Shown here: positions 1-5,452 of the stretch, in pieces
How positions within the stretch are numbered: the first letter of the stretch is position 1
Layout: every line of letters starts with the position of its first letter
DNA from: a virus
Taxonomy: Duplodnaviria; Heunggongvirae; Uroviricota; Caudoviricetes
Reading direction: 5' to 3' (one strand)
Virus record (IMG/VR): IMGVR_UViG_2778261005_000009
Length of the DNA stretch: 5,452 nucleotides
Made by a program: the position numbers and the translations under genes
The notes under the pieces: generated by a model
The model's input: only the letters and a program-made list of their open reading frames with translations
Database searches by the model: none
What the model was told of the DNA's origin: nothing

Positions 1-546
1 GAAAAACGAGTATTTTTAGTCATCCTGTTTACCTCTTTCTCAGGGAGTTTAGTCTCCAGGATTTCCGGGGCGGTTCACCTGGACGGCCTGAGCGAACCGA
101 TCGGGAAATTTTCGATGACTACTGTCTGGCAGCCGTCGCCGGATTTTCGACAACGGGCAGCAGTGTGGGGTATGGCTCTGCCTGAGCCGGAATTTACACC
201 TGCTGAGCTTGCCGCATTCCGGGATTACTGGATGGCGGAGGGGAAGGTTTTCACGCAGGTTCAGTGGGAGCAGAAATTTGCCCGCCACGTGCAGCACGTC
301 AGGGCACAGGTAAAACCAGTCAGCAAGGGGGGAAGCCATGCAGCATCAGGTGGCACGGCATCACGGGCAGTTCAGGAAATCCGGGCTGCACGCGAACAGT
401 GGGAACGTGACAACGGATTTATCAGCAACGGAAACGGCCTGGAAGCTGTGGGAGCTCATGGGGGAGGTGTATTCGAACCGCTGGACTCAGAAGAACGGGG
501 CCGCACCTTCGAAGCTCTGGATTGCCCAGATTGGTGCGATGACTGA
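1..546 (+). CDS. DnaT-like primosomal / replication protein, 5'-truncated (frame open from base 1)
   Basis: Frame 1 has no stop from base 1 to TGA at 544-546. The translation (..VHLDGLSEPIGKFSMTTVWQPSPDFRQRAAVWGMALPEPEFTPAELAAFRDYWMAEGKVFTQVQWEQKFAR..) matches the C-terminal domain of E. coli DnaT as I recall it (..[44 protein letters not shown]..). The similarity extends upstream of the ATG at 115, so the true start lies outside the window. The 3' boundary is uncertain because the ORF overlaps the P-like frame. Confidence 0.7.
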   Translation, partial: EKRVFLVILFTSFSGSLVSRISGAVHLDGLSEPIGKFSMTTVWQPSPDFRQRAAVWGMALPEPEFTPAELAAFRDYWMAEGKVFTQVQWEQKFARHVQHVRAQVKPVSKGGSHAASGGTASRAVQEIRAAREQWERDNGFISNGNGLEAVGAHGGGVFEPLDSEERGRTFEALDCPDWCDD

Positions 547-1000
547 ACAGCAAATCCGTCTGGTGTGCCGTCAGTGCATGGACCGCTGCCGGGCGGGTGA
601 AACGTGGCCCCCGGACCTGGCTGAGTTTGTTGCGCTGATTTCGGAGAGTGGGGCAAATCCATTTGGTCTTACGGTGGATGCCGTGATGGAAGAGTACCGG
701 CGCTGGCGCAATGAATCCTGGCGATACGACGGGAGTGATAAATACCCGTGGCCACAGCCTGTGCTGTACCACATCTGCCTCGAAATGCGTACCAGAGGGA
801 TTGAGCGCCAGATGACGCAAGGTGAGTTAAAACGACTTGCGGAACGGCAACTGACGAAATGGGCAAAGCATGTTGGTAACGGGATGAGTGTTCCGCCAGT
901 GCGACGACAACTGGAAGGGGCGAAACACCCGCAAGGGCCAACGCCAATTGAACGGCTGAAACAGGAATACGAACGCCGGAAGGCAGCTGGTTTTATTTGA
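458..1000 (+). CDS. Phage lambda P-like replication protein (DnaB helicase loader)
   Basis: Frame 2 ORF ending TGA 998-1000. The C-terminal two thirds resemble lambda P as recalled: DKYPWPQPVLYHI..GELKRLAERQL..VPPVRRQL versus lambda YPWKSNAHYWLV..AELRRKAADEL..IPEPVKQL, and WPPDLAEFVAL versus PFLPSPGQFVAW. Start is ambiguous: ATG 338 (G-rich SD, 209-nt overlap with the upstream gene), ATG 458 (GGAG 3 nt upstream, chosen as a compromise) or ATG 539 (8-nt overlap, no SD). Confidence 0.7.
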   Translation: MGEVYSNRWTQKNGAAPSKLWIAQIGAMTEQQIRLVCRQCMDRCRAGETWPPDLAEFVALISESGANPFGLTVDAVMEEYRRWRNESWRYDGSDKYPWPQPVLYHICLEMRTRGIERQMTQGELKRLAERQLTKWAKHVGNGMSVPPVRRQLEGAKHPQGPTPIERLKQEYERRKAAGFI

Positions 1001-1033
1001 ATCTGAGAAACGATTTTGTCGGAGGAAATATTA

Positions 1034-1750
1034 ATGGAAACCGTATTTGACGCACTGAAAGCACTGAAAAAAGCCTCTTCACAGGTAGTGGCATCGCGCC
1101 TTGGAATCAGCCGCGAAGATGCTGTCAACGAACTGTGGAAACTGAAGCGCCGTGGTGAAGCGGATAACAAGGGGTCGATGTGGTGGCTGACTCAGACTGG
1201 TGAAAGTGAACCAGTGTCACCGGTACCGAAAGTGACAGCGCAAATGCTGACTGAGGCGATTGAACATCATGGCCCACAAACGGCGGATGAGCTGGCACTG
1301 ATGTTCGGGATTACCTCCCGCCGGGCGAATTCATCACTGGCCATGGCAATCAGCAAAGGGCGTCTGATTCGCGTGAATCAGGGCGGTAAATTTCGGTACT
1401 GCATACCGGGCGCTGATTTACCGGCAGAGCCGAAAGCCGCATCCATAACGGAAACGGATGGTAAAGCCTTTCCTCAGCCAGCAGGTGTTGCGTTACCAGT
1501 CGGGGAAGCGGAAACACAGGAAGAAATAAAAACGGAAAGTGTGGCGGTCACAGTGCAGTCACAGCCGTCGTTCACCAGAAAGCATCCGGATGGTCTGATT
1601 TTACCATCGCTGCATGTGGCTAACCGCGAGCTGCGCCGGGCAAAAGGTCAGGTTCAGAAGTGGGAGCGAGTCTGCGCCGCGCTGCGGGAGCTGAACAAGT
1701 GCCGGGATATTCTCCGGGATATTACCGCCACCAGAGAACAGCAGCGGTGA
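1034..1750 (+). CDS. DUF1627-like prophage protein with two winged-helix-like repeats
   Basis: ATG 1034 preceded by GGAGG (1021-1025) at 8-nt spacing; stop TGA 1748-1750. The track's TTG start at 1016 lies upstream of the SD and is unlikely. Two internally similar segments ([36 protein letters not shown] and [40 protein letters not shown]) look like winged-helix units. The DUF1627 name is from memory of lambdoid prophage proteins. Confidence 0.75.
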
Positions 1751-2064
1751 GTGGGTGGAAGACGTGGTGCCGGGCGGAAATCATGATACTCCGGCAGTGT
1801 GCGGGAACGATGAAGGTAAAAAGCGTTGGCGCACTTATCGGACGAACTGAAGCGGCAGTGAGAACGAAGGCACGGGAGCTGGGCATCAGCATGATGTTAC
1901 GTGGTGATTTTCACCCGTCGGCAAAATATTCTCAGCGTGATATTGAGCTGGCGCGGCAACTGCATCAGAGAGGCATGCAAAGAAGGGAAATTGCCAGAAA
2001 ATTAGGCATGCCGCTGCGCATAGTGAATAACTACGTTTATTTCGACAGGAGGGTGTCTGCGTGA
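1747..2064 (+). CDS. Small DNA-binding protein with GcrA-like N-terminal motif and NinH/Fis-like C-terminal HTH
   Basis: Frame 1 ORF ending TGA 2062-2064. Proposed start GTG 1747 overlaps the upstream stop (GTGA); alternatives are ATG 1783 and ATG 1810, all with weak [16 protein letters not shown]...[21 protein letters not shown] resembles the GcrA N-terminal HTH pattern, and [20 protein letters not shown] resembles the lambda NinH HTH (QTEVARRLKCSRGTVRKYV). Confidence 0.6.
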
Positions 2065-2288
2065 AAATCCTGTATCAGGATTACGGCCCGGTGGGGCAGG
2101 TGGTTATCAGCAGTACTGTAATGGAGTTTCGGAAGCATAACCGTGTGGTGGATGCTGTGCTGTTAACCTGTCCGGGGATATCGGCGAGTCGTGCAGGTGT
2201 GTTTATTATGAAGACGAAATTATATGGCAGTAAGGCGTGGATAAAGAAGGCGTATCGTGTAGCGTTGCAGGAGGTTAACAGTGAGTGA
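2061..2288 (+). CDS. Hypothetical phage protein (75 aa)
   Basis: GTG 2061 overlaps the upstream stop (GTGA) and is preceded by AGGAGG (2047-2052) at 8-nt spacing; stop TGA 2286-2288. No recognisable family. Confidence 0.6.
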   Translation: MKILYQDYGPVGQVVISSTVMEFRKHNRVVDAVLLTCPGISASRAGVFIMKTKLYGSKAWIKKAYRVALQEVNSE

Positions 2289-2592
2289 AATTAAAGAAAT
2301 GCCGGTAGTTCGTGACGGATATGGCTACTGGACACATCCTGAATATGAAAAATTCTGTGATGGTCGGGAATATATTTCAACGGAAGAGTTTAACGCCTGG
2401 ATGGAGGAAAATAATCTTCAATACGTCCTCTGCTTCAGAGATGAAGGATGTGCTGACCTTGATGCGTGTGATGCTGATATTTCTGCATGGGAACCGGAAC
2501 GACCAGAGGGCGATGGCTGGTTTATTGGTTCCATTCATGATACGGAAGATGGCCCGGTTTGTGTCTGGTTGCGAAATAAGGCTGAAGCATAA
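2281..2592 (+). CDS. Hypothetical acidic Cys-containing phage protein (103 aa)
   Basis: GTG 2281 preceded by AGGAGG (2268-2273) at 7-nt spacing and overlapping the upstream stop by 8 nt; alternative ATG 2299. Stop TAA 2590-2592. Acidic, with a CxDxDACDAD stretch. The overlapping frames 2312..2617(+) and 2377..2613(-) are rejected. Confidence 0.65.
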   Translation: MSEIKEMPVVRDGYGYWTHPEYEKFCDGREYISTEEFNAWMEENNLQYVLCFRDEGCADLDACDADISAWEPERPEGDGWFIGSIHDTEDGPVCVWLRNKAEA

Positions 2593-2691
2593 AGGCGATA
2601 AACCAACTAACAACTAAATACTGAAGATTTAAATCAGAAACGATTTTTATTAAATCCTTAACCGGAGGGATTCCTGCACCCTCAGAACATC

Positions 2692-2713
2692 AGGAGGCCG
2701 CCCGAAAGGGCGG
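2692..2713 (+). promoter_or_regulatory. SD-proximal hairpin: AGGAGG followed by a 6-bp GC stem with GAAA tetraloop, upstream of ATG 2720
   Basis: AGGAGG at 2692-2697; stem CCGCCC (2698-2703) / GGGCGG (2708-2713) with loop GAAA. Linear SD-to-ATG distance is 22 nt, but the folded hairpin would bring the SD to about 6 nt from the start. It could instead act as a weak terminator for the upstream operon, though no U-tract follows. Confidence 0.35.
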
Positions 2714-2719
2714 TAAGAA

Positions 2720-2938
2720 ATGAAACATTATTTAGAAAAAAATTACCCACGAAAGAGCAGAACAACAGAGTTTCTGTTTTTCATTCTGTTTATAGTGTTG
2801 ATGATACCGATATCCCCGCTATTACTGGTCTGGATAATTGGAAGGACATTTGAACCAGTTATTGAGCTATATACCGATGTGACATGGGAATCATTCAGCG
2901 CACTGCACAATAAAATTAATCCGTATAAGGAAAACTGA
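2720..2938 (+). CDS. Small single-pass membrane protein (72 aa) in an AT-rich insert
   Basis: ATG 2720, stop TGA 2936-2938. Predicted TM segment FLFFILFIVLMIPISPLLLVWIIG. The region 2600-2940 is markedly more AT-rich than its flanks, suggesting a separately acquired cargo gene. The stop overlaps the SD/start of the next gene. Confidence 0.5.
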   Translation: MKHYLEKNYPRKSRTTEFLFFILFIVLMIPISPLLLVWIIGRTFEPVIELYTDVTWESFSALHNKINPYKEN

Positions 2939-2939
2939 T

Positions 2940-3497
2940 ATGAGCACTATTACCAGAGAACGCGCGGAGATTAAATCATACATCACAGGCTTCCTGAGCG
3001 ACTCGGCGCACGATAACAAGTCTTCAGACAGCCTGCTGGCTAATGTGTTTCGTATCGCGCTGGCATCACTGGAAGCAGAGCCGATAGCAATGGTAGTGCC
3101 TGATGAAATGGATTTGCTTACCTGCCATCTCGACGGTGTAACTAAAACATATGCTGATGGCTGGAACGCCTGCCGCGTCGCCATGCTTCAGGCCGGAAAC
3201 TTTCGGGAAAATAAGAATTCGTCAACCAACAATTTTCGGGAAATCTCGGAAACGTCAACCAGATCTCCGATAACTCTGGATGGCTGGATAAGCTGTACTG
3301 AGCGAATGCCTGAAAAGAGCCAGAACGTGCTTATTTCGATGAATATCGATAGCGAGGCTGGGCCATTAATATATTCCGCACGCTATCTCGGAGGCACGTT
3401 CCGGCGCGGAGGTATAGCAGTTAGTCCGGGTAATGATCTTAGGCAAGCAACCCACTGGATGTCGCTACCAGAACCGCCGCAGGAGGTGAATCAATGA
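2940..3497 (+). CDS. DUF551-like phage protein (185 aa)
   Basis: ATG 2940 preceded by AAGGA (2927-2931) at 8-nt spacing; stop TGA 3495-3497. The C-terminal segment (ITLDGWISCTERMPEKSQNVLIS...YLGG..F) resembles the DUF551 domain as I recall it. The linker contains an in-frame tandem duplication (see repeat feature). Confidence 0.75.
   Translation: MSTITRERAEIKSYITGFLSDSAHDNKSSDSLLANVFRIALASLEAEPIAMVVPDEMDLLTCHLDGVTKTYADGWNACRVAMLQAGNFRENKNSSTNNFREISETSTRSPITLDGWISCTERMPEKSQNVLISMNIDSEAGPLIYSARYLGGTFRRGGIAVSPGNDLRQATHWMSLPEPPQEVNQ
3198..3263 (+). repeat. Imperfect in-frame tandem duplication (2 x 33 bp) inside the DUF551-like gene
   Basis: aaCtttcgggaaaATAAGAATTcgtcaaccaAC (3198-3230) versus aaTtttcgggaaaTCTCGGAAAcgtcaaccaGA (3231-3263); encodes NFRENKNSSTN / NFREISETSTR. 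Confidence 0.6.
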
Positions 3498-3577
3498 CCT
3501 GGCCTGAAGCATTCACAACGGTAGGAATTGCGATGGCGGTGGCGCTGGTGGTGTATTCGATTTGCCGCTGGGGATAA
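3494..3577 (+). CDS. Putative 27-aa hydrophobic micro-protein, translationally coupled to the DUF551-like gene
   Basis: ATG 3494 forms an ATGA overlap with the upstream stop and is preceded by AGGAGG (3481-3486) at 7-nt spacing; stop TAA 3575-3577. Product MTWPEAFTTVGIAMAVALVVYSICRWG is a single predicted TM helix. It falls below the ORF-track length cutoff. The SD may be coincidental, since it also encodes residues of the upstream protein. Confidence 0.35.
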   Translation: MTWPEAFTTVGIAMAVALVVYSICRWG

Positions 3578-3612
3578 AAACGGTTTGCGGGAAAAGGATA
3601 GTTAAGTAGAAT
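3574..3612 (+). promoter_or_regulatory. Candidate promoter for the hok mRNA
   Basis: Candidate -10 elements GATAGT (3597-3602) or TAGAAT (3607-3612), with a weak -35 (TTGCGG 3585-3590 for the latter). Placement is constrained by the 5'-3' complementarity, which requires the transcript to start at or before about 3613. No strong consensus match. Confidence 0.25.
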
Positions 3613-3630
3613 TGCTGCGGGTGCTTGAGG
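3613..3630 (+). promoter_or_regulatory. 5' element of hok mRNA complementary to its 3' end (tac/fbi-like long-range pairing, 5' partner)
   Basis: tgctgcgggtgcttgagg (3613-3630) pairs antiparallel with cctcaacgcacccgcg (3993-4008): 6 bp, a one-nucleotide bulge (C3999), then 10 bp including one G-U. Confidence 0.45.
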
Positions 3631-3664
3631 CTATCTGCCTCGGGCATGAACACCAACGGCAGAT

Positions 3665-3739
3665 AGAGAAAAGCCCCAGTTAACATTACGCGTCCTGCAA
3701 GACGCCTAACATTAATCTGAGGCTCAATCTATGAACGGC
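3665..3739 (-). ncRNA. Putative Sok-like antisense RNA (type I antitoxin), about 75 nt
   Basis: Minus-strand sigma70-like promoter (below) would start transcription near + coordinate 3739. The transcript is antisense to the upstream in-frame ATG (3731) and its SD (GAGG 3719-3722). It ends in a terminator-like structure on the minus strand: outer stem ccucag/cugggg (3717-3722 with 3674-3679, one G-U), inner stem gcguc/gacgc (3690-3694 with 3701-3705), then U-tract cuuuucucu (+ 3665-3673). Ends are approximate. Confidence 0.4.
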
Positions 3740-3745
3740 AAATCT

Positions 3746-3774
3746 AGGTTAGCCTCTTACGTGCCGAAAGGCAA
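3746..3774 (-). promoter_or_regulatory. Candidate promoter of the Sok-like antisense RNA
   Basis: On the minus strand: -35 TTGCCT (+ coordinates 3774..3769), 17-nt spacer, -10 TAACCT (3751..3746). The -35 overlaps the hok SD region on the opposite strand. Confidence 0.35.
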
Positions 3775-3787
3775 GGAGAAGCAGGCT

Positions 3788-3943
3788 ATGAAGCAGCAAA
3801 AGGCGATGTTAATCGCCCTGATCGTCATCTGTTTAACCGTCATAGTGACGGCACTGGTAACGAGGAAAGACCTCTGCGAGGTGCGAATCCGAACCGGTCA
3901 GACGGAGGTCGCTGTCTTCGTAGACTACGAATCTGAGAAGTAA
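3788..3943 (+). CDS. hok: Hok/Gef-family type I toxin (51 aa membrane peptide)
   Basis: ATG 3788 preceded by AGGAG (3774-3778) at 9-nt spacing; stop TAA 3941-3943. Product MKQQKAMLIALIVICLTVIVTALVTRKDLCEVRIRTGQTEVAVFVDYESEK aligns along its length with plasmid R1 Hok ([52 protein letters not shown]) and is very close to chromosomal HokD/RelF as recalled. The track ORF 3731..3943 is an in-frame upstream extension (ATG 3731), possibly a mok-like leader reading frame. Confidence 0.9.
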   Translation: MKQQKAMLIALIVICLTVIVTALVTRKDLCEVRIRTGQTEVAVFVDYESEK

Positions 3944-3992
3944 GAGACCAGGCGGGGGAGTAATCTCCCGCCACCTCTGATGTGTCAGGCAT

Positions 3993-4008
3993 CCTCAACG
4001 CACCCGCG
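3993..4008 (+). promoter_or_regulatory. 3' element of hok mRNA complementary to its 5' end (fbi-like, 3' partner)
   Basis: cctcaacgcacccgcg (3993-4008) is the antiparallel partner of 3613-3630. It implies a transcript of about 400 nt, similar to the known R1 hok mRNA length. A further imperfect hairpin lies at 3951-3972 just after the hok stop. Confidence 0.45.
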
Positions 4009-4009
4009 C

Positions 4010-4037
4010 TTTACCATACTGAAAATGCTGTTTGAAT
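4010..4037 (+). promoter_or_regulatory. Candidate sigma70 promoter with extended -10 for the YgiW/BOF-family gene
   Basis: -35 TTTACC (4010-4015), 16-nt spacer, TG at 4029-4030 followed by -10 TTGAAT (4032-4037). Position fits a transcription start about 20 nt upstream of ATG 4063. Weak consensus. Confidence 0.3.
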
Positions 4038-4062
4038 GTTCATCTCTGAAAGAGGACTATGA

Positions 4063-4407
4063 ATGAAAAAGGTATTGATTGCAGCACTTATTTCCGGTGT
4101 GTCTTTTGGCGCTTTTGCACAGCAGGGTGGTTTCCAGGGGCCAGAAGCAGAGCGTTCAACAGTAGCGCAGGCAAAAGAACTGAAGGATGATGCATGGGTT
4201 ATCCTTGAAGGGAGCATCGTTAAAAAAGTGGGTGATGAACGTTATGAGTTTCGTGACAATAGCGGGACAATTGTCACGGATATTGATGACAGCGTATGGG
4301 CCGGGCAGAATGTTTCTCCGAAAGACAAAGTAAGAATTGAGGGTGAAATTGATAAAGACCTGAGCAGTGTTGAAGTTGATGTAAAGGCACTGAAATTATT
4401 AAAGTAA
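4063..4407 (+). CDS. YgiW/YdeI (BOF, bacterial OB-fold) family periplasmic protein with signal peptide (114 aa)
   Basis: ATG 4063 preceded by AGAGGA (4051-4056) at 6-nt spacing; stop TAA 4405-4407. N-terminal signal peptide MKKVLIAALISGVSFGAFA followed by QQGGFQGP, then C-terminal IVTDIDDSVW...VRIEGEIDKD...VEVDVKALKLLK, which matches the BOF/YgiW pattern. Confidence 0.88.
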   Translation: MKKVLIAALISGVSFGAFAQQGGFQGPEAERSTVAQAKELKDDAWVILEGSIVKKVGDERYEFRDNSGTIVTDIDDSVWAGQNVSPKDKVRIEGEIDKDLSSVEVDVKALKLLK

Positions 4408-4424
4408 CCGCCCCTGCTTGTTAA

Positions 4425-4453
4425 GCCCGTCTTACTGACGGGTTTTCTGTTTG
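4425..4453 (+). terminator. Rho-independent terminator downstream of the YgiW/BOF-family gene
   Basis: Stem GCCCGTC (4425-4431) / GACGGGT (4437-4443), loop TTACT, followed by a T-rich tract (ttttctgtttg), 18 nt after the stop codon. Confidence 0.8.
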
Positions 4454-4479
4454 TACATTCCGGCGTATTGCCTTACAAT
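4451..4479 (+). promoter_or_regulatory. Candidate sigma70 promoter for the 4529 ORF / DUF968-like gene
   Basis: -35 TTGTAC (4451-4456), 17-nt spacer, -10 TACAAT (4474-4479). A TGACA-N5-TGTCA palindrome (4502-4516) sits between the -10 and the SD. Confidence 0.35.
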
Positions 4480-4528
4480 TCGCGCAGTCAGCCTGAACAA
4501 CTGACACCTGCTGTCACCGGAGAATCCG

Positions 4529-4801
4529 ATGACACAACACATAAAATCCCACAATTCTGAAGCCGACCCGGAAATTAAGCAGGGGAGGCGTTTTCGTGCG
4601 CCTCAGTATGGCTGGTTTCACTATCTGTTCTGTACGATCGATGAGGCAGATATGCTTCAAGAGGCGTATCTGCGTCGCGGTGTCCGTGTGGAGCGGAGTC
4701 TGAACGCTGATCGTCTGACCTGGACCGTTTCTGTATATCTTCCTGTTCGTGCACATCTGCCACGGACACATGCCTGCTACCGTCAGCGCGTCTGGAGGTA
4801 A
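4529..4801 (+). CDS. Small hypothetical protein (90 aa), possibly Rem-like; alternatively the shifted 5' part of the DUF968-like gene
   Basis: ATG 4529 preceded by GGAGA (4519-4523) at 5-nt spacing; stop TAA 4799-4801. The N-terminal about 60 residues look protein-like; the last about 25 (R/H/P-rich) look like out-of-frame translation of the overlapping DUF968-like frame. Position between a hok locus and a DUF968 gene parallels the rem-ydfU arrangement in the K-12 Qin prophage, as recalled. Confidence 0.45.
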   Translation: MTQHIKSHNSEADPEIKQGRRFRAPQYGWFHYLFCTIDEADMLQEAYLRRGVRVERSLNADRLTWTVSVYLPVRAHLPRTHACYRQRVWR

Positions 4802-5452
4802 TGTGCGGGTATTACTTCGACCTGTTCTGGTTCCGGAACTCGGGCTGGTGGTCCTTAAGCCCGGTCGTGAATCATTGCCAGTTTTTCATCGCGGCAGGGT
4901 GCTGGTGGAGCCGGAACCGAAAAACATGCGGGCGCTGCCATCTGGAGCGGTTCCTGCTGTTCGCCAGCCGCTGGCGGAAGATAAATCACTGCTGCCATTT
5001 TTCAGCGATGAGCGGGTGATTCGTGCAGCTGGCGGCGCTGGTGCACTGTCTGACTGGTTATTACGTCACGTGAAATCCTGCCAGTGGCCACACGGCGATT
5101 ATCATCACAGCGAAACCGTTATTCACAGTTACGGTGCTGGCGCAATGGTGTTGTGCTGGCACTGCGACAACCAGCTGCGCGACCAGACCTCCGAATCACT
5201 TGAGCAACTTACTCAACAAAATCTGACAGCCTGGATGATTGACGTCATACGCCATGTAATGAATGGCACGCAGGAGCGGGAATTATCGCTGGCTGAATTA
5301 TCCTGGTGGGCAGTCTGCAATCAGGTGGTGGACGCATTACCTGAGGCAGTATCGCGTCGCTCTCTGGGATTACCGGCGGAAAAAATCCGCTCCGTATACC
5401 GTGAAAGCGACATCATACCGGGAGAACAGACCGCCACCAGCATACTGAAGCA
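4770..5452 (+). CDS. DUF968-like protein with HNH-like Cys/His motif, 3'-truncated by window end
   Basis: Frame 0 is open from the stop at 4716-4718 to the end of the window and is absent from the ORF track because it has no stop. First ATG is 4770 (weak SD); alternative GTG 4749. Translation ..VKSCQWPHGDYHHSETVIHSYGAGAMVLCWHCDNQLRD.. contains a C..H..HH..CxxC arrangement reminiscent of HNH zinc-binding motifs. The DUF968 assignment is from memory of prophage YdfU-like proteins. Confidence 0.65.
   Translation, partial: MPATVSASGGNVRVLLRPVLVPELGLVVLKPGRESLPVFHRGRVLVEPEPKNMRALPSGAVPAVRQPLAEDKSLLPFFSDERVIRAAGGAGALSDWLLRHVKSCQWPHGDYHHSETVIHSYGAGAMVLCWHCDNQLRDQTSESLEQLTQQNLTAWMIDVIRHVMNGTQERELSLAELSWWAVCNQVVDALPEAVSRRSLGLPAEKIRSVYRESDIIPGEQTATSILK

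Follow-up and report, generated by a model that had tools for sequence, protein, structure and literature searches.

A probable 209-nt out-of-frame overlap between the replication initiator and helicase loader genes of a Rac-like prophage module

The window analyzed in this study, a stretch of 5,452 nt of viral DNA, contains at positions 77-1000 the junction of a lambdoid (Rac-like) replication module. At this junction, the end of a replication-initiator gene and the beginning of a helicase-loader gene of the lambda P family would share 209 nt in different reading frames, both of which would be translated in intact phages. On the basis of sequence comparisons, the probability of this reading is put at about 0.7. 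As about 30 related loci from many genera keep the overlap, it goes far beyond what would be expected by chance, and the comparative data argue that the out-of-frame overlap of the two genes is genuine. The features of the region are the following:

1-76, minus strand: terminal 76 nt of the IS3-family element IS1203/IS629 (RefSeq annotation of a record with 100% identity; intact relatives align only from nt 77)
77-546, plus strand, frame 1: 3' fragment of the replication-initiator gene, last 156 codons and stop (PHROG matches of the full-length protein to "replication initiation protein")
109-309, plus strand: DnaT-type ssDNA-binding domain of the initiator (Pfam PF17948; AF2 pLDDT 83-90)
322-340, plus strand: putative ribosome binding site AAGGGGGG at 322-329 and very probable loader start codon, ATG 338-340 (invariant ATG; GGAGG-type motif 5-8 nt upstream)
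338-1000, plus strand, frame 2: gene of a lambda P-family helicase loader, 220 aa from ATG 338 (Pfam PF06992; lambda P profile match; homologue alignment A1)
338-436, plus strand: part 1 of the overlap, initiator frame constrained
437-546, plus strand: part 2 of the overlap, loader frame dominant (three helices)
458-460, plus strand: ATG of Met41, the start in many database entries of 177-181 aa, probably an internal codon
539-541, plus strand: ATG of Met68, start in the RefSeq/PGAP annotation (153 aa, 8-nt overlap ATGACTGA), probably an internal codon
544-546, plus strand: TGA stop codon of the initiator gene, its position kept across relatives as measured from the WPPDLAEF motif

The truncated initiator gene and the downstream loader gene

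The window is 100% identical to DNA of E. coli O157:H7 strain 2571, and the site is a Rac-like lambdoid prophage. The stretch nt 1-76, which the preliminary description had not set apart from the DnaT-like gene, turned out to be the end of IS1203/IS629 and lies outside the gene: the RefSeq annotation places the end of the transposase CDS, on the minus strand, at window nt 23, and identity to the intact gene, which encodes 347 aa in other O157 strains, starts at nt 77. The DNA upstream of the IS element in this strain consists of parts of other elements. Therefore, the initiator gene present here is a 5'-truncated pseudogene. In intact relatives, direct repeats (TGTCACGAC) are found inside the initiator gene and are candidate origin iterons. 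The O157 strain TR01 (RefSeq locus tags EEL45_RS10785/10780) is an example with the intact module. In the strain analyzed here, insertion of IS1203 and a rearrangement have taken away the 5' part of the gene, the putative origin repeats included, and the loss of this part leaves a defective module in which the initiator frame is a pseudogene. Rfam, promoter, and terminator scans of nt 1-1100 yielded nothing relevant.

No stop codon interrupts frame 1 between the window edge and the TGA at 544-546. Its product matched the Pfam profile of the DnaT ssDNA-binding domain with 63.1 bits (cut-off 25), but it scored only 94.5 bits against the NCBIfam DnaT equivalog PRK02854, for which the cut-off is 201, and only positions 82-156 of the 179 positions of that profile were aligned. 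The PHROG matches of the initiator are annotated as replication initiation protein. By these profile scores, the upstream gene thus does not encode DnaT, but a mosaic phage replication initiator with a DnaT-type domain in its middle; the earlier designation "DnaT-like" is correct for the domain and not for the protein as a DnaT homologue. What is shared with E. coli DnaT is a ssDNA-binding domain of about 70 residues, whereas a phage initiator N-terminus takes the place of the missing N-terminal half of DnaT. Behind the last position aligned with DnaT, the initiator has 76 residues and E. coli DnaT has 23, which amounts to about 53 extra codons and agrees with the previous estimate that the frame continues about 50 codons beyond the end of E. 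coli DnaT. AF2 modelled a helix at residues 95-111; the conserved initiator helix ASRAVQxIRxAREQW corresponds to nt 361-411. The last 40 residues or so were modelled as disordered. The C-terminal end of the initiator reads ...FEPLDSEERGRTFEALDCPDWCDD, and its C-terminal peptide is TFEALDCPDWCDD.

The frame-2 product matched the Pfam family Phage_lambda_P (PF06992) with 57.9 bits, against a cut-off of 26, over residues 58-187, and PHROG 109, "P-like helicase loader", with an E value of 1.5e-62. A profile built from alignment A1 also found the solved structures of lambda P (8v9t_V, helicase loader, E=1.2e-6; 8v9s_A, E=2.6e-6), the match covering lambda P residues 98-203. Family and structure-profile matches therefore agree that the frame-2 product is a lambda P-family helicase loader. 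Its gene lies directly downstream of a replication-initiator gene both here and in 29 further loci. It is thereby confirmed that a gene with a DnaT domain is paired with a P-like loader gene, as had been proposed from the letters of the DNA (PF17948, E=2e-17; PF06992, E=1.3e-15).

The sequence of loader residues 34-68 (AWKLWELMGEVYSNRWTQKNGAAPSKLWIAQIGAM, nt 437-541) is retained by homologues with identities as low as about 45-50%, and R48, W49, K52, N53, G54, P57, and W61 are nearly invariant even in distant ones. AF2 modelled helices in residues 31-70 with pLDDT values of 87-89. Residues 1-24 had pLDDT values below 50 and are predicted to be disordered; LWELMGEVYSNR is an example of a peptide from residues 1-67.

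Conservation of the junction and the switch of the constrained frame

For a comparison of the junction, 37 loci were collected, using one genome per species, and 29 non-redundant loci with normal architecture were kept. They span 17 named genera, including Escherichia, Salmonella, Klebsiella, Pectobacterium, Erwinia, Serratia, and Yersinia. The upstream frame was open in all 29 loci. Measured from the W of the WPPDLAEF motif, its stop codon was found at -61, -58, -49, or -46 in 27 of them, which corresponds to 544-546 or to a site no more than a few codons away, and at -94 in the remaining two. In none of the 29 relatives did the upstream gene stop before the equivalent of nt 340, and a local indel or a sequencing error was therefore rejected as the source of the overlap. 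A loader-frame ATG was present 161-224 nt (median 212 nt) upstream of the initiator stop in every locus, and this is the range of the out-of-frame overlap among the relatives. The junction is carried by more than 1250 complete E. coli genomes. The preliminary description had considered it probable that one of the two frames in 338-546 is non-coding and had named a dual-coding overlap as the other possibility; with both frames open in 29 relatives, the comparative data favor the latter. Two solitary P genes with stops in the upstream frame (L029 and L038) were tried as non-overlapping controls and were discarded, because they are prophage remnants and thus weak controls; L038 and L029 adjoin host genes, a PTS transporter gene and a ttcA-like gene.

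The constraint on the two frames was quantified as the pairwise variability of the three codon positions (p1, p2, and p3) across the loci. In the DnaT domain (frame 1, nt 154-300), the third position was the most variable one (p3 0.61, p1 0.42, p2 0.40). The initiator frame showed a matching signature in part 1 of the overlap, nt 338-436 (p1 0.47, p2 0.41, p3 0.585). For the loader, the codon-position variability over the aligned loci did not reveal any protein-level constraint on residues 1-33, which are encoded in this part. The loader frame is open over 338-436 in 29 of 29 loci, but it would be open by chance with a probability of about 0.7 per locus, and its openness was therefore rejected as a test of translation.

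In part 2, nt 437-546, it was the loader frame that had the signature of a constrained protein (p1 0.32, p2 0.26, p3 0.50). Its third positions were less variable here than outside of the overlap (0.50 versus 0.62), and so they were at columns with a conserved amino acid (0.30 versus 0.51 elsewhere in P). At A34, L37, and P57 all four synonymous third bases are in use, whereas W35 and W38 remain TGG, a pattern that selection on the initiator frame cannot generate. In 437-546, the initiator frame lacks a codon signature of its own; its third position is the least variable one there (p3 0.25). The constraint thus shifts at about nt 437, from frame 1 to frame 2; the stretch 415-436 varies in length across the loci. 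Codon-position conservation across 338-546, which had been suggested as a check, accordingly marks frame 1 in 338-436 and frame 2 in 437-546, and the two frames are not equally constrained.

The start of the loader gene and the end of the initiator gene

The length of the overlap depends on the start codon of the loader gene and amounts to 209 nt for ATG 338, 89 nt for ATG 458, and 8 nt for ATG 539. The range of 89-209 nt that had been given before is correct for the first two, and the third start had been missed. In public databases the loader is found with at least four different start sites, which result in proteins of 140, 153, 177-181, and 216-223 aa.

Because the first 33 loader codons are free of detectable protein-level constraint and the openness of the frame is weakly informative, the assignment of the start to ATG 338 rests on the conservation of the ATG and the SD motif, the scarcity of alternative starts, and collinearity with related proteins. 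The ribosome binding site and ATG 338 are situated just past the DnaT-type domain, in an initiator linker that is variable and predicted to be disordered. Nevertheless, all three bases of the ATG were invariant in 27 of 27 aligned loci, while the neighboring initiator residues differed in about 80% of the pairs, and nearly all loci have a GGAGG-type motif 5-8 nt ahead of the ATG. The equivalent of ATG 338 is the only conserved start upstream of the conserved AWxLW motif, and in 6 of the 29 loci it is the only ATG, GTG, or TTG there at all. Over the 300 nt that precede this ATG, the loader frame contains 3.4 stop codons on average; past the ATG it contains none. In lambda P and in a sister P subfamily, too, the first conserved helix is preceded by about 35 residues, so that a start at 338 yields a collinear protein. 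Taken together, these comparisons make ATG 338 the very probable start of a loader of 220 aa.

Alternatively, the loader could start at ATG 458 (Met41, about 180 aa, 89-nt overlap), and ATG 338 could be unused. This is how the gene is annotated in Salmonella, Klebsiella, Citrobacter, Brenneria, and Pectobacterium, and many NCBI entries have a length of 177-181 aa. A start at Met41 would also be in line with the lack of constraint on residues 1-33, the modelled disorder of residues 1-24, and the conservation of Met41 in 28 of 29 loci. However, in one locus (L020) Met41 is replaced by Leu, and in another sequence (P0101) the Met is shifted by one residue. Moreover, A34, W35, L37, and W38 are conserved upstream of Met41 with third positions that vary freely in frame 2, and the fixed TG pattern at A34-W38 is not explained by selection on frame 1. 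The GGGAG ahead of ATG 458 has a spacing of 3 nt only, and ATG 338 would be left as an invariant codon within an otherwise variable stretch. We therefore regard exclusive use of ATG 458 as rather improbable; judged from the alignment, it is probably an internal codon, and Met41 could serve as a second start.

A further possibility concerns the other gene: the two genes and their 209-nt overlap would be real, but the final 36 residues of the initiator (nt 437-546) would be an unselected read-through appendage whose lack of a stop is incidental, the functional initiator ending with the helix at about nt 411. The missing codon signature of the initiator frame and the modelled disorder of this part would be compatible with such an appendage, and much of its conservation follows automatically from P, as resampling of synonymous loader codons gave a null identity of 0.286 in the initiator frame, versus 0.362 observed. 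Even so, several results indicate that this frame is kept. It has no stop codon in the 108 nt before its own stop in any of the 29 loci, although the resampled frame was open by chance in only about 22% of the cases per locus, and the 108 nt behind the stop contain 2.2 stop codons on average; the position of the stop is itself conserved. The excess of observed over null identity was 0.076 (z=12.7) in part 2, compared with 0.011-0.041 (z 1.8-6.1) in control windows of P.

The codons used by the loader point in the same direction. The 36 residues form the acidic sequence EPLDxEER...DWxDD over the loader helices, with EPLDxEER overlying the loader motif SNRWxxKNG. With the P-only region as baseline, K52 is encoded by AAG in 26 of 29 loci (baseline 0.36, p=2e-9) and S46 by TCG in 15 of 17 TCN codons (baseline 0.33, p=4e-6), where the p-values count phylogenetically related loci as independent; Q51 is CAG in 15 of 15 cases. 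Each of these nearly fixed codons yields Glu in the initiator frame. Shared ancestry is argued not to be the cause of this bias, since the adjacent synonymous sites are saturated. Stop avoidance, the lowered third-position variability of the loader in this part, codon bias, and excess identity thus point indirectly to selection on the initiator frame in 437-546, and an unselected appendage is improbable. The reading with two maintained frames up to nt 546 is preferred.

In the RefSeq model, ATG 539 is the start of the loader (153 aa), which is coupled to the initiator gene by termination-reinitiation at the 8-nt overlap, and upstream of this ATG frame 2 is open by accident and non-coding. PGAP annotated this start in phage Rac-SA53 and in more than 1000 E. 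coli genomes, and junctions of the ATGA type are standard for lambda O/P and for a sister module (L041). Yet conservation of frame-2 residues 34-67 reaches as far as Serratia and Yersinia, with substitutions of the coding type, Met68 is present in only 21 of 29 loci, and the Pfam match to P begins 10 residues upstream of it. A protein starting at 539 would also lack three confidently predicted helices (AF2). The model is thus very improbable, and ATG 539 is probably an internal codon; both the 153-aa form and the 180-aa form starting at 458 are probably too short for the loader. A short P isoform produced from ATG 539 by termination-reinitiation could exist in addition to the 220-aa protein.

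Finally, a programmed +1 ribosomal frameshift near nt 437 that generates an initiator-P fusion protein would explain the switch of constraint at about 437 and the end-to-end match of both proteins to the 482-position profile of PHROG 15931, but it is hardly credible, as inspection of 400-460 by eye found no slippery or shift-prone motif, the stretch 415-436 just upstream is variable in length, and a frameshift would have no need of the invariant SD-ATG located 100 nt upstream or of a frame 1 that stays open for 110 nt past the site. PHROG 15931 was discarded as evidence for a fusion because the profile seems to merge both families, and the one database "fusion" that was examined (P0106) turned out to be the product of an in-frame deletion.

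A portable initiator tail and its possible role

The C-terminal tail (initiator residues 290-347), always overlapping the same P subfamily, was found behind initiators with differing N-terminal and central parts. One of the tail-bearing loci (L019) has a true lambda O N-terminal domain (Phage_rep_O), two (L020 and L024) have DUF1376, and three (L023, L028, and L035) have unclassified N-terminal domains without a Pfam match. A DnaT-type central domain is present in most of the tail-bearing loci and is missing from others. The view that the upstream gene is not lambda O-like thus fits the part visible in the window, which is of the DnaT type, yet it does not extend to relatives such as L019, which combine the lambda O N-terminal domain with the same tail. 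Conversely, the initiator of L041 has a DnaT domain and no tail, and it is paired with a different P subfamily via a 4-nt overlap. The tail therefore travels with P and not with the rest of the initiator.

The arrangement resembles the lambda O-P system in several respects. The gene order, initiator followed by a P-family loader (PF06992; 8v9t/8v9s profile match), is the same, repeats that are candidate iterons lie inside the initiator gene, here in the intact relatives, and the mosaic structure, in which the C-terminal part of the initiator travels with P, is shared as well. In contrast, lambda O and P overlap by 4 nt, compared with 161-224 nt out of frame in the group analyzed here, and the C-terminal domain of lambda O is replaced by the DnaT-type domain and a different tail. 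By analogy with lambda O, which binds P through its C-terminal part, we infer that the tail would be the module by which an initiator that carries it recruits the matching P.

Long same-strand overprinted gene pairs are known from phages, for example, phiX174 D/E and A/B/K and lambda Rz/Rz1. In such pairs, the constrained part of one protein shares its DNA with a part of the other that is unconstrained or predicted to be disordered, and annotation pipelines tend to miss or trim overlaps of this kind. The junction described here differs from these examples in that it is a partial, tail-to-head overlap of replication partners and not an embedded gene, and in that the dominance of the frames switches midway. 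It also differs from the 4-nt join of the tailless DnaT-domain initiator of L041. A protein with a DnaT_C domain encoded beside a P-family protein has been described for DopC/DopE and phage relatives (Brezellec et al. 2017, PMC5509034); the DnaT C-terminal motif and the P-family neighbor are the same as here, and an overlap is not mentioned there. The literature search retrieved this DnaT_C/P pairing and no description of a conserved initiator-loader overlap of about 210 nt. The pairing and long phage overprinting as such are thus already known, whereas for the conserved overlap no description was found.

We hypothesize that in intact phages the loader would be initiated at the conserved SD-ATG (322-340) in the disordered initiator linker past the DnaT-type domain. 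Nucleotides 338-436 would then encode the conserved helix of the initiator tail together with a dispensable, partly disordered leader of the loader, and nt 437-546 would encode the structured N-terminal helices of the loader together with the acidic end of the initiator (EPLDxEER...DD), which is predicted to be disordered. It is probable that part 2 of the tail was created when the older N-terminus of P was overprinted. A bolder version of this idea, which is tentative and more doubtful than the overlap itself, is that the last 36 or so initiator residues were created de novo by overprinting of ancient P helices and that their short acidic motif serves to dock the initiator, either on P or on the P-DnaB complex. 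If true, a single stretch of 110 nt would encode, in two frames, a part of both interaction partners.

The results bear on annotation as well as on phage biology. Databases mostly mis-annotate the loader start in what is a very common enterobacterial prophage module, and the RefSeq form of the loader is devoid of three conserved N-terminal helices, which matters for its cloning or modelling. The junction represents a clean and deeply conserved long overlap on the same strand, in which the ordered part of each protein lies over the unconstrained part of the other. A portable C-terminal tail on otherwise unrelated initiators is, as a hypothesis, a likely determinant of the choice of the loader, and it would extend the work on lambda O-P specificity. 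As tail and P are interleaved in one stretch of DNA, a matched pair would stay together and, if the docking idea is true, would be inseparable during the mosaic recombination of phages.

The deleted or rearranged left arm of the prophage

At nt 76/77 of the window, the initiator gene directly adjoins the end of an IS1203/IS629 element, which occupies nt 1-76. Among the matches listed, this junction was common to only two records, those of strains 2571 and F6321. On the 5′ side of the insertion sequence, the locus of the window's strain (L001, nt 1-3076) contains a DinI-like gene together with IS256 and IS66 fragments, which replace the 5′ part of the initiator gene. Because other elements are found where this part would be expected, the left arm of the prophage is deleted or rearranged in this strain.

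In L002, an intact O157 relative, direct repeats of the TGTCACGAC type form two clusters with a spacing of 10 nt within the initiator gene, both 5′ of the portion retained in the window:

L002 2554-2599, first cluster of TGTCACGAC-type repeats
L002 2835-2891, second cluster of TGTCACGAC-type repeats

By analogy with lambda O, the repeats of L002 are plausibly candidate origin iterons. The clusters are missing from the window's strain, having been lost with the upstream part of the gene.

Elsewhere, the window carries a type I toxin-antitoxin locus, hok/sok, at 3619-3943:

3619-3793, sok (Rfam match, 105.6 bits)
3788-3943, Hok/Gef coding sequence (a longer in-frame ORF begins at 3731)

Solitary and disrupted loader genes

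At two Erwinia loci (L038 and L029), a P-family gene occurs alone, without an initiator gene, and immediately adjoins host genes, namely a PTS transporter gene and a ttcA-like gene. The former initiator frame now contains stops, and the P ORF is still intact. These solitary genes are prophage remnants. In Leclercia adecarboxylata NCTC13032 (L037) and Ca. Symbiopectobacterium (L040), a frameshift inside the overlap region disrupts the loader frame, which places the conserved N-terminal part of P in the phase of the initiator. Both loader loci are probably pseudogenes or sequencing errors.

Fusion entries and a joint PHROG profile

Three database proteins have P fused to neighbors. P0106 is an in-frame deletion product in which the DnaT domain, shortly after its beginning, continues into P at ...ESGANPFG. 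P0032 combines P and DUF1627 in one protein, and P0037 consists of P with an unrelated N-terminus. All three look like products of prophage decay or assembly artefacts.

A single profile of 482 positions, PHROG 15931, matched both proteins along their whole lengths, the initiator at profile positions 1-347 and the 220-aa loader at profile positions 279-482. It seems that clustering joined the two families in this profile, via the overlap or via fusion entries.

Follow-up and report, generated by a model that had tools for sequence, protein, structure and literature searches.

The window, by which we mean the whole stretch of 5,452 nucleotides that was analysed, matches, at 100% identity, a Rac-like lambdoid prophage located in the chromosomes of Escherichia coli O157:H7 and O121. 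This exact DNA is already known, having been sequenced and annotated in hundreds of E. coli genomes, and of 5426 complete genomes, 459 contain at least 80% of the four-gene block considered here. This block is part of the rightward early operon, flanked by the O/P-like replication genes on one side and by a region with DUF4014, DUF551 and hok on the other. Directly 5' of it are found an O-like gene, whose product carries a DnaT domain, and a P-like gene. As annotated, the order of the prophage genes is cro, ydaT, DnaT-like, P, DUF1627, DNA-binding protein, two hypotheticals, DUF4014, DUF551, hok and ygiW, with RusA and DUF1133 further downstream.

The four open reading frames, referred to here as g1 to g4, are all located on the plus strand. 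The first of these, g1 (1034..1750), runs from ATG 1034 to the TGA at 1748-1750, encodes 238 amino acids and is served by a GGAGG Shine-Dalgarno sequence (1021..1025) positioned 8 nt before the ATG. The stop codon of g1 overlaps the start of g2 in a GTGA (1747..1750), and no Shine-Dalgarno sequence is found upstream of this start (..cagcagcgGTGA). The second gene (1747..2064) extends from GTG 1747 to the TGA at 2062-2064 and encodes 105 amino acids. An AGGAGG (2047..2052), contained within the 3' end of g2, lies at an 8-nt spacing from g3 (2061..2288; GTG 2061, TGA 2286-2288; 75 amino acids), which shares a further GTGA (2061..2064) with the end of g2. A second AGGAGG (2269..2274), inside the 3' end of g3, is separated by a 6-nt spacer from g4 (2281..2592; GTG 2281, TAA 2590-2592; 103 amino acids), and here the overlap encompasses 8 nt (GTGAGTGA; 2281..2288). 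The first-pass annotation of this DNA had reported the three stop/start overlaps and the AGGAGG sites before the third and fourth genes, and all of the coordinates are confirmed.

Sequence comparison supports all four starts, including GTG 1747, which differs from the start given in RefSeq, where g2 begins at ATG 1783 (WP_000603384.1, 93 aa). The 105-aa form has also been deposited, for instance as BAI25898.1. The relatives of g2 in Salmonella, Pantoea, Enterobacter and other organisms are 100-105 amino acids long, and a W-x-RAEI motif is conserved upstream of ATG 1783. Among 19 distinct junction sequences of the E. coli type, moreover, 15 have CTG at the position of this ATG, which makes the overlapping GTG the nearest start. 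On these comparative grounds RefSeq has probably placed the start of WP_000603384.1 12 codons too far downstream. E. coli-type relatives retain the GTGA at the g1/g2 junction, and a second allele of g1 forms it anew within other surrounding sequence (..GATGTGAAGTGAGATGG). The start of g3 is supported by an N-terminal MKI.Y.D.G pattern that is conserved among its relatives. For g4, the conserved PV.RD motif is preceded in relatives by around 7 residues, and where g4 has its alternative methionine they have L, I or V.

All four open reading frames are real protein-coding genes, as is apparent from their family matches, from full-length homologues with conserved N-termini, from third-position variation and from AF2 models; in both g2 and g3 the third-position variation is in excess and internal stops are absent. 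A scan of the sequence detected no promoter-like or terminator-like site within 1034-2592, which makes the co-expression that had been proposed plausible from a single transcript, and one such transcript probably covers all four genes. A weak terminator-like hairpin occurs at 975-991, at the end of P, but falls within the number expected by chance. An Rfam scan identified no noncoding RNA in the block, its sole match being the sok RNA at 3619-3793, outside the block. Literature searches with the RefSeq protein accessions returned nothing on the proteins of the block.

The product of g1, which is represented in RefSeq by WP_000450627.1 with identical coordinates, is a YdaW-type protein. It matches the Pfam family DUF1627 (PF07789) with an E-value of 7.9e-79 and a score of 263.3 bits against a cut-off of 28.1, such that residues 76-230 align with the whole of the model (positions 1-155 of 155). 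It also matches phrog_630 at 6e-119 and is 72% identical to YdaW of phage Rac (MN652886). A weak match to phrog_142, annotated as a 'Ren-like exclusion protein', has an E-value of 4e-4 and is far below these two. The protein has a pI of 9.3, a linker rich in proline and glutamate and a strongly conserved C-terminal helix, and its alleles are mosaic, with a variable N-terminus and a conserved C-terminus. The literature searched mentions DUF1627 only where it marks synteny near the Pas sRNAs. The first-pass annotation had described a protein with two winged helices, and two regions, at about residues 2-58 and 64-136, show matches to winged-helix families, all of them below threshold: DUF5817_CT and HTH_Crp_2 within residues 2-45, and AlkZ-like, AbiEi_4, TrmB, MarR_2 and FeoC within residues 64-136. 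No sequence relatives of g1 were found in the PDB. When the family profile was compared with the PDB, a weak match was obtained to 2d1h (E 0.003, residues 68-134), together with weak matches of residues 2-58 to DtxR-type and Z-alpha winged-helix proteins (E 0.1-0.3).

The product of g2 is a small and very basic protein (pI 11.1) that belongs with phrog_323 (1.2e-25) and harbors a helix-turn-helix in its C-terminal half. Across 18 members of the family this C-terminal motif is matched by Sigma70_r4_2 in 15 (best 1.7e-6), by HTH_23 in 11 and by HTH_7 in 9, and in the g2 of the window the helix-turn-helix family matches, at residues 60-98, fall slightly under the gathering cut-offs. Comparison of the family profile with the PDB returned 2lvs and otherwise nothing but repeat or designed proteins, each aligned with the C-terminal motif. 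Of the double helix-turn-helix described earlier, the C-terminal one alone is supported. The N-terminal half has a helix-turn-helix-like pattern by eye and a weak match to phrog_14101 (residues 4-43, E 0.002), but its profile gave no meaningful match to the PDB, and no internal duplication was detected in the protein (hhalign probability of the N-half against the C-half, 1.5%). The suggestion that this protein is NinH-like is not supported: Phage_NinH does not match g2 at E<=1, nor any of the 18 family members at E<=0.01. Taken together, their sequences indicate that g1 and g2 probably encode DNA-binding proteins that act as early regulators or modulators of DNA transactions.

The final two proteins have no sequence relatives in the PDB that could be found. 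The product of g3 is basic (pI 9.8), and has a confident AF2 model; its predicted beta-beta-alpha-beta-beta-alpha fold would be an alpha/beta sandwich resembling ACT and BMC domains. Its structural neighbours are the ACT domain and the circularly permuted BMC shell-protein fold, at 13-14% sequence identity, and no Pfam ACT or BMC match was obtained. The canonical ACT domain has the order beta-alpha-beta-beta-alpha-beta, with respect to which the strand order of g3 is permuted. This fold is very common and carries no functional implication. A word-indexed search suggested that g3 might be an ORFan restricted to E. coli, an idea that was discarded once an exhaustive HMMER scan had found 42 representative clusters. 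The product of g4, in contrast, is acidic (pI 4.1), with abundant conserved tryptophan, histidine and cysteine residues. It matches neither a Pfam family nor a PDB fold, and a confident AF2 model depicts a small alpha/beta domain of an ordinary kind, plus an acidic loop that is disordered. Both g3 and g4 represent real, independently mobile accessory families without Pfam coverage.

With regard to translation, the three junctions are not equivalent. Ribosomes would initiate on g1 from its own GGAGG. The start of g2 has no Shine-Dalgarno sequence and its GTG overlaps the g1 stop, so that g2 is most likely made by reinitiation, whereby ribosomes terminating on g1 would restart on the overlapping GTG and the output of g2 would be tied to that of g1. 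For g3 and g4 independent initiation is possible because a strong AGGAGG is embedded in each preceding gene, and the upstream ribosome might do no more than hold the site open. The sequence features of a coupled pair, namely an overlap, the lack of a downstream Shine-Dalgarno sequence and a conserved geometry, are all found at g1/g2; g2/g3 and g3/g4 also overlap but have strong Shine-Dalgarno sequences as well. In this respect g1/g2 mirrors the termination-reinitiation systems that operate at ATGA or GTGA in trpB-trpA and many phage operons, with its 4-nt overlap and no downstream Shine-Dalgarno sequence. The 4-nt overlap is shared by g2/g3. The genes g3 and g4, with strong Shine-Dalgarno sequences of their own, would not be expected to depend strictly on upstream translation. 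The sole real dependency within the block is thus likely to be that of g2 translation on g1, and the g2 start would, if it has been read correctly, constitute a clean natural example of obligate reinitiation.

The first-pass annotation had treated the four genes as one coupled set, expressed in a fixed ratio and possibly acting as a cassette. Comparison of around 330 related loci does not sustain this, since all four families are found separated from one another. Following g2 there may be g3, a DUF4406 gene or other genes, mostly at -4, and g4 may be preceded by g3, DUF4406, two other open reading frames or g2 itself; downstream of g2, both g3 and g4 are gained and lost independently. The locus samples are the best 80 matches per search, and are redundant and skewed to close relatives; among the best 80 loci selected through g4, g2 is missing from 77, g3 from all 80 and g1 from 79. 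A diverged g3 is also found upstream of xis/int without g1, g2 or g4. The four families therefore lack the co-occurrence expected of a conserved multi-gene module. Relatives of g2 and g4 are neighbours in loci of Erwinia, Pantoea and Pluralibacter, and phage D6 has both at a distance of about 2 kb, which hints at a loose association that the reading as independent cassettes does not explain; an association of g2 with g4 is, however, not borne out by the 77 of the best 80 g4-selected loci in which g2 is absent.

The overlaps themselves are likewise unexceptional. In the annotated prophage region, 5 of 18 same-strand junctions overlap as annotated, a count that rises to 6 of 18 when g2 is taken to start at GTG 1747. 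Among 44 distinct related architectures, 118 of the 166 called junctions downstream of g2 overlap, whatever the partner gene, although this fraction of about 71% is an upper estimate, as the ORF caller prefers upstream starts. A 4-nt overlap accounts for 67 of the 118, and the gene after g2 is joined to it at -4 in 38 of the 44 architectures regardless of its identity. The individual junctions are conserved, and hence real, and by these sequence comparisons three successive overlaps are not unusual here. As the families occur apart and the overlaps do not depend on which gene is the partner, the four genes do not make up a conserved module. We consider it likely that the block is instead an ordinary mosaic accessory region of the early operon of a Rac-like prophage, with overlaps that reflect the usual packing and no obligate four-gene unit. 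The overlaps are probably also the seams at which gene cassettes are swapped between phages. Runs of overlapping small genes are normal for lambdoid early operons, so that their presence is a structural observation of little weight, and tight coupling of this kind is not to be equated with functional partnership, which calls for caution over guilt by association in phage accessory regions.

A narrower proposal pairs g1 with g2 as a dedicated DNA-binding module of two proteins, in which, for example, the C-terminal helix of g1 would recruit g2 and the GTGA would fix their ratio, with g3 and g4 as passengers. When g2 was used to select loci, g1 immediately preceded it in all of the best 80 E. 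coli-type viral loci, which suggests a partnership in this lineage. The coupling junction is, moreover, both conserved and rebuilt in the second allele, g2 lacks its own Shine-Dalgarno sequence, and the part of g1 that adjoins g2 is its most conserved, while the alleles of the N-terminal winged-helix region vary. Against this, other genera have g2 without g1, and with its own Shine-Dalgarno sequence, in 7 of 8 loci, and of 74 loci with Rac-type g1 alleles, which share the conserved C-terminus, 69 carry a LygF-type gene after g1 instead of g2. We regard such a module as a tentative possibility. That the two genes are instead fused by programmed -1 frameshifting is improbable in the extreme. The g2 frame, which is -1 relative to g1, is open from 1660 and so over about the last 90 nt of g1, and the length of this upstream opening varies in relatives, but a stretch of 30 open codons is unremarkable in DNA of 55% GC. 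Inspection of 1660-1750 revealed no slippery heptamer, the RNA structure at the junction is not unusual (z -0.49), and in other genera the g2 homologues stand alone as proteins of about 102 amino acids and have their own Shine-Dalgarno sequences; on these grounds the frameshift fusion is rejected.

The remaining proposals concern function. A pairing of g3 and g4 as a toxin and antitoxin, or as an inhibitor and its target, is evoked by the opposite charges of a basic 75-aa and an acidic 103-aa protein (pI 9.8 and 4.1), by their small size and by an 8-nt overlap and strong Shine-Dalgarno sequences reminiscent of type II systems. It is very improbable, being largely refuted by synteny: the families are mostly apart in E. 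coli loci, as in the g4-selected set above, diverged g3 loci lack g4, and matches to toxin-antitoxin families are absent from Pfam, NCBIfam and PADLOC. The block, or part of it, might alternatively serve anti-defence or host takeover, with g1 countering a retron-type toxin and g4 acting as a protein inhibitor or DNA mimic. An early-operon position suits anti-defence genes, and g4 is very acidic, widespread in prophages and of no known fold. Acidity alone is no evidence of DNA mimicry, though, and the AF2 model of g4 is that of an ordinary domain. The first-pass annotation had also raised a defence or anti-defence cassette, for which neither PADLOC (best E-values 0.02-0.04) nor NCBIfam or Pfam provides a match; the PADLOC result is weak counter-evidence, as PADLOC covers defence systems and not anti-defence proteins. 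In the available text of a preprint, ydaW of K-12 is among the prophage-gene 'blockers' of the retron-Sen2 toxin RcaT recovered in a genome-wide screen (bioRxiv 10.1101/2020.06.22.160242). The allele in that screen is the K-12 ydaW rather than the present g1, and the same text contains no mechanistic follow-up. Overall, we judge an anti-defence role unlikely, and the composite in which at least one early gene, chiefly the acidic g4 or the YdaW-type g1, is a counter-defence or host-modulating factor and g2 is the dedicated DNA-binding partner of g1, somewhat more unlikely still.

The block has counterparts in known systems. The early-right operon of Rac (ydaS/ydaT/ydaU/ydaV/ydaW) and the Rac-like prophages of O157 and O121 share the order cro-like, ydaT, DnaT-domain O-like, P-like and DUF1627/YdaW. 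Downstream of YdaW, Rac itself has LygF and further small open reading frames, and the window has g2, g3 and g4; the replication genes differ too, being a DnaT-like/lambda-P-like pair in the window and YdaU with a DnaC-like YdaV in Rac. The ren/nin region of lambda, between P and Q, consists of dense, small, dispensable and overlapping open reading frames that are mosaic among lambdoid phages. The block shares its position, between replication genes and RusA/Q-like genes, but no Nin family, NinH included, matches g1 to g4. This agrees with the earlier remark that the proteins do not otherwise resemble those of the lambda nin region, and the profile HMM searches that had been proposed as a check placed none of the four in a nin family (NinB, NinE, NinF, NinG and the other Nin families of Pfam and PHROG). 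As for g4, its family is common across Enterobacterales prophages and has no PDB fold match, and for these reasons it would be worth including in screens for anti-defence or host takeover.

The window derives from a Rac-like lambdoid prophage, and the four consecutive plus-strand genes g1-g4 form part of its early-right operon, directly after the replication genes. The 1.7-kb block around them matches, at 100% identity, prophages in the chromosomes of E. coli O157:H7, O121 and related strains; of the 5426 complete E. coli genomes, 459 have a place covering at least 80% of the block. The RefSeq annotation of NZ_CP028110 gives a rightward order of a Cro/CI-type regulator, a YdaT-family protein, a DnaT-domain (O-like) replication protein and replication protein P, followed by a DUF1627 protein (g1), a 'DNA-binding protein' (g2) and two hypothetical proteins (g3 and g4), and then by DUF4014, DUF551, Hok/Gef, a YgiW-family protein, a hypothetical protein, DUF968, RusA and DUF1133; the other arm of this prophage carries DicB and an exonuclease. 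In lambda, the position after the replication genes is held by ren and the nin genes. The g1-g4 stretch is an ordinary mosaic accessory region of a lambdoid prophage, already sequenced and annotated. In NZ_CP089270 and three other O157 genomes, an insertion of the IS3-family element IS1203 cuts the block into two pieces.

All four ORFs are real genes. The g1 product matches Pfam DUF1627 with 263 bits, and those of g2, g3 and g4 match PHROG families 323, 1001 and 1372, respectively. Among related loci, 14 of the 22 variable sites in g3 fall at codon position 3 and internal stops are absent; the same positional bias is seen in g1 and g2. AlphaFold2 models of g3 and g4 are confident (pLDDT 92 and 81), and searches of NCBIfam and PADLOC returned no match for any of the four proteins.

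The g1 protein (238 aa, pI 9.3) is a YdaW homologue. Its description as a two-winged-helix protein finds some backing in winged-helix family and structure matches at residues 2-58 and 64-136, but all of these are sub-threshold. A Pro/Glu-rich linker and then a strongly conserved C-terminal helix follow, and g1 alleles are mosaic: they vary in their N-terminal parts and keep the C-terminus. For g2 (105 aa, pI 11.1), which the first-pass annotation had called a double-HTH, NinH-like protein, the C-terminal HTH is well supported, Sigma70_r4_2, HTH_23 and HTH_7 matching it in 9-15 of 18 family members. The N-terminal half looks HTH-like by eye but has no PDB match, and comparison with the C-terminal half revealed no similarity, so that the double-HTH label is only half borne out. 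No NinH match was found. A word-indexed search suggested that g3 was an ORFan confined to E. coli, a view overturned by an exhaustive HMMER scan that recovered relatives in 42 representative clusters, of about 74 aa and with identity down to 32%. The protein database, when clustered at 90% identity, groups g1 with g2, and g3 with relatives of g4, which is probably an artefact arising from gene calls that are fused or overlap; this clustering explains the few g3 matches in the word-indexed search. The family of the g4 protein (103 aa, pI 4.1) comprises at least 228 clusters, spread over prophages of Enterobacterales, and Trp, His, Cys and Gly are invariant at many of its positions. A Pfam search assigned g4 to no family, and its BFVD matches are uncharacterised phage proteins only.

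The coordinates of the ORFs and their three overlaps, as first read, proved exact when the sequence was re-checked. The g1 gene runs from ATG 1034 to TGA 1750 with GGAGG at 1021-1025. The GTGA at 1747-1750 holds both the g1 stop and the GTG start of g2 (1747-2064), and no Shine-Dalgarno (SD) sequence lies in the 20 nt upstream. A second GTGA contains the start of g3 (2061-2288; AGGAGG at 2047-2052), and g4 (2281-2592; AGGAGG at 2269-2274) opens at GTG 2281, 8 nt before the g3 stop. RefSeq uses the same starts for g1, g3 and g4 but places g2 at ATG 1783, a choice under which the first overlap would vanish. This PGAP form, WP_000603384.1, has 93 aa, whereas the 105-aa form beginning at GTG 1747 is found in some depositor annotations, such as BAI25898.1. 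Comparison with homologues favours the longer form: those from Salmonella, Pantoea, Enterobacter, Franconibacter and others measure 100-105 aa and keep a W-x-RAEI-x-I-x-x-QC motif starting nine codons before ATG 1783. Moreover, 15 of the 19 distinct junction sequences of E. coli type have CTG in place of that ATG, leaving the overlapping GTG as the nearest usable start there. A second g1 allele, ending ..SREDVK*, rebuilds the GTGA overlap from different sequence, and for g2 of other genera an ATG or GTG, usually with a recognisable SD before it, stands 1-3 codons downstream from where GTG 1747 aligns. From these homologue and junction comparisons GTG 1747 is probably the g2 start and the common annotation 12 codons too short; for g2 the gene layout observed here is more accurate than that in RefSeq. 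The start of g3 is supported by the N-terminus MKI.Y.D.G kept in its relatives, and that of g4 by the roughly seven residues that precede a conserved PV.RD motif in its relatives, in which the alternative Met aligns with Leu, Ile or Val.

Such tight coupling had been taken to imply one four-gene set expressed in fixed ratio, a view not supported by the mapping of all four families on about 330 related loci fetched via g2, g3, g4 and Rac-type g1. In g2-selected E. coli-type prophages g1 lies directly upstream in every case. Downstream of g2 stands g3 at some loci, a DUF4406 gene at others and, in other genera, one of several unrelated ORFs; the downstream junction of g2 is a 4-nt overlap in 38 of 44 distinct architectures, irrespective of the next gene. 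At these loci g4 follows g3, DUF4406 or two other small ORFs, follows g2 directly in Pluralibacter, and lies upstream of g2 in Erwinia and Pantoea; Ead/Ea22-like proteins, a zinc-ribbon protein and DNA methyltransferases also act as fillers. Diverged g3 homologues (55-61% identity) in other phages lie upstream of xis/int with g1, g2 and g4 absent nearby. Among 80 loci selected via diverged g4, 77 are without g2, 80 without g3 and 79 without g1. Outside E. coli, g2 is without g1 upstream in seven of eight other genera, and 69 of 74 usable loci with the Rac YdaW allele are without g2, with a LygF-type gene in its place. Every one of the families thus occurs without the others, and the quartet is a lineage-specific juxtaposition. 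The replacement by a LygF-type gene suggests alternative DNA-binding partners downstream of DUF1627. In phage Rac MN652886 (L165, 2741-3965) and loci L166-L245, the YdaW allele is followed by this gene of about 143 aa, whose product by eye resembles a winged helix joined to a Cys-rich motif. Relatives of g2 and g4 adjoin, in either order, in prophages of Erwinia, Pantoea and Pluralibacter (L003, L004, L008), and in the P1-like phage D6 (MF356679, 77455-79991) some 2 kb separates them; even so, g2 is missing from most g4 loci (77 of 80).

Overlapping junctions are the rule in this prophage region. Of the 166 junctions called in the 44 architectures, 118 overlap, the overlap being 4 nt in 67 cases; the figure of 118 is an upper estimate since the simple ORF caller used favours upstream starts. 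Within the window, the O-like (DnaT-domain) gene and P share an 8-nt start/stop overlap, ATGACTGA, at 539-546, and further tight junctions occur between DUF4014 and DUF551 (1-nt gap) and at 4799-4803. Because the mechanical ORF for P reaches far upstream, to 338, the sequence by itself leaves the P start ambiguous. What the tight coupling shows here is how phages generally pack their genes and swap cassettes at gene boundaries; it is no evidence for shared function.

No promoter-like or terminator-like site was found inside the block, and g1-g4 are probably carried on the early rightward transcript. Translation of g1 would initiate from its own SD. As g2 has no SD and starts inside the g1 stop, it is most likely made by ribosomes that terminate on g1 and then reinitiate, tying its output to that of g1, as judged from the junction and its conservation. 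With their strong SDs, g3 and g4 probably initiate largely independently. A frameshift fusion of g1 and g2 was discarded, both slippery site and junction structure being absent. In related locus L052 (position 1141, equivalent to window 1747-1750), GTGA has become GTTA, with loss of both the g1 stop and the g2 start codon; g1 there is longer, at 273 aa counted from the first ATG of the ORF, compared with 238-253 aa in relatives. This variant provides a natural test case for the coupling junction.

With regard to function, DNA binding is predicted for the products of g1 and g2, and those of g3 and g4 are classed as accessory. That g1 and g2 form a dedicated, though not obligate, pair within E. 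coli prophages is plausible. An anti-defence cassette is a possible reading of low probability: a genome-wide screen (bioRxiv 10.1101/2020.06.22.160242), the sole experimental lead on function, counted K-12 ydaW among the prophage blockers of the retron-Sen2 toxin RcaT, and g4 is acidic, widespread and without known fold. A toxin-antitoxin-like pairing of g3 with g4 is rejected on synteny. The remaining value of the block is modest, and lies in the corrected g2 start, a clean reinitiation junction, and g3 and g4 as uncharacterised families open to screening.

Further downstream, a hok/mok/sok type I toxin-antitoxin locus occupies 3619-3943, in which sok, scored by Rfam at 105.6 bits, spans 3619-3793 and overlaps the mok/hok ORF (3731-3943). 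A 7-bp GAAA-tetraloop hairpin at 2697-2714 lies between AGGAGG (2692-2697) and the ATG (2720) of the DUF4014 gene, with a fold z-score of -2.1; it could draw the SD nearer the start codon or stabilise the RNA. Over the 52 nt at 2649-2700, otherwise unrelated Stx phages have unannotated intergenic DNA that matches with 94-96% identity.

Follow-up and report, generated by a model that had tools for sequence, protein, structure and literature searches.

The question that this locus raises is what kind of protein is encoded by the small gene directly downstream of a DUF1627 gene in a phage genome, and from which codon that protein is read. The stretch of DNA analysed, 5,452 nucleotides long and referred to below as the window, matches a lambdoid prophage of E. 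coli O157:H7 from end to end at 99.8% identity. In strain 2571 the prophage genes run from an IS1203 transposase through a truncated O-like (DnaT-like) gene and replication protein P to DUF1627; there follow a 'DNA-binding protein' (1783-2064 as annotated), which is our target, two hypothetical proteins, DUF4014 and DUF551, and finally hok, a YgiW-like protein, DUF968 and RusA. Given this gene order, the target lies in the delayed-early rightward operon, at the position of ren and the nin genes in lambda. The original prediction, made from the letters of the window, had called the product a candidate transcription factor in a prophage early region; the operon context bears out the setting, and DNA binding is probable.

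Two start codons have to be weighed for this gene. The RefSeq/PGAP model of the O157:H7 genomes begins at an internal ATG and yields 93 residues (Table 1), whereas the original prediction had chosen the GTG at 1747, and the translation that it quoted is indeed the 105-aa product that we read from the sequence. Homologues of 100-105 residues occur in Salmonella, Pantoea, Enterobacter and Franconibacter; their N-terminus is M-x-x-W, and W7, A10 and E11 are nearly invariant among them. A closer alignment of related loci, which returned relatives at 79-99% identity only, shows that GTG 1747 is kept across 86 related loci, in which codon 13 is often CTG (EILIL) and synonymous changes occur at codons 3, 9, 10 and 12. 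The close alleles that carry CTG have no ATG at the RefSeq start position, and they retain the upstream GTG; alleles from other contexts start with GTG or ATG, 3-6 codons ahead of the conserved Trp. It follows from the cross-genus conservation of W7, A10 and E11, together with CTG in place of ATG, that the RefSeq call is too short. On these comparisons ATG 1783 is probably the wrong start and the gene is probably annotated 12 codons short.

For the RefSeq model to be correct, the W-x-x-AE motif would have to be untranslated. The model is the one that PGAP has in the O157:H7 genomes, several database clusters are 93 aa long, and ATG is a stronger initiator than GTG. Yet the three conserved residues are kept in proteins of other genera that start M-x-x-W with an ATG, many close alleles have CTG where the model needs ATG, the changes in the disputed codons include synonymous ones, and the 93-aa product would lack half of helix 1 (residues 9-18) and the equivalent of GcrA W3. 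We therefore consider this model very improbable, and the same too-short start probably affects many of the 93-aa and 84-aa clusters in the databases. A longer frame was also considered and rejected: the maximal ORF of 134 aa, from GTG 1660, overlaps DUF1627 by 90 nt, and its extension is found in no homologue.

The conserved GTG overlaps the DUF1627 stop codon in the sequence GTGA, an arrangement that is kept in DUF1627-linked loci, and the 20 nt that precede it (CCAGAGAACAGCAGCG) contain no strong Shine-Dalgarno motif. The absence of a good Shine-Dalgarno motif and the presence of the overlap fit translational coupling, as had been proposed from the letters alone, and the GTGA is likely the site of termination-reinitiation. 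The arrangement continues downstream. DUF1627, the target, the phrog_1001 ORF and the phrog_1372 ORF are four consecutive genes joined by start/stop overlaps, namely the two GTGA sequences listed in Table 1 and an 8-nt overlap, GTGAGTGA, at 2281-2288; the three genes downstream of DUF1627 all have GTG starts. This pattern suggests obligatory translational coupling along an overlapping four-gene operon.

Table 1. Coordinates of the target gene, its parts and its overlapping neighbours in the window.
Feature	Position	Strand	Remarks
DUF1627 gene	1034..1750	+	Pfam DUF1627 5.8e-79; PGAP coordinates; upstream neighbour in 79/86 loci
Tandem-HTH CDS (target)	1747..2064	+	GTG start, TGA stop 2062-2064; 105 aa; from ORF list, sequence and full-length homologues
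GTGA overlap	1747..1750	+	target GTG 1747-1749 with DUF1627 TGA 1748-1750; read from sequence
N-terminal HTH domain	1756..1890	+	residues 4-48; GcrA-DBD / Myb-SANT-like type
Internal ATG, codon 13	1783..1785	+	start per RefSeq/PGAP (1783-2064), 93-aa WP_000603384.1
Inter-domain linker	1891..1932	+	residues 49-62
C-terminal HTH domain	1933..2058	+	residues 63-104; probably resolvase/Hin/IS21 (HTH_7/HTH_23) type
Second GTGA overlap	2061..2064	+	target stop with GTG of next ORF; sequence, ORF list
Next small ORF, phrog_1001	2061-2288	+	75 aa; PHROG match 8.3e-38
Hypothetical ORF, phrog_1372	2281-2592		103 aa; two genes downstream of target

The 105-aa product has a mass of 12.1 kDa and a pI of 11.1, with 21 K+R against 8 D+E. 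An AlphaFold2 model built with 21 homologues (mean pLDDT 85) contains two three-helix helix-turn-helix (HTH) bundles, with predicted helices at residues 9-18, 24-31 and 35-45 in the N-terminal bundle and at residues 63-74, 79-86 and 90-104 in the C-terminal one; at a pTM of 0.55, the mutual orientation of the two bundles is uncertain. The original prediction had named structure prediction as the check on its two HTH domains, and both are present, as bundles spanning residues 9-45 and 63-104, with sub-threshold Pfam HTH matches for the C-terminal half besides. The chain thus holds two independent HTH bundles joined by a short linker, as seen both in the model and in the separate detectability of the two modules. 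The two halves are themselves related (hhalign probability 93.2, with 34 columns aligned in register).

Scans with Pfam, NCBIfam and PADLOC give no family-level assignment for this protein: Pfam returns sub-threshold generic HTH matches, NCBIfam nothing meaningful and PADLOC nothing. The best PHROG match is PHROG 323 ('transcriptional regulator, D5-like'; E 1.2e-25), which aligns residues 5-104 to profile positions 147-248 of 319; the match covers a third of a long remote-homology profile, and its label is an annotation as far as the target's subgroup is concerned. The best whole-protein Foldseek matches, which are weak (E 0.02-0.14), are the bipartite DNA binders 2lvs and Tc3 1u78. A single-sequence search of the PDB also cross-matches residues 35-95 to the TPR repeats of LGN/Pins, with E to 2.8e-7 summed over repeats. 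We reject a TPR identity, since the match is a compositional and periodicity artefact of the stretch 'LG...GD...A.KY....L.LAR.L'; the same cross-match draws the 1621-aa protein P0135 into the profile search, and is a false-positive trap for the target's family.

For the N-terminal half we built a profile from 28 diverse homologues, and compared it with a GcrA DNA-binding domain (DBD) query identical to PDB 7YE1_G and 5YIU_A. The profile aligns with GcrA residues 2-46 by hhalign with a probability of 95.8 over 43 columns, and its score of 37.6 stands against 8.8 +/- 2.1 (maximum 17.8) for 100 shuffled targets, a z of 13.8. When the N-domain model is compared with 48,164 PDB chains, the GcrA DBD is the best match. 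Thus, we conclude that the N-terminal domain is a three-helix HTH of the GcrA-DBD type. The GcrA-like N-terminal motif noted in the original prediction is upheld by all of these comparisons, and is the most informative part of that finding. Pfam GcrA (PF07750) does not match the window protein at E<=1, and only some multi-repeat relatives rise above its threshold, among them P0154 with 34.9 bits (cut-off 26.9); the equivalent module of P0132, residues 59-102, scores 24.9 bits.

The residues by which GcrA holds its DNA are divided unequally in the target. In GcrA, W3, T32 and K39 contact the backbone, while R33, N34, I37, G38 and R42 make the base contacts and the m6A pocket (PMC5887438). The backbone residues are kept, as W7, T34 and K41; the others are not conserved, and are replaced by E35, A36, R39, T40 and E44. 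Since the backbone contacts are kept and the base contacts lost, the domain would probably enter the major groove as a monomer, much as the GcrA DBD does, but would read a different sequence. The likeness to the DBD of the Caulobacter crescentus protein (5YIU/5YIV; the N-terminal part of PF07750) consists in the three-helix HTH, the N-terminal Trp and the G-x-T...AV..K...LG recognition region. GcrA ends in a domain that interacts with sigma-70 and carries a CCCH zinc motif (PMC5887438), whereas the target has neither the GcrA linker nor that domain, and its module is instead fused to a second HTH, which occupies the place of the sigma-interacting domain. The CCCH motif is absent, since the chain ends at residue 105 and its only cysteines are C8 and C18. 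On its defining features, then, the protein is not a member of the GcrA family. Our literature searches, on GcrA-like phage HTH proteins and on DUF1627, returned nothing on the target protein, and the sole related item was the resemblance of the N-terminus of phage T5 A1 to the GcrA DBD.

The C-terminal half gives Pfam matches just below threshold, to HTH_7 (from residue 60; 21.9 bits, cut-off 23.8), HTH_23, HTH_3 and Sigma70_r4_2, and among PDB sequences a profile search finds IS21 IstA, a designed protein of HTH repeats and 2LVS (E 4.4e-4), a CRISPR-repeat-binding protein with two HTHs. The original prediction had given it a NinH/Fis-type label. Lambda NinH (PF06322, Fis-like nucleoid-associated), taken from the lambda record, aligns with the profile over 19 columns (NinH residues 19-37; probability 87.8, score 29.3), a match that covers helix 2-turn-helix 3 only, and the GcrA DBD and Hin reach similar scores of 26.8 and 26.5, the latter over 34 columns. 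Fis has a probability of 4.6% against the profile; no Fis-like fold was retrieved for the C half, and Pfam Phage_NinH does not match the target at E<=1. Mutation of NinH N18, R30, T32 or K35 abolishes or strongly reduces DNA binding (PMC7166090), and these residues align with Q78, L90, I92 and N95 in the target, so that none of them is kept.

The two proteins are alike in being small, basic HTH proteins of the lambdoid nin region whose 19-residue HTH core can be aligned. They differ in their architecture, for NinH forms a homodimer of chains that each have one HTH and are extended at the C-terminus (PMC7166090), and the target carries two HTHs in one chain. The NinH/Fis label is therefore not sustained, and from its profile matches we take the C-terminal domain to be a generic trihelical HTH, probably of the resolvase/Hin/IS21 type and not specifically NinH/Fis-like. 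From the N-terminal HTH of resolvases, Hin and IS21 IstA the target is set apart in turn by its HTH_7 score below the cut-off, and by having no recombinase or transposase catalytic domain.

Between the two heads, L51, G53, H56 and S58 are invariant in close homologues and K60 and Y61 nearly so; G53 is nearly invariant in the diverse homologue set as well. Judged by these alignments, residues 49-62 are unusually conserved for a linker, and they may form an arm that contacts DNA between the heads.

How common is this arrangement? When 1.84 billion cluster representatives were searched by profile, 1517 proteins passed E<=1e-3, of which 251 also passed E<=1e-10; the larger figure is an upper bound, because at least one of its members, P0135, is a TPR false positive. 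The top-scoring representatives were scanned with separate N and C profiles. Among the 148 that gave domain matches, the commonest architectures are N-N-C (47) and N-C (46), while roughly 30 proteins consist of 3-11 N modules in a row and some 13 others of 3-12 C modules. The occurrence of N-C, N-N-C and single-type arrays indicates that N and C are distinct, independently recurring modules, which are still mutually related. The original prediction had regarded the union of two different HTH types as unusual, which overstates the case for related halves in one of the two commonest architectures of the family. Tandem HTH readers are in any case well known, from Tc3 and paired domains, Myb R2R3 and Cbp2.

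The long arrays among these relatives are metagenomic proteins of 300-830 aa with 5-12 tandem modules, all of them unnamed. Those of N type (P0128, P0137, P0154, P0160) repeat a GcrA-DBD-like module, W-T-x-E-E...GRS..AV..KA..LGL, and those of C type (P0145, P0161) are HTH_7/23-like. Members of the family bear no database names other than 'DNA-binding protein' or 'hypothetical protein'. Of 5426 complete E. coli genomes, 790 (~15%) carry the gene, with a median of 2 copies, and poly-lysogenic O157:H7 carries 2-4 copies of the family per genome.

The surroundings of the gene change from one phage to another. In E. coli it follows DUF1627 in 79 of 86 loci, and the gene downstream encodes the 75-aa phrog_1001 protein or a DUF4406-like protein. 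A Salmonella Rac-like prophage has it after recE/recT and before xis/int, and a Pantoea prophage in a leftward-type operon before xis/int; in the P1-like phage D6, Serratia phage Parlo and many Vibrio phages it lies among small hypothetical early genes. Every context, whether lambdoid, Rac-like, P1-like (D6), Parlo or Vibrio, is thus an operon of small early genes. DUF1627 is the upstream neighbour only within E. coli, and no conserved partner gene is found across the Salmonella, Pantoea, D6, Parlo and Vibrio phages. The target behaves as a mobile accessory early gene.

Several features of the neighbouring genes deserve mention in their own right. The 103-aa protein of the window (2281-2592) is homologous to the product of the gene just upstream of the target homologue in Pantoea stewartii (locus L004, 4672-5004), and small early genes recur in shuffled order between the O157 and Pantoea stewartii prophages. 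The DUF1627 gene follows P, as ren does in lambda. The N-terminus of its protein (window 1016-1750) weakly matches winged-helix regulators (MarR/TrmB/AbiEi), and E-values of 2e-4 to 1e-2 are obtained with these regulators and with PHROG 'Ren-like exclusion protein' families. The O-like (DnaT-like) initiator gene of strain 2571 (window 1-546; locus L001, 4810-6546) is partial, its N-terminus missing, and adjoins the IS1203 (IS3-family) element; the prophage is thus probably replication-defective. A hok/sok-type toxin-antisense locus lies at window 3619-3943, comprising an Rfam sok match (3619-3793, 105.6 bits) and a PGAP Hok/Gef CDS (~3788-3943). Inside the DUF551 gene, at 3198-3261, there is a 31-nt imperfect tandem direct repeat with 74% identity and 33-nt spacing, which encodes the duplicated peptide N-F-R-E-x-x-x-S-S/T-T. 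In a search of the window for operator-like repeats and motifs, we found only short, chance-level repeats.

Taking these results together, we consider it fairly probable that the gene encodes a tandem-HTH DNA-binding protein translated from GTG 1747; to the narrower claim that this protein is a transcriptional regulator, as against an accessory protein of replication or recombination or an architectural protein, we would give about half of that confidence. We infer DNA binding, its bipartite mode, the coupling and a regulatory role, and by analogy the protein would most likely act as a bipartite, sequence-specific DNA reader early in lytic growth. It would probably be translated by re-initiation after the DUF1627 stop. 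The N and C heads would each place their third (recognition) helix in the major groove, at adjacent or nearby half-sites, and the basic and aromatic linker R-G-D-x-H-x-S-x-K-Y would span the distance between them, perhaps by following the minor groove or the backbone. The protein would then likely have an accessory part in regulating transcription, or some other DNA transaction, in lytic development.

The bipartite binding mode is proposed by analogy because the relative orientation of the domains is of low confidence in the model. Tc3 transposase, paired domains, Myb R2R3 and archaeal Cbp2 all bind DNA through two heads in bipartite mode. Like Tc3 (1U78), the paired domain, Myb R2R3 and Cbp2 (2LVS, 105 aa), the target has two trihelical HTH heads and a short linker in a chain of ~100 residues; it differs from them in sequence (identity 12-19%), in the low confidence of its geometry and in its setting in a phage early operon, and beyond the HTH superfamily we see no sign of common descent with any of them. 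Against the DNA-reader proposal it must be said that small HTH proteins can also work by protein-protein contacts.

Depending on which neighbours are given weight, the protein could instead be an accessory DNA-binding factor for replication or for site-specific or homologous recombination, and not a transcription factor; it could, for example, bind near ori or att, or help DUF1627 or RecET-type proteins. Such a role would suit a gene coupled to DUF1627 right after the replication genes (the truncated O-like gene and P) in most E. coli loci, placed right after recE/recT in Salmonella and upstream of xis/int in Salmonella and Pantoea, and it would suit a C head that resembles those of transposases, invertases and resolvases. 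However, the neighbours vary by genus and phage type, so that there is no constant partner, and the search for repeats nearby turned up none that resemble iterons or att sites. We regard this role as unlikely. The same positions, in the nin-equivalent region of the lambdoid prophage and between recombination genes and xis/int in the Salmonella and Pantoea prophages, would also be expected of a NinH/Fis-like dimeric nucleoid-associated protein, a DNA bender of low specificity that modulates recombination or the host nucleoid and is toxic when over-produced. The very basic pI and the alignment of the HTH core with NinH point the same way, but that alignment spans 19 columns with a score like those of GcrA and Hin, the Pfam NinH family gives no match, and the four residues on which NinH depends for binding are replaced. 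Moreover, the target has two heads per chain and not one HTH with a dimerisation element, and we judge a bender of this kind to be distinctly improbable.

The N-terminal head, conversely, could be taken to indicate a GcrA-like activator associated with RNA polymerase, in which this head would recognise (methylated) promoter DNA and the remainder of the protein would contact sigma-70. The relationship of the head to the GcrA DBD is clear, but the part that would contact sigma-70 is missing along with its zinc motif (PMC5887438), the residues of the base contacts and the m6A pocket are replaced, and Pfam GcrA gives no match at E<=1. It is extremely improbable, therefore, that the protein works in this way. 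The tandem-HTH DNA-binding protein thus remains our preferred reading.

What does this reading mean for the phages and their hosts? In the first place, the target is an uncharacterised member of a familiar kind, the small HTH proteins of phages and the tandem HTH readers, and it is no surprise that a phage early operon should contain a small protein of this sort. In practical terms, the analysis corrects the start codon and defines the domains, and anyone who clones the annotated 93-aa ORF will probably obtain a crippled protein, from which the conserved N-terminus of the first head is missing. A more ambitious reading, in which N-C and N-N-C proteins constitute a phage-borne family of their own, bipartite regulators whose GcrA-type head has been re-tuned to a new, possibly modified or phage-specific signal, and which would mediate cross-talk between co-resident prophages or reprogram host genes on induction, we find rather improbable. 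On that reading, the metagenomic proteins in which the same modules are strung into as many as 11-12 HTH heads would hint at a modular DNA-reading code. The GcrA-type module is widespread in enterobacterial and Vibrio phages, well outside the Alphaproteobacteria, and the domain structure is now defined for an unnamed 'DNA-binding protein' of E. coli that usually occurs in more than one copy.

Follow-up and report, generated by a model that had tools for sequence, protein, structure and literature searches.

An acidic 103-residue protein encoded in a defective Escherichia coli O157:H7 prophage belongs to the orf184/PHROG 1372 accessory family

The locus and its translation signals

The window, by which we mean the whole 5,452-nt stretch of viral DNA that was analysed (IMG/VR record IMGVR_UViG_2778261005_000009), belongs to a defective lambdoid prophage of E. 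coli O157:H7, in which it forms the early-right (nin-type) region. It is 99.8% identical to many O157:H7 chromosomes. The defect lies in a DnaT-like (YdaU-type) replication gene that is truncated by the end of an IS1203 element. According to the RefSeq annotation of one O157:H7 locus combined with family scans, the plus strand ahead of the gene considered here carries, in order, the IS1203 end and the DnaT-like gene, a lambda-P-like gene, a DUF1627 gene, a gene for an HTH protein, and a gene for a 75-residue protein (phrog_1001). Beyond the gene lie those for DUF4014 and DUF551 proteins, a hok/sok locus, and genes for a YgiW/BOF protein, a 90-residue protein and a DUF968 protein.

The gene itself runs from a GTG at position 2281 to a TAA at 2590-2592 (Table 1), and the same interval is annotated in RefSeq, in E. 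coli O157:H7 genomes, as a 'hypothetical protein' (WP_001289673.1). The upstream gene for the 75-residue protein spans 2061-2288 in the list of open reading frames, and the 8-nt overlap of its stop with the GTG start points to translational coupling of the two genes. On the 3' side, 127 nt separate the gene from the next one, so that an earlier note on this DNA, made from the sequence alone, was right to place it last in a coupled cluster; the strong Shine-Dalgarno sequence claimed in that note is likewise present, as AGGAGG. A consensus scan of the region 3' of the gene found neither a terminator nor a promoter. The open reading frame is a real, translationally coupled gene, and its existence beyond chance follows from the many homologous clusters, 228 at 90% and 736 at 50% identity, in which particular residues are invariant.

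Table 1. Features of the gene and its product, with positions in the window
Feature	Positions	Strand	Basis or remark
Shine-Dalgarno sequence AGGAGG	2269..2274	+	Sequence; 6-nt spacer, then GTG start
CDS, 103-aa acidic protein, PHROG 1372/orf184 family	2281..2592	+	ORF list; identical locus in RefSeq; phrog_1372 E 4.1e-56
8-nt overlap GTGAGTGA of the start codon with the stop of the upstream 75-aa gene	2281..2288	+	Sequence and ORF list
N-terminal signature R11-D-x-x-G15-x-W17-x-H19-P20 (RDGYGYWTHP)	2311..2340	+	Extended segment with tight turn; R11, G15, H19 and P20 at least 90% conserved
Variable acidic loop, residues 53-69, containing CADLDACDAD	2437..2487	+	Loop length in family 7 to 25 residues
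Segment W70-x-P72-x-x-P75-x-G-x-G79-W80 (WEPERPEGDGW)	2488..2520	+	Nearly invariant
C-terminal beta-hairpin FIGSIHDTEDGPVCVWLR	2521..2574	+	Strands 81-88 and 91-99 in the predicted model
Hairpin tip D87-T-E-D-G91, conserved, exposed in model, acidic	2539..2553	+	Family alignment and orf184 model

Family membership and breadth

The protein has no match in Pfam, NCBIfam or PADLOC, and to that extent the earlier statement that no family is recognisable stands; it fails against the PHROG collection, where residues 1-102 match phrog_1372, a family annotated as 'unknown function', and against a homologue with a published phenotype. The latter is gp45 of phage mEp213 (AFM76385.1), which BLASTP aligns with our protein over its full length at 43% identity (E 3e-29), and which was screened under the names UDP0184 and 'orf184' in a survey of phage accessory genes (Silas et al. 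2023, bioRxiv 10.1101/2023.04.06.535777). The connection with that survey came from a peptide motif in its supplementary tables and corresponds to one of our tblastn hits (H30). Literature searches by protein accession, by PHROG number and by motif in main texts found nothing.

Relatives are numerous. In a search of 5.8 billion proteins we obtained 228 clusters at 90% identity, all of them named hypothetical or 'prophage protein'; when a profile was run against 1.84 billion 50%-identity representatives, 736 clusters scored at E <= 1e-3, including 239 at E <= 1e-10. By tblastn the family occurs in 60 phage records, with hosts that include Escherichia, Klebsiella, Erwinia, Yersinia, Pectobacterium, Serratia, Providencia, Vibrio, Pseudomonas, Burkholderia and Ralstonia; the hosts of these phages are Gamma- and Betaproteobacteria. 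At the DNA level, 900 of 5,426 complete E. coli genomes (17%) contain homologues, with up to four copies each.

Among 71 members that share less than 50% identity with one another, G15 is invariant and R11, H19, P20, W70, P72, P75, G79, W80, G91 and W96 are each at least 90% conserved. All eleven residues are present in the O157:H7 protein, which follows the family signature R-x3-G-x-W-x-H-P ... W-x-P-x2-P-x-G-x-G-W-F ... D-T-E-D-G-P-x-C-x-W throughout. Sequence-profile matches to the PDB were discarded as artefacts, because residues 17-24 (WTHPEYEK) resemble the Strep-tag II (WSHPQFEK) of recombinant constructs. What can be said most safely is that the protein truly belongs to the orf184/PHROG 1372 accessory family, which is itself mechanistically uncharacterised. 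To our knowledge, what is new here is how widely the family extends, how common it is on IncF conjugative plasmids, its repertoire of fusions and the map of its buried and exposed conserved residues.

Composition and the cysteine-rich loop

The earlier note called the product strongly acidic with several aromatic residues, and both descriptions are accurate. Its pI is 4.12 and its net charge about -17, with 25 Asp and Glu residues set against 8 Lys and Arg, and 14 of its 103 residues are aromatic (5 Trp, 5 Tyr and 4 Phe). The other proteins encoded by the cluster are basic, with pI values of 8 to 11. The 128 domain sequences of the orf184 family that were compared have a median pI of 4.25 and a median net charge of -14, and acidity is a trait of PHROG 1372 as a whole.

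The same cannot be said of the cysteines. The protein has five, three of them within 13 residues, and the CADLDACDAD stretch on which the description 'Cys/Asp-rich' was based occupies residues 57-66 (nucleotides 2449-2478). The description suits this allele but not the family: only 7 of 120 listed homologues have the motif, Cys51, Cys57 and Cys63 are each found in 3-7% of relatives, and the loop that holds them is rich in insertions and deletions. A metal-binding or redox protein that depends on these cysteines would be suggested by their number and spacing, and has next to no likelihood when the relatives are considered. Cys26 is conserved among enterobacterial members only, no CxxC pair occurs among the 71 diverse members, and the sole generally conserved cysteine, C94 (present in 80-100% of members), is a single residue predicted to be buried in a beta-strand. 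A cysteine-based metal site is essentially refuted by these conservation data, and the cysteines of CADLDACDAD probably play no part in any mechanism.

Predicted structure and conserved surface

Structure prediction had been proposed in the earlier note as a check on its suggestion of a small anti-restriction or protein-mimic inhibitor. An AlphaFold2 model built from a diverse alignment is confident (pLDDT 91.9, pTM 0.82), and predicts helices at residues 20-26 and 34-43 and strands at 46-52, 81-88 and 91-99. The lowest confidence falls in the residue blocks from 51 to 70, across the acidic loop, where block means are 77-81. With high confidence, the predicted fold is a compact alpha/beta domain in which two helices and a three-stranded sheet are arranged on a core rich in Trp and Pro. 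Foldseek found no solved relative of this model in the PDB (best E 0.95, TM below 0.3). Against BFVD it returned only uncharacterised phage proteins (E to 4.7e-10, TM up to 0.86, identity 23-36%); most of these are recognisable members of the family, and they come mostly from phages that also gave tblastn hits to it, such as PEp14 and Parlo.

Burial was estimated as half-sphere exposure from the CA and CB coordinates only of the published AlphaFold model of the homologue orf184. All CA-CA distances in the transcribed coordinates are 3.66-3.95 A, which indicates that the transcription is sound. In this model R11, W17, H19, W70, P72, P75, W80, F81, W96 and C94 are buried, with W70, P72 and P75 among the most buried residues of all, in the Trp/Pro core. 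The burial of the invariant residues suggests that they define the fold and do not form a site. The positions that are both conserved and exposed are D12, P20, E36, position 47, G77, G79 and, above all, D87, E89 and D90 at the tip of the C-terminal hairpin, which are acidic in 89% of members and have neighbour counts of 13, 2 and 7. No catalytic signature was found in the modelled domain: its invariant residues would belong to the core, and its conserved exposed residues would be those of the acidic hairpin tip.

The distribution of charge in the model bears on the possibility that the protein is a DNA-mimic anti-restriction protein of the Ocr or ArdA type, whose negative surface would imitate the DNA backbone and block restriction enzymes or DNA-binding defence proteins. 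Its charge of -17 within 103 residues, a pI of 4.1 and the acidity of the entire family are what such a protein would be expected to show. However, in the orf184 model, again from CA and CB positions, the domain is globular, measures about 41 x 33 x 23 A and has its acidic residues evenly spread, their centroid being 1.6 A from its centre; this even spread would leave no DNA-like array, stripe or rod of charge. Furthermore, much of the charge lies in the loop, which varies in both length and sequence, and the solved DNA mimics are among the structures that Foldseek did not match, so that the structural check gave a confident model but no likeness to a mimic. On balance we regard a DNA mimic as unlikely, and return to it where fusions, plasmid positions and phenotype add to the case.

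Domain fusions

The family domain is frequently joined to others. Among the 150 best representatives 71 are multi-domain proteins, with the family domain at either end. Partners recognised by Pfam are Lar_restr_allev (three clusters), an Rv2179c-like exoribonuclease (two clusters), Tad2-like, DHH/DHHA1 and RdgC domains (one cluster each) and a few others. Three architectures were verified individually: the Lar domain occupies residues 9-88 of one protein (P0178) and is followed by the family domain, a full-length Tad2-like domain follows the family domain at residues 132-209 of a second (P0216), and a third (P0240) has the exoribonuclease at residues 6-171 ahead of the family domain. The first two of these are each encoded by a single open reading frame, on a short contig dense with small overlapping genes. 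The commonest partner, a domain with the motif 'EGWTxEHDD...AEIERLDR', accounts for 19 of the 71 flanking segments of at least 50 residues, and five further clusters have a second type of partner that resembles MazG by eye and has no Pfam match. Neither of these partners gave a match in Pfam or the PDB, and their PHROG families are all annotated as of unknown function, so that they offer no functional lead. One protein (P0167) contains two copies of the family domain.

The Lar fusions are the part of this repertoire that favours a DNA mimic, and together with the single Tad2-like fusion they favour an anti-restriction or mimic inhibitor in the broader sense of the earlier note. The nucleotide-handling partners favour a different reading, in which the family domain would bind nucleotides or oligonucleotides, either as a sponge for immune signals or as a recruiter of substrates for nucleotide-degrading partners. 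Consistent with this possibility, Tad2 is a known signal-sponge fold, the Rv2179c-like domain is a 3'-5' exoribonuclease and DHH/DHHA1 a phosphoesterase, the five MazG-like partners (by eye) could be added to them, and the family has invariant Arg, His and several Trp residues. Known nucleotide sponges are also similar in size to the protein. However, the model places the invariant Arg, His and Trp residues in the buried core and not along a pocket, and extreme acidity disfavours anionic ligands. Each fusion architecture is rare, and the modules of polyvalent phage proteins often act independently of one another. The structures of Tad1, Tad2 and Acb2 in the PDB also show no structural match to our model. 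A nucleotide-binding module is accordingly quite improbable in our estimation.

Genomic positions in phages

The position and the neighbours of the gene vary from element to element, in keeping with an accessory gene of mobile distribution. In mEp213 the homologue belongs to the pL operon, where it is flanked by an N-like gene and cIII; in lambda this interval contains ral and ea10. In the P1-like phage D6 the homologue adjoins ppp. In PY54 and Klebsiella phage LASTA the family domain forms the N-terminal part of longer open reading frames, and a Burkholderia phage has it in the interior of a 310-residue protein. The gene for the 75-residue protein was considered as a conserved partner and rejected, since unrelated genes lie upstream in D6, mEp213, PY54, a Vibrio phage and the Burkholderia phage. 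The O157:H7 protein is an ordinary member of the family that resides in a defective prophage.

One reading of the window would make the protein an auxiliary factor in the replication or recombination of phage or plasmid DNA, the death of cells that contain gop-beta-cII (see below) being incidental. Two replication genes, one DnaT-like and one lambda-P-like, are found a short distance upstream of the gene, homologues in other phages are near RdgC, Erf or exonuclease genes, and fusions to RdgC and exonucleases exist. Against this stands the lack of conserved synteny with replication or recombination genes, as the neighbours differ in every lineage examined. The family is also patchily distributed, being found in 17% of E. 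coli genomes and absent from lambda, which is typical of accessory genes and not of core ones, and the strongly negative protein has no apparent nucleic-acid-binding features. We therefore consider a replication auxiliary to be rather unlikely.

Plasmid copies

Homologues are present in 2,029 of 72,556 plasmid records (about 2.8%), most of them from Klebsiella, and 1,759 of the 2,029 records are of conjugative plasmids. On IncFII(K) backbones the homologue occupies the distal end of the tra operon, where the genes run finO ... a DUF2726 nuclease-like gene, the homologue, a gene for a phospholipase-D-family protein, and repA. On other IncF plasmids it is found between traW and traU. On plasmids, genes for anti-defence are typically grouped in the leading region, which enters early, and none of the plasmid positions examined falls there. 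The presence of the family on conjugative plasmids speaks for a DNA mimic, but the location of the plasmid copies outside the leading region speaks against one.

The IncFII(K) arrangement raises the question of whether the protein might be an immunity protein or antitoxin against an adjacent nuclease, with the orphan copies in phages serving as anti-toxins. A small acidic protein adjoining a nuclease is a classic inhibitor arrangement, and in Klebsiella the IncFII(K) copy shares 4 nt with the end of the DUF2726 (PD-(D/E)XK-like) gene, whose stop codon it overlaps, and is followed by the phospholipase-D-family gene. The pairing is real on these plasmids and is not found elsewhere, so that it was rejected as a general rule: it is limited to one related plasmid backbone, a related plasmid has a gene of unknown function between the DUF2726 gene and the homologue, and the other IncF copies are the ones between traW and traU. 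No nuclease gene adjoins the homologue in the phages examined or the gene in the window. We consider a nuclease-immunity role to be very improbable.

Activation of gop-beta-cII by orf184

The one phenotype associated with the family comes from the mEp213 homologue. The available sections of the screen paper describe orf184 as conditionally lethal to strain ECOR59; transposon-derived suppressors of its toxicity in that strain map to beta and gop, and the killing is reproduced in a laboratory strain by cloned gop-beta-cII together with orf184 (bioRxiv 10.1101/2023.04.06.535777). The triggering of cell death is the sole phenotype given for orf184 in those sections, which also note that orf184 shares an accessory region with ral. 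The gop-beta-cII system of satellite P4 is an abortive-infection, toxin-antitoxin-like system that restricts lambda (2022, PMC9122126). In our scans P4 Gop (133 residues) has no Pfam domain, Beta matches PF14350, and the P4 cII protein is annotated as a 'sce7726 family' protein.

A six-frame profile search of lambda found no homologue of the orf184 family (best E 2.2, with mEp213 as a positive control at 2.7e-45), and P1 is absent among the 40 listed of the 60 phage records with tblastn hits. Because gop-beta-cII restricts lambda and lambda lacks a homologue, the orf184 family cannot be the sole trigger of the system; the restriction of lambda fits either the sensing of a perturbation that different phages share or the existence of several triggers. 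It should also be noted that the property of triggering gop-beta-cII, known for mEp213 orf184, may not transfer to the O157:H7 protein, which is 43% identical to it and has a shorter and different loop.

A proposed role

We tentatively propose that the protein is a non-enzymatic, host-directed binding factor whose presence or action is detected by gop-beta-cII, and whose acidic hairpin tip and loop would provide the contact; this proposal is at best evenly balanced and may be somewhat less probable than that. As a member of the counter-defence or host-takeover class, the protein would have a stoichiometric action on a host or defence protein, and the most plausible contacts are the exposed tip D87-T-E-D-G91 and the neighbouring acidic loop. 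The gop-beta-cII system would then sense either a protein of this type itself or its effect on the cell. For the homologue orf184 it is shown that expression in a cell that bears the system releases the toxicity of the system and results in death. An inhibitor or counter-defence role, as the earlier note had in mind, would be plausible. The triggering of an abortive-infection system by orf184, and the presence of the mEp213 homologue in an accessory region that holds ral in other phages, are compatible with such an inhibitor, a DNA mimic included. On the other hand, Ocr and ArdA triggered other cell-death systems in the same screen, and inhibition of restriction-modification is not reported for orf184 in the available sections of that paper, which again argues against a mimic.

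Several observations run counter to the binding-factor proposal as well. The IncF copies are inside the tra operon or distal in it, outside the leading region; fusion partners such as RdgC and exonucleases fit DNA or RNA metabolism equally well; the burial analysis derives from CA and CB positions in the predicted model of a homologue; and the prophage is defective, its replication gene truncated by IS1203. Taking all of the evidence together, the best explanation is that the gene is the O157:H7 prophage copy of a widespread, orf184-type accessory family of host-directed binding proteins, a statement that we would put at even chances of being correct. The DNA-mimic, nucleotide-binding, replication-auxiliary and nuclease-immunity readings are each possible, and each is less supported than the binding factor.

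A more specific version of the proposal, which we regard as doubtful, is that the family constitutes an undescribed counter-defence module of phages and conjugative plasmids, in which an acidic inhibitor with an orphan fold would target a defence sensor or host nuclease, or with lower likelihood bind a nucleotide signal, with gop-beta-cII as the guard. A guard of this kind would explain the restriction of lambda, which lacks the gene, the repeated fusions to Lar, Tad2-like and nucleotide-degrading domains, and the presence of the family on about 2,000 plasmids, mostly conjugative IncF.

The family is of interest in part because it is large and mobile, with copies in 17% of complete E. coli genomes and on the IncFII(K) backbones found widely in Klebsiella pneumoniae, and in part because its only known property is the activation of gop-beta-cII by one member, with a fold that has no solved relative. 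If the protein inhibits a host defence, it would represent a new anti-defence fold common to phages and plasmids; if it is a trigger only, it would still be useful as a probe of gop-beta-cII. The outputs that should aid such tests are the boundary of the domain, the sorting of conserved residues into buried and exposed ones, with the D-T-E-D-G tip as a candidate contact, and the catalogue of fusions.

Comparison with known systems

The closest counterpart of the O157:H7 protein is orf184 of mEp213, which is likewise a member of PHROG 1372, has all of the family-invariant residues and the same predicted fold, and is a small acidic early accessory gene of a lambdoid phage. The two differ in position, as orf184 is in the pL operon, between the N-like gene and cIII, whereas the O157:H7 gene is in the nin region after the replication genes. 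They also differ in the loop, which has 21 residues in orf184 and 15 in the O157:H7 protein, the latter with three extra cysteines.

Ocr (T7 gp0.3) and ArdA resemble the protein in being small, very acidic (pI about 4) and derived from phages and conjugative plasmids, and both are expressed early. They also trigger cell-death systems in the same screen, although in the available sections of that paper these are EcoR22I and Ronin and not gop-beta-cII. Neither has a likeness to our protein in sequence or structure, and in contrast to the elongated charge array of the mimics the protein is predicted to be globular with an even distribution of charge.

With Ral of lambda and Lar of the Rac prophage the analogy is one of position, since the mEp213 homologue is located in the N-cIII interval as ral is in lambda. 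Three family clusters have an N-terminal Lar domain (PF14354), but the O157:H7 protein has no Lar or Ral match in Pfam; furthermore, unlike orf184, Ral caused no cell death in any strain tested, according to the available sections of the screen paper (bioRxiv 10.1101/2023.04.06.535777). Finally, Tad2 (DUF2829), the sponge that counters Thoeris defence, is a phage accessory protein of about 100 residues like ours, and the two types of domain are directly fused in one protein (P0216). The O157:H7 protein itself has no match to Tad2 by Pfam or Foldseek, and the fusion shows the two occurring together in one polypeptide, which does not amount to a shared mechanism.

Domain architecture and plasmid carriage of the family

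Members of the PHROG 1372/orf184 family, to which the 103-aa acidic protein belongs, are found joined to other domains and to copies of themselves. A phage domain roughly 90 aa long recurs as a partner, being fused to the family domain in 19 of 71 flanking segments examined, these being the non-family parts, of at least 50 aa, of multi-domain members among the 150 best cluster representatives. The partner is recognized by the motif ERxRQ..EGWTxEHDDxH..GELAxAAxxY...WPW..WKP..R.LVKAGALIxAEIERLDR, and it matched many PHROGs, all of unknown function, with no matches in searches of Pfam and the PDB. In one representative, the 305-aa P0167, the family domain occurs twice in tandem (residues about 12-122 and 166-276), showing that it is able to duplicate inside a single polypeptide. 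The conserved N-terminal motif of the window protein is very similar to Strep-tag II (WSHPQFEK), and the sole PDB matches of the family profile are therefore affinity tags on unrelated proteins, a pitfall for automated annotation.

A homologue is also carried in a conserved block at the distal end of the tra operon of Klebsiella IncFII(K) plasmids, which are very common resistance plasmids. In both loci (L009 and L010), the homologue overlaps by 4 nt a preceding DUF2726 (PD-(D/E)XK-like) gene and is followed by a gene for a phospholipase-D-family protein, directly after which lies repA. It is possible that the block is a module of nuclease and inhibitor.

Locations of features in the window and in family members
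Feature	Location	Remark
IS3-family element (IS1203/IS629) and truncated DnaT-like (YdaU-type) replication gene	1-76 and 115-546	
Transposase start codon, IS1203/IS629	21-23	Minus strand
DUF1627 protein gene	1034-1750	3' of P-like gene
WTHPEYEK motif	2329-2352	Protein residues 17-24; conserved, N-terminal
G+C-rich hairpin	about 2697-2714	GCCGCCC-GAAA-GGGCGGU, GAAA loop
Complete hok/sok-type toxin-antitoxin locus	3619-3943	
EGWTxEHDD partner domain (about 90 aa)	P0186 residues 1-95; P0256 C-terminus; P0249 and others	Cluster representatives
Conserved IncFII(K) plasmid block	L009 8336-9291; L010 5340-6295	Klebsiella

Genetic surroundings in the prophage

Downstream of the gene, the hairpin is positioned between an SD-like CAGGAGG and the ATG of the DUF4014 gene (2720). 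No T-run was found directly 3' of it, and the intergenic region folds slightly more strongly than shuffled controls (z -1.8). The hairpin could modulate translation, or stabilize the 3' end of the upstream transcript. Further downstream, the toxin-antitoxin locus consists of an Rfam match to sok (3619-3793, 105.6 bits), a longer mok-like reading frame starting at 3731, and a Hok/Gef-family ORF that ends at 3943.

The 5' end of the window falls within the IS element, whose insertion cut short the DnaT-like replication gene, a pseudogene in RefSeq; because of this truncation the prophage is defective. ORFs 115-546 and 338-1000 overlap in different frames and match a single long profile, phrog_15931 (482 positions), covering positions 205-347 and 279-482, respectively. 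A mixed profile may account for this double match, as may replication proteins that certain phages have in fused or frameshifted form. RefSeq places the start of the lambda-P-like gene at 539, in contrast to the 338-1000 ORF. The DUF1627 protein has weak matches among exclusion proteins of the Ren type (phrog_142, E 2e-4), and its gene, placed after the P-like gene, occupies the slot that ren holds after P in lambda.

Follow-up and report, generated by a model that had tools for sequence, protein, structure and literature searches.

This locus raises the question of how a small gene of a lambdoid prophage can be translated when its Shine-Dalgarno (SD) sequence lies 22 nt from the start codon with a GC-rich hairpin in between, and whether the hairpin and the gene came together as an insert. 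The window, that is, the whole stretch of DNA that was analysed (5452 bases), shares 99.8% identity with a lambdoid prophage of E. coli O157:H7, and it is the early-right (nin-type) region of such a prophage, read from pR. Every gene lies on the plus strand, to which all the coordinates given below refer, in the order replication O/DnaT-like fragment, P, DUF1627, HTH protein, two small hypothetical genes, DUF4014 ORF, DUF551, hok/sok, BOF/YgiW-family gene, hypothetical gene and DUF968. These early genes abut or overlap, and the sole long gap among them is the 127-nt intergenic region at 2593-2719, which extends from the stop codon (TAA, 2590-2592) of a 103-aa gene (2281-2592), located directly 5' of it, to the start of the DUF4014 gene (2720-2938). 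The stop codon of the latter (TGA, 2936-2938) is one base away from the ATG of the next gene at 2940. A promoter and terminator scan found no such site at 2593-2960, and the DUF4014 gene is read as part of the early operon. When the whole window was searched with Rfam covariance models (E up to 1), only sok was matched, at 3619-3793, and nothing at 2593-2720.

On reading the sequence, the coordinates that the first-pass annotation had assigned to the SD, the stem, its loop, the ATG and a second hairpin all proved correct. The SD, AGGAGG (2692-2697), is separated by 22 nt (2698-2719) from the ATG at 2720, a spacing that belongs to those beyond the canonical range (about 18 nt or more); the neighbouring genes of the window have their SDs at 7-10 nt from the start. 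A hairpin termed H2 (2697-2714) is formed by CCGCCC (2698-2703) and GGGCGG (2708-2713) around the loop GAAA (2704-2707), and its 6-bp stem can be extended to 7 bp through G2697:U2714. This stem-loop is placed wholly between SD and AUG, so that the spacing that remains is 5-6 nt here and 6-9 nt in other copies of the element. The leader between the stem and the start codon, TAAGAA (2714-2719), was searched for an alternative SD and holds none. Upstream of the SD lies H1 (2665-2683), with arms GAGGG (2665-2669) and CCCTC (2679-2683) and a 9-nt loop; its 5' arm belongs to the core AATCCTTAACCGGAGGG (2653-2669), which looks like a vestigial SD. Farther upstream, H0 (2626-2656) is a weak, AT-only hairpin or palindrome of GATTTAA (2626-2632) and TTAAATC (2650-2656), of about -2.9 kcal/mol.

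H2 folds with -14.4 kcal/mol and H1 with -7.2 kcal/mol; the pair probability of H2 was 1.0 in all four sequence contexts folded, and that of H1 was 0.42-0.70. As a 20-nt local hairpin H2 (-15.5 kcal/mol) is the strongest anywhere in the window, compared with minima of -9.7 to -12.9 kcal/mol in ten shuffled windows. At -14 kcal/mol and with a pair probability of 1.0, the stem is expected to be folded permanently, which makes it implausible as a switch. It had been suggested that the arrangement brings the SD into range only when folded; one half of this suggestion stands, as a stable hairpin fills exactly the excess distance and T4 gene 37/38 offers an analogue, and the half that falls is the switch that it implied.

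This geometry and the T4 gene 37/38 precedent lead to a reading of the window as carrying a constitutive split ribosome-binding site (RBS). The model proposes that AGGAGG-[GC hairpin]-TAAGAA-ATG acts as a split (non-contiguous) RBS, in which the hairpin, folded essentially always, would loop out 16-18 nt, so that a 30S subunit anchored on AGGAGG would meet the AUG at about 5-6 nt plus the width of the helix. We infer that AGGAGG is the SD in use and that the hairpin helps rather than hinders. The unit would be a cassette at the intercistronic junction of long early operons (pR or pL) of lambdoid phages of the E. coli group, where it would give whichever small accessory gene follows its only SD. 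Moreover, copies of the cassette, because they are nearly identical between phages, could serve as a crossover point for exchanging the downstream genes. In our analysis a constitutive split RBS, carried by a portable cassette that is also a recombination joint, is the best explanation of the locus, and it is held with moderate confidence.

The same anatomy could have the opposite meaning, if the hairpin were inhibitory and the SD, held 22 nt off and part-paired to UCC, kept the synthesis of small, possibly toxic proteins low. In the thermodynamic ensemble AGGA is unpaired only 10-35% of the time (probability 0.1-0.35), because of a short pairing with UCC(U) at 2655-2658; RNAalifold also yields a 3-bp UCC:GGA helix, which with its 3-4 bp is beyond a covariation test because it is invariant, and the product encoded here appears to be a membrane protein, as inhibition would have it. 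However, the commonest gene downstream of other copies encodes a DUF7167 protein, small, acidic and soluble-looking, and the same architecture is reported to raise initiation in T4 (PMC3014915), which makes inhibition improbable.

The DUF4014 gene encodes a 72-aa product that matches PF13198 over its full length (residues 1-72 on model positions 1-72; 87.2 bits against a gathering cut-off of 23.2; E=1e-24) and also PHROG 1832 (E=1e-44). The first-pass annotation had described it as a 72-aa protein with one TM helix and a C-terminal soluble tail. The length and the single hydrophobic segment (residues ~17-41, nt 2768-2842) bear out the former, whereas the AlphaFold model (pLDDT 81), with helices at 14-28 and 32-66 on either side of a proline kink, contradicts the latter, as the helix runs on and no globular domain is seen. 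The net charge is +4 at the N-terminus and -2 at the C-terminus, and the product is probably an inner-membrane protein with an N-in/C-out topology. DUF4014 is confined to prophages and phages of Escherichia, Shigella and Salmonella; its homologues were found in 127 phage records, including 933W (L0067), VT2-Sakai, epsilon15 (gp46), epsilon34, g341c (gp23) and ES18 (gp39), and share a near-invariant C-terminal motif, F..LHNK(I/L)NPY(K/R)E, which reads F..LHNKINPYKE here. The sole role proposed for any member is that of a putative O-antigen acetyltransferase inhibitor (epsilon15 gp46), a name that persists in record notes alone. The PADLOC defence models matched neither DUF4014 nor its neighbours, and full-text searches of the literature gave no match for DUF4014, for the hairpin sequence or for the (sugar/O-polysaccharide) acetyltransferase inhibitor names. 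Small phage proteins that alter the O-antigen are known as Gnarl (PMC12373910), and the DUF4014 motifs were not found in the supplements of that paper.

Is the gene, then, an insert? A drop in base composition between 2600 and 2940 had been taken as the sign of a separately acquired cargo gene. The drop itself is confirmed by sliding GC: with 0.380, against 0.514 for the whole window, 2593-2939 is essentially the window minimum, which at that length is 0.375 and starts at 2597, and the GC of the DUF4014 ORF is 0.356 versus 0.48-0.51 around it. On the left-hand side the drop is gradual, because the upstream gene (2281-2592) is already at 0.449. However, in all six phages checked, tightly embedded copies included, DUF4014 has a GC of 0.36-0.40 versus flanks of 0.45-0.51. 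Therefore, the dip is a trait of the family and no mark of recent arrival here. What survives of the claim is that the gene is a discrete mosaic module, with homology breaking at its ATG and at its stop: mEp460 and Rac-SA53 have the same upstream gene and element and then a different gene, and identity with them ends at GGGCGGTAA, just 5' of the ATG, whereas identity with ArgO145 ends at the DUF4014 stop codon. Like a moron, the gene has a deviant GC and is absent between the same neighbours in relatives; as a classical moron it was ruled out, since no promoter or terminator of its own was detected at 2593-2960 and its stop abuts the next ATG. The first-pass annotation had also placed the hairpin and the SD within the insert, a view that has to be abandoned, as the conserved element occurs before unrelated genes too and most DUF4014 genes are found without the cassette. 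In 933W, epsilon15, g341c and pPE4, for instance, DUF4014 directly adjoins the gene before it, and a normal GGAG-type SD lies 5-7 nt ahead of its start.

A stretch of ~75 bp over both hairpins matches alone in phage genomes, at 85-97% identity, beside unrelated genes. In six annotated phages a gene always starts right after the match; it is a different one in each, and the genes on the upstream side likewise vary. Of 5426 complete E. coli genomes, 2653 had a match to a 106-bp query, and a single genome could hold as many as 7 copies. A 17-mer anchor found more than 120 IMG/VR contigs; two IMG/VR matches to this anchor (L041 and L044) were rejected as due to chance, their contexts being unrelated. 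With one genome per species, the SD-plus-hairpin motif was found only in E. coli, Shigella flexneri and Citrobacter braakii, apart from a probable contaminant contig. Three further genome matches to the SD-plus-hairpin pattern (L132, L135 and L136) were also set aside as chance, as they too lie in unrelated contexts; they are GC hairpins, and in two of the three cases a T-rich run follows. The element is absent from the Rac prophage copy of E. coli K-12.

Over the 127 instances that were fetched, the gene following the cassette was most often (56 loci) that of the ~60-aa acidic DUF7167 protein, with 7 nt from the stem to the ATG; a DUF551-like family followed at 24 loci (9 nt in 21 of them), DUF4014 at 20 (6 nt) and a 43-aa ORF at 5 (8 nt). 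The leaders of these four families are devoid of an SD, as exemplified by TAGTTAA, TAATGAAAA and AACAGATA. Only one downstream family, at 6 loci, has a GGAG of its own in the leader, and its start is farther from the stem (11 nt). Judged by comparison of sequences, the SD-hairpin-ATG unit is a conserved, portable intercistronic cassette that stands before at least five unrelated genes. Four copies lack a start codon after the hairpin: in L140 and L062 a convergent gene comes next, and in L134 and L138 a 77-nt gap, so the element can persist, or function, without initiating translation.

The conserved intercistronic element occurs in two forms. The full form, of ~100 nt, corresponds to 2609-2727 of the window (covariance-model match, 124 bits, E=2e-22) and comprises, in this order, an edge, H0, the core, H1, a variable linker, AGGAGG, H2, the leader and the ATG. 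The commoner type of 5' edge, CTGAATAATTAA, has stop codons in all three frames, and the core reads AATCCTTAACC-GGAGGG. The short form consists of the upstream stop TAA, TGTC, (A/G)GGAGG, the hairpin, 6-7 nt and the ATG, and in at least 35 loci it fills by itself the 34-38 nt that separate DUF4014 or DUF7167 from the gene upstream; as it occurs alone, the unit of SD, H2 and ATG is self-standing. In ArgO145, which carries two copies within one pL operon, the element is split in two: its 5' half closes with TGGAGG, an ordinary SD located 7 nt from the start of a 70-aa gene, and the stop of this gene is followed by TGTC-AGGAGG-H2-TAGTTAA-ATG of DUF7167. Since the ArgO145 counterpart of the window core (2653-2669), AATCCTGAACTGGAGG, is thus an ordinary SD, the core AATCCTTAACCGGAGGG has the appearance of a vestigial one. 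The full form found here resembles the product of a fusion between two initiation regions whose intervening 70-aa gene was lost, and H1 would then fold up the orphaned first SD. A hidden small ORF across the element was considered and rejected, because it contains neither ATG nor GTG nor TTG, because some variants lack the CTG that follows GGAGGG, and because 1-nt indels in the H1 loop break any frame.

Conservation was assessed with a covariance model and an alignment of 54 distinct variants, which are 85-100% identical and do not represent independent events. All 54 share the invariant GGAG core of the SD, and the stems are preserved; variation is seen in the H1 loop and in the linker from H1 to the SD. 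In the named structure 92.9% of cells are paired, versus 34-53% when the partners are slid by 1-3 columns, and RNAalifold recovers both H1 and H2. For H1, 99% of cells are paired and the variants are G.U only, although the invariance of its 5' arm is biased because that arm lay inside the search anchor. H0 has one swapped pair, A-U versus U-A, in 38 versus 14 sequences. For H2, 96% of cells are paired and one pair is fully compensated, with a covariation term of only -0.23 among very similar sequences; about a third of the variant H2 cells (~14 of 43) break a pair. Covariation is weak because the copies are 85-100% identical. Most substitutions in H2 replace C by U in the 5' arm, so that 20 distinct sequences have a U.G wobble, versus one G-to-A in the 3' arm, and this strand asymmetry fits an RNA of the plus strand. 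A change of G2697 to A retains the pair with U2714, and one G:C has become A:U. Loop variants include GGCA and single TAAA and AAAA loops; as GGCA is not a GNRA loop, the identity of the loop is not strictly kept.

The close similarity of the copies (85-100% identity), the free reassortment of upstream and downstream genes across the element and its confinement to E. coli, Shigella and Citrobacter could also be explained without any RNA function, by a DNA-level 'linker' kept near-identical through repeated homologous recombination or recent spread. Such a linker does not predict substitutions that are strand-asymmetric (C-to-U in the 5' arm and almost no G-to-A in the 3' arm), a hairpin that is weaker on the minus strand (-12.6 versus -15.5 kcal/mol on the plus strand), loops and linkers that vary around constant stems and GGAG, or downstream genes without an SD of their own, and this explanation is considered quite improbable.

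An RNA function other than translation initiation would be that the hairpin or hairpins act mainly as an mRNA stabiliser, a processing barrier or a transcriptional pause in the early transcript. In that case, recombination at the end of the element would have put the start codon where it is, and the downstream gene would depend on weak initiation or reinitiation. Consistent with this, the right-hand homology joint coincides exactly with the end of H2, in some copies the next feature is not a start codon but a convergent gene or a 77-nt gap, and there are ~60 more conserved nt (H0 and H1) that a split RBS does not need, a point that also weighs against the split RBS alone. RNase E sites are often AU-rich, and an AU-rich stretch lies just 5' of the structure. 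Stems like these are too short for RNase III, however, and an intrinsic terminator was rejected, since the stem is followed by TAAGAAATG, the terminator scan was null and no variant has a T-run after the stem; unrelated genomes in which the same hairpin does precede a T-run look quite different. The element matches no Rfam family either. A stabiliser or pause site also leaves unexplained the invariant GGAG and the SD-less leaders of 6-9 nt in four families, and a main role of this kind is regarded as unlikely.

Finally, the GC stem with its GAAA loop might be the operator of an RNA-binding protein, either a translational repressor or an N-type antiterminator at a boxB-like site. Lambda boxB is GCCCU GAAAA AGGGC, to which H2 bears a superficial likeness, UCCUUAAC is faintly like boxA, and ArgO145 has its two copies in one pL operon. 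Nevertheless, there is no boxA consensus, the hairpin is 34 nt from the boxA-like stretch, and the element lies deep in the operon, after replication or ea22-like genes, unlike nut sites; a lambda-type nut site was accordingly dismissed by inspection, both the spacing and the place in the operon being wrong. Furthermore, the element is common to phages with different immunity and antitermination modules and is without a match in Rfam, which leaves an operator very improbable indeed.

The split RBS reading includes a role in recombination, on which the joints of the element bear directly. Each of the two main upstream gene families occurs in combination with DUF4014, with DUF7167, with the family with its own GGAG and with the DUF551-like family, and the sequence type of H0 tracks the upstream gene family. 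The combination of an H0 type that follows the upstream gene and free joining downstream points to crossovers inside the conserved core, and this core fits a boundary sequence for accessory-gene swapping. It is tempting, if still speculative, to see the cassette as a mobile initiation adaptor that would stop upstream translation, offer a strong SD insulated by a clamp and be a preferred crossover point; were this true, one short RNA element would tie gene expression to mosaic evolution. The cassette is present in about half of the complete E. coli genomes, O157:H7 and Stx phages included. If it works as proposed, it would be by far the most widespread natural split RBS, and one that moves between genes, and it would provide a concrete, testable example of a boundary sequence for the exchange of lambdoid accessory genes, as well as a compact, context-insulated translation part. 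With the SD 22 nt away, gene callers and RBS scorers would then misjudge such starts. On the function of DUF4014 the cassette is silent.

Split RBSs in which a hairpin separates SD and AUG are a textbook curiosity, known from a handful of T4 genes. In T4 the hairpin cuts the distance from 22 to 5 nt in gene 38 and from 27 to 11 nt in gene 25, and mutations that destabilise it reduce initiation (PMC3014915), as described in the work on these two genes (Gold 1988; Nivinskas et al. 1999; Malys and Nivinskas 2009; PMC3014915, PMC7297116). The T4 gene 37/38 junction, read directly, is TAAGGAG-AGGGGC UUCG GCCCUU-CUAAAU-AUG. Both junctions run from an upstream stop and an SD through an abutting GC stem of 6-8 bp, capped by a tetraloop, to an AUG 5-6 nt farther on; the distance from SD to AUG is 22 nt in both, and the folding energies are similar (-16.4 kcal/mol here versus -16.7 kcal/mol in T4). 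The tetraloop is UUCG in T4 and GAAA here, the hairpin sequences are unrelated, and the hosts here are temperate lambdoid phages, not T-even phages. The T4 cases are also bound to one gene each, whereas the putative split RBS described here is portable. The split RBS of E. coli thrS (Sacerdot et al. 1998, cited in PMC7297116 and PMC3936740) resembles the cassette in that the ribosome accepts a stable hairpin within its binding site without unfolding it. It differs in that the thrS hairpin precedes an SD at normal spacing and serves as a protein operator, whereas the hairpin here lies between SD and AUG and has no known ligand. Full-text searches under several names for the arrangement turned up only the T4 and thrS work on split RBSs, and none for temperate or lambdoid phages.

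Within lambdoid phages, the closest parallels are the morons and the conserved gene-boundary 'linker' sequences of phage mosaics, reportedly described by Juhala et al. in 2000, and the module theory that is said to come from Susskind and Botstein. The locus shares with these mosaics bounds exactly at start and stop codons, a deviant composition and reassortment at a conserved boundary, and it differs from them in that no promoter or terminator was detected for the DUF4014 gene itself. Compared with the rest of the DUF4014 family, the 72-aa product matches end to end and has in common the invariant C-terminal LHNK-NPY motif, but most members are packed behind the preceding gene with an ordinary SD, and the cassette is found in a subset only. 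As a type of initiation site the split RBS is already known from T4 gene 38, and what distinguishes the proposed example here is its portability and its very high frequency.

The conserved intercistronic element that precedes the DUF4014 gene is found in two halves in phage ArgO145 (KY914478.1, 7430-7090, minus strand), where they stand on either side of a 70-aa gene whose protein product ends in ...NEAMSYHND. The 5' half is the ordinary ribosome-binding site of this gene, and the 3' half, which carries the SD and the hairpin, serves the gene that comes next. This arrangement suggests that the full element originated by loss of the 70-aa gene. The 5' edge of the element (window 2621-2632, and also in the type I copies of loci L006, L003 and others) reads CTGAATAATTAA in the commoner form, which contains stops in all three reading frames, and the main upstream gene family terminates at one of these stop codons. 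At the 3' side, the copies from Citrobacter braakii (L140) and from locus L062 have, in place of a start codon, a convergent 184-aa gene, which starts MNKINVLGVIIKHYK... and leaves about 11 nt between its end and the hairpin.

The copy in 'Actinobacillus phage vB_Apl-pPE4' (PP818812.1, locus L003) is 96% identical to the E. coli element, and the phage also has typical E. coli lambdoid genes, DUF4014 among them; the host given in the deposit, Actinobacillus pleuropneumoniae, looks doubtful. In a Collinsella sp. MAG, the complete E. coli prophage element, with DUF7167 behind it, lies on a 3-kb contig that is probably a binning contaminant.

PHROG 1832 and RefSeq give the 72-aa DUF4014 family the name 'released from the phage upon host infection', and elsewhere it is called 'sugar acetyl transferase inhibitor' or 'O-polysaccharide acetyltransferase inhibitor'; no experimental source could be traced for any of these three names.

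At the left end of the window (1-120; 4810-6076 in locus L001) lies a replication O/DnaT-like gene annotated as truncated, which adjoins an IS1203 copy in the reference strain; IS1203 interrupts the matched region of some strains. Further downstream, a complete hok/sok-type toxin-antisense locus (3619-3943), which matches sok in Rfam at 105.6 bits and Hok/Gef in Pfam, is followed by a strong hairpin (3952-3971, -14.0 kcal/mol). The stretch 4063-4445 holds a BOF/YgiW-family gene with a low GC content (0.438; GC3 0.37), gaps on either side and, at 4423-4445, a terminator-like hairpin plus T-run, the sole such combination across the region scanned. This gene is a better candidate than DUF4014 for a true moron, that is, an independently transcribed lambdoid insert with its own promoter and terminator.

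Follow-up and report, generated by a model that had tools for sequence, protein, structure and literature searches.

A Nearly Fixed In-Frame 33-nt Duplication in the Linker of a Prophage DUF551 Protein: Probably a Flexible Tether and a Joint for Domain Shuffling

Introduction

Repeats within coding sequences raise a simple question, namely whether the number of units is free to change and whether such a change matters to the protein. The DNA considered here, referred to as the window, is a stretch of 5,452 nt which, judging from its open reading frames and its Pfam and Rfam matches, is part of a lambdoid prophage. On its plus strand, at 2940..3497, the window carries the gene of a 185-aa protein that the ORF list and the neighbourhood mark as an Eaa/Ea22-like accessory protein, and within this gene a unit of 33 nt stands twice in succession. 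A preliminary description of the locus regarded the pair, with its identical ends and different centres, as an old duplication followed by divergence or replication slippage, and proposed that differences in linker length between prophage copies could modulate the function of the protein. A comparison of homologous DUF551 genes was suggested to see whether the number of units varies. This study addresses what the duplication is, how it behaves among its relatives and what it may be for.

The Gene and Its Surroundings

The genes of the window begin with a DnaT-like protein, a lambda-P-like replication protein, a DUF1627 protein and a helix-turn-helix protein, and continue with two small proteins without known function, a DUF4014 protein, the DUF551 gene (2940-3497), hok/sok and a BOF/YdeI-like gene. 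In one O157:H7 genome the prophage adjoins rspAB/ynfA. The hok/sok type I toxin-antitoxin locus (3619-3943) lies directly 3' of the DUF551 gene, with the Rfam sok match (RF01794, 105.6 bits) at 3619-3793 and the Hok/Gef ORF at 3731-3943, and it is followed by the BOF/YdeI-like stress-tolerance gene at 4063-4407.

Some smaller features surround the gene. A hydrophobic ORF of 27 aa, MTWPEAFTTVGIAMAVALVVYSICRWG, occupies 3494-3577, beginning at an ATGA that also contains the DUF551 stop codon; it has no PHROG match, and homology among the mosaic relatives described below frequently runs across it, up to about 3577-3582. Chi octamers, GCTGGTGG, occur four times in the 5.4 kb, at 3544-3551, 4844-4851 and 4901-4908 (+) and at 5434-5441 (-), the first of them just downstream of the DUF551 gene. 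The E. coli chromosome holds on average roughly one Chi per 4-5 kb, and the window looks denser. A perfect 12-nt inverted repeat, ATGCTTCAGGCC / GGCCTGAAGCAT, at 3183-3194 and 3501-3512, flanks the linker and the DUF551 domain, and in DNA of this length about one such pair would arise by chance.

RefSeq already has an annotation for the gene and labels its product 'DUF551 domain-containing protein' (WP_000104474.1). Copies that are 100% identical are present in 503 complete E. coli genomes, mostly of O157:H7 and other EHEC serotypes, O111, O103 and O145 included.

The preliminary description had placed the repeat between an N-terminal region and a DUF551-like C-terminal domain. The protein is indeed a true member of the Pfam family DUF551 (PF04448), with a match at aa 115-181 (3282..3482, +) that spans profile positions 1-68 of 68 at E=5.3e-20 and 72.5 bits, the gathering cut-off being 22 bits. 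The N-terminal region, aa 1-86 (2940..3197, +), closes with the conserved motif GWNACRVAMLQAG; it has no Pfam match and resembles the PHROG families phrog_660, phrog_60 and phrog_5117, all of which are function-unknown. A single AlphaFold2 model of low confidence (mean pLDDT 64.6), built from an alignment of 42 sequences, predicts helices at aa 2-20, 32-45 and 72-86, coil at aa 87-112 (block-mean pLDDT of about 37-43) and a beta-rich domain at aa 113-180 (block-mean pLDDT 70-90) with strands at aa 129-175. Given the predicted coil at aa 87-112, the repeat would sit in an unstructured connector between the N-terminal part and the DUF551 domain. This linker is polar, being rich in N, S, T, E and R. 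When the model was compared with the PDB by Foldseek, no match reached E<=0.001, and a profile search of PDB sequences gave just one weak match, to a TBPIP-family protein (E=0.014); neither search assigned a fold to DUF551.

The Repeat and Its Statistics

The first unit, AACTTTCGGGAAAATAAGAATTCGTCAACCAAC, lies at 3198..3230 (+) and encodes NFRENKNSSTN (aa 87-97), and the second, AATTTTCGGGAAATCTCGGAAACGTCAACCAGA, lies at 3231..3263 (+) and encodes NFREISETSTR (aa 98-108). The two are adjacent, in frame and identical at 23 of 33 bases, so that the duplication stands with the coordinates and frame first described. Likewise, the description of identical ends and different centres is borne out by two perfect blocks at the ends of the units, a 10-nt direct repeat, TTTCGGGAAA, at 3201..3210 and 3234..3243 (+), and a 9-nt direct repeat, CGTCAACCA, at 3220..3228 and 3253..3261 (+), which stand in the same register. 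Seven of the ten mismatches between the units fall at unit positions 14-22, a clustering that random placement equals in 2,666 of 200,000 trials (about 0.013).

A seed-and-extend search reports the pair as a repeat of 31 nt with 74% identity and a spacing of 33, and no other adjacent repeat of period 9-60 within the window is better. Tandem Repeats Finder (TRF) did not call the pair even with its minimum score lowered to 30, because there are just two copies at 70% identity. The resemblance exceeds chance. Among 500 dinucleotide-preserving shuffles, five equalled the repeat score at any period and none gave 23/33 at period 33, and two exact blocks of at least 9 nt in one register within 40 nt were seen in none of 1,000 mononucleotide shuffles.

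Just beyond the 27-aa ORF, at 3579-3594, the sequence AACGGTTTGCGGGAAA resembles the start of the unit like an incomplete third copy, with an identity of 81% to the reference across 16 nt; the resemblance is probably due to chance.

Copy Number among Relatives

The comparison of homologues gives a clear picture of the unit number. About 100 of the best 120 protein homologues share the pair NFRENK[NDG]SSTN then NFRE[IT][SAP]ETST[NRSC], preceded by many different N-terminal sequences and followed either by DUF551 directly or by other modules, and about 17 of the 120 have an unrelated linker. All 80 IMG/VR loci retrieved by the linker peptide carry two units. A scan of IMG/VR that does not depend on the units, using the spacing between ATGCTTCAG (MLQ) and TGGATAAGCTG (WISC), gave at least 99 loci with the exact two-unit spacing and, among the matches listed, no one-unit NFRE linker and no three-unit spacing.

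The complete genomes of E. coli point the same way. Among 5,426 genomes, 714 contain the 93-nt core, at 1,485 places in all and at no more than five in any one of them. Single-unit forms are carried by at least 21 complete genomes and by 3 draft assemblies, or about 1.4% of copies against about 98.6% with two units when the 1,485 two-unit places are set against the at least 21 single-unit genomes. Queries for a three-unit junction matched nothing in the complete E. coli genomes. A flank-independent three-unit pattern, TTTCGGGAA-N24-TTTCGGGAA-N24-TTTCGG, run over IMG/VR and 241 million JGI metagenome records, recovered unrelated 33-bp arrays only, and these matches were rejected as expanded forms of the linker. 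A synthetic single-unit peptide profile retrieved only 10 short fragments from a set of 5.8 billion proteins, a search ill-suited to queries of 45 aa.

The unrelated arrays are an observation in their own right: 33-bp tandem arrays containing TTTCGGGAA occur in diverse viral and metagenome contigs (L237, L240, L248, L260, L263, L270 and others), several of them with at least three near-perfect copies.

From these counts, with 1,485 two-unit places, rare one-unit forms and no three-unit form, the copy number changes by rare loss only. Two units are essentially the fixed state, and relatives differ in the type of linker cassette and in the flanking modules, not in the number of units. Frequent gains and losses among close relatives, the mark of a variable-number tandem repeat or contingency locus, were not seen. 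The preliminary description had named a complete lack of single-copy forms as the outcome that would count against it; since single-unit alleles were found, that outcome did not arise. The expectation of variation in copy number that matters to function does not hold, as the number is otherwise nearly invariant at two. With about 98.6% of copies in the two-unit state, 503 identical alleles and no three-unit form, linker-length variation as a modulator of function finds no backing.

Single-Unit Alleles

The rare losses are precise. One single-unit allele of the window gene (P0005, 174 aa), found in the same prophage context in 3 assemblies, has the DNA of the window gene minus exactly 33 bp. 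It shares with the window gene a prefix of 271 nt and a suffix of 264 nt, whose sum is 525+10, and the ambiguity of 10 nt is TTTCGGGAAA. The break of this precise 33-bp deletion therefore falls within the perfect 10-nt repeat, and slippage, as first suggested, does take place, here between ends that the two units have in common.

A 42-mer that can seed only across a one-unit junction detected the TTTCGGGAAA-type junction in 17 complete E. coli genomes, in at least four gene backgrounds other than that of the window. A second type, NFRENKNSSTS-SPATKDGW (allele L235), keeps the centre of unit 1 and is found in at least four genomes; its junction is the product expected from deletion between the copies of CGTCAACCA. 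Thus both single-unit products predicted from the 10-nt and 9-nt repeats are observed, the TTTCGGGAAA-type being commoner and the CGTCAACCA-type rarer, and altogether single-unit forms occur in at least five gene backgrounds besides that of the window. We infer that they arose by slipped-strand or microhomology deletion. The want of expansions is not accounted for by slippage alone.

Two sequences with changes of a single nucleotide were also encountered. An allele from Logan assemblies (P0029) has lost 1 nt in the GGG of unit 2 (3234-3243), giving the frameshifted product NFRKSRKRQPDLR*, and an IMG/VR locus (L179) has an apparent 1-nt insertion in unit 1. The first of these prompted the idea of a programmed frameshift at CGGGAAA, which was rejected, the deletion being absent from all 5,426 complete E. 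coli genomes. The heptamer CGGGAAA is not a canonical slippery sequence in the zero frame.

Mosaic Flanks and the Conserved Block

The relatives of the window gene are mosaics, and the part that they hold in common is short. When 95 distinct loci were compared with the window by blastn, the HSPs that contain the linker started at 3075-3175 and ended at 3276-3582, and the segment common to all of them is 3175-3276 only. Together with a codon alignment of 33 distinct sequences, in which unrelated sequence sets in at differing points on either side, this defines a minimal conserved DNA block at 3175..3276 (+) comprising AMLQxG, both units and the first codons beyond. The block of about 100 bp is roughly 90-100% identical between alleles. 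Partial megablast matches of other DUF551 genes to the window gene are centred on its positions 209-377, corresponding to the linker and its edges.

The flanks have been reassorted extensively. Classifying the 12 residues on each side of the conserved region gave 15 context classes upstream and 14 downstream, in 48 combinations with 69 complete 2x2 sets, an analysis that resolves to the linker and the adjacent conserved DGWISCSERMP segment taken together. This pattern is as expected from repeated homologous crossover in or next to the block. The differentiated pair of units travels as one cassette within a block of about 100 bp that is joined to many unrelated modules, and it is not a variable-number repeat.

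According to PMC3945230, E. coli temperate phages swap small gene fragments more frequently than whole modules, and efficient pairing needs a segment of at least 31-34 bp with RecA and 23-27 bp with Red-beta. The block is several times longer than these segments of 23-34 bp, which is long enough for pairing, and it shows the features of a mosaic-boundary patch, being a high-identity block with unrelated flanks in several combinations. From these sequence patterns, 3175-3276 appears to act as a homologous-recombination joint for the exchange of modules.

A different perfect direct repeat of 10 nt, GATGGCTGGA, has its copies at 3156-3165 and 3279-3288, in the same frame at a distance of 123 nt. 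Each copy is translated as DGW (DGWNAC... and DGWISC...), and the conserved block lies between them.

Alleles, Age and Spread of the Cassette

The cassette is known in 36 peptide alleles and 34 DNA alleles, and all of them have the same two differentiated units, NFRENKxSSTN and NFREIxETSTx. The cassette therefore spread after the duplication had arisen and its centres had diverged, and the age that the preliminary description ascribed to the duplication agrees with the presence of this pair in every two-unit relative examined.

Across the alleles, the unit ends are nearly invariant and positions 5-7 are variable, with 0.94 variant codons per codon at the ends and 2.2 at the centres. Non-synonymous variants outnumber synonymous ones both at the ends (11 vs 4 over 16 codons) and at the centres (10 vs 3 over 6 codons), and nucleotide diversity across the block is low. 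The low diversity and the non-synonymous excess would fit a young, widely spread cassette under weak constraint, with the ends somewhat more constrained. The clustered mismatches and the steadier ends, which a pure spacer would not need, give a hint that NFRE and S-T-N are constrained, or that the centre was replaced.

A diversity-generating retroelement was considered on account of the AAY-rich variable centres. It was rejected as a source of the variants: there is no reverse transcriptase among the 10 principal ORFs (Pfam), the units are just 33 nt long and adjacent, and variants are also seen at T, C and G, not specifically at adenine.

A scan of one genome per species did not find the cassette, and it gave no pre-duplication ancestor; it returned three partial matches to the DUF551 start only, in two Escherichia genomes. 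Outside E. coli phages, the cassette was seen only in the Salmonella phage-plasmid SJ46. In IMG/VR, at least four alternative cassettes stand between the AMLQ and SPVTPDGWISC flanks (L088, L091, L097, L150, L159, L113, L148 and L104), namely G[AS][KQ]PVSQ[TN]YKLN[EK]LSGN, GKSEQPQNAQQNIPENIPGGN, GKFRDLSQPVDPQVADYEKTMLQAGN, which repeats MLQAGN, and a form of 41 aa.

Alternative Explanations

The simplest reading would be that two neighbouring low-complexity coding stretches resemble each other by chance, as the silence of TRF and an identity of just 70% might suggest. The shuffle tests (5/500 for score, 0/500 for 23/33 at period 33 and 0/1,000 for two blocks in register) and the deletion alleles, which use exactly the TTTCGGGAAA and CGTCAACCA blocks, exclude chance for practical purposes and leave it a vanishingly small probability. 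Those same alleles speak for a variable-number linker, in which slippage readily changes the number of units and the resulting lengths tune function between prophage copies: single-unit alleles have appeared in several backgrounds, and a breakpoint has been mapped within perfect microhomology. The unit counts largely refute it, since the single-unit genomes, at least 21 of them, compare with 1,485 places of the two-unit core. Furthermore, the window allele is identical in 503 genomes, a three-unit form is absent from the E. coli genomes, IMG/VR and JGI metagenomes searched, and the units are differentiated and each conserved separately, all of which makes this reading very unlikely.

Alternatively, selection could be acting on the peptide, with NFRE....STN given twice as a short linear motif, be it for a host or phage partner or as a processing site, and kept at the level of the protein. 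In favour of this, the 36 alleles differ at positions 5-7 but hardly at the ends of either unit, the mismatches that separate the units are concentrated centrally, and two-unit forms dominate though deletion is mechanistically easy. Against this, the peptide corresponds to no known motif and has no match in the literature searched, and low diversity with more non-synonymous than synonymous variants even at the ends is more readily explained by a young cassette than by strong purifying selection. Many relatives have a wholly different cassette between these flanks, and genes with a single-unit allele have stayed intact, which argues against a strict requirement for a repeated motif, and we consider the motif doubtful. 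A further reading is an element at the level of DNA or RNA within the coding sequence, be it a pair of protein-binding sites formed by two TTTC-NN-GAAA half-palindromes 33 bp apart, an RNA structure or a dedicated recombination signal. Conservation of the block at the nucleotide level across otherwise unrelated genes would agree with such an element, as would the near-palindromic nature of TTTCGGGAAA and the distance of about three helical turns between its copies. We nevertheless reject an RNA or regulatory element, because RNA folding of 3170-3290 is unremarkable (z=0.36; 124 of 200 shuffles gave an equal or better fold) and neither a promoter-like or terminator-like site nor an Rfam match is present in the linker. 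The unit ends also carry synonymous variants (AAC/AAT, TTT/TTC, ACC/ACA), and wherever the sequence was translated it lay in frame within genes of the DUF551/linker family. A role as a DNA or RNA element is hence highly improbable.

Proposed Role of the Linker

The explanation that we favour, and hold to be probably correct, is that an ancient and fixed in-frame duplication forms a flexible tether and that the conserved coding block serves at the same time as a recombination joint for domain shuffling. The polar segment of 22 residues, predicted to be disordered, would tether the helical N-terminal region to the DUF551 domain and, as a flexible spacer, would decouple the C-terminal domain from the N-terminal region. 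At the level of DNA, the conserved block may offer RecA or phage Rad52-like recombinases enough homology, and through it these recombinases could swap N- and C-terminal modules between co-resident prophages.

A bolder version supposes that the block with its repeated NFRE...STN ends is kept as a selected intragenic splice joint, or as a bipartite docking site for a host factor. If the splice joint were real, co-resident prophages would recombine effector domains onto different N-terminal scaffolds, and if the docking site were real, a host factor would be common to all these mosaic proteins. It would agree with the steadier ends, the clustered mismatches, the retention of two units despite easy deletion and the presence of up to five copies per genome; all the same, we rate it as improbable.

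Returning to the flexible tether within a conserved joint, the biological importance of the pair by itself is little, since the gene is annotated and the linker cassette is fixed. An old and almost invariant two-unit cassette, present in well over 1,000 shuffled E. coli prophage genes, is nothing out of the ordinary, and it is no device for tuning length. Its value is that of a countable textbook example, both of domain shuffling over a short homology patch and of precise deletion between direct repeats of 9-10 nt. The cassette could serve as a marker of module exchange among EHEC prophages, and its boundaries provide cut sites for structural and functional work on Eaa/Ea22-type proteins and on the uncharacterised DUF551.

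Comparison with Known Systems

Slipped-strand mispairing between short direct repeats is a classical form of RecA-independent deletion. The single-unit alleles resemble its products in that one repeat and the intervening sequence are lost precisely, with an ambiguity equal to the repeat length. Here there are just two copies, both predicted products are seen and the reciprocal duplication was not found.

Among phage proteins, the nearest likeness is to Ea22 of phage lambda and its variants in Stx phages, which consist of a helical N-terminal part, a mobile connector and a swappable C-terminal domain (PMC10834534). The Ea22 variants are mosaic, and one of them, V2, carries DUF551, which has been described as a portable domain (PMC10834534). 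The window protein is likewise predicted to have a helical N-terminal part and a mobile connector, and it carries DUF551; neighbours of its single-unit relatives are annotated 'ead/Ea22-like', and one phage record (H41) annotates its match as Ea22. The two differ in location, as the window gene has the replication genes (DnaT-like and P-like) before it and hok/sok behind it, rather than lying between exo and xis, and the NFRE repeat linker is not mentioned in PMC10834534. They differ also in the N-terminal signature, since a Pfam-A scan of the window protein at E<=0.01 gave DUF551 as its sole match and thus did not detect the Ead/Ea22-like signature (IPR025153, per PMC10834534). The same Pfam domain is shared with EaA/Eaa of P22-like and Stx phages and with YfdS of prophage CPS-53, and many of the matches are annotated EaA or Eaa. 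Most of the P22-like and Salmonella matches share the DUF551 start only (gene positions 325-377), without the NFRE cassette.

The conserved block finds its closest counterpart in the mosaic-boundary patches of lambdoid phages, which are likewise short blocks of high identity amid many unrelated combinations of flanks (PMC3945230, PMC2327257). Compared with these, the putative patch in the window is intragenic, falls where one domain gives way to the next and occupies the same place as the linker with its repeat.

Follow-up and report, generated by a model that had tools for sequence, protein, structure and literature searches.

A hok/sok-type toxin–antitoxin locus of the hokW type in a lambdoid prophage module

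The window analysed here, a stretch of 5,452 nucleotides from a Caudoviricetes record (IMGVR_UViG_2778261005_000009), harbours at positions 3574–4010 a hok/sok-type type I toxin–antitoxin locus, which its sequence assigns to the hokW type and to a lambdoid (Shiga-toxin-type) prophage module. Hok/sok is the founding type I toxin–antitoxin system. The reading given in an earlier note on this DNA, that of a type I locus whose regulatory architecture can be followed in the sequence, is supported by Rfam and Pfam matches, predicted folds and comparison with related loci, together with published experiments on hokW–sokW (PMC8621323). The parts that the note described lie where it put them, give or take a few bases. 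The locus is already known and ordinary: a near-identical hokW–sokW has been studied experimentally, thousands of genomes are on record as containing prophage copies of hok/sok, and the finding carries little weight as a discovery. The best explanation, to which we assign a probability of about 90%, is that a mechanism of the R1/hokW type operates at this locus. Profile, structural and comparative evidence speaks for the identity and architecture; transcription, trimming, refolding and killing would proceed by analogy with the homologues.

Identity of the locus and its reading frames

A covariance-model search, which the earlier note had named as a check, was carried out as an Rfam scan of the whole window and returned one significant match, RF01794 'sok', at positions 3619–3793. 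The match covers the full model (1–157) and reaches 105.6 bits, where the gathering score is 59. It lies on the plus strand, that is, on the strand of the hok mRNA, and the Rfam 'sok' model therefore describes the leader of this mRNA and not the antisense RNA; the model takes in the tac–ucb stem and the Sok-target hairpin and continues as far as the hok AUG. Loci of Sp5, IncY, Pantoea and the R1 type are matched by the same family. Two snoRNA families, ceN48 and sR2, appeared in the Rfam results with E values of about 0.3, far under gathering, and were discarded as chance.

The 51-amino-acid open reading frame at 3788–3943 on the plus strand, attributed to the Hok family in the earlier note, was confirmed as such. 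It aligns with the full length of the Pfam profile HOK_GEF (PF01848; 81.1 bits, cutoff 22, E 4.3e-23) and with PHROG 251, 'MokW-like host killing' (9.8e-33). A Shine–Dalgarno (SD) sequence, AAGGAG, precedes it at 3773–3778, its coding DNA is identical to that of hokW of Sp5, and RefSeq names its product 'Hok/Gef family protein' (WP_000813258.1). The mok reading frame (3731–3943, plus strand, 70 codons) is in frame with hok and the two have their stop codon in common. Its ATG at 3731 is preceded, at a distance of 8 nt, by the SD GAGG (3719–3722, plus strand), the counterpart of the GAGG mok SD of plasmid R1 (PMC9841398). The frame has been annotated in VT2-Sakai as orf74, 'gef homolog' (213 nt), and is preserved in both alleles of the Sok tail described below. 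As translation of mok is known from the R1 literature to open hok (PMC9841398), hok translation is probably coupled to mok translation here as well. Standard annotation gives the toxin gene only; RefSeq records have no feature for either the mok frame or Sok.

Antisense RNA, messenger and alternative folds

The earlier note had placed an antisense promoter and a Sok-like RNA of about 75 nt in the interval 3665–3740, and this forecast proved essentially right. The Sok promoter is located on the minus strand at 3746–3774 and consists of a −35 hexamer TTGCCT (3774–3769), a 17-nt spacer and a −10 hexamer TAACCT (3751–3746). It is identical to the sokW promoter of Sp5, in which substitutions in the −10 (primers YO-421/422) abolish antitoxin protection and sokW supplied in trans restores it (PMC8621323). 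Position and spacing are the same as in the R1-type locus, and an antisense −10 of the form TAnnnT with a 17-nt spacer is present in 107 of 110 diverse loci. Promoter geometry and a U-run define the ends of the predicted Sok antitoxin RNA, which would extend on the minus strand from 3739 to 3669 and measure 71 nt, the length also given for sokW, described as a '71-nt complementary sequence' (PMC8621323). Its predicted fold (z = −5.5 and −5.9) comprises a 14-nt single-stranded 5′ tail, GCCGUUCAUAGAUU, one long hairpin and a terminal UUUU; the 64-nt Sok of R1, a stem-loop with an 11-nt 5′ tail (PMC1635323), is of the same design. The complementarity of the predicted RNA to the leader, with the mok SD and mok start codon, is complete, in agreement with the proposal that it covers the upstream translation-initiation region. 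At the level of sequence, then, the locus contains a cis-encoded Sok with its own promoter over the mok initiation region.

On the plus strand, a putative promoter for the hok/mok mRNA lies at 3585–3612, with a −35 TTGCGG (3585–3590), a 16-nt spacer and a −10 TAGAAT (3607–3612). This promoter was read by hand; its −10 is situated 7 nt before the 5′ end of the Rfam model, so that transcription would start at G3619. The −10 hexamer is nearly invariant across 83 unique related loci, G3609A and A3610G being the only variants. A generic scan for sigma-70 promoters and terminators over 3400–4200 called none, and both of the above promoters escaped it; the hok/mok promoter went uncalled because its −35 matches the consensus at only 3 of 6 positions. 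This null result is not read as absence, since both promoters have weak hexamers (3–4 of 6) and that of Sok has been functionally validated in Sp5.

The mok–hok mRNA is predicted to span 3619–4010 on the plus strand, about 392 nt, with its 5′ end taken from RF01794 and its 3′ end placed near 4010, just past fbi, by homology only. A transcript of about 400 nt with mutually complementary ends, as put forward in the earlier note, agrees with these limits: 3619–3630 and 3993–4005 fold together. Conservation among related loci collapses ahead of about 3600 and again beyond about 4015. A search between fbi and the ygiW-like gene found no intrinsic terminator, the first one downstream being at 4423–4445, and the hok transcript could run on through the ygiW-like gene to this site, which would alter 3′ trimming.

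The minimum-energy fold of 3619–4010 has a z score of −6.7. In what follows, the elements are named tac, ucb and fbi after PMC9841398. The translational activator element tac, GGGUGCUUGAGG (3619–3630, plus strand), has three alternative partners, at 3637–3647, 3671–3677 and 3993–4005. In the minimum-energy fold it pairs over 12 bp, with C3999 bulged, with the fold-back inhibitory element fbi, CCUCAACGCACCC (3993–4005, plus strand), and the mok SD is sequestered by 3674–3677. The latter nucleotides are part of ucb, or anti-SD, AAGCCCC (3671–3677, plus strand), which is the partner of the mok SD in the full-length fold and the partner of tac in the 5′ fragment. The fold of the trimmed RNA (3619–3975), which lacks the final 35 nt, shows tac joined to 3637–3647 in a metastable hairpin and does not reproduce the switch to tac–ucb pairing. 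The tac–ucb stem appears in the isolated 62-nt fragment 3619–3680 and in the Rfam consensus structure. Because the prediction for the trimmed RNA kept the metastable hairpin, the refolding step is taken from the literature, in which metastable, tac/ucb and tac/fbi states have all been described for plasmid R1 (PMC9841398; PMC1635323).

An inverted repeat at 3951–3972 on the plus strand, GGCGGGGGA-GUAA-UCUCCCGCC, forms a stem-loop with a 9-bp GC-rich stem in both the full-length and the trimmed fold (3619–4010 and 3619–3975). It sits 38–39 nt before the presumed 3′ end of the mRNA. In R1, 39 nt are trimmed from the hok mRNA, up to a roadblock hairpin (PMC1635323), and mutations in the equivalent stem-loop abolish toxicity (PMC9841398). 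By this analogy, the stem-loop of the window is expected to act as the roadblock that determines where the processed and active mRNA ends on its 3′ side.

The end-to-end pairing deserves scrutiny, as taken alone the complementarity of tac and fbi is modest: shuffling of the 420 nt downstream produced an equally good duplex in 9 of 300 trials (p about 0.03), and an equally good partner of tac occurs at 3492–3510, outside the transcript. Together with the scan that called no promoter or terminator, these figures speak for a reading in which the open reading frame, the complementary ends and the antisense hairpin are mere chance features of a non-functional spacer. As the shuffle test was marginal, it was replaced by a comparative test across loci. 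A pattern scan in which each species was represented by a single genome listed 120 loci, with Escherichia, Photorhabdus, Pantoea, Erwinia, Serratia and Citrobacter among their sources. A duplex of −16 kcal/mol or lower is found at an offset of 330–395 in 80 of 90 unique Enterobacterales loci, and tac–fbi pairing recurs at the matching offset in five reference loci. Eleven distinct variants of the 5′ end are matched by changes in the 3′ partner, for instance GGGU...ACCC against GGGC...GCCC, and GCUU...AAGC against GCCU...AGGC. In the matrix of the 11 variants the mean duplex energy is −24.9 kcal/mol for cognate and −20.3 kcal/mol for non-cognate combinations, a difference of 4.6 kcal/mol; the cognate partner is the best one in just 3–4 of the 11 rows or columns, because G–U pairs tolerate many swaps, and it is the mean energy gap and the paired base changes that carry the case. 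By these comparisons the pairing of tac and fbi is conserved in position across the family. This family-wide covariation, the profile and covariance-model matches far above threshold and the occurrence of the region in 4710 of 5426 complete E. coli genomes refute the chance reading, to which we allow next to no probability.

Proposed mechanism and likely role

The hokW–sokW locus of Sp5 (VT2-Sakai), also found in 933W-type Stx phages, shares with the window the upstream flank including a 27-aa open reading frame, the mRNA 5′ end and the Sok promoter. The two are identical in hok coding DNA, 3′ UTR and fbi, and in the ygiW-family gene that follows without an intervening terminator. The upstream neighbour differs, being a DUF551 gene in the window and another open reading frame in Sp5, with the last ~45 nt only in common. 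Experiments on Sp5 revealed that HokW arrests growth, that the cloned locus is harmless unless the −10 of sokW is mutated, and that the hokW and sokW RNAs are both visible on Northern blots (PMC8621323). Upon treatment with mitomycin C, sokW vanishes and HokW is subsequently seen in the inner membrane, an event that depends on RecA; deletion of hokW–sokW halves phage release (about two-fold) and leaves growth unchanged, and assistance to lysis and phage release after induction is the only role demonstrated for this homologue (PMC8621323). Plasmid R1's hok/sok locus (parB) displays the same order and spacing of elements as the window, namely tac, ucb, mok SD, Sok target, Sok promoter with its 17-nt spacer, hok and the 3′ stem-loop, with fbi likewise about 370 nt from the 5′ end and RF01794 matching both. 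HokW and R1 Hok are only 44% identical (PMC8621323), and the tac/fbi pair, GGCGCUU/AAGCGCC in R1 and GGGUGC/GCACCC in the window, differs by compensating changes. R1 hok/sok is plasmid-borne, with demonstrated post-segregational killing, whereas the window contains a prophage copy.

On the R1/hokW model, the weak promoter at about 3585–3612 would act constitutively and give rise to a stable mok–hok mRNA of ~392 nt beginning at G3619. In the nascent RNA, tac is predicted to fold onto 3637–3647; in the completed RNA, predicted structures have tac paired with fbi and the mok ribosome-binding site (3719–3722) held by 3674–3677. If R1 is a guide, the full-length mRNA would be neither translated nor bound by Sok. 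Slow 3′ trimming, as described for R1, would then proceed as far as the 3951–3972 stem-loop and strip off fbi, whereupon tac would switch to 3671–3677, the mok start would be freed and the Sok-target hairpin would form. The short-lived 71-nt Sok would seize the loop at the mok start with its free 5′ tail, blocking mok and hence the coupled hok, and the duplex of Sok and mRNA would be degraded. Activity of the Sok promoter and of the antitoxin is known from the Sp5 locus, which has an identical promoter and the other allele of the tail, and may be expected here by analogy. Once the supply of Sok stops, the 51-aa Hok would be made, enter the inner membrane and depolarise or lyse the cell. In Sp5 the Hok step follows RecA-dependent induction and speeds lysis and phage release, and this is the most likely role here too.

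The main uncertainty concerns the selected function, which may be help with lysis upon induction (shown for Sp5), prophage stabilisation, the maintenance role suggested in the earlier note, or phage defence; the end of the mRNA comes second. With the molecular mechanism unchanged, the principal benefit might be not lysis but the killing of cells that lose or excise the prophage, or abortive infection against superinfecting phages upon shut-off of host transcription. In the case of R1, hok/sok confers plasmid stability and lowers the plating of T4, and the effect of the Sp5 locus on phage yield is just about two-fold. A survey of more than 44,000 Hok homologues has indicated that hok is enriched about four-fold in prophages, but not beside defence systems (10.1101/2025.08.07.668861). 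Against such a benefit stands the deletion of hokW–sokW in Sp5, whose sole measured phenotype concerns induction and lysis, with growth unaltered. Moreover, many genomes harbour several copies of the same allele, in up to 4 places per genome, which would blunt addiction to any one prophage. Stabilisation or defence as the main benefit is thus a possibility that we hold to be rather unlikely, and assistance to lysis upon induction is preferred.

A further question is whether the locus still works. It appears structurally complete, all elements being readable, from the mok ATG, both SDs and both putative promoters to tac, ucb, fbi and the 3′ stem-loop, and the module is devoid of insertion sequences, frameshifts and start-codon loss. 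It might nevertheless be a silent relic that looks complete and no longer kills, as several chromosomal hok loci, those of K-12 included, have been judged to be inactive; earlier work cited in 10.1101/2025.08.07.668861 observed no post-segregational killing by the chromosomal loci of K-12, E. coli C and ECOR24, and the window copy is a recombinant of two paralogue types. Recombination, however, cannot yield a mismatched Sok and target in cis, as one stretch of DNA encodes both. With every element intact and hok coding DNA equal to that of the functional hokW, loss of activity seems very improbable, and a working locus of the R1/hokW type is retained as the explanation.

Prophage context, alleles and mosaic structure

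DNA related to the locus is widespread in E. coli, with a median of two copies. Copies of the hokW type in O157 and other STEC strains are 97.9% identical to the window over 3574–4010, phage records reach 96.6% over 3453–4454, and six STEC genomes match the window at 99.8%. In 2013C-4538 the lambdoid prophage is ordered as replication genes, DUF1627, DUF4014, DUF551, Hok/Gef, YgiW family, DUF968, RusA and antiterminator Q. The succession of hok and ygiW is also found in the Stx phages VT2-Sakai/Sp5 and HUN/2013, where the first gene is labelled 'gef homolog' or 'MokW', and is the normal arrangement in Stx phages. The earlier note had contrasted the position between DUF551 and YgiW genes with that of the K-12 locus next to relBE; the contrast is correct, but the position is not unusual, as it is standard in VT2-Sakai/Sp5 and HUN/2013.

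The K-12 Qin hokD (relF) encodes a toxin nearly identical to that of the window except for the last residues, and has kept fbi as well as the 3′ stem-loop. It is homologous to the window only from about 13 nt ahead of the hok ATG onwards: K-12 hokD is devoid of tac, ucb, mok, the Sok gene and the Sok target, with relBE in their place, and gave no match to RF01794 in the Rfam scan. Judged by this comparison, K-12 hokD is a truncated derivative and the window the complete form, a clean example against which the truncated locus can be understood.

Intact prophage loci annotated 'hokD' also exist, for example in O157:H7 PV15-279 (at 1,163,650), and provide the key to a short block in which the window and Sp5 diverge. 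This allelic block of 15 nt (3730–3744) covers the Sok 5′ tail, of whose predicted sequence it holds the first 10 nt, together with the loop of the target hairpin and codons 1–5 of mok. The window carries allele A, TATGAACGGCAAATC, and Sp5 hokW allele B, CATGCTGAACACATG, with differences at 8 of the 15 positions; two more differences are located at 3696, in the loop of the Sok hairpin, and at 3706. As a result, the predicted Sok departs from sokW at 6 of its first 10 nt (3730 and 3734–3738), and residues 2–5 of Mok differ, the N terminus being MNGKS in the window and MLNTC in Sp5. The Sok of the window is accordingly not strictly identical to the characterised sokW RNA and is of the hokD type.

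Both alleles are common. Among the 120 IMG/VR loci listed, in which only one genome has two loci, essentially two alleles occur: 72 loci are of the window type and 42 of the Sp5 type, and 6 more have a close variant. Allele-specific 49-mers detected allele A in 1627 and allele B in 627 of the 5426 complete E. coli genomes, and the two reside in one chromosome in O157:H7 PV15-279, E2865 and strain 120899. In O157, allele A belongs to the intact locus annotated 'hokD', which has the bases of the window at 3696 and 3706, the same leader and a likewise lambdoid context, with DUF968, RusA and Q downstream. The resemblance ends there: the C-terminus of Hok in these loci is ..FTAYEPEE, of the K-12 HokD kind, and ..FVDYESEK in the window, and, unlike the window, they have a canonical terminator, CCCGCTTCGGCGGGTTTT, after fbi, no ygiW and a different upstream flank. 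Allele A followed by ygiW is absent from the 120 viral contigs listed. The window is thus a rare mosaic, in which flanks, toxin C-terminus and 3′ UTR of the hokW type surround a hokD-type patch at Sok and the mok start.

In R1, target recognition begins when the Sok tail meets the target loop (PMC1635323), and therefore the two alleles could be insulated from each other. We put forward, as a tentative proposal that is less probable than its negation, that alleles A and B are mutually insulated specificity classes and that the window documents the exchange of a specificity patch between paralogues by short-tract recombination. If this is true, insulation would let several prophage hok/sok modules act independently in one cell, and the prevention of cross-neutralisation by the two common Sok-tail alleles would bear on how multi-lysogens keep each prophage module autonomous.

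Hok Tyr47 codon and putative A-to-I editing

The codon for Tyr47 of the Hok toxin (UAC, 3926–3928) lies within a 7-nt loop, CUACGAA, on the plus strand (loop 3925–3931, hairpin 3921–3935), which is closed by UAGA/UCUG in the minimum-energy fold and the centroid fold alike. The loop is identical to the anticodon loop of tRNA-Arg(ACG), a substrate of TadA editing. A-to-I editing at codon 47 would recode tyrosine to cysteine. When the C-terminus of the hokW type, named after the closely similar locus of the Stx phage Sp5, is set against that of K-12 hokD, the differences fall exactly around this loop. Editing of this kind has been reported at the equivalent position in K-12 hokC, hokD and hokE (PMC12214031).

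Sequences flanking the hok transcript

Upstream of the hok promoter lies an unannotated ORF on the plus strand (3494–3577) that encodes a hydrophobic product of 27 amino acids, MTWPEAFTTVGIAMAVALVVYSICRWG. Its start overlaps the stop codon of the DUF551 gene (ATGA overlap at 3494) and the hok −35 element is located 7 nt past its end at 3577. The frame stays open in 41 of the 124 related loci compared; its length is a constant 27 codons, and 15 amino-acid variants occur. Pfam and PHROG searches returned no match and RefSeq shows no feature there; the ORF possibly encodes a real small membrane protein. Within it, upstream of the promoter and outside the predicted transcript, the plus-strand stretch 3492–3510 is also able to pair with the 5′ end of the hok mRNA (−22.4 kcal/mol), a complementarity that is probably coincidental.

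At the other end, no intrinsic terminator was found on the plus strand between fbi, the 3′ pairing partner of the mRNA 5′ end, and the downstream YgiW/BOF-family gene (interval 4006–4062; gene 4063–4407, +). The first terminator-like site detected after fbi by sequence scan is at 4423–4445 (+). Most related loci, unlike the window, harbour CCCGCTTCGGCGGGTTTT immediately 3′ of fbi. In the window version, hok may share a transcript with the ygiW-like gene.

Annotation and related loci

The Rfam family RF01794, named 'sok', matches 3619–3793 on the hok mRNA strand, not on the antisense strand. RefSeq records of allele-matching genomes give 'none' at this position, and mok and the Sok RNA are without a feature.

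In Photorhabdus (L131, L145, L136 and L190 of the one-genome-per-species scan), hok/sok leaders occur in tandem, 2–4 per array and spaced by ∼0.5–1 kb, and some members lack a good 5′–3′ pairing partner. Clustering in this genus was noted earlier (PMC1635323). Exact hok-leader patterns were also recovered on genome contigs (L147, L162, L165, L181) of assemblies labelled Chthonomonas, Collinsella, Xanthomonas pisi and 'Candidatus Scatousia', the X. pisi match being on a 431-nt contig; these most likely represent enterobacterial contamination or mis-binned contigs, not true hosts.

A variant locus in IMG/VR, L105, carries TATAAACGGCAAATC at the block equivalent to 3730–3744. This puts ATA in place of ATG at the mok start, and the copy may thus be naturally silenced.

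Follow-up and report, generated by a model that had tools for sequence, protein, structure and literature searches.

Introduction

In the hok/sok (parB) system of plasmid R1, the full-length hok mRNA is kept silent by pairing between its two ends, the 5' translational activator element (tac) and the 3' fold-back inhibitory element (fbi) (PMC9841398). The 5'-terminal sequence GG(G/C)(U/C)GCUUGAGG, a motif common to the R1 transcript and the locus analysed below, pairs with a segment about 50-60 nt past the hok stop codon. The R1 hok -10 box TATGAT is located at -12 to -7, and mutation of the -10 box abolishes transcription. Two full-length forms of the mRNA have been reported; the one of 398 nt ends a few nucleotides past fbi and thus before a terminator-like hairpin is reached (PMC9841398). 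In the truncated mRNA the pairing of tac with ucb and of the SD (Shine-Dalgarno) element with dcb makes up the 'open' form, and a 3' hairpin is required for the stability of this truncated RNA (PMC9841398).

A second described system is hokW-sokW of the Stx-type lambdoid prophages. HokW of Sp5 is toxic and is neutralised by the sokW RNA, whose transcription starts from a promoter of its own (Takada et al., 2021, PMC8621323). Both RNAs were detected in lysogens by northern blot, where 6% polyacrylamide gels gave one 'full-length' hokW band and two smaller ones, whose sizes are not given. The system depends partially on RNase III and Hfq, and it aids lysis and phage release after induction (PMC8621323). 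Hok of R1 and the hokW-type Hok are only about 44% identical, and neither tac nor fbi is mentioned in the hokW-sokW study (PMC8621323). The chromosomal loci hokA, hokB and hokC were reported not to mediate post-segregational killing, as cited in a preprint (bioRxiv 10.1101/2025.08.07.668861).

Here we analyse a hok locus in a 5,452-nt stretch of a Caudoviricetes virus record (IMGVR_UViG_2778261005_000009), referred to as a whole as the window.

Results

The window carries an allele of hokW-sokW

Over 3560-4454 the window shares 97.3% identity with Stx-converting phages, among them VT2-Sakai, in which the open reading frames are annotated as MokW-like and YgiW/YdeI. In a pairwise alignment with VT2-Sakai/Sp5 hokW, the -10 box, tac, the hok coding sequence, fbi and the sequence from fbi to the start of the BOF gene are identical. 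Twelve substitutions were counted in 3590-4070, eight of them clustered at 3730-3744, a stretch that takes in codons 1-5 of mok as well as the 5' end predicted for Sok. As a result of the substitution at 3951, the 3' hairpin of the window is one pair longer than that of VT2-Sakai. The two loci also differ in their prophage position, as that of the window lies next to a DUF551 gene and upstream of DUF968-RusA-Q, whereas in VT2-Sakai hokW lies near the LPD5 giant ORF. Among genomes, the best match is to an E. coli chromosome (99.6%), in a lambdoid prophage between a DUF551 gene and DUF968-RusA-Q. The arrangement of the hok locus is present at at least 99% identity in about 500 genomes. We therefore assign the locus to hokW-sokW, the type I toxin-antitoxin system of Stx-type lambdoid prophages, as one of its alleles.

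The hok ORF is intact and covers the full profile of PF01848 (81.1 bits, cut-off 22). An upstream mok-like start, ATG 3731, opens an ORF of 70 codons (3731-3943) in frame with hok, the arrangement that is annotated as MokW in VT2-Sakai. The single Rfam match in the window is RF01794 at 3619-3793 on the plus strand (105.6 bits, E = 5e-24, gathering score 59), spanning model positions 1-157 of 157. This family is named 'sok' but models the hok mRNA leader, and tac corresponds to the first 12 nt of the match. All elements of the locus are listed in Table 1.

Table 1. Elements of the hok locus and its 3' flank; coordinates are those of the window.
Feature	Position	Strand	Basis or remarks
hok promoter -10 box TAGAAT	3607..3612	+	read from the sequence; spacing kept among homologues
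tac, 5' fold-back arm (GGGUGCUUGAGG)	3619..3630	+	partner of fbi in the full-length RNA; 3619-3626 partner of ucb once fbi is gone
ucb / anti-SD AAGCCCC	3671..3677	+	covers the mok SD in the full-length fold; pairs with tac without fbi
mok Shine-Dalgarno GAGG	3719..3722	+	pairs with 3674-3677 in the full-length fold and with 3753-3756 when fbi is blocked; invariant across alignment A1
dcb	3753..3756	+	within GCCUCUU, invariant in A1; partner of the mok SD in the open form
hok toxin ORF, 51 aa + stop	3788..3943	+	Pfam PF01848 HOK_GEF
Stable 3' hairpin GGCGGGGGA-GUAA-UCUCCCGCC	3951..3972	+	folding and repeat search; conserved in A1
fbi, 3' fold-back arm (CCUCAA-C-GCACCC, C3999 bulged)	3993..4005	+	repeats, folding, duplex energy, homologues
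Spacer without terminator	4006..4062	+	alignment A2; terminator search
YgiW/YdeI (BOF) family ORF	4063..4407	+	Pfam PF04076, 115 bits
First terminator-like hairpin with U-tract past fbi	4423..4452	+	terminator scan
Predicted Sok antisense RNA, ~76 nt	3664..3739	-	long terminator hairpin followed by UUUUCUCU; both ends inferred
Sok promoter-like site TTGCCT-17-TAACCT	3746..3774	-	pattern search; R1 counterpart TTGCGC-17-TATCCT in the homologous place

Extent of the fold-back helix and the transcript start

An earlier note on this DNA had described a pairing of 3613-3630 with 3993-4008 of about 16 bp, interrupted by a single bulged C and with the two arms about 380 nt apart. In the repeat search 3617-3624 (GCGGGTGC) is complementary to 4000-4007 (GCACCCGC) at 8/8 positions and 3625-3630 (TTGAGG) to 3993-3998 (CCTCAA) at 6/6, with the single C3999 bulged on the 3' side between the two paired blocks. 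The resulting duplex has the layout 5'-UGCUGCGGGUGCUUGAGG-3' over 3'-UCGCGCCCACGCAACUCC-5'. It comprises 14 Watson-Crick pairs and one G·U pair (3616·4008), 15 pairs in total, and 3613-3615 have no pairing partner within 3993-4008. The pairing is therefore present as described, including the bulge and the spacing (362 nt between the arms and 387 nt from 3619 to 4005), although the count of 16 bp was slightly generous. The fbi arm begins 49 nt past the hok stop codon. Several other inverted repeats of 8-9 nt were reported by the repeat search in the same region.

The part of this duplex that can exist in the mRNA depends on the transcript start. A TAnnnT hexamer is found at the same distance from tac, or from the GGG(U/C)GCUUGAG motif, in almost every collected homologue, the exception being a Citrobacter locus with GAAAAT (L042). 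Since the -10 box TAGAAT of the window has the same spacing as in R1 and these homologues, the hok transcript most likely starts at G3619, and this predicted +1 is the first nucleotide of the 5' arm. With this start, 3613-3618 would be DNA between promoter and start and not part of the RNA. An extension of the RNA helix into 3613-3618 was rejected, as these positions precede the predicted +1 and relatives do not conserve the two additional pairs 3617-3618/4006-4007. Of the 5' arm proposed earlier, 3619-3630 was thus kept and 3613-3618 trimmed. The biologically relevant helix is likely 3619-3630/3993-4005, with 12 bp and the bulge.

Both the hok and the Sok promoter were placed by homology to R1 and by the conserved TAnnnT spacing. 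A consensus promoter scan gave no convincing -35 element for hok, and generic promoter and terminator scans reported neither the hok promoter nor the Sok promoter-like site, and no terminator near fbi.

Pairing energy and conservation among homologues

With RNAduplex the pairing reaches -21.1 kcal/mol for the 12-mer 3619-3630 and -28.4 kcal/mol for the 18-mer. For comparison, all 12-mers and 18-mers of the window, from either strand, were each paired with the 130 nt located 325-454 nt downstream. An equal or better energy was obtained for 5 of 9,984 12-mers and 4 of 9,984 18-mers, some of which may overlap the element itself, corresponding to a chance frequency of about 5e-4 for the tac/fbi pairing.

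In total, 47 loci were collected from one-genome-per-species contigs and from IncF and phage-plasmid loci, including one that encodes a Hok identical to that of R1. A search of plasmids with the locus returned mostly hokD-annotated copies on phage-like plasmids and short leader-only matches, and its gain was limited to extra homologues. From the collection, 34 distinct predicted hok mRNAs were aligned with MAFFT (alignment A1). When the best partner of the first 12 nt was searched within 75 nt past the hok stop codon, it was found at the aligned fbi position in 33 of 34 homologues. In these 33 loci, which have kept their 3' flank, the pairing has energies of -17 to -25 kcal/mol; where the distance was taken, the partner is located 45-56 nt past the stop codon. 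The sole exception is a K-12-type hokC (L014) with foreign sequence directly after the 3' hairpin, which we take to be the end of an IS186 element. In R1 (L049) and one further locus (L052) just 9-10 of 12 positions are paired, because their transcripts start one column later.

In the raw MAFFT alignment 87% of the cells pair, compared with 32-56% in slid registers, and the observed covariation score was reached by 0 of 500 shuffles. These raw counts understate the pairing of the distal half, as sequences without the bulge are shifted by one column, and the pairs were therefore re-tabulated for each sequence with RNAduplex. Compensatory changes are seen at three helix positions: position 4 (U-A in 18 loci, C-G in 13, U·G in 2, mismatch in 1), position 11 (G-C 26, G·U 7, A-U 1) and position 12 (G-C 21, A-U 11, unpaired 2). 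Position 9 is G-C in 31 loci (G·U 2, unpaired 1) and position 10 is A-U in 30 (G·U 2, unpaired 2). The split between U-A and C-G mostly tracks clades, so that the number of independent covariation events is small. Escherichia-type loci have a bulged C or U, and the bulge is absent from Photorhabdus, Pantoea and R1-type loci; the position of the helix is conserved from Escherichia to Photorhabdus, Pantoea and the IncF plasmids. On the complementary strand the G·U variants would become A·C, so that selection acts on the plus-strand RNA and not on a DNA repeat.

Folding of the full-length and truncated hok mRNA

Both the minimum free energy (MFE) structure and the centroid of 3619-4010 are closed by exactly the tac/fbi helix (-156.9 kcal/mol, z = -6.7), with pair probabilities of 0.96-1.00 for all 12 pairs. 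Forcing fbi to be single-stranded costs 13 kcal/mol. In the full-length fold ucb (3672-3677) is paired with the mok SD region (3719-3724). As a positive control, the R1-type mRNA (L049, +1 to +398) was folded with the same program and showed the identical 5'-3' closure, so that the two mRNAs are closed by the same fold-back helix. The tac/fbi helix also remains the closing helix in an 834-nt read-through model (3619-4452).

When fbi was blocked, tac paired with ucb through 3619-3626 and the mok SD paired with dcb, the combination found in the open form of R1. For truncated RNAs it depends on the precise 3' end whether the MFE structure is the open fold or a closed-like one. The two were compared directly for a single 3' end, 3976, where they differ by 1.4 kcal/mol, and the MFE structure of 3619-3976 has a local 5' hairpin rather than tac/ucb. 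The R1 control cut at +361 likewise gave an MFE structure without tac/ucb; therefore a single MFE structure of the truncated mRNA is uninformative and was dropped as a test for the open form. In a scan of 3' ends combined with the blocked-fbi constraint, the open form is the MFE structure or near it. The thermodynamic predictions thus back the closed state strongly and the switch to tac/ucb only qualitatively.

The remaining control elements are also in place, those of Sok as candidates. The AGCCC core of ucb is invariant across A1. The hairpin at 3951-3972 is G+C-rich with 9 bp; it is predicted to block exonucleases and so to form the 3' end of the active mRNA after truncation. On the minus strand, the segment from 3737 to 3664 folds with -34.5 kcal/mol, and TTGCCT-17-TAACCT (3774 to 3746) is a putative Sok promoter, with a terminator hairpin and U-tract following it.

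The 3' flank of fbi and the BOF gene

In most relatives a terminator hairpin, e.g., ACCCGCTTCGGCGGGTTTTT, follows about 10 nt past fbi. Homology of the window to other hok loci stops near 4015, where the relatives carry this sequence (alignment A2), and terminator scans found no terminator-like hairpin between 4006 and 4422. The absence of a terminator past fbi is shared by the window and the functional Sp5 hokW. A terminator at this place is part of the typical hok architecture and not a strict defining feature. Since the window allele has none, a transcript end just past 4008 is an assumption. However, the 398-nt form of R1 indicates that a 3' end near fbi is possible without an adjacent terminator.

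In place of the terminator, the window carries a gene of the YgiW/YdeI (BOF) family. The BOF segment is present in 550 of 5,426 complete E. coli genomes, and the junction of fbi with BOF is also present in 550. From these equal counts, BOF and the fbi junction form a fixed module. No promoter-like site was found by the consensus scan between fbi and the BOF start, and BOF may be co-transcribed with hok.

Discussion

The locus shares several features with R1 hok/sok. The 5'-terminal motif and the location of its partner past the hok stop codon are alike, as are the order of elements (-10 box, tac, ucb, mok SD, dcb, hok SD, hok, stable hairpin, fbi), the overall length from +1 through fbi (387 nt in the window, about 391 nt in R1), the fold-back in silico and the location of the Sok promoter-like site in the homologous place. 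In difference to R1, where the system is on a plasmid, the locus of the window is set in a prophage. Its helix has 12 bp and a bulged C, whereas the R1 fold has 7 contiguous pairs and 2 more across an interior mismatch, and helix position 4 is U-A in the window and C-G in R1. In addition, the leader of the window has an extra hairpin of about 20 nt (about 3689-3706) inside the ucb/SD stem-loop, and the terminator-like hairpin past fbi of R1 is missing.

The Hok protein of the window is closely related to those of E. coli K-12 (92% identity to the hokD-type, relF, and about 80% to the hokC-type, gef), and the fbi sequence is the same in hokD-type loci and the window. However, in K-12 hokD the leader is missing altogether, tac included, and the match begins at window position 3774, and in the K-12-type hokC fbi has been lost to the insertion right after the 3' hairpin, whereas the window has both arms.

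Taken together, we consider 3619-3630 (tac) and 3993-4005 (fbi) to be the arms of the fold-back helix of a hok-family mRNA, in a hokW-sokW allele, with a probability of roughly 0.85. The proposal of the earlier note that pairing of the 5' and 3' ends holds the full-length hok mRNA inactive agrees with the tac/fbi model published for R1 (PMC9841398). By analogy to R1, the locus would work as follows. Transcription from the hok promoter would yield an mRNA starting at about G3619. In the full-length RNA the 5' end would be paired with fbi, as in the structure predicted in silico, leaving ucb free to cover the mok SD; as known from R1, mok and hok would then stay untranslated and Sok could not bind. 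Slow 3'-to-5' trimming, as in R1, would take off fbi and halt at the hairpin 3951-3972. Pairing of tac with ucb and of the mok SD with dcb, the best or near-best fold in silico, would then give a translatable form that is accessible to Sok. Sok, transcribed from about 3739 to 3664 on the minus strand, would bind this open form and lead to its decay; if Sok is lost, Hok would be made and damage the inner membrane, both outcomes being known for R1 and hokW-sokW.

Among the alternatives, the one that holds up best concerns the 3' end. Here the RNA would be an hok-BOF(ygiW) transcript of about 830 nt that ends at the hairpin 4423-4452, and the fold-back helix would be an internal clamp, freed when an endonuclease cuts the RNA or when the BOF segment is degraded as a whole, and not by trimming of about 40 nt as in R1. 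The 3' flank is in line with this: the terminator that relatives have about 10 nt past fbi has been replaced, the next terminator-like hairpin lies beyond 4422, the scan gave no promoter-like site up to the BOF start, BOF occurs only with the fbi junction (550 genomes each), and tac/fbi closes the 834-nt fold as well. However, consensus scans overlook weak promoters and Rho-dependent termination, the full-length mRNA of R1 ends near fbi upstream of a terminator-like hairpin, and the northern blot of Sp5 has a single 'full-length' hokW band besides two smaller ones, again of unstated size. We regard this alternative as possible but the less probable one. As no terminator follows fbi, a longer RNA may nevertheless contain fbi in its interior, and 3' trimming may then proceed with kinetics unlike those of R1.

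A decayed copy of hok, with a helix kept by descent that regulates nothing, is a very unlikely reading of the locus. Many chromosomal hok loci are indeed disrupted, as K-12 hokD, which retains fbi but has lost tac and matches the window only from 3774 on, and the K-12-type hokC (L014), where foreign sequence right after the 3' hairpin has cost it fbi, and chromosomal loci failed in tests for post-segregational killing, as cited in the preprint. In the window, however, all cis elements, with those of Sok as predicted, are intact, tac, fbi and the coding sequence are identical to those of Sp5 hokW, which is toxic, repressed by sokW and contributes to lysis and phage release, and the arrangement is kept at at least 99% identity in about 500 genomes. 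The earlier view that this is a functional locus and not a decayed remnant is reasonable, because the -10 box, tac, fbi and the hok ORF are identical to those of the experimentally validated VT2-Sakai/Sp5 hokW (PMC8621323).

The view that the inverted repeat arose by chance, or acts as DNA (for example as a recombination site or transposon end) without a role in RNA, is effectively refuted: short G+C-rich complementarities do arise by chance and other 8-9 nt inverted repeats lie nearby, but the energy is reached by just 5 of 9,984 equivalent placements, the 5' arm begins at the predicted +1, homologues from Escherichia to Photorhabdus, Pantoea and the IncF plasmids pair at the conserved position better than in slid registers and with compensatory changes, and the G·U pairs of several of them work only in plus-strand RNA.

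Returning to the tac/fbi reading, pairing alone is no proof of function, and both the fold-back mechanism and the hokW-sokW locus were already known, so that the finding is correct but ordinary. The one loose end of some value is the 3' end of the hokW transcript: in about 10% of complete E. coli genomes, O157:H7 among them, the tightly linked YgiW/BOF gene has taken the place of the terminator. It is unlikely that the hok promoter yields a bicistronic hok-BOF RNA that is closed internally by tac/fbi, with the fold-back not 3'-terminal. If so, the toxin mRNA leader would serve in lysogens as the promoter of a periplasmic OB-fold 'moron' gene and stabilise its message as a 5' structure. Activation of Hok would need the RNA to be cut between fbi and BOF, or its BOF segment to decay, and would thereby be tied to the turnover of the downstream message.

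The analysis places tac, ucb, dcb, fbi and a predicted Sok, which had been unannotated, on a hokW-type locus, where they are undescribed in the published functional study. With the predicted Sok elements included, hok in this prophage has all the regulatory parts that a live type I toxin-antitoxin module would have, and it is no remnant, which matters mainly for its annotation.

The 3′ Flank of hok and Its Linkage to a BOF Gene

The terminator that is seen after fbi, the 3′ arm of the hok mRNA fold-back helix, in most hok loci is absent in the window (4006-4452). Here the hok gene is followed by a YgiW/YdeI-family (BOF) gene with its own terminator. In 5,426 complete E. coli genomes this BOF gene was found only behind this hok junction, with 550 genomes carrying the gene and 550 carrying the junction. 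Hok and the BOF gene may form one operon. The coordinates of these and the other features are summarized in the following table.

Features in and around the hok locus (window coordinates)
Feature	Position	Basis or location
27-codon ORF, MTWPEAFTTVGIAMAVALVVYSICRWG	3494-3577	ORF listing
Small extra hairpin GCGUC-CUGCAA-GACGC	3689-3706	in loop of ucb/mok-SD stem
Hairpin with 7-nt loop CUACGAA	3921-3935, loop 3925-3931	MFE fold
YgiW/YdeI (BOF) gene	4063-4407	PF04076
Terminator of the BOF gene	4423-4452	

Altered 3′ flanks were also found in two homologues. In the hokC-type locus of E. coli ECDA1023 (L014) the sequence CATAAGCGCTAACTTAAGGGTTG..., which we take to be an end of IS186, stands directly 3′ of the 3′ hairpin, and fbi is lost (columns ~388-440 of A1, the alignment of 34 distinct predicted hok mRNAs). 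Unlike the window locus, this is a really decayed hok locus. The E. coli hokD-type locus L002 carries about 23 additional bases between the arms of the post-fbi terminator (ACCCGC-CCATCGCCGTGATCTCTCAGCGT-TTCGGCGGGTTTTT; L002:1150-1290), and its 3′ hairpin is larger as well.

The hok Reading Frame and Upstream ORF

In the minimum free energy fold the Tyr47 codon of hok (UAC, 3926-3928) is located inside the loop CUACGAA, which is closed by an A-U pair. This loop has the same sequence as the anticodon loop of tRNA-Arg(ACG), the target of TadA. Recoding of Tyr to Cys via A-to-I editing has been described for hokB and also, at the C-terminal site, for hokC, hokD and hokE (bioRxiv 10.1101/2025.08.07.668861). 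The same editing may apply to the Tyr47 codon of the window hok.

Hok proteins 91-100% identical to that of the window are encoded on two very short contigs from assemblies of non-enterobacterial species, one of 275 bp from Acinetobacter idrijaensis and one of 431 bp from Xanthomonas pisi, the latter with a flanking leader of the hokW type. Most likely these contigs are E. coli or phage DNA contaminating the respective assemblies.

The 27-codon ORF and the stop of the DUF551 gene overlap, and the ORF ends shortly before the hok promoter. Its product looks like a small hydrophobic peptide; in the closest genome, an E. coli chromosome (99.6%), the ORF carries no annotation.

Variability in the Leader

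The small extra leader hairpin is an insertion relative to the Rfam model, plasmid R1, hokC and Photorhabdus loci, whereas it is common to hokD/hokW-type loci. On the opposite strand the insertion lengthens the predicted terminator hairpin of Sok.

In the pairwise alignment with hokW of VT2-Sakai (3590-4070), eight of the 12 substitutions fall within 15 nt at 3730-3744 (ATGAACGGCAAATCT in the window versus ATGCTGAACACATGT). This stretch, which is the most variable part of the leader across all A1 homologues, contains both mok codons 1-5 and the predicted single-stranded 5′ end of Sok. Genomes carry hok at a median of 2 and a maximum of 10 places, and the variability of 3730-3744 could reflect a diversification of Sok/hok recognition where several copies of hok share one genome.

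Follow-up and report, generated by a model that had tools for sequence, protein, structure and literature searches.

A very probable sok antisense gene, allelic to sokW, in a complete hok/mok/sok module of an E. coli lambdoid Stx-phage-like prophage

The antisense RNA Sok of plasmid R1 is 64 nt long and consists of an 11-nt 5′ tail followed by a stem-loop; it blocks mok, and the resulting duplex is cleaved by RNase III (PMC1635323). The hokW-sokW module of Sp5, whose Hok is about 44% identical to Hok of the R1 type, was studied by Takada et al. 2021 with primers that match the allele of phage 933W (PMC8621323). A northern probe with the + strand sequence of 3710-3739 (here and below, positions are those of the window defined in the next paragraph) detected sokW RNA, which was gone after mitomycin C, and partial RNase III and Hfq dependence was reported (PMC8621323). 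Primer YO-421 changes the + strand from TAGGTTA to CCGGCTC, that is, the minus-strand hexamer at 3751..3746 from TAACCT to GAGCCG (PMC8621323, Table 2). This -10 mutant of the Sp5 locus was toxic on induction, antitoxin activity being lost, and a fragment equivalent to 3637-3791, placed on a second plasmid, gave partial rescue in trans (PMC8621323). hokW-sokW is proposed to help with lysis and with the release of phage upon induction, rather than with the maintenance of a plasmid.

The window is the whole stretch of DNA that was analysed, 5,452 nt of IMG/VR virus record IMGVR_UViG_2778261005_000009. We consider it very likely that 3669-3774 on its minus strand holds the sok gene of a type I toxin-antitoxin module, hok/mok/sok, which is complete, spans about 3607-4010 and belongs to an E. 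coli lambdoid Stx-phage-like prophage. The locus is an allele of sokW, an element already known. It aligns with 933W and VT2-Sakai at 97.0% identity over 461 nt, and mokW, hokW and sokW are annotated there. Because the alignment contains no indels, the annotations of the 933W record (AF125520) can be transferred directly, and they fall at 3669..3739 (-) for sokW, 3731..3943 for mokW and 3788..3943 for hokW. The sokW misc_RNA was annotated in 1999, and its ends in the 933W record are predictions by homology. Megablast hits to the 461-nt locus come from 78 phage records and, among 5426 complete E. coli genomes, from 4710. Rfam family RF01794 matches the window at 3619-3793 (+) over its full length (model positions 1-157; 105.6 bits; gathering score 59; E = 5e-24), and the Hok reading frame matches the Pfam family HOK_GEF, PF01848 (81.1 bits; cutoff 22; E = 4.3e-23). 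The only other Rfam matches in the window were to two snoRNA families (E about 0.3), far under the gathering score, and we dismissed them as chance.

All parts of such a module can be placed in the window (Table 1). The antisense promoter is flanked by the mok start on one side and the hok Shine-Dalgarno sequence (SD) on the other, and its RNA covers the mok translation initiation region. Sok has a single-stranded 5′ tail and one stable stem-loop that doubles as the terminator, while the mok leader frame overlaps hok and starts from a separate SD and AUG, both located before the hok SD. The toxin frame is of the Hok/Gef family and of about 50 aa, and the fold-back of the hok mRNA (5′ tac with 3′ fbi) is a predicted pairing. 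A sequence-only reading of the window had proposed a Sok antisense gene at this place; it was right in position, strand, hexamers, start point and terminator, and it matches the sokW annotation of 933W.

Table 1. Elements of the hok/mok/sok module in window coordinates
Feature	Position	Strand	Basis and remarks
hok mRNA 5′ end, tac element GGGUGCUUGAGG	3619..3630	+	Rfam model position 1; putative start
Predicted Sok RNA, about 71 nt	3669..3739	-	Mapped from sokW (misc_RNA) in AF125520; ends by homology
Sok stem-loop and intrinsic terminator	3671..3725	-	Folds and comparative pairing; covers the mok SD (3719-3722)
Apical extension GCGUCU-UGCA-GGACGC	3689..3706	-	16-nt insert relative to the Rfam consensus; 17-nt insertion relative to other hok/sok families
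Sok target hairpin of the hok mRNA	3719..3756	+	Fold; same columns as the Rfam structure line
Sok 5′ recognition tail	3726..3739	-	Unpaired in the fold; antisense to the mok AUG and the target-hairpin loop
mok reading frame, 70 codons	3731..3943	+	ORF list; in frame with hok and contains it; mokW at the same place in 933W
Sok -10, TAACCT	3746..3751	-	Direct reading; identical in 933W
Sok -35, TTGCCT	3769..3774	-	Direct reading; shares its last two bases with the hok SD, AAGGAG (3773-3778)
hok toxin gene, 51 aa	3788..3943	+	PF01848; SD AAGGAG at 3773-3778; hokW in 933W
fbi element, hok mRNA 3′ end	3993..4005	+	Predicted pairing with the 5′ end

The Sok promoter reads TTGCCT-17-TAACCT on the minus strand at 3774..3746, exactly where the sequence-only reading had put it (AGGCAA at 3769-3774 and AGGTTA at 3746-3751 on the + strand, with a 17-nt spacer at 3752-3768). 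The same reading had the promoter overlapping the hok SD, which is so for the last two bases of the -35 hexamer but not for the rest of the promoter. The match to consensus is 4/6 at -35 and 3/6 at -10, with no extended -10, and hexamer pairs of equal stringency occur three times in the window versus 5.6 +/- 2.5 times in shuffles. Since this count is not above that of shuffled sequence, the hexamers alone are no evidence for a promoter. A consensus scan of 3450-4100 for promoters and terminators (threshold 9/12, with stem and loop limits) reported none; as the hexamers are under the 9/12 threshold and the bulged hairpin is outside the stem/loop limits, this result is uninformative rather than negative. 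Among the fetched loci described below, the -35 position is TTGCCT or TTGACC, the spacer is 17-18 nt, and the -10 is mostly TAnnCT, with bases T1, A2 and T6 kept in most homologues. The architecture of the promoter is kept across loci of Escherichia, Kluyvera, Photorhabdus, Erwinia and Pantoea. Conservation of the block 3746-3787 cannot be credited to the promoter alone, because the block also contains elements of the hok mRNA, namely the hok SD hairpin and complementary boxes. The identification of Sok rests on homology, on the experiments of Takada et al. 2021 and on comparative structure, with no weight given to the hexamers alone.

Mutation of the -10 hexamer, with loss of antitoxin activity as the expected outcome, had been proposed as a check of the antisense gene. 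This result is already published for the 97%-identical Sp5 locus, and since the TAACCT hexamer is the same and the promoter (hexamers and spacer, 3746-3774) is identical in the window and 933W, the check has in effect been done. The published -10 mutation also changes the sequence of the hok mRNA, and it is by the partial trans-complementation alone that the two effects can be told apart. Transcription of the antisense RNA and neutralisation of the toxin are thus demonstrated for sokW, and by homology they would extend to the tail allele of the window.

The predicted Sok RNA consists of 5′-GCCGUUCAUAGAUU (the 14-nt single-stranded tail), a 55-nt hairpin and a terminal UU-3′. A 6-nt discriminator followed by G at 3739 places the start at the standard distance from the -10, and the start near 3739 given by the sequence-only reading agrees with the mapped sokW annotation. 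An RNA that starts there has full complementarity to 3719-3733. This had been described as perfect antisense to the ATG at 3731 and the SD at 3719-3722 of hok; the complementarity stands, but both elements belong to the mok leader frame (mok SD GAGG, 3719-3722; mok ATG, 3731-3733), and hok has its own ATG at 3788 with its own SD.

Folded as the minus-strand RNA 3739..3669, the region gives -32.6 kcal/mol (z = -5.9), and 0 of 200 shuffles were as good. The nested stem at 3674-3722 and the U-tract after it are present where they had been placed, and the fold is above chance. At the base of the hairpin C3674 pairs with G3722, and the minus strand then continues GGGGC-UUUU-CUCU (3673..3665), in which UUUU is 3672..3669. 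The U-tract is short, with four U only (UUUUCUCU). The idea of a two-stem terminator held for the structure and the U-tract but not for the number of stems: the structure is a single interrupted hairpin of 7 + 9 + 6 pairs (22 in all), in which the apical 6-bp stem comes from a clade-specific insertion. This apical extension is confined to prophage hokW-type loci; hokC-type loci and those of Photorhabdus, Erwinia and Pantoea lack it. The extension is GC-rich, and one locus (L024) has a compensatory change in it, from G-C to A-U. Position 3706, which faces 3689 and is left unpaired in the hairpin of both strands, is C in the window and T in 933W, in the closest E. coli genome and in nearly all other hokW-type loci.

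The octamer TAACATTA occurs at 3681-3688 and again at 3707-3714, as the sequence-only reading had it. The direct repeats exist, but as the opposing arms of the middle stem and not as a feature in their own right. Because the arms (UUAAUGUUA and UAAUGUUAA) pair via two G·U wobbles, they read as near-identical direct repeats on the + strand. A role of the repeats as a binding site or a duplication scar was considered and ruled out, since they coincide exactly with the two arms.

On the hok mRNA, the target hairpin holds the mok SD, the mok AUG (3731) and the loop AACGGCAA (3735-3742), which is complementary to the first bases of Sok. The loop has no YUNR (U-turn) motif. This says little, because only 29 of 46 tail alleles carry a YUNR just after the mok AUG. 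The likely -10 of the hok mRNA promoter is TAGAAT at 3607-3612. A fold of the whole of 3619-4010 (z = -6.7) brings 3619-3630 together with 3993-4005, in the centroid as well as the MFE structure, and this predicted tac-fbi pairing is the fold-back of the R1 model.

For the window allele, the mechanism is claimed on sequence geometry, homology, strand-specific structural conservation with covariation, and the tac-fbi fold-back; the exact Sok ends, tail-first binding, Sok instability and mok-hok coupling we infer. A sigma-70 promoter (TTGCCT, 17 nt, TAACCT) would fire at about 3739 and give an RNA of about 71 nt, made up of one long terminator hairpin preceded by the single-stranded 5′ tail of 14 nt. 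By analogy with R1, the full-length hok mRNA would be inert, and 3′ trimming would refold it. The Sok tail could then dock on the target-hairpin loop of the processed, refolded mRNA, from where pairing would spread across the mok AUG and SD and block mok translation. As translation of hok would be coupled to that of mok, no Hok toxin would be made, and the duplex of Sok and hok mRNA would then be cleaved by RNase III. Once Sok synthesis stops, which for sokW would be on prophage induction, the unstable Sok would be gone and the stable hok mRNA would be translated.

The strand on which the hairpin is maintained bears on whether there is an antisense RNA at all. The hairpin (3673-3723) and the block 3746-3787 might be no more than leader elements of the hok mRNA, with the hexamers there by chance. 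Such an explanation would fit a hexamer match that is not above chance, an Rfam model of the region that is hok-sense, and the fact that the region also folds on the plus strand (-23.4 kcal/mol, z = -3.8). The minus strand of the same bases, a stretch slightly longer than the predicted Sok, folds to -35.9 kcal/mol (z = -5.9), and in the window the minus-strand fold is 12.5 kcal/mol better than that of the plus strand. For comparison across loci, 47 genomic and 80 viral Hok-relative loci were fetched and their leaders aligned, and the hairpin alignment contains 36 distinct Sok-sense sequences with 22 pairs scored. Among these 36 homologues, 97.0% of the cells are paired (standard pairs) on the minus strand, and seven pairs of the hairpin have compensatory changes on both sides. 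In a control in which the partners were slid by 1-3 columns, only 32-44% were paired. RNAalifold, run unguided, also arrived at the outer stem and the middle stem. Pairing across the columns of the 22-pair hairpin falls to 79.1% when they are read on the plus strand, because the 118 G·U pairs of the minus strand become A·C mismatches there (only 4 G·U pairs are found on the plus strand). Such a difference between the strands is an argument that it is the antisense RNA for which the hairpin is maintained. Together with the northern-detected RNA and the working trans-complementation of the 97%-identical locus (PMC8621323), it makes an explanation by mRNA leader elements alone extremely improbable.

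Given a Sok RNA, its ends might be other than those in Table 1, with a start a few bases off, or read-through past a weak UUUU to give a longer RNA. The short U-tract, the terminator scan without a match and the homology-based ends of the 933W record all leave room for this. Against it are the sequence GGGGCTTT at the base of the stem, invariant in 36/36 homologues, the R1 Sok of the same design with its 64 nt (PMC1635323), and the standard -10 distance of the G at 3739; we regard different ends as unlikely. The module might instead be a decayed, non-functional copy in which Sok is still encoded and a working toxin is no longer regulated. The window does differ from the tested sokW at eight of the 15 positions of 3730-3744, and its target loop is one of those that lack a YUNR. 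Chromosomal hok loci of E. coli K-12 are also said to be largely inactivated, as Pedersen and Gerdes reportedly found in 1999. In the window, by contrast, both the hok and the mok frames are intact, both SDs and the tac-fbi pairing are in place, and the Sok hexamers are identical to those of the functional sokW. Since Sok is cis-encoded, any mutation of its tail brings with it the complementary change in the target. The tail allele of the window is moreover found at a minimum of 99% identity in 1609 complete E. coli genomes. Decay is therefore very unlikely, and a complete hok/mok/sok module with its own sok gene is the reading that we prefer.

Variation in the locus is highest around the Sok tail. 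In a set of 41 distinct hokW-type loci, the nucleotide diversity (pi) is 0.326 for the Sok tail and discriminator (3724-3745), a hot spot that also includes mok codons 2-5. It is 0.078 for the Sok hairpin, 0.038 for the block of the Sok promoter and hok translation initiation region, and 0.059 for hok third-codon positions, and the rest of the locus lies between 0.04 and 0.10. The 130 fetched loci have 46 distinct tail alleles. E. coli ECMA0423 and S. flexneri SFBU1023 each contain three co-resident loci (L003/L006/L007 and L004/L009/L011, respectively), all with different tails. Of 5426 complete E. coli genomes, 1628 carry the tail allele of the window (3712-3762), and in 1609 of these the identity is >= 99%. 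One strain with the allele is E. coli 2013C-4538 (NZ_CP027582), at 99.6% identity. The RefSeq records listed with this allele have no feature under it, and both mok and sok are uncalled.

This pattern suggests selection for distinct recognition specificities, and it may alternatively come from recombination rather than selection. That the Sok 5′ tail and its target form a specificity determinant under diversifying selection, with many orthogonal alleles that give each prophage a private hok/sok switch, is a proposal that we make tentatively, at slightly less than an even chance. If it were true, co-resident lambdoid prophages would keep hok/sok switches that are not silenced by the Sok of their neighbours. 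The 55-nt hairpin region is shared, and may permit cross-repression between tail alleles. The tail diversity amounts to a natural set of candidate orthogonal antisense/target pairs, and offers an idea of why multi-prophage genomes tolerate several copies of hok/sok. The passages available to us of a preprint on Hok diversity, which treats the Hok proteins and their locations, contain no account of Sok tail variation (10.1101/2025.08.07.668861).

The neighbourhood of the locus is the early/nin region of a lambdoid prophage. The surrounding genes encode a lambda-P-like replication protein, DUF1627 and DUF551, and in the closest genome they are followed by YgiW/BOF, DUF968, RusA and Q. An unannotated reading frame of 27 codons at 3494-3577 (+) encodes a hydrophobic peptide, MTWPEAFTTVGIAMAVALVVYSICRWG, and begins with an ATG that shares bases with the stop of the DUF551 gene (ATGA). 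It is intact in 37 of the 38 related loci that have the stretch, and has no Pfam match.

For annotation, the strand of the Rfam model is of some consequence. RF01794, named "sok antitoxin (CssrC)", aligns with the hok-sense strand, starting at the 5′ end of the hok mRNA and stopping at the hok AUG, and it does so again on the locus of an IncFII plasmid (L130, 374-545 (+)). As it lies on this strand, the model describes the leader of the hok mRNA, not the antisense RNA of roughly 70 nt. Automatic "sok" calls made with RF01794 would be on the wrong strand and about 2-2.5 times too long. RefSeq annotates only a "Hok/Gef family protein" at such loci, and the stretch of Sok and mok is left blank. 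The locus confirms that a type I antitoxin RNA gene can be correctly recovered by reading the sequence alone, and otherwise adds little.

Compared with loci of the R1 type, represented here by the flm locus of the F plasmid and by an IncFII Klebsiella plasmid, the window has the same gene order and the same logic. In hok/sok of R1 (Sok) and flm of F (FlmB), which provide the paradigm of a type I antitoxin RNA, the target is likewise the mok SD/AUG, and the ends of the mRNA pair. The flm promoter, TTGCGC-17-TATCCT, aligns with TTGCCT-17-TAACCT of the window at the equivalent minus-strand position. The spacer motif GCCTCTTAC is common to the F/R1-type loci and the window, as is a single terminator hairpin that ends in GGGGCUUUU and comes after a 5′ tail. 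The differences lie mainly in size and location. The Sok hairpin of the window is about 17 nt longer than that of R1, for an RNA of about 71 nt versus 64 nt, and the tail has 14 nt rather than 11. The window locus and sokW are phage-borne, whereas the R1 and F loci are plasmid-borne.

The resemblance to 933W and to Sp5 (VT2-Sakai) is much closer. These have an identical Sok -35, spacer and -10, an identical HokW protein region, the same hairpin with its 17-nt apical extension, the same tac and fbi elements, and the same downstream neighbour, a gene of the YgiW/BOF family. The genomic settings differ, in that the 933W locus is near one end of the linear record, whereas the window locus has the DUF551 gene on one side and the YgiW/DUF968/RusA/Q genes of the prophage nin region on the other. 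Between the window and 933W there are 14 differences in 461 nt. Two are further single changes in the hairpin, at 3696 and 3706, while the eight within 3730-3744 are at 3730, 3734-3738, 3741 and 3744, and six differences lie within the tail (3726-3739). Because the tail and discriminator differ at these eight positions, Mok residues 2-5 differ as well, and are NGKS in the window and LNTC in 933W.

Follow-up and report, generated by a model that had tools for sequence, protein, structure and literature searches.

The 5,452-nt stretch of viral DNA analysed here, referred to below as the window, carries a hok toxin gene preceded by an upstream start codon in the gene's own reading frame. In plasmid R1 the upstream frame, mok, whose translation is required for that of hok (PMC4147584, citing Thisted & Gerdes 1992), lies in another register. 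The question raised by the window locus, and put forward in a preliminary description of the sequence, is whether the leader is coupled to hok translation in a different way here, or whether two Hok isoforms of 70 and 51 amino acids are made.

The arrangement on which the question rests was confirmed in the sequence. A mok Shine-Dalgarno (SD) sequence, GAGG, is found at 3719-3722 (+ strand) and is followed after 8 nt by the ATG at 3731. This ATG opens a frame of 70 codons (3731-3943, + strand) which is in register with the hok ATG at 3788, 57 nt downstream, and the two genes have a common stop codon at 3941-3943, as is characteristic of the in-frame class of mok genes (mokC/mokW type). The remaining two frames are closed by a TGA at 3732-3734 and a TAG at 3745-3747. 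Also the claim that no other start with an SD is available held up: ATG 3731 is the sole one in the region from the predicted 5' end of the mRNA (3619) to the hok start, the five other ATG, GTG or TTG codons all lack an SD, and the three of these five that are out of frame give ORFs of just 6-20 codons.

The hok gene itself (3788-3943, + strand) has its own SD (AGGAG, 3774-3778, + strand) 9 nt before the ATG and encodes a protein of 51 aa, MKQQKAMLIALIVICLTVIVTALVTRKDLCEVRIRTGQTEVAVFVDYESEK, which belongs to the small Hok/Gef membrane toxins of about 50 aa. The Pfam model PF01848 (HOK_GEF) matches residues 25-66 of the 70-aa frame with 79.8 bits (cut-off 22), and the 51-aa protein is 100% identical to HokW of the Shiga toxin phage 933W. 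In the closest genome RefSeq annotates the 51-aa gene alone (WP_000813258.1). An exact copy of the window's 70-aa sequence occurs on 351 public contigs, where its source name is Hok family toxin, while a different 70-aa protein from the same 90%-identity cluster carries the name "regulatory protein". Annotation pipelines thus give this gene variously as 51 aa or 70 aa, and pointing this out has some value for annotation.

With high confidence, the locus can be regarded as a standard hok/sok toxin-antitoxin system of a Shiga-toxin-type prophage, in which ATG 3731 is the leader start of the mokW type. The sok family of Rfam (RF01794), a model of the hok leader, gives a + strand hit at 3619-3793 with 105.6 bits, the gathering score being 59. 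The 503 nt around the hok locus are 99.6% identical to several STEC chromosomes and display 97.2% nucleotide identity to Stx phages 933W, VT2-Sakai (Sp5) and others. This 503-nt region was found in 4,710 of 5,426 complete Escherichia coli genomes, with a median of two and a maximum of ten copies per genome. The setting is the early region of a lambdoid prophage, comprising replication genes, DUF551, hok, a YgiW/YdeI-like OB-fold protein, DUF968, RusA and the Q antiterminator, and the hok/sok locus is flanked by the DUF551 and YgiW/YdeI-like genes. Elsewhere in the window, two overlapping ORFs (2281-2592 and 2312-2617, + strand) lie where the closest E. coli genome has a CDS flagged as frameshifted.

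Two annotated systems have the same geometry as the window, and the description of the upstream frame as mok-like was correct. In K-12 mokC (b0018)/hokC/sokC (gef), mok is likewise in frame, with GAGG-N8-ATG at -57 relative to the hok ATG and a common stop. HokC is 80% identical to the window Hok, Mok has 69 aa and not 70, and the locus is chromosomal and adjoins IS186; the K-12 copy is regarded as inactivated. The mokW/hokW/sokW locus of 933W and Sp5 (AF125520.1; PMC8621323) is closer still, with an identical Hok and 97.2% identity over the 503 nt. The 213-nt mokW has the same extent as the 70-codon frame of the window and ends at a stop common to the 156-nt hokW, sokW is antisense over the mok start, the DUF551 and YgiW/YdeI-like genes are in the same places, and the positions of all these elements correspond to those of the window. 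A difference is seen in mok codons 1-5, which read MLNTC in 933W and MNGKS in the window, codons 2-5 being changed. Since the upstream frame has already been annotated as mokW, deposited with 933W (AF125520.1), and as mokC in the K-12 reference annotation, the in-frame layout of the window is an ordinary one and is no new feature.

Several properties of this system have been studied in Sp5, the locus of which matches the window at 97.2%, the same as 933W. HokW is toxic, also when it is expressed alone from pBAD24, and is counteracted by sokW RNA; the repression depends partly on RNase III and Hfq, and C-terminally tagged HokW (HokW-3FLAG) was detected in the inner membrane after prophage induction and loss of sokW RNA (PMC8621323). 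In that report mok is named in the introduction alone, and its text and legends contain no second protein species.

The antisense RNA Sok (sokW allele) can be placed on the - strand at 3669-3739 by transferring the coordinates of the sokW misc_RNA of 933W. The single-stranded 5' tail of 9 nt predicted for it complements the ATG of mok together with its codons 2 and 3, the hairpin arm following the tail is complementary to the mok SD, and a long hairpin and a U tract come after these. The predicted fold has a free energy of -34.1 kcal/mol (z = -5.8). The RF01794 match, the correspondence in position with sokW and this fold of Sok point to a conserved structured hok leader whose mok initiation region is overlapped by an antisense RNA encoded in cis, Sok itself being predicted here. 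The complementarity covers the initiation region of mok, not that of hok. A putative Sok promoter was recognized by eye at 3746-3774 (- strand; TTGCCT at 3774-3769, a spacer of 17 nt, TAACCT at 3751-3746 and the start at 3739), and in sokW the -10 element and the transcription start have been mapped and mutated (PMC8621323). For the hok/mok mRNA a weak promoter is tentatively suggested by a putative -10 element (TAGAAT, 3607-3612, + strand), also identified by eye, 6 nt before the predicted 5' end. A scan for consensus promoters and terminators gave nothing at threshold, and both the hok/mok and the Sok promoters fell below it.

The differences between the window and 933W are unevenly distributed: eight of the 14 mismatches over the 503 nt are clustered in a 15-nt hypervariable patch (3730-3744, + strand), which includes mok codons 2-5 and corresponds to the 5' tail of Sok plus a few bases immediately upstream of where Sok starts. 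Across 27 distinct prophage leaders with a Hok at least 92% identical to that of the window, the patch takes many forms and its flanks are nearly constant. The window and 933W probably carry different Sok specificity alleles, and the patch is probably a determinant of Sok-hok specificity that permits multiple copies in one genome (up to 10 in E. coli).

The mRNA structures described here are all predictions. Position 1 of the RF01794 model falls at 3619, the predicted 5' end of the hok mRNA, where a tac-like element (GGGUGCUUGAGG, 3619-3630, + strand) pairs with an fbi-like 3' element (3993-4005, + strand) in the minimum-free-energy fold of 3619-4006. Such pairing of the 5' and 3' ends locks full-length hok mRNAs. 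The mok SD, invariant in 45/45 aligned leaders, is paired with 3674-3677 in the predicted folds. A ucb-like box (UAGCCUCUUAC, 3750-3760, + strand), which lies inside mok codons 7-10, pairs with the region of the hok SD when the truncated mRNA is folded; in the full-length fold its partners are the spacer and the first base (A) of the hok AUG. A G+C-rich hairpin after the hok stop (3951-3973, + strand) is present in every predicted fold and, by analogy with R1, probably marks where the processed and translatable mRNA ends. Compared with shuffled sequence, the local hairpin that covers the ribosome-binding site of hok has only a modest gain in stability (z = -1.8). When RNAalifold was applied to the 74-nt leader alone, just three pairs were obtained, that is nearly no consensus structure, and following this run the named helices were tested directly on 45 aligned leaders. 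For the helix that joins the ucb box to the hok SD (alignment columns 44-49 with 65-69), 95% of cells are paired. Enclosed by it is a small hairpin (mok codons 11-16) that shows GC to AU and GC to UA compensation, with 23 double-sided changed cells where 7.3 are expected, and none of 500 shuffles reached 23.

Compared with these in-frame systems, the classical locus of plasmids R1 and R100 (parB) differs in register. Statements made here on R1 mok, as well as on gef/orf69, rest on reviews and database annotation. The R1/R100 leader has the same order of elements as the window (SD-ATG, variable patch, UAGCCUCUUAC box, hairpin, AAGGAGAAG and hok ATG), the same antisense target, pairing of the 5' and 3' ends and a Mok of 70 codons. 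In the R100 leader (NC_002134; R100/R1-type, 100% identical there), which more than 2,600 plasmids carry at 99% identity or higher, GAGG-N7-ATG is found with the ATG at -58. The frame is accordingly +1 and gives an unrelated product of 70 aa (MSSPHQDSLLPRFAQGEEGHETTT...GLRIR) that ends 4 nt before the hok stop; the Hok proteins of R1/R100 and of the window are only about 45% identical. The R100/R1-type product is recognized by NCBIfam PRK13720 ("modulator of post-segregation killing protein", 151.6 bits) and by Pfam DUF5431 (140 bits). The statement in the preliminary description that R1 mok has 70 codons and is read in a different frame from hok was borne out by this leader, and the opposite reading, with R1 mok in frame, was rejected, given the -58 ATG and a +1 product that constitutes the curated Mok family. 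With its ATG at -57, in frame, the window therefore differs from R1 in register; its 70-aa product matches Hok models alone and does not fall into the R1-type Mok family, the +1 frame being closed by the TGA at 3732. K-12 mokB/hokB/sokB, which belongs to the same family and has the same leader layout, also has its mok ATG at -58 (+1 frame), with 55 codons ending 40 nt before the hokB stop. As a side observation, the Pfam family DUF5431, labelled "family of unknown function", corresponds to the R1-type out-of-frame Mok, as seen with the sequence of one surveyed locus (L065), which also matches PRK13720.

How variable the register is within the family was followed in two sets of loci, in each of which the homologous mok start was located as GAGG-N5-11-start codon. 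The first set comprised 80 loci on contigs sampled as one genome per species, and 76 of these had a recognisable mok start. The second consisted of 80 prophage loci, of which 76, with a Hok at least 92% identical to that of the window, were analysed. Among the 76 loci of the first set the in-frame register (offset -57, or -60 in two loci) was found in 47, with an N-extended Hok as the product and 6-10 nt between SD and ATG. The +1 register (offset -58) occurred in 22, the products having 24-70 codons and being unrelated to Hok, and the +2 register (offset -56 or -59) in seven, with products of 19-20 codons, the mok TGA of which is located inside the ATGA of hok. The prophage set gave 58 loci in frame, 12 in +1, three in +2 and three degenerate ones, and the arrangement seen in the window, GAGG-N8-ATG at -57, was shared by 58/76 of these prophage loci and by most of the 47 in-frame loci of the first set, a recurrence that is not due to chance. 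When distinct leaders were pooled (n = 78), 50 were in frame, 20 in +1 and eight in +2.

Some individual loci deserve mention. The seven +2 loci of the first set are L022, L023, L026, L047, L070, L078 and L080, in all of which the mok TGA overlaps the hok start as ATGA, and one meets this geometry even where HokC matches the K-12 protein at 100% identity. The degenerate prophage leaders include one in which the mok ATG is replaced by ACG and two in which the sequence upstream of the patch has been replaced. A mok start is absent from L012 and L017; judged by the C-terminal sequence that they share with HokD, these two are probably hokD/relF. Enterobacterial hok loci were also encountered on contigs that bear the labels Veillonella, Acinetobacter, Xanthomonas, Ferruginibacter, Streptomyces and Oscillibacter (L008, L020, L028, L065, L066, L067), labels which probably reflect contamination or mis-binning and not true hosts.

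Registers shift by single-base insertions and deletions, mostly in the variable patch of 12-14 nt after the mok ATG and in some cases in the spacer before hok. Two loci with 100% identical Hok proteins illustrate this: in IncFII plasmid pMTY1886 (L004, 401-556) mok is in frame at -57, and in L065 (616-771) it is out of frame at -58. Between L004 and the R100/R1-type leader (NC_002134, 47221-47551) there is a 1-nt length change in the variable patch. As for what does not change, GAGG-N6-10-ATG was found at the homologous position in the 76 loci, which come from Escherichia, Photorhabdus, Kluyvera, Sodalis, Pantoea and plasmids. In all of these, as in the window, an SD-bearing mok frame starts upstream of hok and crosses its initiation region; the frame set by mok is open through to the hok ATG in 76/76 loci, a count that overstates the number of independent observations because the surveyed loci are phylogenetically related, and the other two frames are open in 22/76 and 16/76. 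The Hok of L004 is 100% identical to the sequence used here for R1 Hok.

These observations bear on an alternative in which ATG 3731 is fortuitous and unused, the SD of hok sufficing for translation of the toxin gene independently of mok. The hok SD (AGGAG, at 9 nt) is indeed stronger than the GAGG of mok, and RefSeq gave only the 51-aa gene in the closest genome. Such a reading is nevertheless very improbable in view of an SD-ATG conserved in 76 loci with a frame that is always open to hok, the complementarity of Sok to the mok and not to the hok initiation region, and the need of R1 hok for mok translation (PMC4147584).

What kind of constraint acts on the leader can be estimated from its polymorphism. 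Over the 18 leader codons, variable sites are distributed over the three codon positions as 13:13:14 (Photorhabdus group) and 15:11:17 (R1-like group), with no excess at third positions. In the hok coding region of the same sequences the corresponding figures are 10:8:28 and 13:11:39, and an excess at third positions is present. The "RLASY..KGKEK" of the extension, which looks conserved, was considered as a conserved peptide and rejected, as the same nucleotides read "DSLLP..QGEEG" in +1 loci. The lack of third-position bias, the nucleotides shared between registers and the conservation of the helices indicate therefore that the leader is constrained as RNA and for being translated, not for its peptide. 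As far as can be judged by comparing sequences, the mok register appears to be incidental to the coupling, and what appears to be selected is an SD-ATG at this position together with a frame open to the hok start.

The same data weigh on the possibility that toxicity resides in the 70-aa product, either as the toxin proper or as a further functional isoform, under direct Sok control, with initiation at 3788 being secondary or dispensable. The 70-aa frame includes the entire Hok along with its Pfam match, the 19-aa extension is hydrophilic and has a net positive charge, so that an N-in topology would be compatible with it by the positive-inside rule, and the in-frame register is the commonest (50/78 distinct leaders). 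On balance we consider this reading rather unlikely. The extension has no codon-position bias, and its conserved residues are encoded by nucleotides that are conserved also in +1 loci, where they specify other amino acids. Across the aligned leaders, those with in-frame mok included, the hok SD varies little or not at all; the hok ATG is present in every surveyed in-frame locus by construction, the survey having been anchored on it. In addition, loci with a near-identical Hok may have their mok in the +1 frame, or a 19-codon mok in the +2 frame, neither of which is capable of giving a long isoform, and HokW produced alone is toxic (PMC8621323). The 70-aa N-extended Hok appears instead to be a logical by-product of the in-frame layout, as would follow from the nucleotide sequence by itself.

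The other suggestion, that leader and hok are coupled differently in this locus, is unsupported by the comparison. All three registers interchange among loci with near-identical or identical Hok, the mok frame open to hok is the sole invariant, and the constraint on the leader is at the RNA level. A distinct mode of coupling for the in-frame register, for example 70S scanning or re-initiation instead of unfolding of structure, is improbable. In its favour is the existence of three registers, among them the +2 type with its ATGA stop-start overlap typical of termination-reinitiation, so that more than one physical route is open to the hok family. Against its application here, termination-reinitiation is impossible in this locus because an in-frame mok does not stop near the start of hok; this applies equally to the R1-type +1 frames (50-70 codons), and the two types are thus under the same constraint. 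Alleles one leader base apart moreover switch register, favouring one register-tolerant mechanism.

For the window locus we infer that ATG 3731 is used, that coupling occurs by unfolding of the hok site and that some 70-aa protein is synthesized. In the repressed state Sok, transcribed from the opposite strand (3739 to 3669), would pair with the SD and start codon of mok and thereby block mok initiation. Upon loss of Sok and trimming of the mRNA 3' end, ribosomes would initiate at 3731. They would then cross the structured hok ribosome-binding region, which corresponds to mok codons 8-19, and unfold it, allowing initiation at 3788. Because the mok start is located 57 nt upstream and in frame, those mok ribosomes that are not replaced at 3788 would continue and give the 70-aa N-extended Hok.

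In the literature looked at, neither a systematic account of mok register lability nor a test of the long isoform was found. Mok was explicitly left out of a 2026 Hok survey because it is difficult to call, and hok and mok are unmentioned in the text of a preprint on small proteins mapped with Onc112 and retapamulin (10.1101/511675). The register lability and the hypervariable Sok-recognition patch can be seen as modestly interesting side observations; the in-frame start itself carries little weight as a discovery. For the hok family as a whole, it may tentatively be proposed, at less than even confidence, that the mok register is freely interchangeable. Two membrane-active isoforms, one of 70 and one of 51 aa, would accordingly be made when an in-frame locus such as that of the window is de-repressed, the long one being directly controlled by Sok. 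The comparative pattern, with a mok frame open in 76/76 loci, three registers and no constraint on the peptide, supports the view that it is the act of translating mok, and not the Mok peptide, that controls hok.

Follow-up and report, generated by a model that had tools for sequence, protein, structure and literature searches.

We infer that the BOF gene of the prophage segment studied here is probably the 3′ cistron of a hok/sok–BOF cassette, co-transcribed with the toxin on an mRNA that starts at the hok promoter, and that its product is exported through Sec and functions in the periplasm as an OB-fold protein. Taken alone, the gene is unremarkable and has been annotated before; what seems to be undescribed is the architecture, in which a cargo gene would reside within the 3′ portion of the mRNA of the hok toxin. 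Such an arrangement would provide a promoter-less route to lysogen-stage cargo expression, in which the cargo rides on a constitutive and very stable toxin mRNA. Throughout, "the window" denotes the whole stretch of DNA that was analyzed, a 5,452-nucleotide segment of a lambdoid prophage, and coordinates refer to it unless another sequence is named.

The BOF gene and its prophage setting

The window recurs with 100% identity over the query in EHEC chromosomes, for example that of O157:H7 PV15-279, at the Qin site beside rspB. Its genes run in the order DUF4014, DUF551, hok/sok, the BOF open reading frame (ORF), a 90-aa ORF and DUF968, and in the genome copies DUF968 is followed by RusA and then by either a DUF1133 gene (PV15-279) or an antiterminator Q gene (locus L009). 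The gene is familiar from Stx phages, where it is annotated at 98% DNA identity as L0136 in 933W and as H0152/orf73/ECs1244 in VT2-Sakai (Sp5), and many Stx phage records label it "protein ygiW precursor". Its PHROGs entry, phrog_1230, is listed there with unknown function. Among 5,426 complete E. coli genomes, 550 (~10%) carry the cassette at 4008–4453, in one to four copies each. The features on which the argument rests are the following.

3585–3612, + strand: hok promoter, TTGCGG-16-TAGAAT, the top + strand sigma70-like site in 3500–4100 (score 9.4)
3619–3630, + strand: tac element, the 5′ end of the hok mRNA, which pairs with fbi
3619–3793, + strand: hok/sok regulatory region, matching Rfam RF01794 at 105.6 bits (gathering score 59)
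3774–3746, − strand: sok promoter, TTGCCT-17-TAACCT, the top − strand match (score 8.9)
3731–3943, + strand: mok (70 aa), overlapping the hok toxin ORF
3788–3943, + strand: hok toxin ORF (51 aa), Pfam HOK_GEF E 1.1e-22, annotated as a Hok/Gef family protein
3951–3973, + strand: hok 3′ hairpin, from the predicted fold
3993–4005, + strand: fold-back inhibition element (fbi), the end of the hok RNA domain, from the predicted fold
4008–4062, + strand: hok–BOF spacer of 55 nt, holding a Shine–Dalgarno sequence (SD) and a promoter-like motif at 4010–4037
4063–4407, + strand: BOF/YgiW-family gene, encoding a 114-aa precursor with a predicted signal peptide (residues 1–19) and a mature OB-fold domain, from profile, structure and selection analyses
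4423–4453, + strand: intrinsic terminator, with no other from the hok promoter to the following gene, from fold and scan
4452–4479, + strand: promoter-like site TGTACA-16-TACAAT upstream of the 90-aa ORF/DUF968 operon, from a consensus scan

The family assignment rests on profiles and structure alike. The protein matches Pfam BOF (PF04076) at 115.1 bits against a cut-off of 25.8 and NCBIfam NF033674 at 136.8 bits against 35, it passes TIGR00156 marginally (112.3 bits against 108.15), and it matches the sequence of PDB 1nnx, E. coli YgiW, at E 3.5e-29. Its AF2 model has pLDDT >90 over residues 30–114 and forms a five-stranded OB-fold barrel, for which the best Foldseek match is again 1nnx YgiW (E 8e-12, TM 0.91), with other OB folds next. 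With its K-12 relatives the protein shares 47% (YgiW) and 37% (YdeI) identity, and it falls short of the YdeI equivalog NF007471 (64.8 bits against a cut-off of 179). Nor does it look like the chromosomal YgiW orthologue, for which qseBC synteny and high identity would be expected: the K-12 gene adjoins qseBC, whereas the gene in the window is prophage-borne and fused to hok. With YgiW (1nnx), Salmonella VisP, YdeI/OmdA and Vibrio SipA it shares the Pfam/NCBIfam family, the OB-fold, an N-terminal Sec signal and the GGFxGP linker motif; unlike the YgiW family, it is 114 rather than 130 aa long and has one GGFxGP repeat rather than two.

The signals for translation, export and transcript termination are equally legible. 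By sequence rules, a Sec-type signal peptide comprises MKK (n-region charge +2), a 15-residue hydrophobic core and AFA|QQ, and it is kept in all alleles. So is the SD, AAGAGGA at 4050–4056, placed 6 nt upstream of the start codon; some of its bases are paired in the predicted fold (unpaired probability 0.05–0.43), a point against the hok–BOF transcript proposed here. The terminator consists of a 9-bp stem (4423–4445) and a U-rich tail, with a folding energy of about −14 kcal/mol (z −2.6). Three alleles of the gene differ by a dS of 0.37–0.55 at a dN/dS of 0.17–0.22, which marks a functional gene under purifying selection. An earlier note on this DNA, made from the sequence alone, had claimed a YgiW/BOF-family product, a signal peptide, a good SD and a clean rho-independent terminator, and each of these is borne out here, the signal peptide by its sequence features. 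The boundaries that it gave, 4010–4453, likewise agree with the comparative ones, since homology to ordinary hok loci stops at 4007–4015, just past fbi, and phage-context homology stops at 4454. It had also placed the gene between the hok locus and the DUF968-like gene; hok is indeed upstream, but the 90-aa ORF (4529–4801), which precedes DUF968, was omitted. Three further candidates in and around the gene were set aside: an overlapping + strand ORF at 4059–4190, whose ATG at 4059 is missing from other alleles; an overlapping − strand ORF at 4011–4217; and an antisense promoter-like site at 4424–4395, which is not conserved in the L009 allele and is attributed to chance.

What the protein does is approached through its relatives. 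YgiW, YdeI and SipA are periplasmic, bind outer-membrane proteins, and are needed for tolerance of peroxide, cadmium and antimicrobial peptides (PMC6370654). By analogy with relatives that are 37–47% identical, a stress-tolerance role is our best guess for the phage protein. The nearest protein clade, at 58–67% identity and with the same MKK...AFAQQ signal peptide, comprises prophage cargo on the tail-fibre side, a hok-linked copy (locus L092) and plain chromosomal genes; this mixture of prophage and chromosomal members indicates that prophages captured BOF genes more than once. Prophage BOF genes of 127–128 aa from Salmonella, Citrobacter and another enterobacterium (P0029, P0022 and P0008) are lambdoid-prophage cargo like the gene in the window. 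P0008 is hok-linked too and lies in a nin region before DUF968 and Q, whereas the Salmonella and Citrobacter copies follow tail-fibre genes, have no hok and share an unrelated, conserved AT-rich upstream region. Among the matches listed in a scan of genome contigs, there were only distant chromosomal ygiW genes (Rahnella, Ewingella and others).

The hok/sok partner and the constancy of the linkage

All the parts of a canonical hok/sok locus are present in the window: promoter, tac, mok/hok with its Hok/Gef ORF, the sok region, the 3′ hairpin and fbi. The predicted +1 of the hok promoter, near 3619, agrees with the position at which the Rfam match begins, and the 5′–3′ pairing of tac (3619–3630) with fbi (3993–4005) has a probability of ~0.87 both in a 394-nt hok-only RNA and in an 835-nt hok+BOF RNA. 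The hairpin/fbi region (3951–4005) is nearly invariant across all loci, and the near-identical hok copy in Sp5 is the experimentally studied hokW(-sokW). The departure from the canonical plan comes after fbi. Where canonical loci have a terminator directly 3′ of this element, the window has ~450 nt with a second, unrelated cistron interposed, and by fold and scan there is no hairpin with a U-tract between hok and BOF, the first being that at 4423. A 2026 survey of Hok diversity and genomic localisation makes no mention of ygiW, BOF or an OB-fold.

Comparison with BOF-less loci makes the nature of this departure more concrete. In the hokD locus of K-12 Qin and in that of strain HBUT-L (L014), the terminator AACCCGCTTCGGCGGG directly follows fbi and occupies the exact point where the BOF cassette of the window begins; it is missing from the window. 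The most telling evidence that BOF lies within the hok unit comes from a diverged locus, L092. This lambdoid nin region encodes a BOF protein 59% identical to that of the window next to a diverged hok CDS, and its elements run in the order hok promoter (score 12.1), tac, hok, fbi, a 90-nt spacer, BOF and then AAACCCGCTTAGGCGGGTTTTTT, which is the canonical hok terminator; its sok-model match reaches 110 bits and its fbi is the same. The BOF terminator of the window differs in sequence from the canonical one, which speaks against a shared hok–BOF unit. On the simplest reading of these arrangements, a BOF cistron would have been inserted between fbi and the hok terminator and stayed there. Given that BOF is always fused to hok and replaces the hok terminator, and given the order of elements in L092, the unit most likely consists of hok promoter, hok, BOF and terminator. 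The minimum-energy structure of the 924-nt L092 RNA lacks tac–fbi pairing; folds of long RNAs being unreliable, this miss counts only weakly against the proposed hok–BOF transcript.

The linkage holds across settings that otherwise have little to do with each other, as hok directly precedes BOF in three unrelated contexts. One is the nin region before DUF968 (the window, L009 and L092). Another is the right end of Sp5/933W, where the pair comes after a different gene set and, in Sp5, belongs to a different operon. The third is on the chromosome but outside any prophage, with a cytochrome c peroxidase gene on one side and apbC/metG on the other. What the three settings have in common begins at 3572, just upstream of the hok −35, and Sp5-type and nin-type sequences diverge directly after the terminator, at 4454. 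All 46 IMG/VR loci with upstream sequence have 53–55 nt between the end of fbi and the ATG; past the BOF terminator, 35 of them continue into nin-type and 11 into Sp5-type sequence, and in none of them does the 114-aa BOF lineage occur without hok. The converse does not hold, hok-type sequence being found in at least 4,695 of the 5,426 complete E. coli genomes as against 550 for the BOF cassette. The constancy of the pairing could stem from a single ancestral event rather than from function.

Phage morons, such as bor and lom of lambda and those of the HK97 type, are the obvious point of reference (Juhala/Hendrix et al. 2000). Like them, the BOF gene is cargo that is present or absent at the same position, has a lower GC content than its flanks (~45% for the cassette), ends in a terminator and has a plausible benefit for the lysogen; unlike them, it has no convincing promoter of its own, appears to borrow the hok transcript and moves only with hok. 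The claim of the earlier note that the gene is a moron thus holds in part: it is a cargo gene in a lambdoid prophage with its own terminator, and the insertion is polymorphic (BOF is present in some phages and absent from the K-12 Qin and HBUT-L hok loci), but a convincing promoter did not turn up in the scans. Its further description as a self-contained, independent transcription unit misfits the locus, because no terminator separates hok from the BOF gene, which is always fused to the hok 3′ end in place of the hok terminator.

Two side observations concern hok itself. Within the same cassette, the dS of hok is ~0.06 as against ~0.4–0.5 for BOF (window 3788–3943 and 4063–4407 compared with L004 and L009), a contrast suggesting that the numerous copies of hok undergo gene conversion or that RNA structure strongly constrains its synonymous sites. 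Just upstream of the hok promoter, at 3494–3577 (+), a 27-aa hydrophobic ORF (MTWPEAFTTVGIAMAVALVVYSICRWG) overlaps the DUF551 stop codon, and a different 34-aa single-helix ORF takes the same pre-hok position at 3379–3483 in L004 and 530–634 in L009; these small hydrophobic ORFs may encode membrane proteins associated with these hok loci.

The spacer, the proposed transcript and competing readings

Does the BOF gene have a promoter of its own? The earlier note had proposed an extended −10 promoter (TTTACC at 4010–4015 and TG-n-TTGAAT at 4029–4037, with a 16-nt gap), from which BOF would be expressed as a classical moron, independently of hok and ending at 4423–4453. The motif lies at a suitable distance, its predicted +1 near 4044 would keep the SD in the leader, the low GC content of the cassette fits acquired cargo of this kind, and the Salmonella and Citrobacter relatives on the tail-fibre side, which have no hok upstream, must have a promoter of their own. 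However, the candidate at 4010–4037 lacks the critical A at position 2 of its −10 (the −11 A). We scored promoter sites by a sigma70-like position-weight scheme, with the hok and sok promoters as positive controls, which it ranks as the top matches on the + and − strand, respectively; the candidate scores 5.96, close to the mean of 5.2 (sd 2.2) for the best site in shuffles of the same interval. In the 81–82%-identical alleles L009 and L004, the corresponding sequence is GTGTTCAT, with usable sites scoring 3.3–3.9 at best; the motif has been lost despite purifying selection on the gene. Between alleles the spacer (4008–4062) is 66–80% identical, with the SD alone conserved, and across the spacers of four alleles, that of L092 included, the same scoring gives only shuffle-level sites, none of them conserved. 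The best-scoring site in the spacer, TTGAAT-17-GACTAT (7.54), was rejected: its start would fall downstream of the ATG, and it thus cannot express the BOF gene. A separate consensus scan of the spacer found no + strand promoter; the same scan missed the hok promoter itself, and such scans can overlook real promoters. As consensus and position-weight scans are both insensitive, a weak, activator-dependent or alternative-sigma promoter may still lie in 4008–4062. Taken with the lack of a terminator that would insulate BOF from hok transcription and with the unfailing company of hok in the 114-aa lineage, these results make an independent promoter unlikely, though it keeps some chance of being right, and nothing in them supports the proposed extended −10.

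Under the preferred reading, in which BOF is the 3′ cistron of the hok mRNA, transcription from the hok promoter (3585–3612) would yield an RNA of ~835 nt that ends at the terminator at 4423–4453. Its 5′ 390 nt would fold into the closed, translationally inert hok domain, while the 3′ part would be translated into the BOF protein like any other mRNA. Since lysogens make hok mRNA constitutively and it is long-lived in them, a repressed prophage would be expected to express BOF steadily, and in the lytic cycle phage promoters upstream would contribute further BOF transcript by read-through. Once in the periplasm, the protein would most likely act like its relatives, associating with outer-membrane proteins and, by the same analogy, helping the cell to tolerate peroxide, metals or antimicrobial peptides. 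In MG1655-Sp5 lysogens that had not been induced, Takada et al. detected stable hokW mRNA by northern blotting on 6% polyacrylamide, with transcript sizes not given (PMC8621323). Expression of BOF in the lysogen is plausible, judged from the architecture of the locus. Literature searches on ECs1244, ECs1245 and L0136 returned no relevant paper and no expression or phenotype data for the phage BOF copy, and the supplements of the Sakai ribosome-profiling and EDL933 translatomics studies have no entry for these genes.

Two other readings concern the stage at which the protein is made and the task it performs. Expression could be essentially lytic, arising from antiterminated read-through from the early promoters, and the protein would then serve the phage, for example through envelope conditioning or help with release together with Hok, rather than the lysogen. 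The gene has the orientation and position of a member of the early-right operon, on the same strand as the upstream replication genes and the downstream DUF968; an antiterminated polymerase would pass the terminator; and HokW protein, which helps to release the phage, is not seen until the prophage is induced, yet hokW mRNA is already there before induction (PMC8621323). Moreover, a downstream cistron with its own SD escapes the sok/fbi translational block, the copy in Sp5 sits in a different operon, and the cassette at the non-prophage chromosomal site, without phage promoters, is still under purifying selection, all of which leaves lytic-only expression very unlikely. Alternatively, BOF could provide superinfection exclusion instead of general stress tolerance by acting on outer-membrane proteins against phages or colicins that use porins, with a logic like that of the Cor/Lom-type morons of tail regions. 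This would suit both the porin partners of its relatives (YgiW–OmpF, YdeI–OmpD and SipA–OmpA; PMC6370654) and the closest clade, which in prophages of Salmonella and Citrobacter comes directly after tail-fibre genes, where exclusion genes are typically found. Against it, the same clade also includes ordinary chromosomal genes that lie beside stress genes, a PADLOC search with the BOF gene gave no match, and we found no experimental link between BOF and phage resistance; we regard exclusion as highly improbable.

Returning to BOF as a cistron of the hok mRNA, one may ask whether the fusion is functional or merely historical. A functional fusion strikes us as distinctly unlikely. If it were so, the ~450 nt of translated mRNA that separate fbi from the terminator would alter the 3′-exonucleolytic step by which hok is normally armed, and Hok activation could come to depend on events during prophage induction. 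Alternatively or additionally, the BOF protein could contact the C-terminal domain of Hok, which is periplasmic, or shield the envelope from the toxin. The module would then have three components, namely a toxin, an antisense RNA and a periplasmic partner.

Implications and observations around the cassette

Several consequences would follow for the study of hokW and of EHEC virulence. Constructs such as those of PMC8621323, with a deletion or tag located after hokW, may affect the downstream BOF gene as well. With fbi displaced from the 3′ end of the RNA, it must also be asked how hok would be armed by 3′ processing. On the epidemiological side, an Irish case–control GWAS found "ygiW_2", "group_5720" (mokC-like), ydfU_1 and ybcQ_1 to be jointly associated with HUS, and it treats the four as separate factors, their adjacency unremarked (PMC11950266). 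Judged by their names, these probably correspond to the adjacent cassette and backbone genes BOF, hok/mok and DUF968 (window 3731–5452) and Q. If they are indeed neighbors in this cassette and its prophage backbone, the HUS signal may arise because they are linked to Stx2a-type prophages, rather than because each is an independent virulence factor.

The sequence beyond the BOF terminator has features of its own. The promoter-like site at 4452–4479 falls outside the BOF cassette and marks the return of the nin-region backbone; its TACAAT context is also found upstream of the K-12 (Qin) homologue of the 90-aa ORF. Located directly after the terminator, it could set transcription going again for the 90-aa ORF, DUF968 and RusA. 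A 27-nt element (GTCAGCCTGAACAACTGRCAYCTGCTG) at 4486–4512 recurs in HBUT-L (L014, 2081–2107) ahead of another nin-region gene, DUF1367, and may act as a linker or mark a module boundary where lambdoid phages recombine.

Two records from outside the usual range of the cassette deserve mention. On the 90-kb plasmid pHX138.261ft_1 (L013), an IS1B-truncated BOF gene at 1478–1570 retains its last codons, followed by the terminator and the 90-aa ORF; the plasmid, on which there are phage-like genes as well, may be a phage-plasmid. The plasmid match H142 had been considered as an "empty site" and was rejected, being an IS1-truncated remnant of the BOF gene. In the phage search, one record named "Actinobacillus..." matches the E. 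coli hok–BOF region at megablast stringency, and could be mislabelled or contaminated, or could represent a genuine cross-genus transfer.

Finally, K-12 Qin (L003) contains an unannotated 92-aa ORF at 4307–4585 (−), between rem and ydfU. It is homologous to the 90-aa ORF of the window at 4529–4801 (35% identity, E 2e-18), and its stop abuts the GTG of ydfU, the same arrangement as that of the 90-aa ORF. In K-12, rem fills the slot between hok and the 92-aa ORF as BOF does between hok and the 90-aa ORF in the window, which points to alternative cargo at one site.

What the first reader, a model, noticed from the sequence alone, without database searches (positions are those of the whole stretch)
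4529..5452. 90-codon ORF and DUF968-like gene overlap by 32 nt in different frames: possible frameshifted single gene
The upstream ORF looks protein-like for about 60 residues and then becomes Arg/His/Pro-rich, which is typical of out-of-frame translation. The downstream frame is open from 4719 but its first ATG is at 4770, with a poor SD. Either these are two genes with an unusual overlap (as rem and ydfU may be in Qin) or a single ancestral gene with a +1 shift near 4700-4770. The downstream product has an HNH-like Cys/His motif, suggesting a nuclease or zinc-finger function adjacent to the expected Q region.
Basis: partly seen in the sequence, partly recalled or inferred. Interest (0 to 1): 0.5.

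Follow-up and report, generated by a model that had tools for sequence, protein, structure and literature searches.

The report
Two coupled phage genes, not a frameshift
The supposed overlap or frameshift is an artefact of choosing the first ATG. These are two ordinary, already annotated prophage genes: a conserved 90-residue protein of unknown function, then a DUF968/HNH-type protein that starts at a GTG one base after the first gene's stop codon.

Summary
The ORF coordinates are correct: ORF 4529-4801; the other frame opens at 4719 with an ATG at 4770.

**Start of the DUF968 gene.** It starts at GTG 4803, preceded by GGAGG (4794-4798) and lying one base after the upstream TAA (4799-4801). 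All 80 related viral loci carry tggagg-TAA-n-GTG. In 60 of them there is no start codon upstream of the GTG in the open part of that frame. ATG 4770 occurs only in the window-type allele.

**The 90-aa ORF is a real, separate gene (phrog_1212).**
- Its Arg/His/Pro-rich tail is conserved to the last residue.
- Substitutions in the last 28 codons are overwhelmingly synonymous in its own frame: 1504 vs 216, against 48 vs 1676 in the DUF968 frame.
- All 33 cluster representatives are short and lack DUF968; about five are frame-shifted or truncated in the tail.
- In Enterobacter, Klebsiella and Citrobacter the same small gene sits two bases before RusA or YbcO genes.
- It is not Rem.

**The HNH idea is partly right.** The protein belongs to the His-Me finger group DUF968/YbcO. 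The catalytic motif lies at residues 276-318, beyond the window's end. The in-window Cys/His cluster (C93/H101/C118/C121) is a separate zinc-site-like module with no detectable HNH similarity.

Ordinary and already annotated.

The parts
4423..4445 (+). Terminator-like hairpin followed by a T-run, after the upstream BOF/YgiW-like gene (4063-4407). It marks the end of the preceding transcription unit and the start of the intergenic region before the small ORF.
   Evidence: Consensus scan. BOF Pfam hit.
4519..4523 (+). GGAGA, a Shine-Dalgarno-like sequence 5 nt before ATG 4529.
   Evidence: Read directly from the sequence. The Qin allele has the same ccggaga...ATG layout.
4529..4801 (+). Small gene of 90 codons plus TAA. 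It is a phrog_1212 family protein of unknown function, WP_000191872.1 in RefSeq. The predicted core is beta-alpha-beta-beta (residues 26-73), flanked by low-confidence (probably disordered) N- and C-terminal tails.
   Evidence: ORF. PGAP CDS. phrog_1212 E=1.5e-34, covering residues 26-90 to the end of the profile. 33 short homologue clusters. Synonymous-biased substitutions in this frame. Structure.
4770..4772 (+). Rejected as a start codon.
   Evidence: No SD in front. Present in only 20 of 80 related loci. DNA homology with the Qin-type alleles begins only at about 4784-4791, downstream of this ATG.
4794..4798 (+). GGAGG Shine-Dalgarno sequence for the DUF968 gene. It is embedded in the last two sense codons (TGG AGG = Trp-Arg) of the small gene.
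   Evidence: Sequence. tggagg TAA n GTG in 79 of 80 related loci (one has tggaga). Same in Qin.
4799..4801 (+). TAA stop codon of the small gene, 1 nt before the GTG start of the next gene. This is a termination-reinitiation (translational coupling) layout.
4803..5452 (+). 5' part (codons 1-216 of 349) of the DUF968 / YdfU-family gene, WP_001265229.1. It runs off the window's end. The HNH catalytic motif (residues 276-318) is not in the window.
   Evidence: PGAP CDS from GTG. phrog_96 'HNH endonuclease' profile positions 1-333 match residues 1-348. Pfam DUF968 259 bits on the full-length identical copy. Distant homologues share the same N-terminus.
5079..5171 (+). In-window Cys/His cluster: C93 (5079-5081), H101 (5103-5105), C118 (5154-5156), C121 (5163-5165), D122 and N123 (to 5171). 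It is a putative structural zinc site on a beta-hairpin plus helix in the N-terminal domain. It is not the HNH active site.
   Evidence: C93, C118, D122 and N123 are invariant in the 8-sequence alignment A3. H101 becomes Cys and C121 becomes His in P1 PdcB and Vibrio phage Her. C93, H101, C118, C121 and D122 are invariant in A4. Model has beta 105-110, beta 113-118, alpha 119-125 at about pLDDT 75-87. hhalign against the C-terminal HNH domain gives probability below 1%. No Pfam hit in residues 1-159.

Best explanation
Window 4529-5452 holds two separate, adjacent and probably translationally coupled genes of the nin (replication-to-Q) region of a lambdoid prophage of Shiga-toxigenic E. coli.

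Gene 1 (4529-4801) encodes a 90-residue protein of the phage family phrog_1212. It has a compact beta-alpha-beta-beta core and a conserved basic tail ending in Trp-Arg.

Gene 2 starts at GTG 4803, not ATG 4770, and encodes a 349-residue DUF968/YdfU protein. This has an N-terminal domain with a Cys/His zinc-site-like module, a low-confidence linker, and a C-terminal His-Me finger (HNH) domain that lies beyond the window.

The last two sense codons of gene 1 (TGG AGG) are the Shine-Dalgarno sequence of gene 2, and its TAA stop lies one base before the GTG. Ribosomes finishing gene 1 are therefore placed to reinitiate on gene 2. This step is inferred from the layout and is not shown.

The DUF968 protein is most likely a metal-dependent DNA nuclease acting with or alongside RusA in phage recombination or DNA processing. 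This is inferred from fold and gene neighbourhood and has not been tested. The function of the small protein is unknown. My best guess is a small nucleic-acid- or nuclease-associated accessory factor, held with low confidence.
For: 1. Annotation: RefSeq PGAP calls two CDSs, 4529-4801 and 4803 onward. Qin in a K-12 derivative has the same pair with the junction ctggaggTAAcGTG.
2. In 80 of 80 IMG/VR loci the DUF968 match begins at the GTG. 78 of 80 have an upstream ORF ending 1 nt before it. 60 of 80 have no ATG/GTG/TTG upstream of the GTG in the open part of that frame.
3. Megablast similarity to the ~85%-identical Qin-type alleles starts at window ~4784-4791, between the ATG and the GTG.
4. 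PHROG profiles: phrog_96 position 1 aligns to residue 1 of the GTG-start protein. phrog_1212 aligns to residues 26-90 and reaches the last profile position.
5. Distant DUF968 proteins (Citrobacter Chris1, mEp460, Klebsiella KpF5, Serratia BZS1, P1 PdcB, Vibrio Her) align from Met1 but have unrelated upstream genes.
6. phmmer against 1.84 billion representatives finds 33 homologue clusters of the small protein, 49-248 aa. For about 28 of them the match runs to within a few residues of the C-terminus, the rest being frame-shifted or truncated in the tail, and none is joined to DUF968.
7. In 26 Qin-type alleles, single-base codon differences in the last 28 codons are 1504 synonymous vs 216 non-synonymous in the small-ORF frame. 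In the DUF968 frame they are 48 vs 1676.
8. In Citrobacter, Klebsiella and Enterobacter the same small gene ends ...MWG/WR-TGA and is followed 2 nt later by YbcO (PF07102) or RusA genes.
Confidence: 0.93

Rival explanations
1. A single ancestral gene was split by a +1 frameshift near 4700-4770, so the 90-codon ORF is the out-of-frame N-terminal remnant of the DUF968 gene.
For: The tail of the upstream product is Arg/His/Pro-rich and modelled with low confidence. The downstream frame is open for 84 nt before the GTG. One singleton fusion protein exists in the databases (P0172).
Against: No intact fused homologue appears among 33 small-protein clusters or among the 240 best-scoring DUF968 proteins listed in two searches that found 887 and 1483 hits, apart from the deletion singleton. 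The tail is conserved to the stop across genera. It evolves under purifying selection in its own frame only. DUF968 homologues in distant phages start at the same Met with unrelated genes upstream. The small gene occurs in front of RusA and YbcO genes with no DUF968 present.
Confidence: 0.02
2. There are two genes with a real 32-nt out-of-frame overlap, with DUF968 translation starting at ATG 4770.
For: ATG is the commonest start codon, and this one is in frame and open in the window-type allele (20 of 80 loci). Some automatic gene callers also produce extended 375-377 aa forms in related alleles.
Against: There is no SD before 4770, whereas GGAGG precedes GTG 4803. The ATG is absent from 60 of 80 related loci, which have no upstream start in the open part of that frame. 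The 11 extra residues are outside the phrog_96 profile and outside all distant homologues. There is no synonymous-site signal in that frame upstream of the GTG. The curated MG1655 and PGAP annotations use the GTG.
Confidence: 0.04
3. A programmed +1 ribosomal frameshift fuses the small protein to DUF968 in a fraction of translation events.
For: The downstream frame is open for 84 nt upstream of the GTG in the window and for about 75 nt in Qin.
Against: There is no constraint in the DUF968 frame in the would-be overlap (48 synonymous vs 1676 non-synonymous). The small gene is found in front of different downstream genes, which argues against a shared frameshift device, although those junctions were inspected only for start, stop and spacing.
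Confidence: 0.01

Closest known systems
YdfU of the E. coli K-12 Qin cryptic prophage (b1560, Pfam PF06147 DUF968; His-Me finger group 7 in PMC5714182)
   Same: Same length (349 aa) and 85% protein identity. Same GTG start and the same ggaggTAAnGTG junction. Same position in the nin-to-Q region, although here RusA lies between the DUF968 gene and a DUF1133 protein, whereas in Qin the antiterminator ydfT follows ydfU directly.
   Different: The gene immediately upstream is a divergent allele: 35% protein identity and no megablast DNA similarity. The window allele also carries an extra, non-conserved in-frame ATG 33 nt upstream.
Unannotated 92-codon ORF between rem and ydfU in Qin (WP_012304870.1 in PGAP annotations); PHROG family phrog_1212
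   Same: End-to-end homologue of the window's 90-aa ORF (35% identity, E=2e-18). Both hit phrog_1212 at about 1e-35. Both end ...QR(V/I)WR-TAA one base before the DUF968 GTG.
   Different: The sequence is strongly diverged, a typical mosaic allele. The function of both is unknown, and the ORF is absent from the curated MG1655 record NC_000913.3.
YbcO (DLP12 prophage, PDB 3g27, Pfam PF07102) and phage P1 Ref (PDB 3plw), small His-Me finger nucleases
   Different: YbcO and Ref are single-domain proteins of about 80-190 aa. DUF968/YdfU has an additional ~190-residue N-terminal region containing its own Cys/His module, shared with P1 PdcB. No activity has been shown for YdfU or PdcB.
Rem (Qin, b1561)
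   Different: No sequence similarity to the window's 90-aa ORF (BLASTP E=18). In Qin it lies one gene further upstream.

Membership tests
Frameshifted / split single gene (pseudogene) | Intact relatives encode one continuous protein spanning both parts. | tested here: not met
   All 33 small-protein clusters are short and none is joined to DUF968. DUF968 proteins are 326-352 aa and start at the same Met. The only fusion is a singleton with a 13-nt junction deletion.
Frameshifted / split single gene (pseudogene) | The region after the presumed shift shows no selective constraint in the upstream frame. | tested here: not met
   The last 28 codons show 1504 synonymous vs 216 non-synonymous differences in the upstream frame. 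The tail motif LP..PR..(Y/W)xQ(R/K)xW(R/G) is conserved across genera.
Overlapping gene pair (32-nt overlap from ATG 4770) | The upstream start codon is conserved and preceded by a ribosome-binding site. | tested here: not met
   The ATG is present in 20 of 80 loci only. 60 of 80 have no start codon upstream of the GTG in the open frame. There is no SD before 4770.
Translationally coupled gene pair | The stop of gene 1 lies within a few nt of the start of gene 2, and the SD lies inside gene 1. | tested here: met
   TAA 4799-4801, GTG 4803, GGAGG 4794-4798. Conserved in 78-80 of 80 loci, and with a 2-nt gap in other genera.
Translationally coupled gene pair | Translation of gene 2 depends on translation of gene 1. 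| not testable with these tools
   Needs reporter fusions with a premature stop in gene 1.
Pfam DUF968 (PF06147) / His-Me finger group 7 | Profile match above the curated threshold. | tested here: met
   47.9 bits for the in-window part (cut-off 27.8). 259.4 bits for the full-length protein of the 100%-identical genomic copy.
Pfam DUF968 (PF06147) / His-Me finger group 7 | beta-beta-alpha-metal core with CxxC...HH...CxxH-HN..H residues. | tested here: met
Pfam DUF968 (PF06147) / His-Me finger group 7 | Metal-dependent nuclease activity. | not testable with these tools
   None of the papers read here reports an activity for YdfU or PdcB, and PdcB is listed as of unknown function.
HNH motif for the in-window Cys/His cluster (residues 93-123) | Detectable sequence or profile relationship to HNH domains, with a catalytic His at the end of beta-1. 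| tested here: not met
   No Pfam or PHROG HNH hit covers residues 1-159. hhalign between the N and C domains gives probability 0.3%. H102 is not conserved, and H101/C121 interchange with Cys/His like metal ligands. A structural superposition of this sub-domain alone could not be done.
PHROG phrog_1212 (small phage protein, unknown function) | Full-length profile match. | tested here: met
   E=1.5e-34, residues 26-90 against profile 2-66 of 66.
Rem (Qin) | Sequence similarity to Rem. | tested here: not met
   BLASTP E=18.

The most novel reading that the evidence does not exclude
The phrog_1212 small protein could be a dedicated partner (regulator, inhibitor or DNA-targeting subunit) of nin-region DNA nucleases. 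In every locus examined it is the immediately upstream, translationally coupled neighbour of a DUF968, YbcO or RusA gene, and its conserved C-terminal Trp-Arg/Gly codons double as the nuclease gene's Shine-Dalgarno sequence. The homologous 92-codon ORF is missing from the curated E. coli K-12 MG1655 annotation.
Probability: 0.15. Interest if true: 0.35.

Novelty: already known. Interest (0 to 1): 0.08.

Why it matters
It matters little beyond annotation hygiene. The case shows how choosing the first ATG creates a false overlap or frameshift when the real start is a GTG coupled to the upstream stop codon.

Three minor points may be useful. A conserved phage gene family (phrog_1212) has a member in Qin that the curated MG1655 record does not list. 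That small gene is consistently coupled to nin-region nuclease genes. The N-terminal half of YdfU-type proteins carries a separate zinc-site-like module shared with P1 PdcB. All of these proteins remain without an experimentally shown function.

Tried and rejected
1. Word-indexed homologue search with the 90-aa protein returned only near-identical E. coli sequences and sequencing-error variants. It was replaced by an exhaustive phmmer search.
2. Pfam, NCBIfam and PADLOC scans of the small protein found nothing meaningful.
4. I looked for evidence that the in-window Cys/His cluster is a degenerate duplicate of the C-terminal HNH. By eye, CWHCDN resembles CREHHN, but hhalign found no relationship and a PDB sequence-profile search found nothing.
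A 93%-identical homologue was modelled instead.
6. The idea that the 90-aa ORF is Rem, or a 'toxin to Rem' as one phage record labels its homologue, was rejected by direct comparison.
7. Literature searches for DUF968, YdfU and PdcB gave classification only, with no functional data.

Full report
**Where the window comes from**

Window 4400-5452 is 100% identical to chromosomes of many Shiga-toxigenic E. coli (O157:H7, O26, O111, O121, O145). 493 complete-genome records match at 99% identity or better. In O157:H7 PV15-279 the stretch lies in a degraded lambdoid prophage next to rspAB. The gene order there is Hok/Gef, a BOF (YgiW/YdeI-like) protein, a 'hypothetical protein', a DUF968 protein, RusA, a DUF1133 protein, and then tRNA genes. 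This is therefore the nin-to-Q region of a lambdoid prophage, and the sequence is not a sequencing error.

**Checking the observation**

- The ORF list confirms a 90-codon ORF at 4529..4801.
- The other frame is closed by TGA 4716-4718, opens at 4719, and has its first ATG at 4770.
- The arithmetic of a 32-nt overlap is correct if that ATG were the start, and there is indeed no Shine-Dalgarno sequence before it.
It sits four bases after a perfect GGAGG (4794-4798) and one base after the upstream TAA (4799-4801).
- PGAP annotates the DUF968 CDS from exactly this GTG (locus 6404 = window 4803).

**Which start is real**

Six independent lines point to GTG 4803.

1. In 80 related loci from IMG/VR (88-100% protein identity), the junction reads tggagg-TAA-n-GTG in 79, and tggaga in one. 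An upstream ORF ends one base before the GTG in 78 of 80. In 60 of 80 the open part of the DUF968 frame upstream of the GTG contains no ATG, GTG or TTG at all. The ATG at -33 exists only in the 20 window-type alleles.
2. Thousands of E. coli genomes, including K-12 Qin ydfU, match at about 85% DNA identity. Their similarity begins at window 4784-4791, between the ATG and the GTG. The mosaic module boundary therefore lies just before the ribosome-binding site of the GTG.
3. The PHROG profile phrog_96 ('HNH endonuclease', 334 positions) aligns position 1 to residue 1 of the GTG-start protein.
4. Distant homologues align from Met1 with the GTG-start protein, yet have quite different upstream genes (RusA, a KilA-N regulator, replication protein O, PdcA and others). 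These homologues are Citrobacter phage Chris1, mEp460, Klebsiella KpF5, Serratia BZS1, phage P1 PdcB and Vibrio phage Her, at 28-58% identity.
5. Both the curated MG1655 record and PGAP give ydfU as 349 aa.

**Is the upstream ORF a real, separate gene?**

Yes, on the following evidence.

- It hits phrog_1212 at E=1.5e-34, with residues 26-90 covering the profile to its last position.
- It is 35% identical end to end (1-90 vs 1-92, E=2e-18) to the 92-codon ORF that precedes ydfU in Qin.
- An exhaustive phmmer search of 1.84 billion cluster representatives found 33 homologous clusters of 49-248 aa. For about 28 of them the match runs to within a few residues of the protein's C-terminus. The others are frame-shifted or truncated in the tail. 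None is joined to DUF968.
- The 'out-of-frame-looking' tail is a family feature, LP....PR....(Y/W)x(Q/N)(R/K)(V/I/M)W(R/G)-stop. It is conserved in Citrobacter, Klebsiella and Enterobacter prophages.
- Among 26 distinct Qin-type alleles, single-base codon differences in the last 28 codons are 1504 synonymous vs 216 non-synonymous in the small-ORF frame. In the DUF968 frame they are 48 vs 1676. Variable sites by codon position number 3, 8 and 18. This excludes both a frameshifted remnant and dual coding or programmed frameshifting through this stretch.
- The only fused protein found (P0172, 438 aa, a singleton) reads ...TFQQR-MRVLL.... It is best explained by a 13-nt deletion that removes the end of the small gene and the junction.
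- The ORF is unrelated to Rem. In Qin, rem lies one gene further upstream.

**Anatomy and likely mechanism**

The small gene has its own SD (GGAGA 4519-4523) and follows a terminator-like hairpin (4423-4445) that ends the BOF gene. Its last two sense codons, TGG AGG, form the SD of the next gene, and its stop lies one base before the GTG. This is the classic layout for termination-reinitiation coupling. That step is an inference from the sequence layout and was not tested.

The same device recurs in other genera...TGG GGG TGA nn ATG/GTG. There the downstream gene is RusA in six loci, YbcO (PF07102) in three loci, and a truncated remnant in one locus. The small gene is thus an independent mosaic module that is regularly placed, and coupled, in front of a nin-region DNA nuclease gene.

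**The DUF968 protein and the HNH question**

- The full-length protein (349 aa, read from the identical genomic copy) matches Pfam DUF968 at residues 160-346 (259 bits) and weakly matches HNHc_6 at 271-319.
- Residues 276-318 carry CACCG...DPHH...CREHHNELH, conserved across the family.
- The literature places DUF968 with DUF1364/YbcO as group 7 of the His-Me finger superfamily and names YdfU explicitly (PMC5714182). An earlier paper noted the HNH zinc-finger motif in DUF968 proteins (PMC4118853).

However, the window ends at residue 216, so the catalytic motif is not in the window.

- C93, C118, D122 and N123 are invariant. H101 becomes Cys and C121 becomes His in P1 PdcB and Vibrio phage Her, which is the behaviour of metal ligands. 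H102 is not conserved.
- The model places the ligands on a beta-hairpin plus helix at about pLDDT 75-87.
- No HNH profile covers this region, and hhalign between the N-terminal and C-terminal domains finds nothing (probability 0.3%).

I read it as a separate structural zinc site. A remote beta-beta-alpha relationship cannot be excluded, because I could not superpose the sub-domain on its own.

**Comparison with what is known, and verdict**

Both genes are already annotated in RefSeq (WP_000191872.1 and WP_001265229.1). The pair is the STEC-prophage counterpart of the Qin pair formed by the unnamed 92-aa ORF and ydfU.

The finding is an artefact of start-codon choice and is ordinary. The only mildly new observations are listed under 'noticed in passing'. 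I put confidence in the two-gene, GTG-start explanation at 0.93.

Noticed in passing
L102 (NC_000913.3 1642500-1647500), about locus 1807-2085, minus strand; equivalent to L002:1233-1511: The curated MG1655 record annotates nothing between ydfU (b1560) and rem (b1561). That 346-nt gap holds a conserved 92-codon ORF (phrog_1212 family, WP_012304870.1 in PGAP-annotated K-12 derivatives) whose stop lies one base before the ydfU GTG.
   Followed up: partly
L006-L015 (Citrobacter, Klebsiella, Enterobacter), about 2492-2700 of each locus: The same small gene (66-68 aa there) ends ...MWG/WR-TGA and is followed 2 nt later by RusA (six loci), YbcO/PF07102 (three loci) or a truncated remnant (one locus). 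Its final Trp-Gly/Arg codons (TGG GGG / TGG AGG) serve as the SD of whichever nuclease gene follows.
   Followed up: partly
P0172 (438 aa, singleton, from a 420 kb NCBI contig): An in-frame fusion of the Qin-type small ORF and YdfU (...TFQQR-MRVLL...), consistent with a 13-nt deletion across the junction. It may be a natural mutant or an assembly error. P0025 looks like a similar read-through into a YbcO-like gene.
   Followed up: no
window 5079-5171; L100:1405-2445 (P1 pdcB); L101:1450-2454 (Vibrio phage Her): The N-terminal domain of YdfU-type proteins, with its C/H/C/C site, is shared with phage P1 PdcB (function unknown, non-essential according to PMC10695390) and with Vibrio phages. Cys and His swap at two ligand positions.
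   Followed up: partly
window 3619-3793 and 3731-3943: A hok/sok type I toxin-antitoxin module. Rfam sok scores 105.6 bits at 3619-3793, overlapping the 5' part of a 70-codon mok-like ORF that contains the Hok/Gef domain (Pfam E=1.1e-22).
   Followed up: no
window 4063-4407 and 4423-4445: A BOF (YgiW/YdeI-like, OB-fold, signal-peptide-bearing) gene followed by its own terminator-like hairpin, which looks like a moron inserted in the nin region. The first 55 nt of window 4400-5452, which span the 3' end of this gene and the start of the hairpin, are also found at 94.5% identity in 933W/Sakai-type Stx phages.
   Followed up: no
L001:1897-3889 (O157:H7 PV15-279): In that genome the left part of this prophage is degraded. 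A truncated integrase and an IS1203 (IS3 family) insertion lie next to rspAB, so in that strain the element is a prophage remnant.
   Followed up: no
L003:1559-1837 (phage vB_EcoS-813R8): The homologue of the small ORF is labelled 'toxin to Rem' in this GenBank phage record. The label has no support in the sequence comparisons made here.
   Followed up: partly
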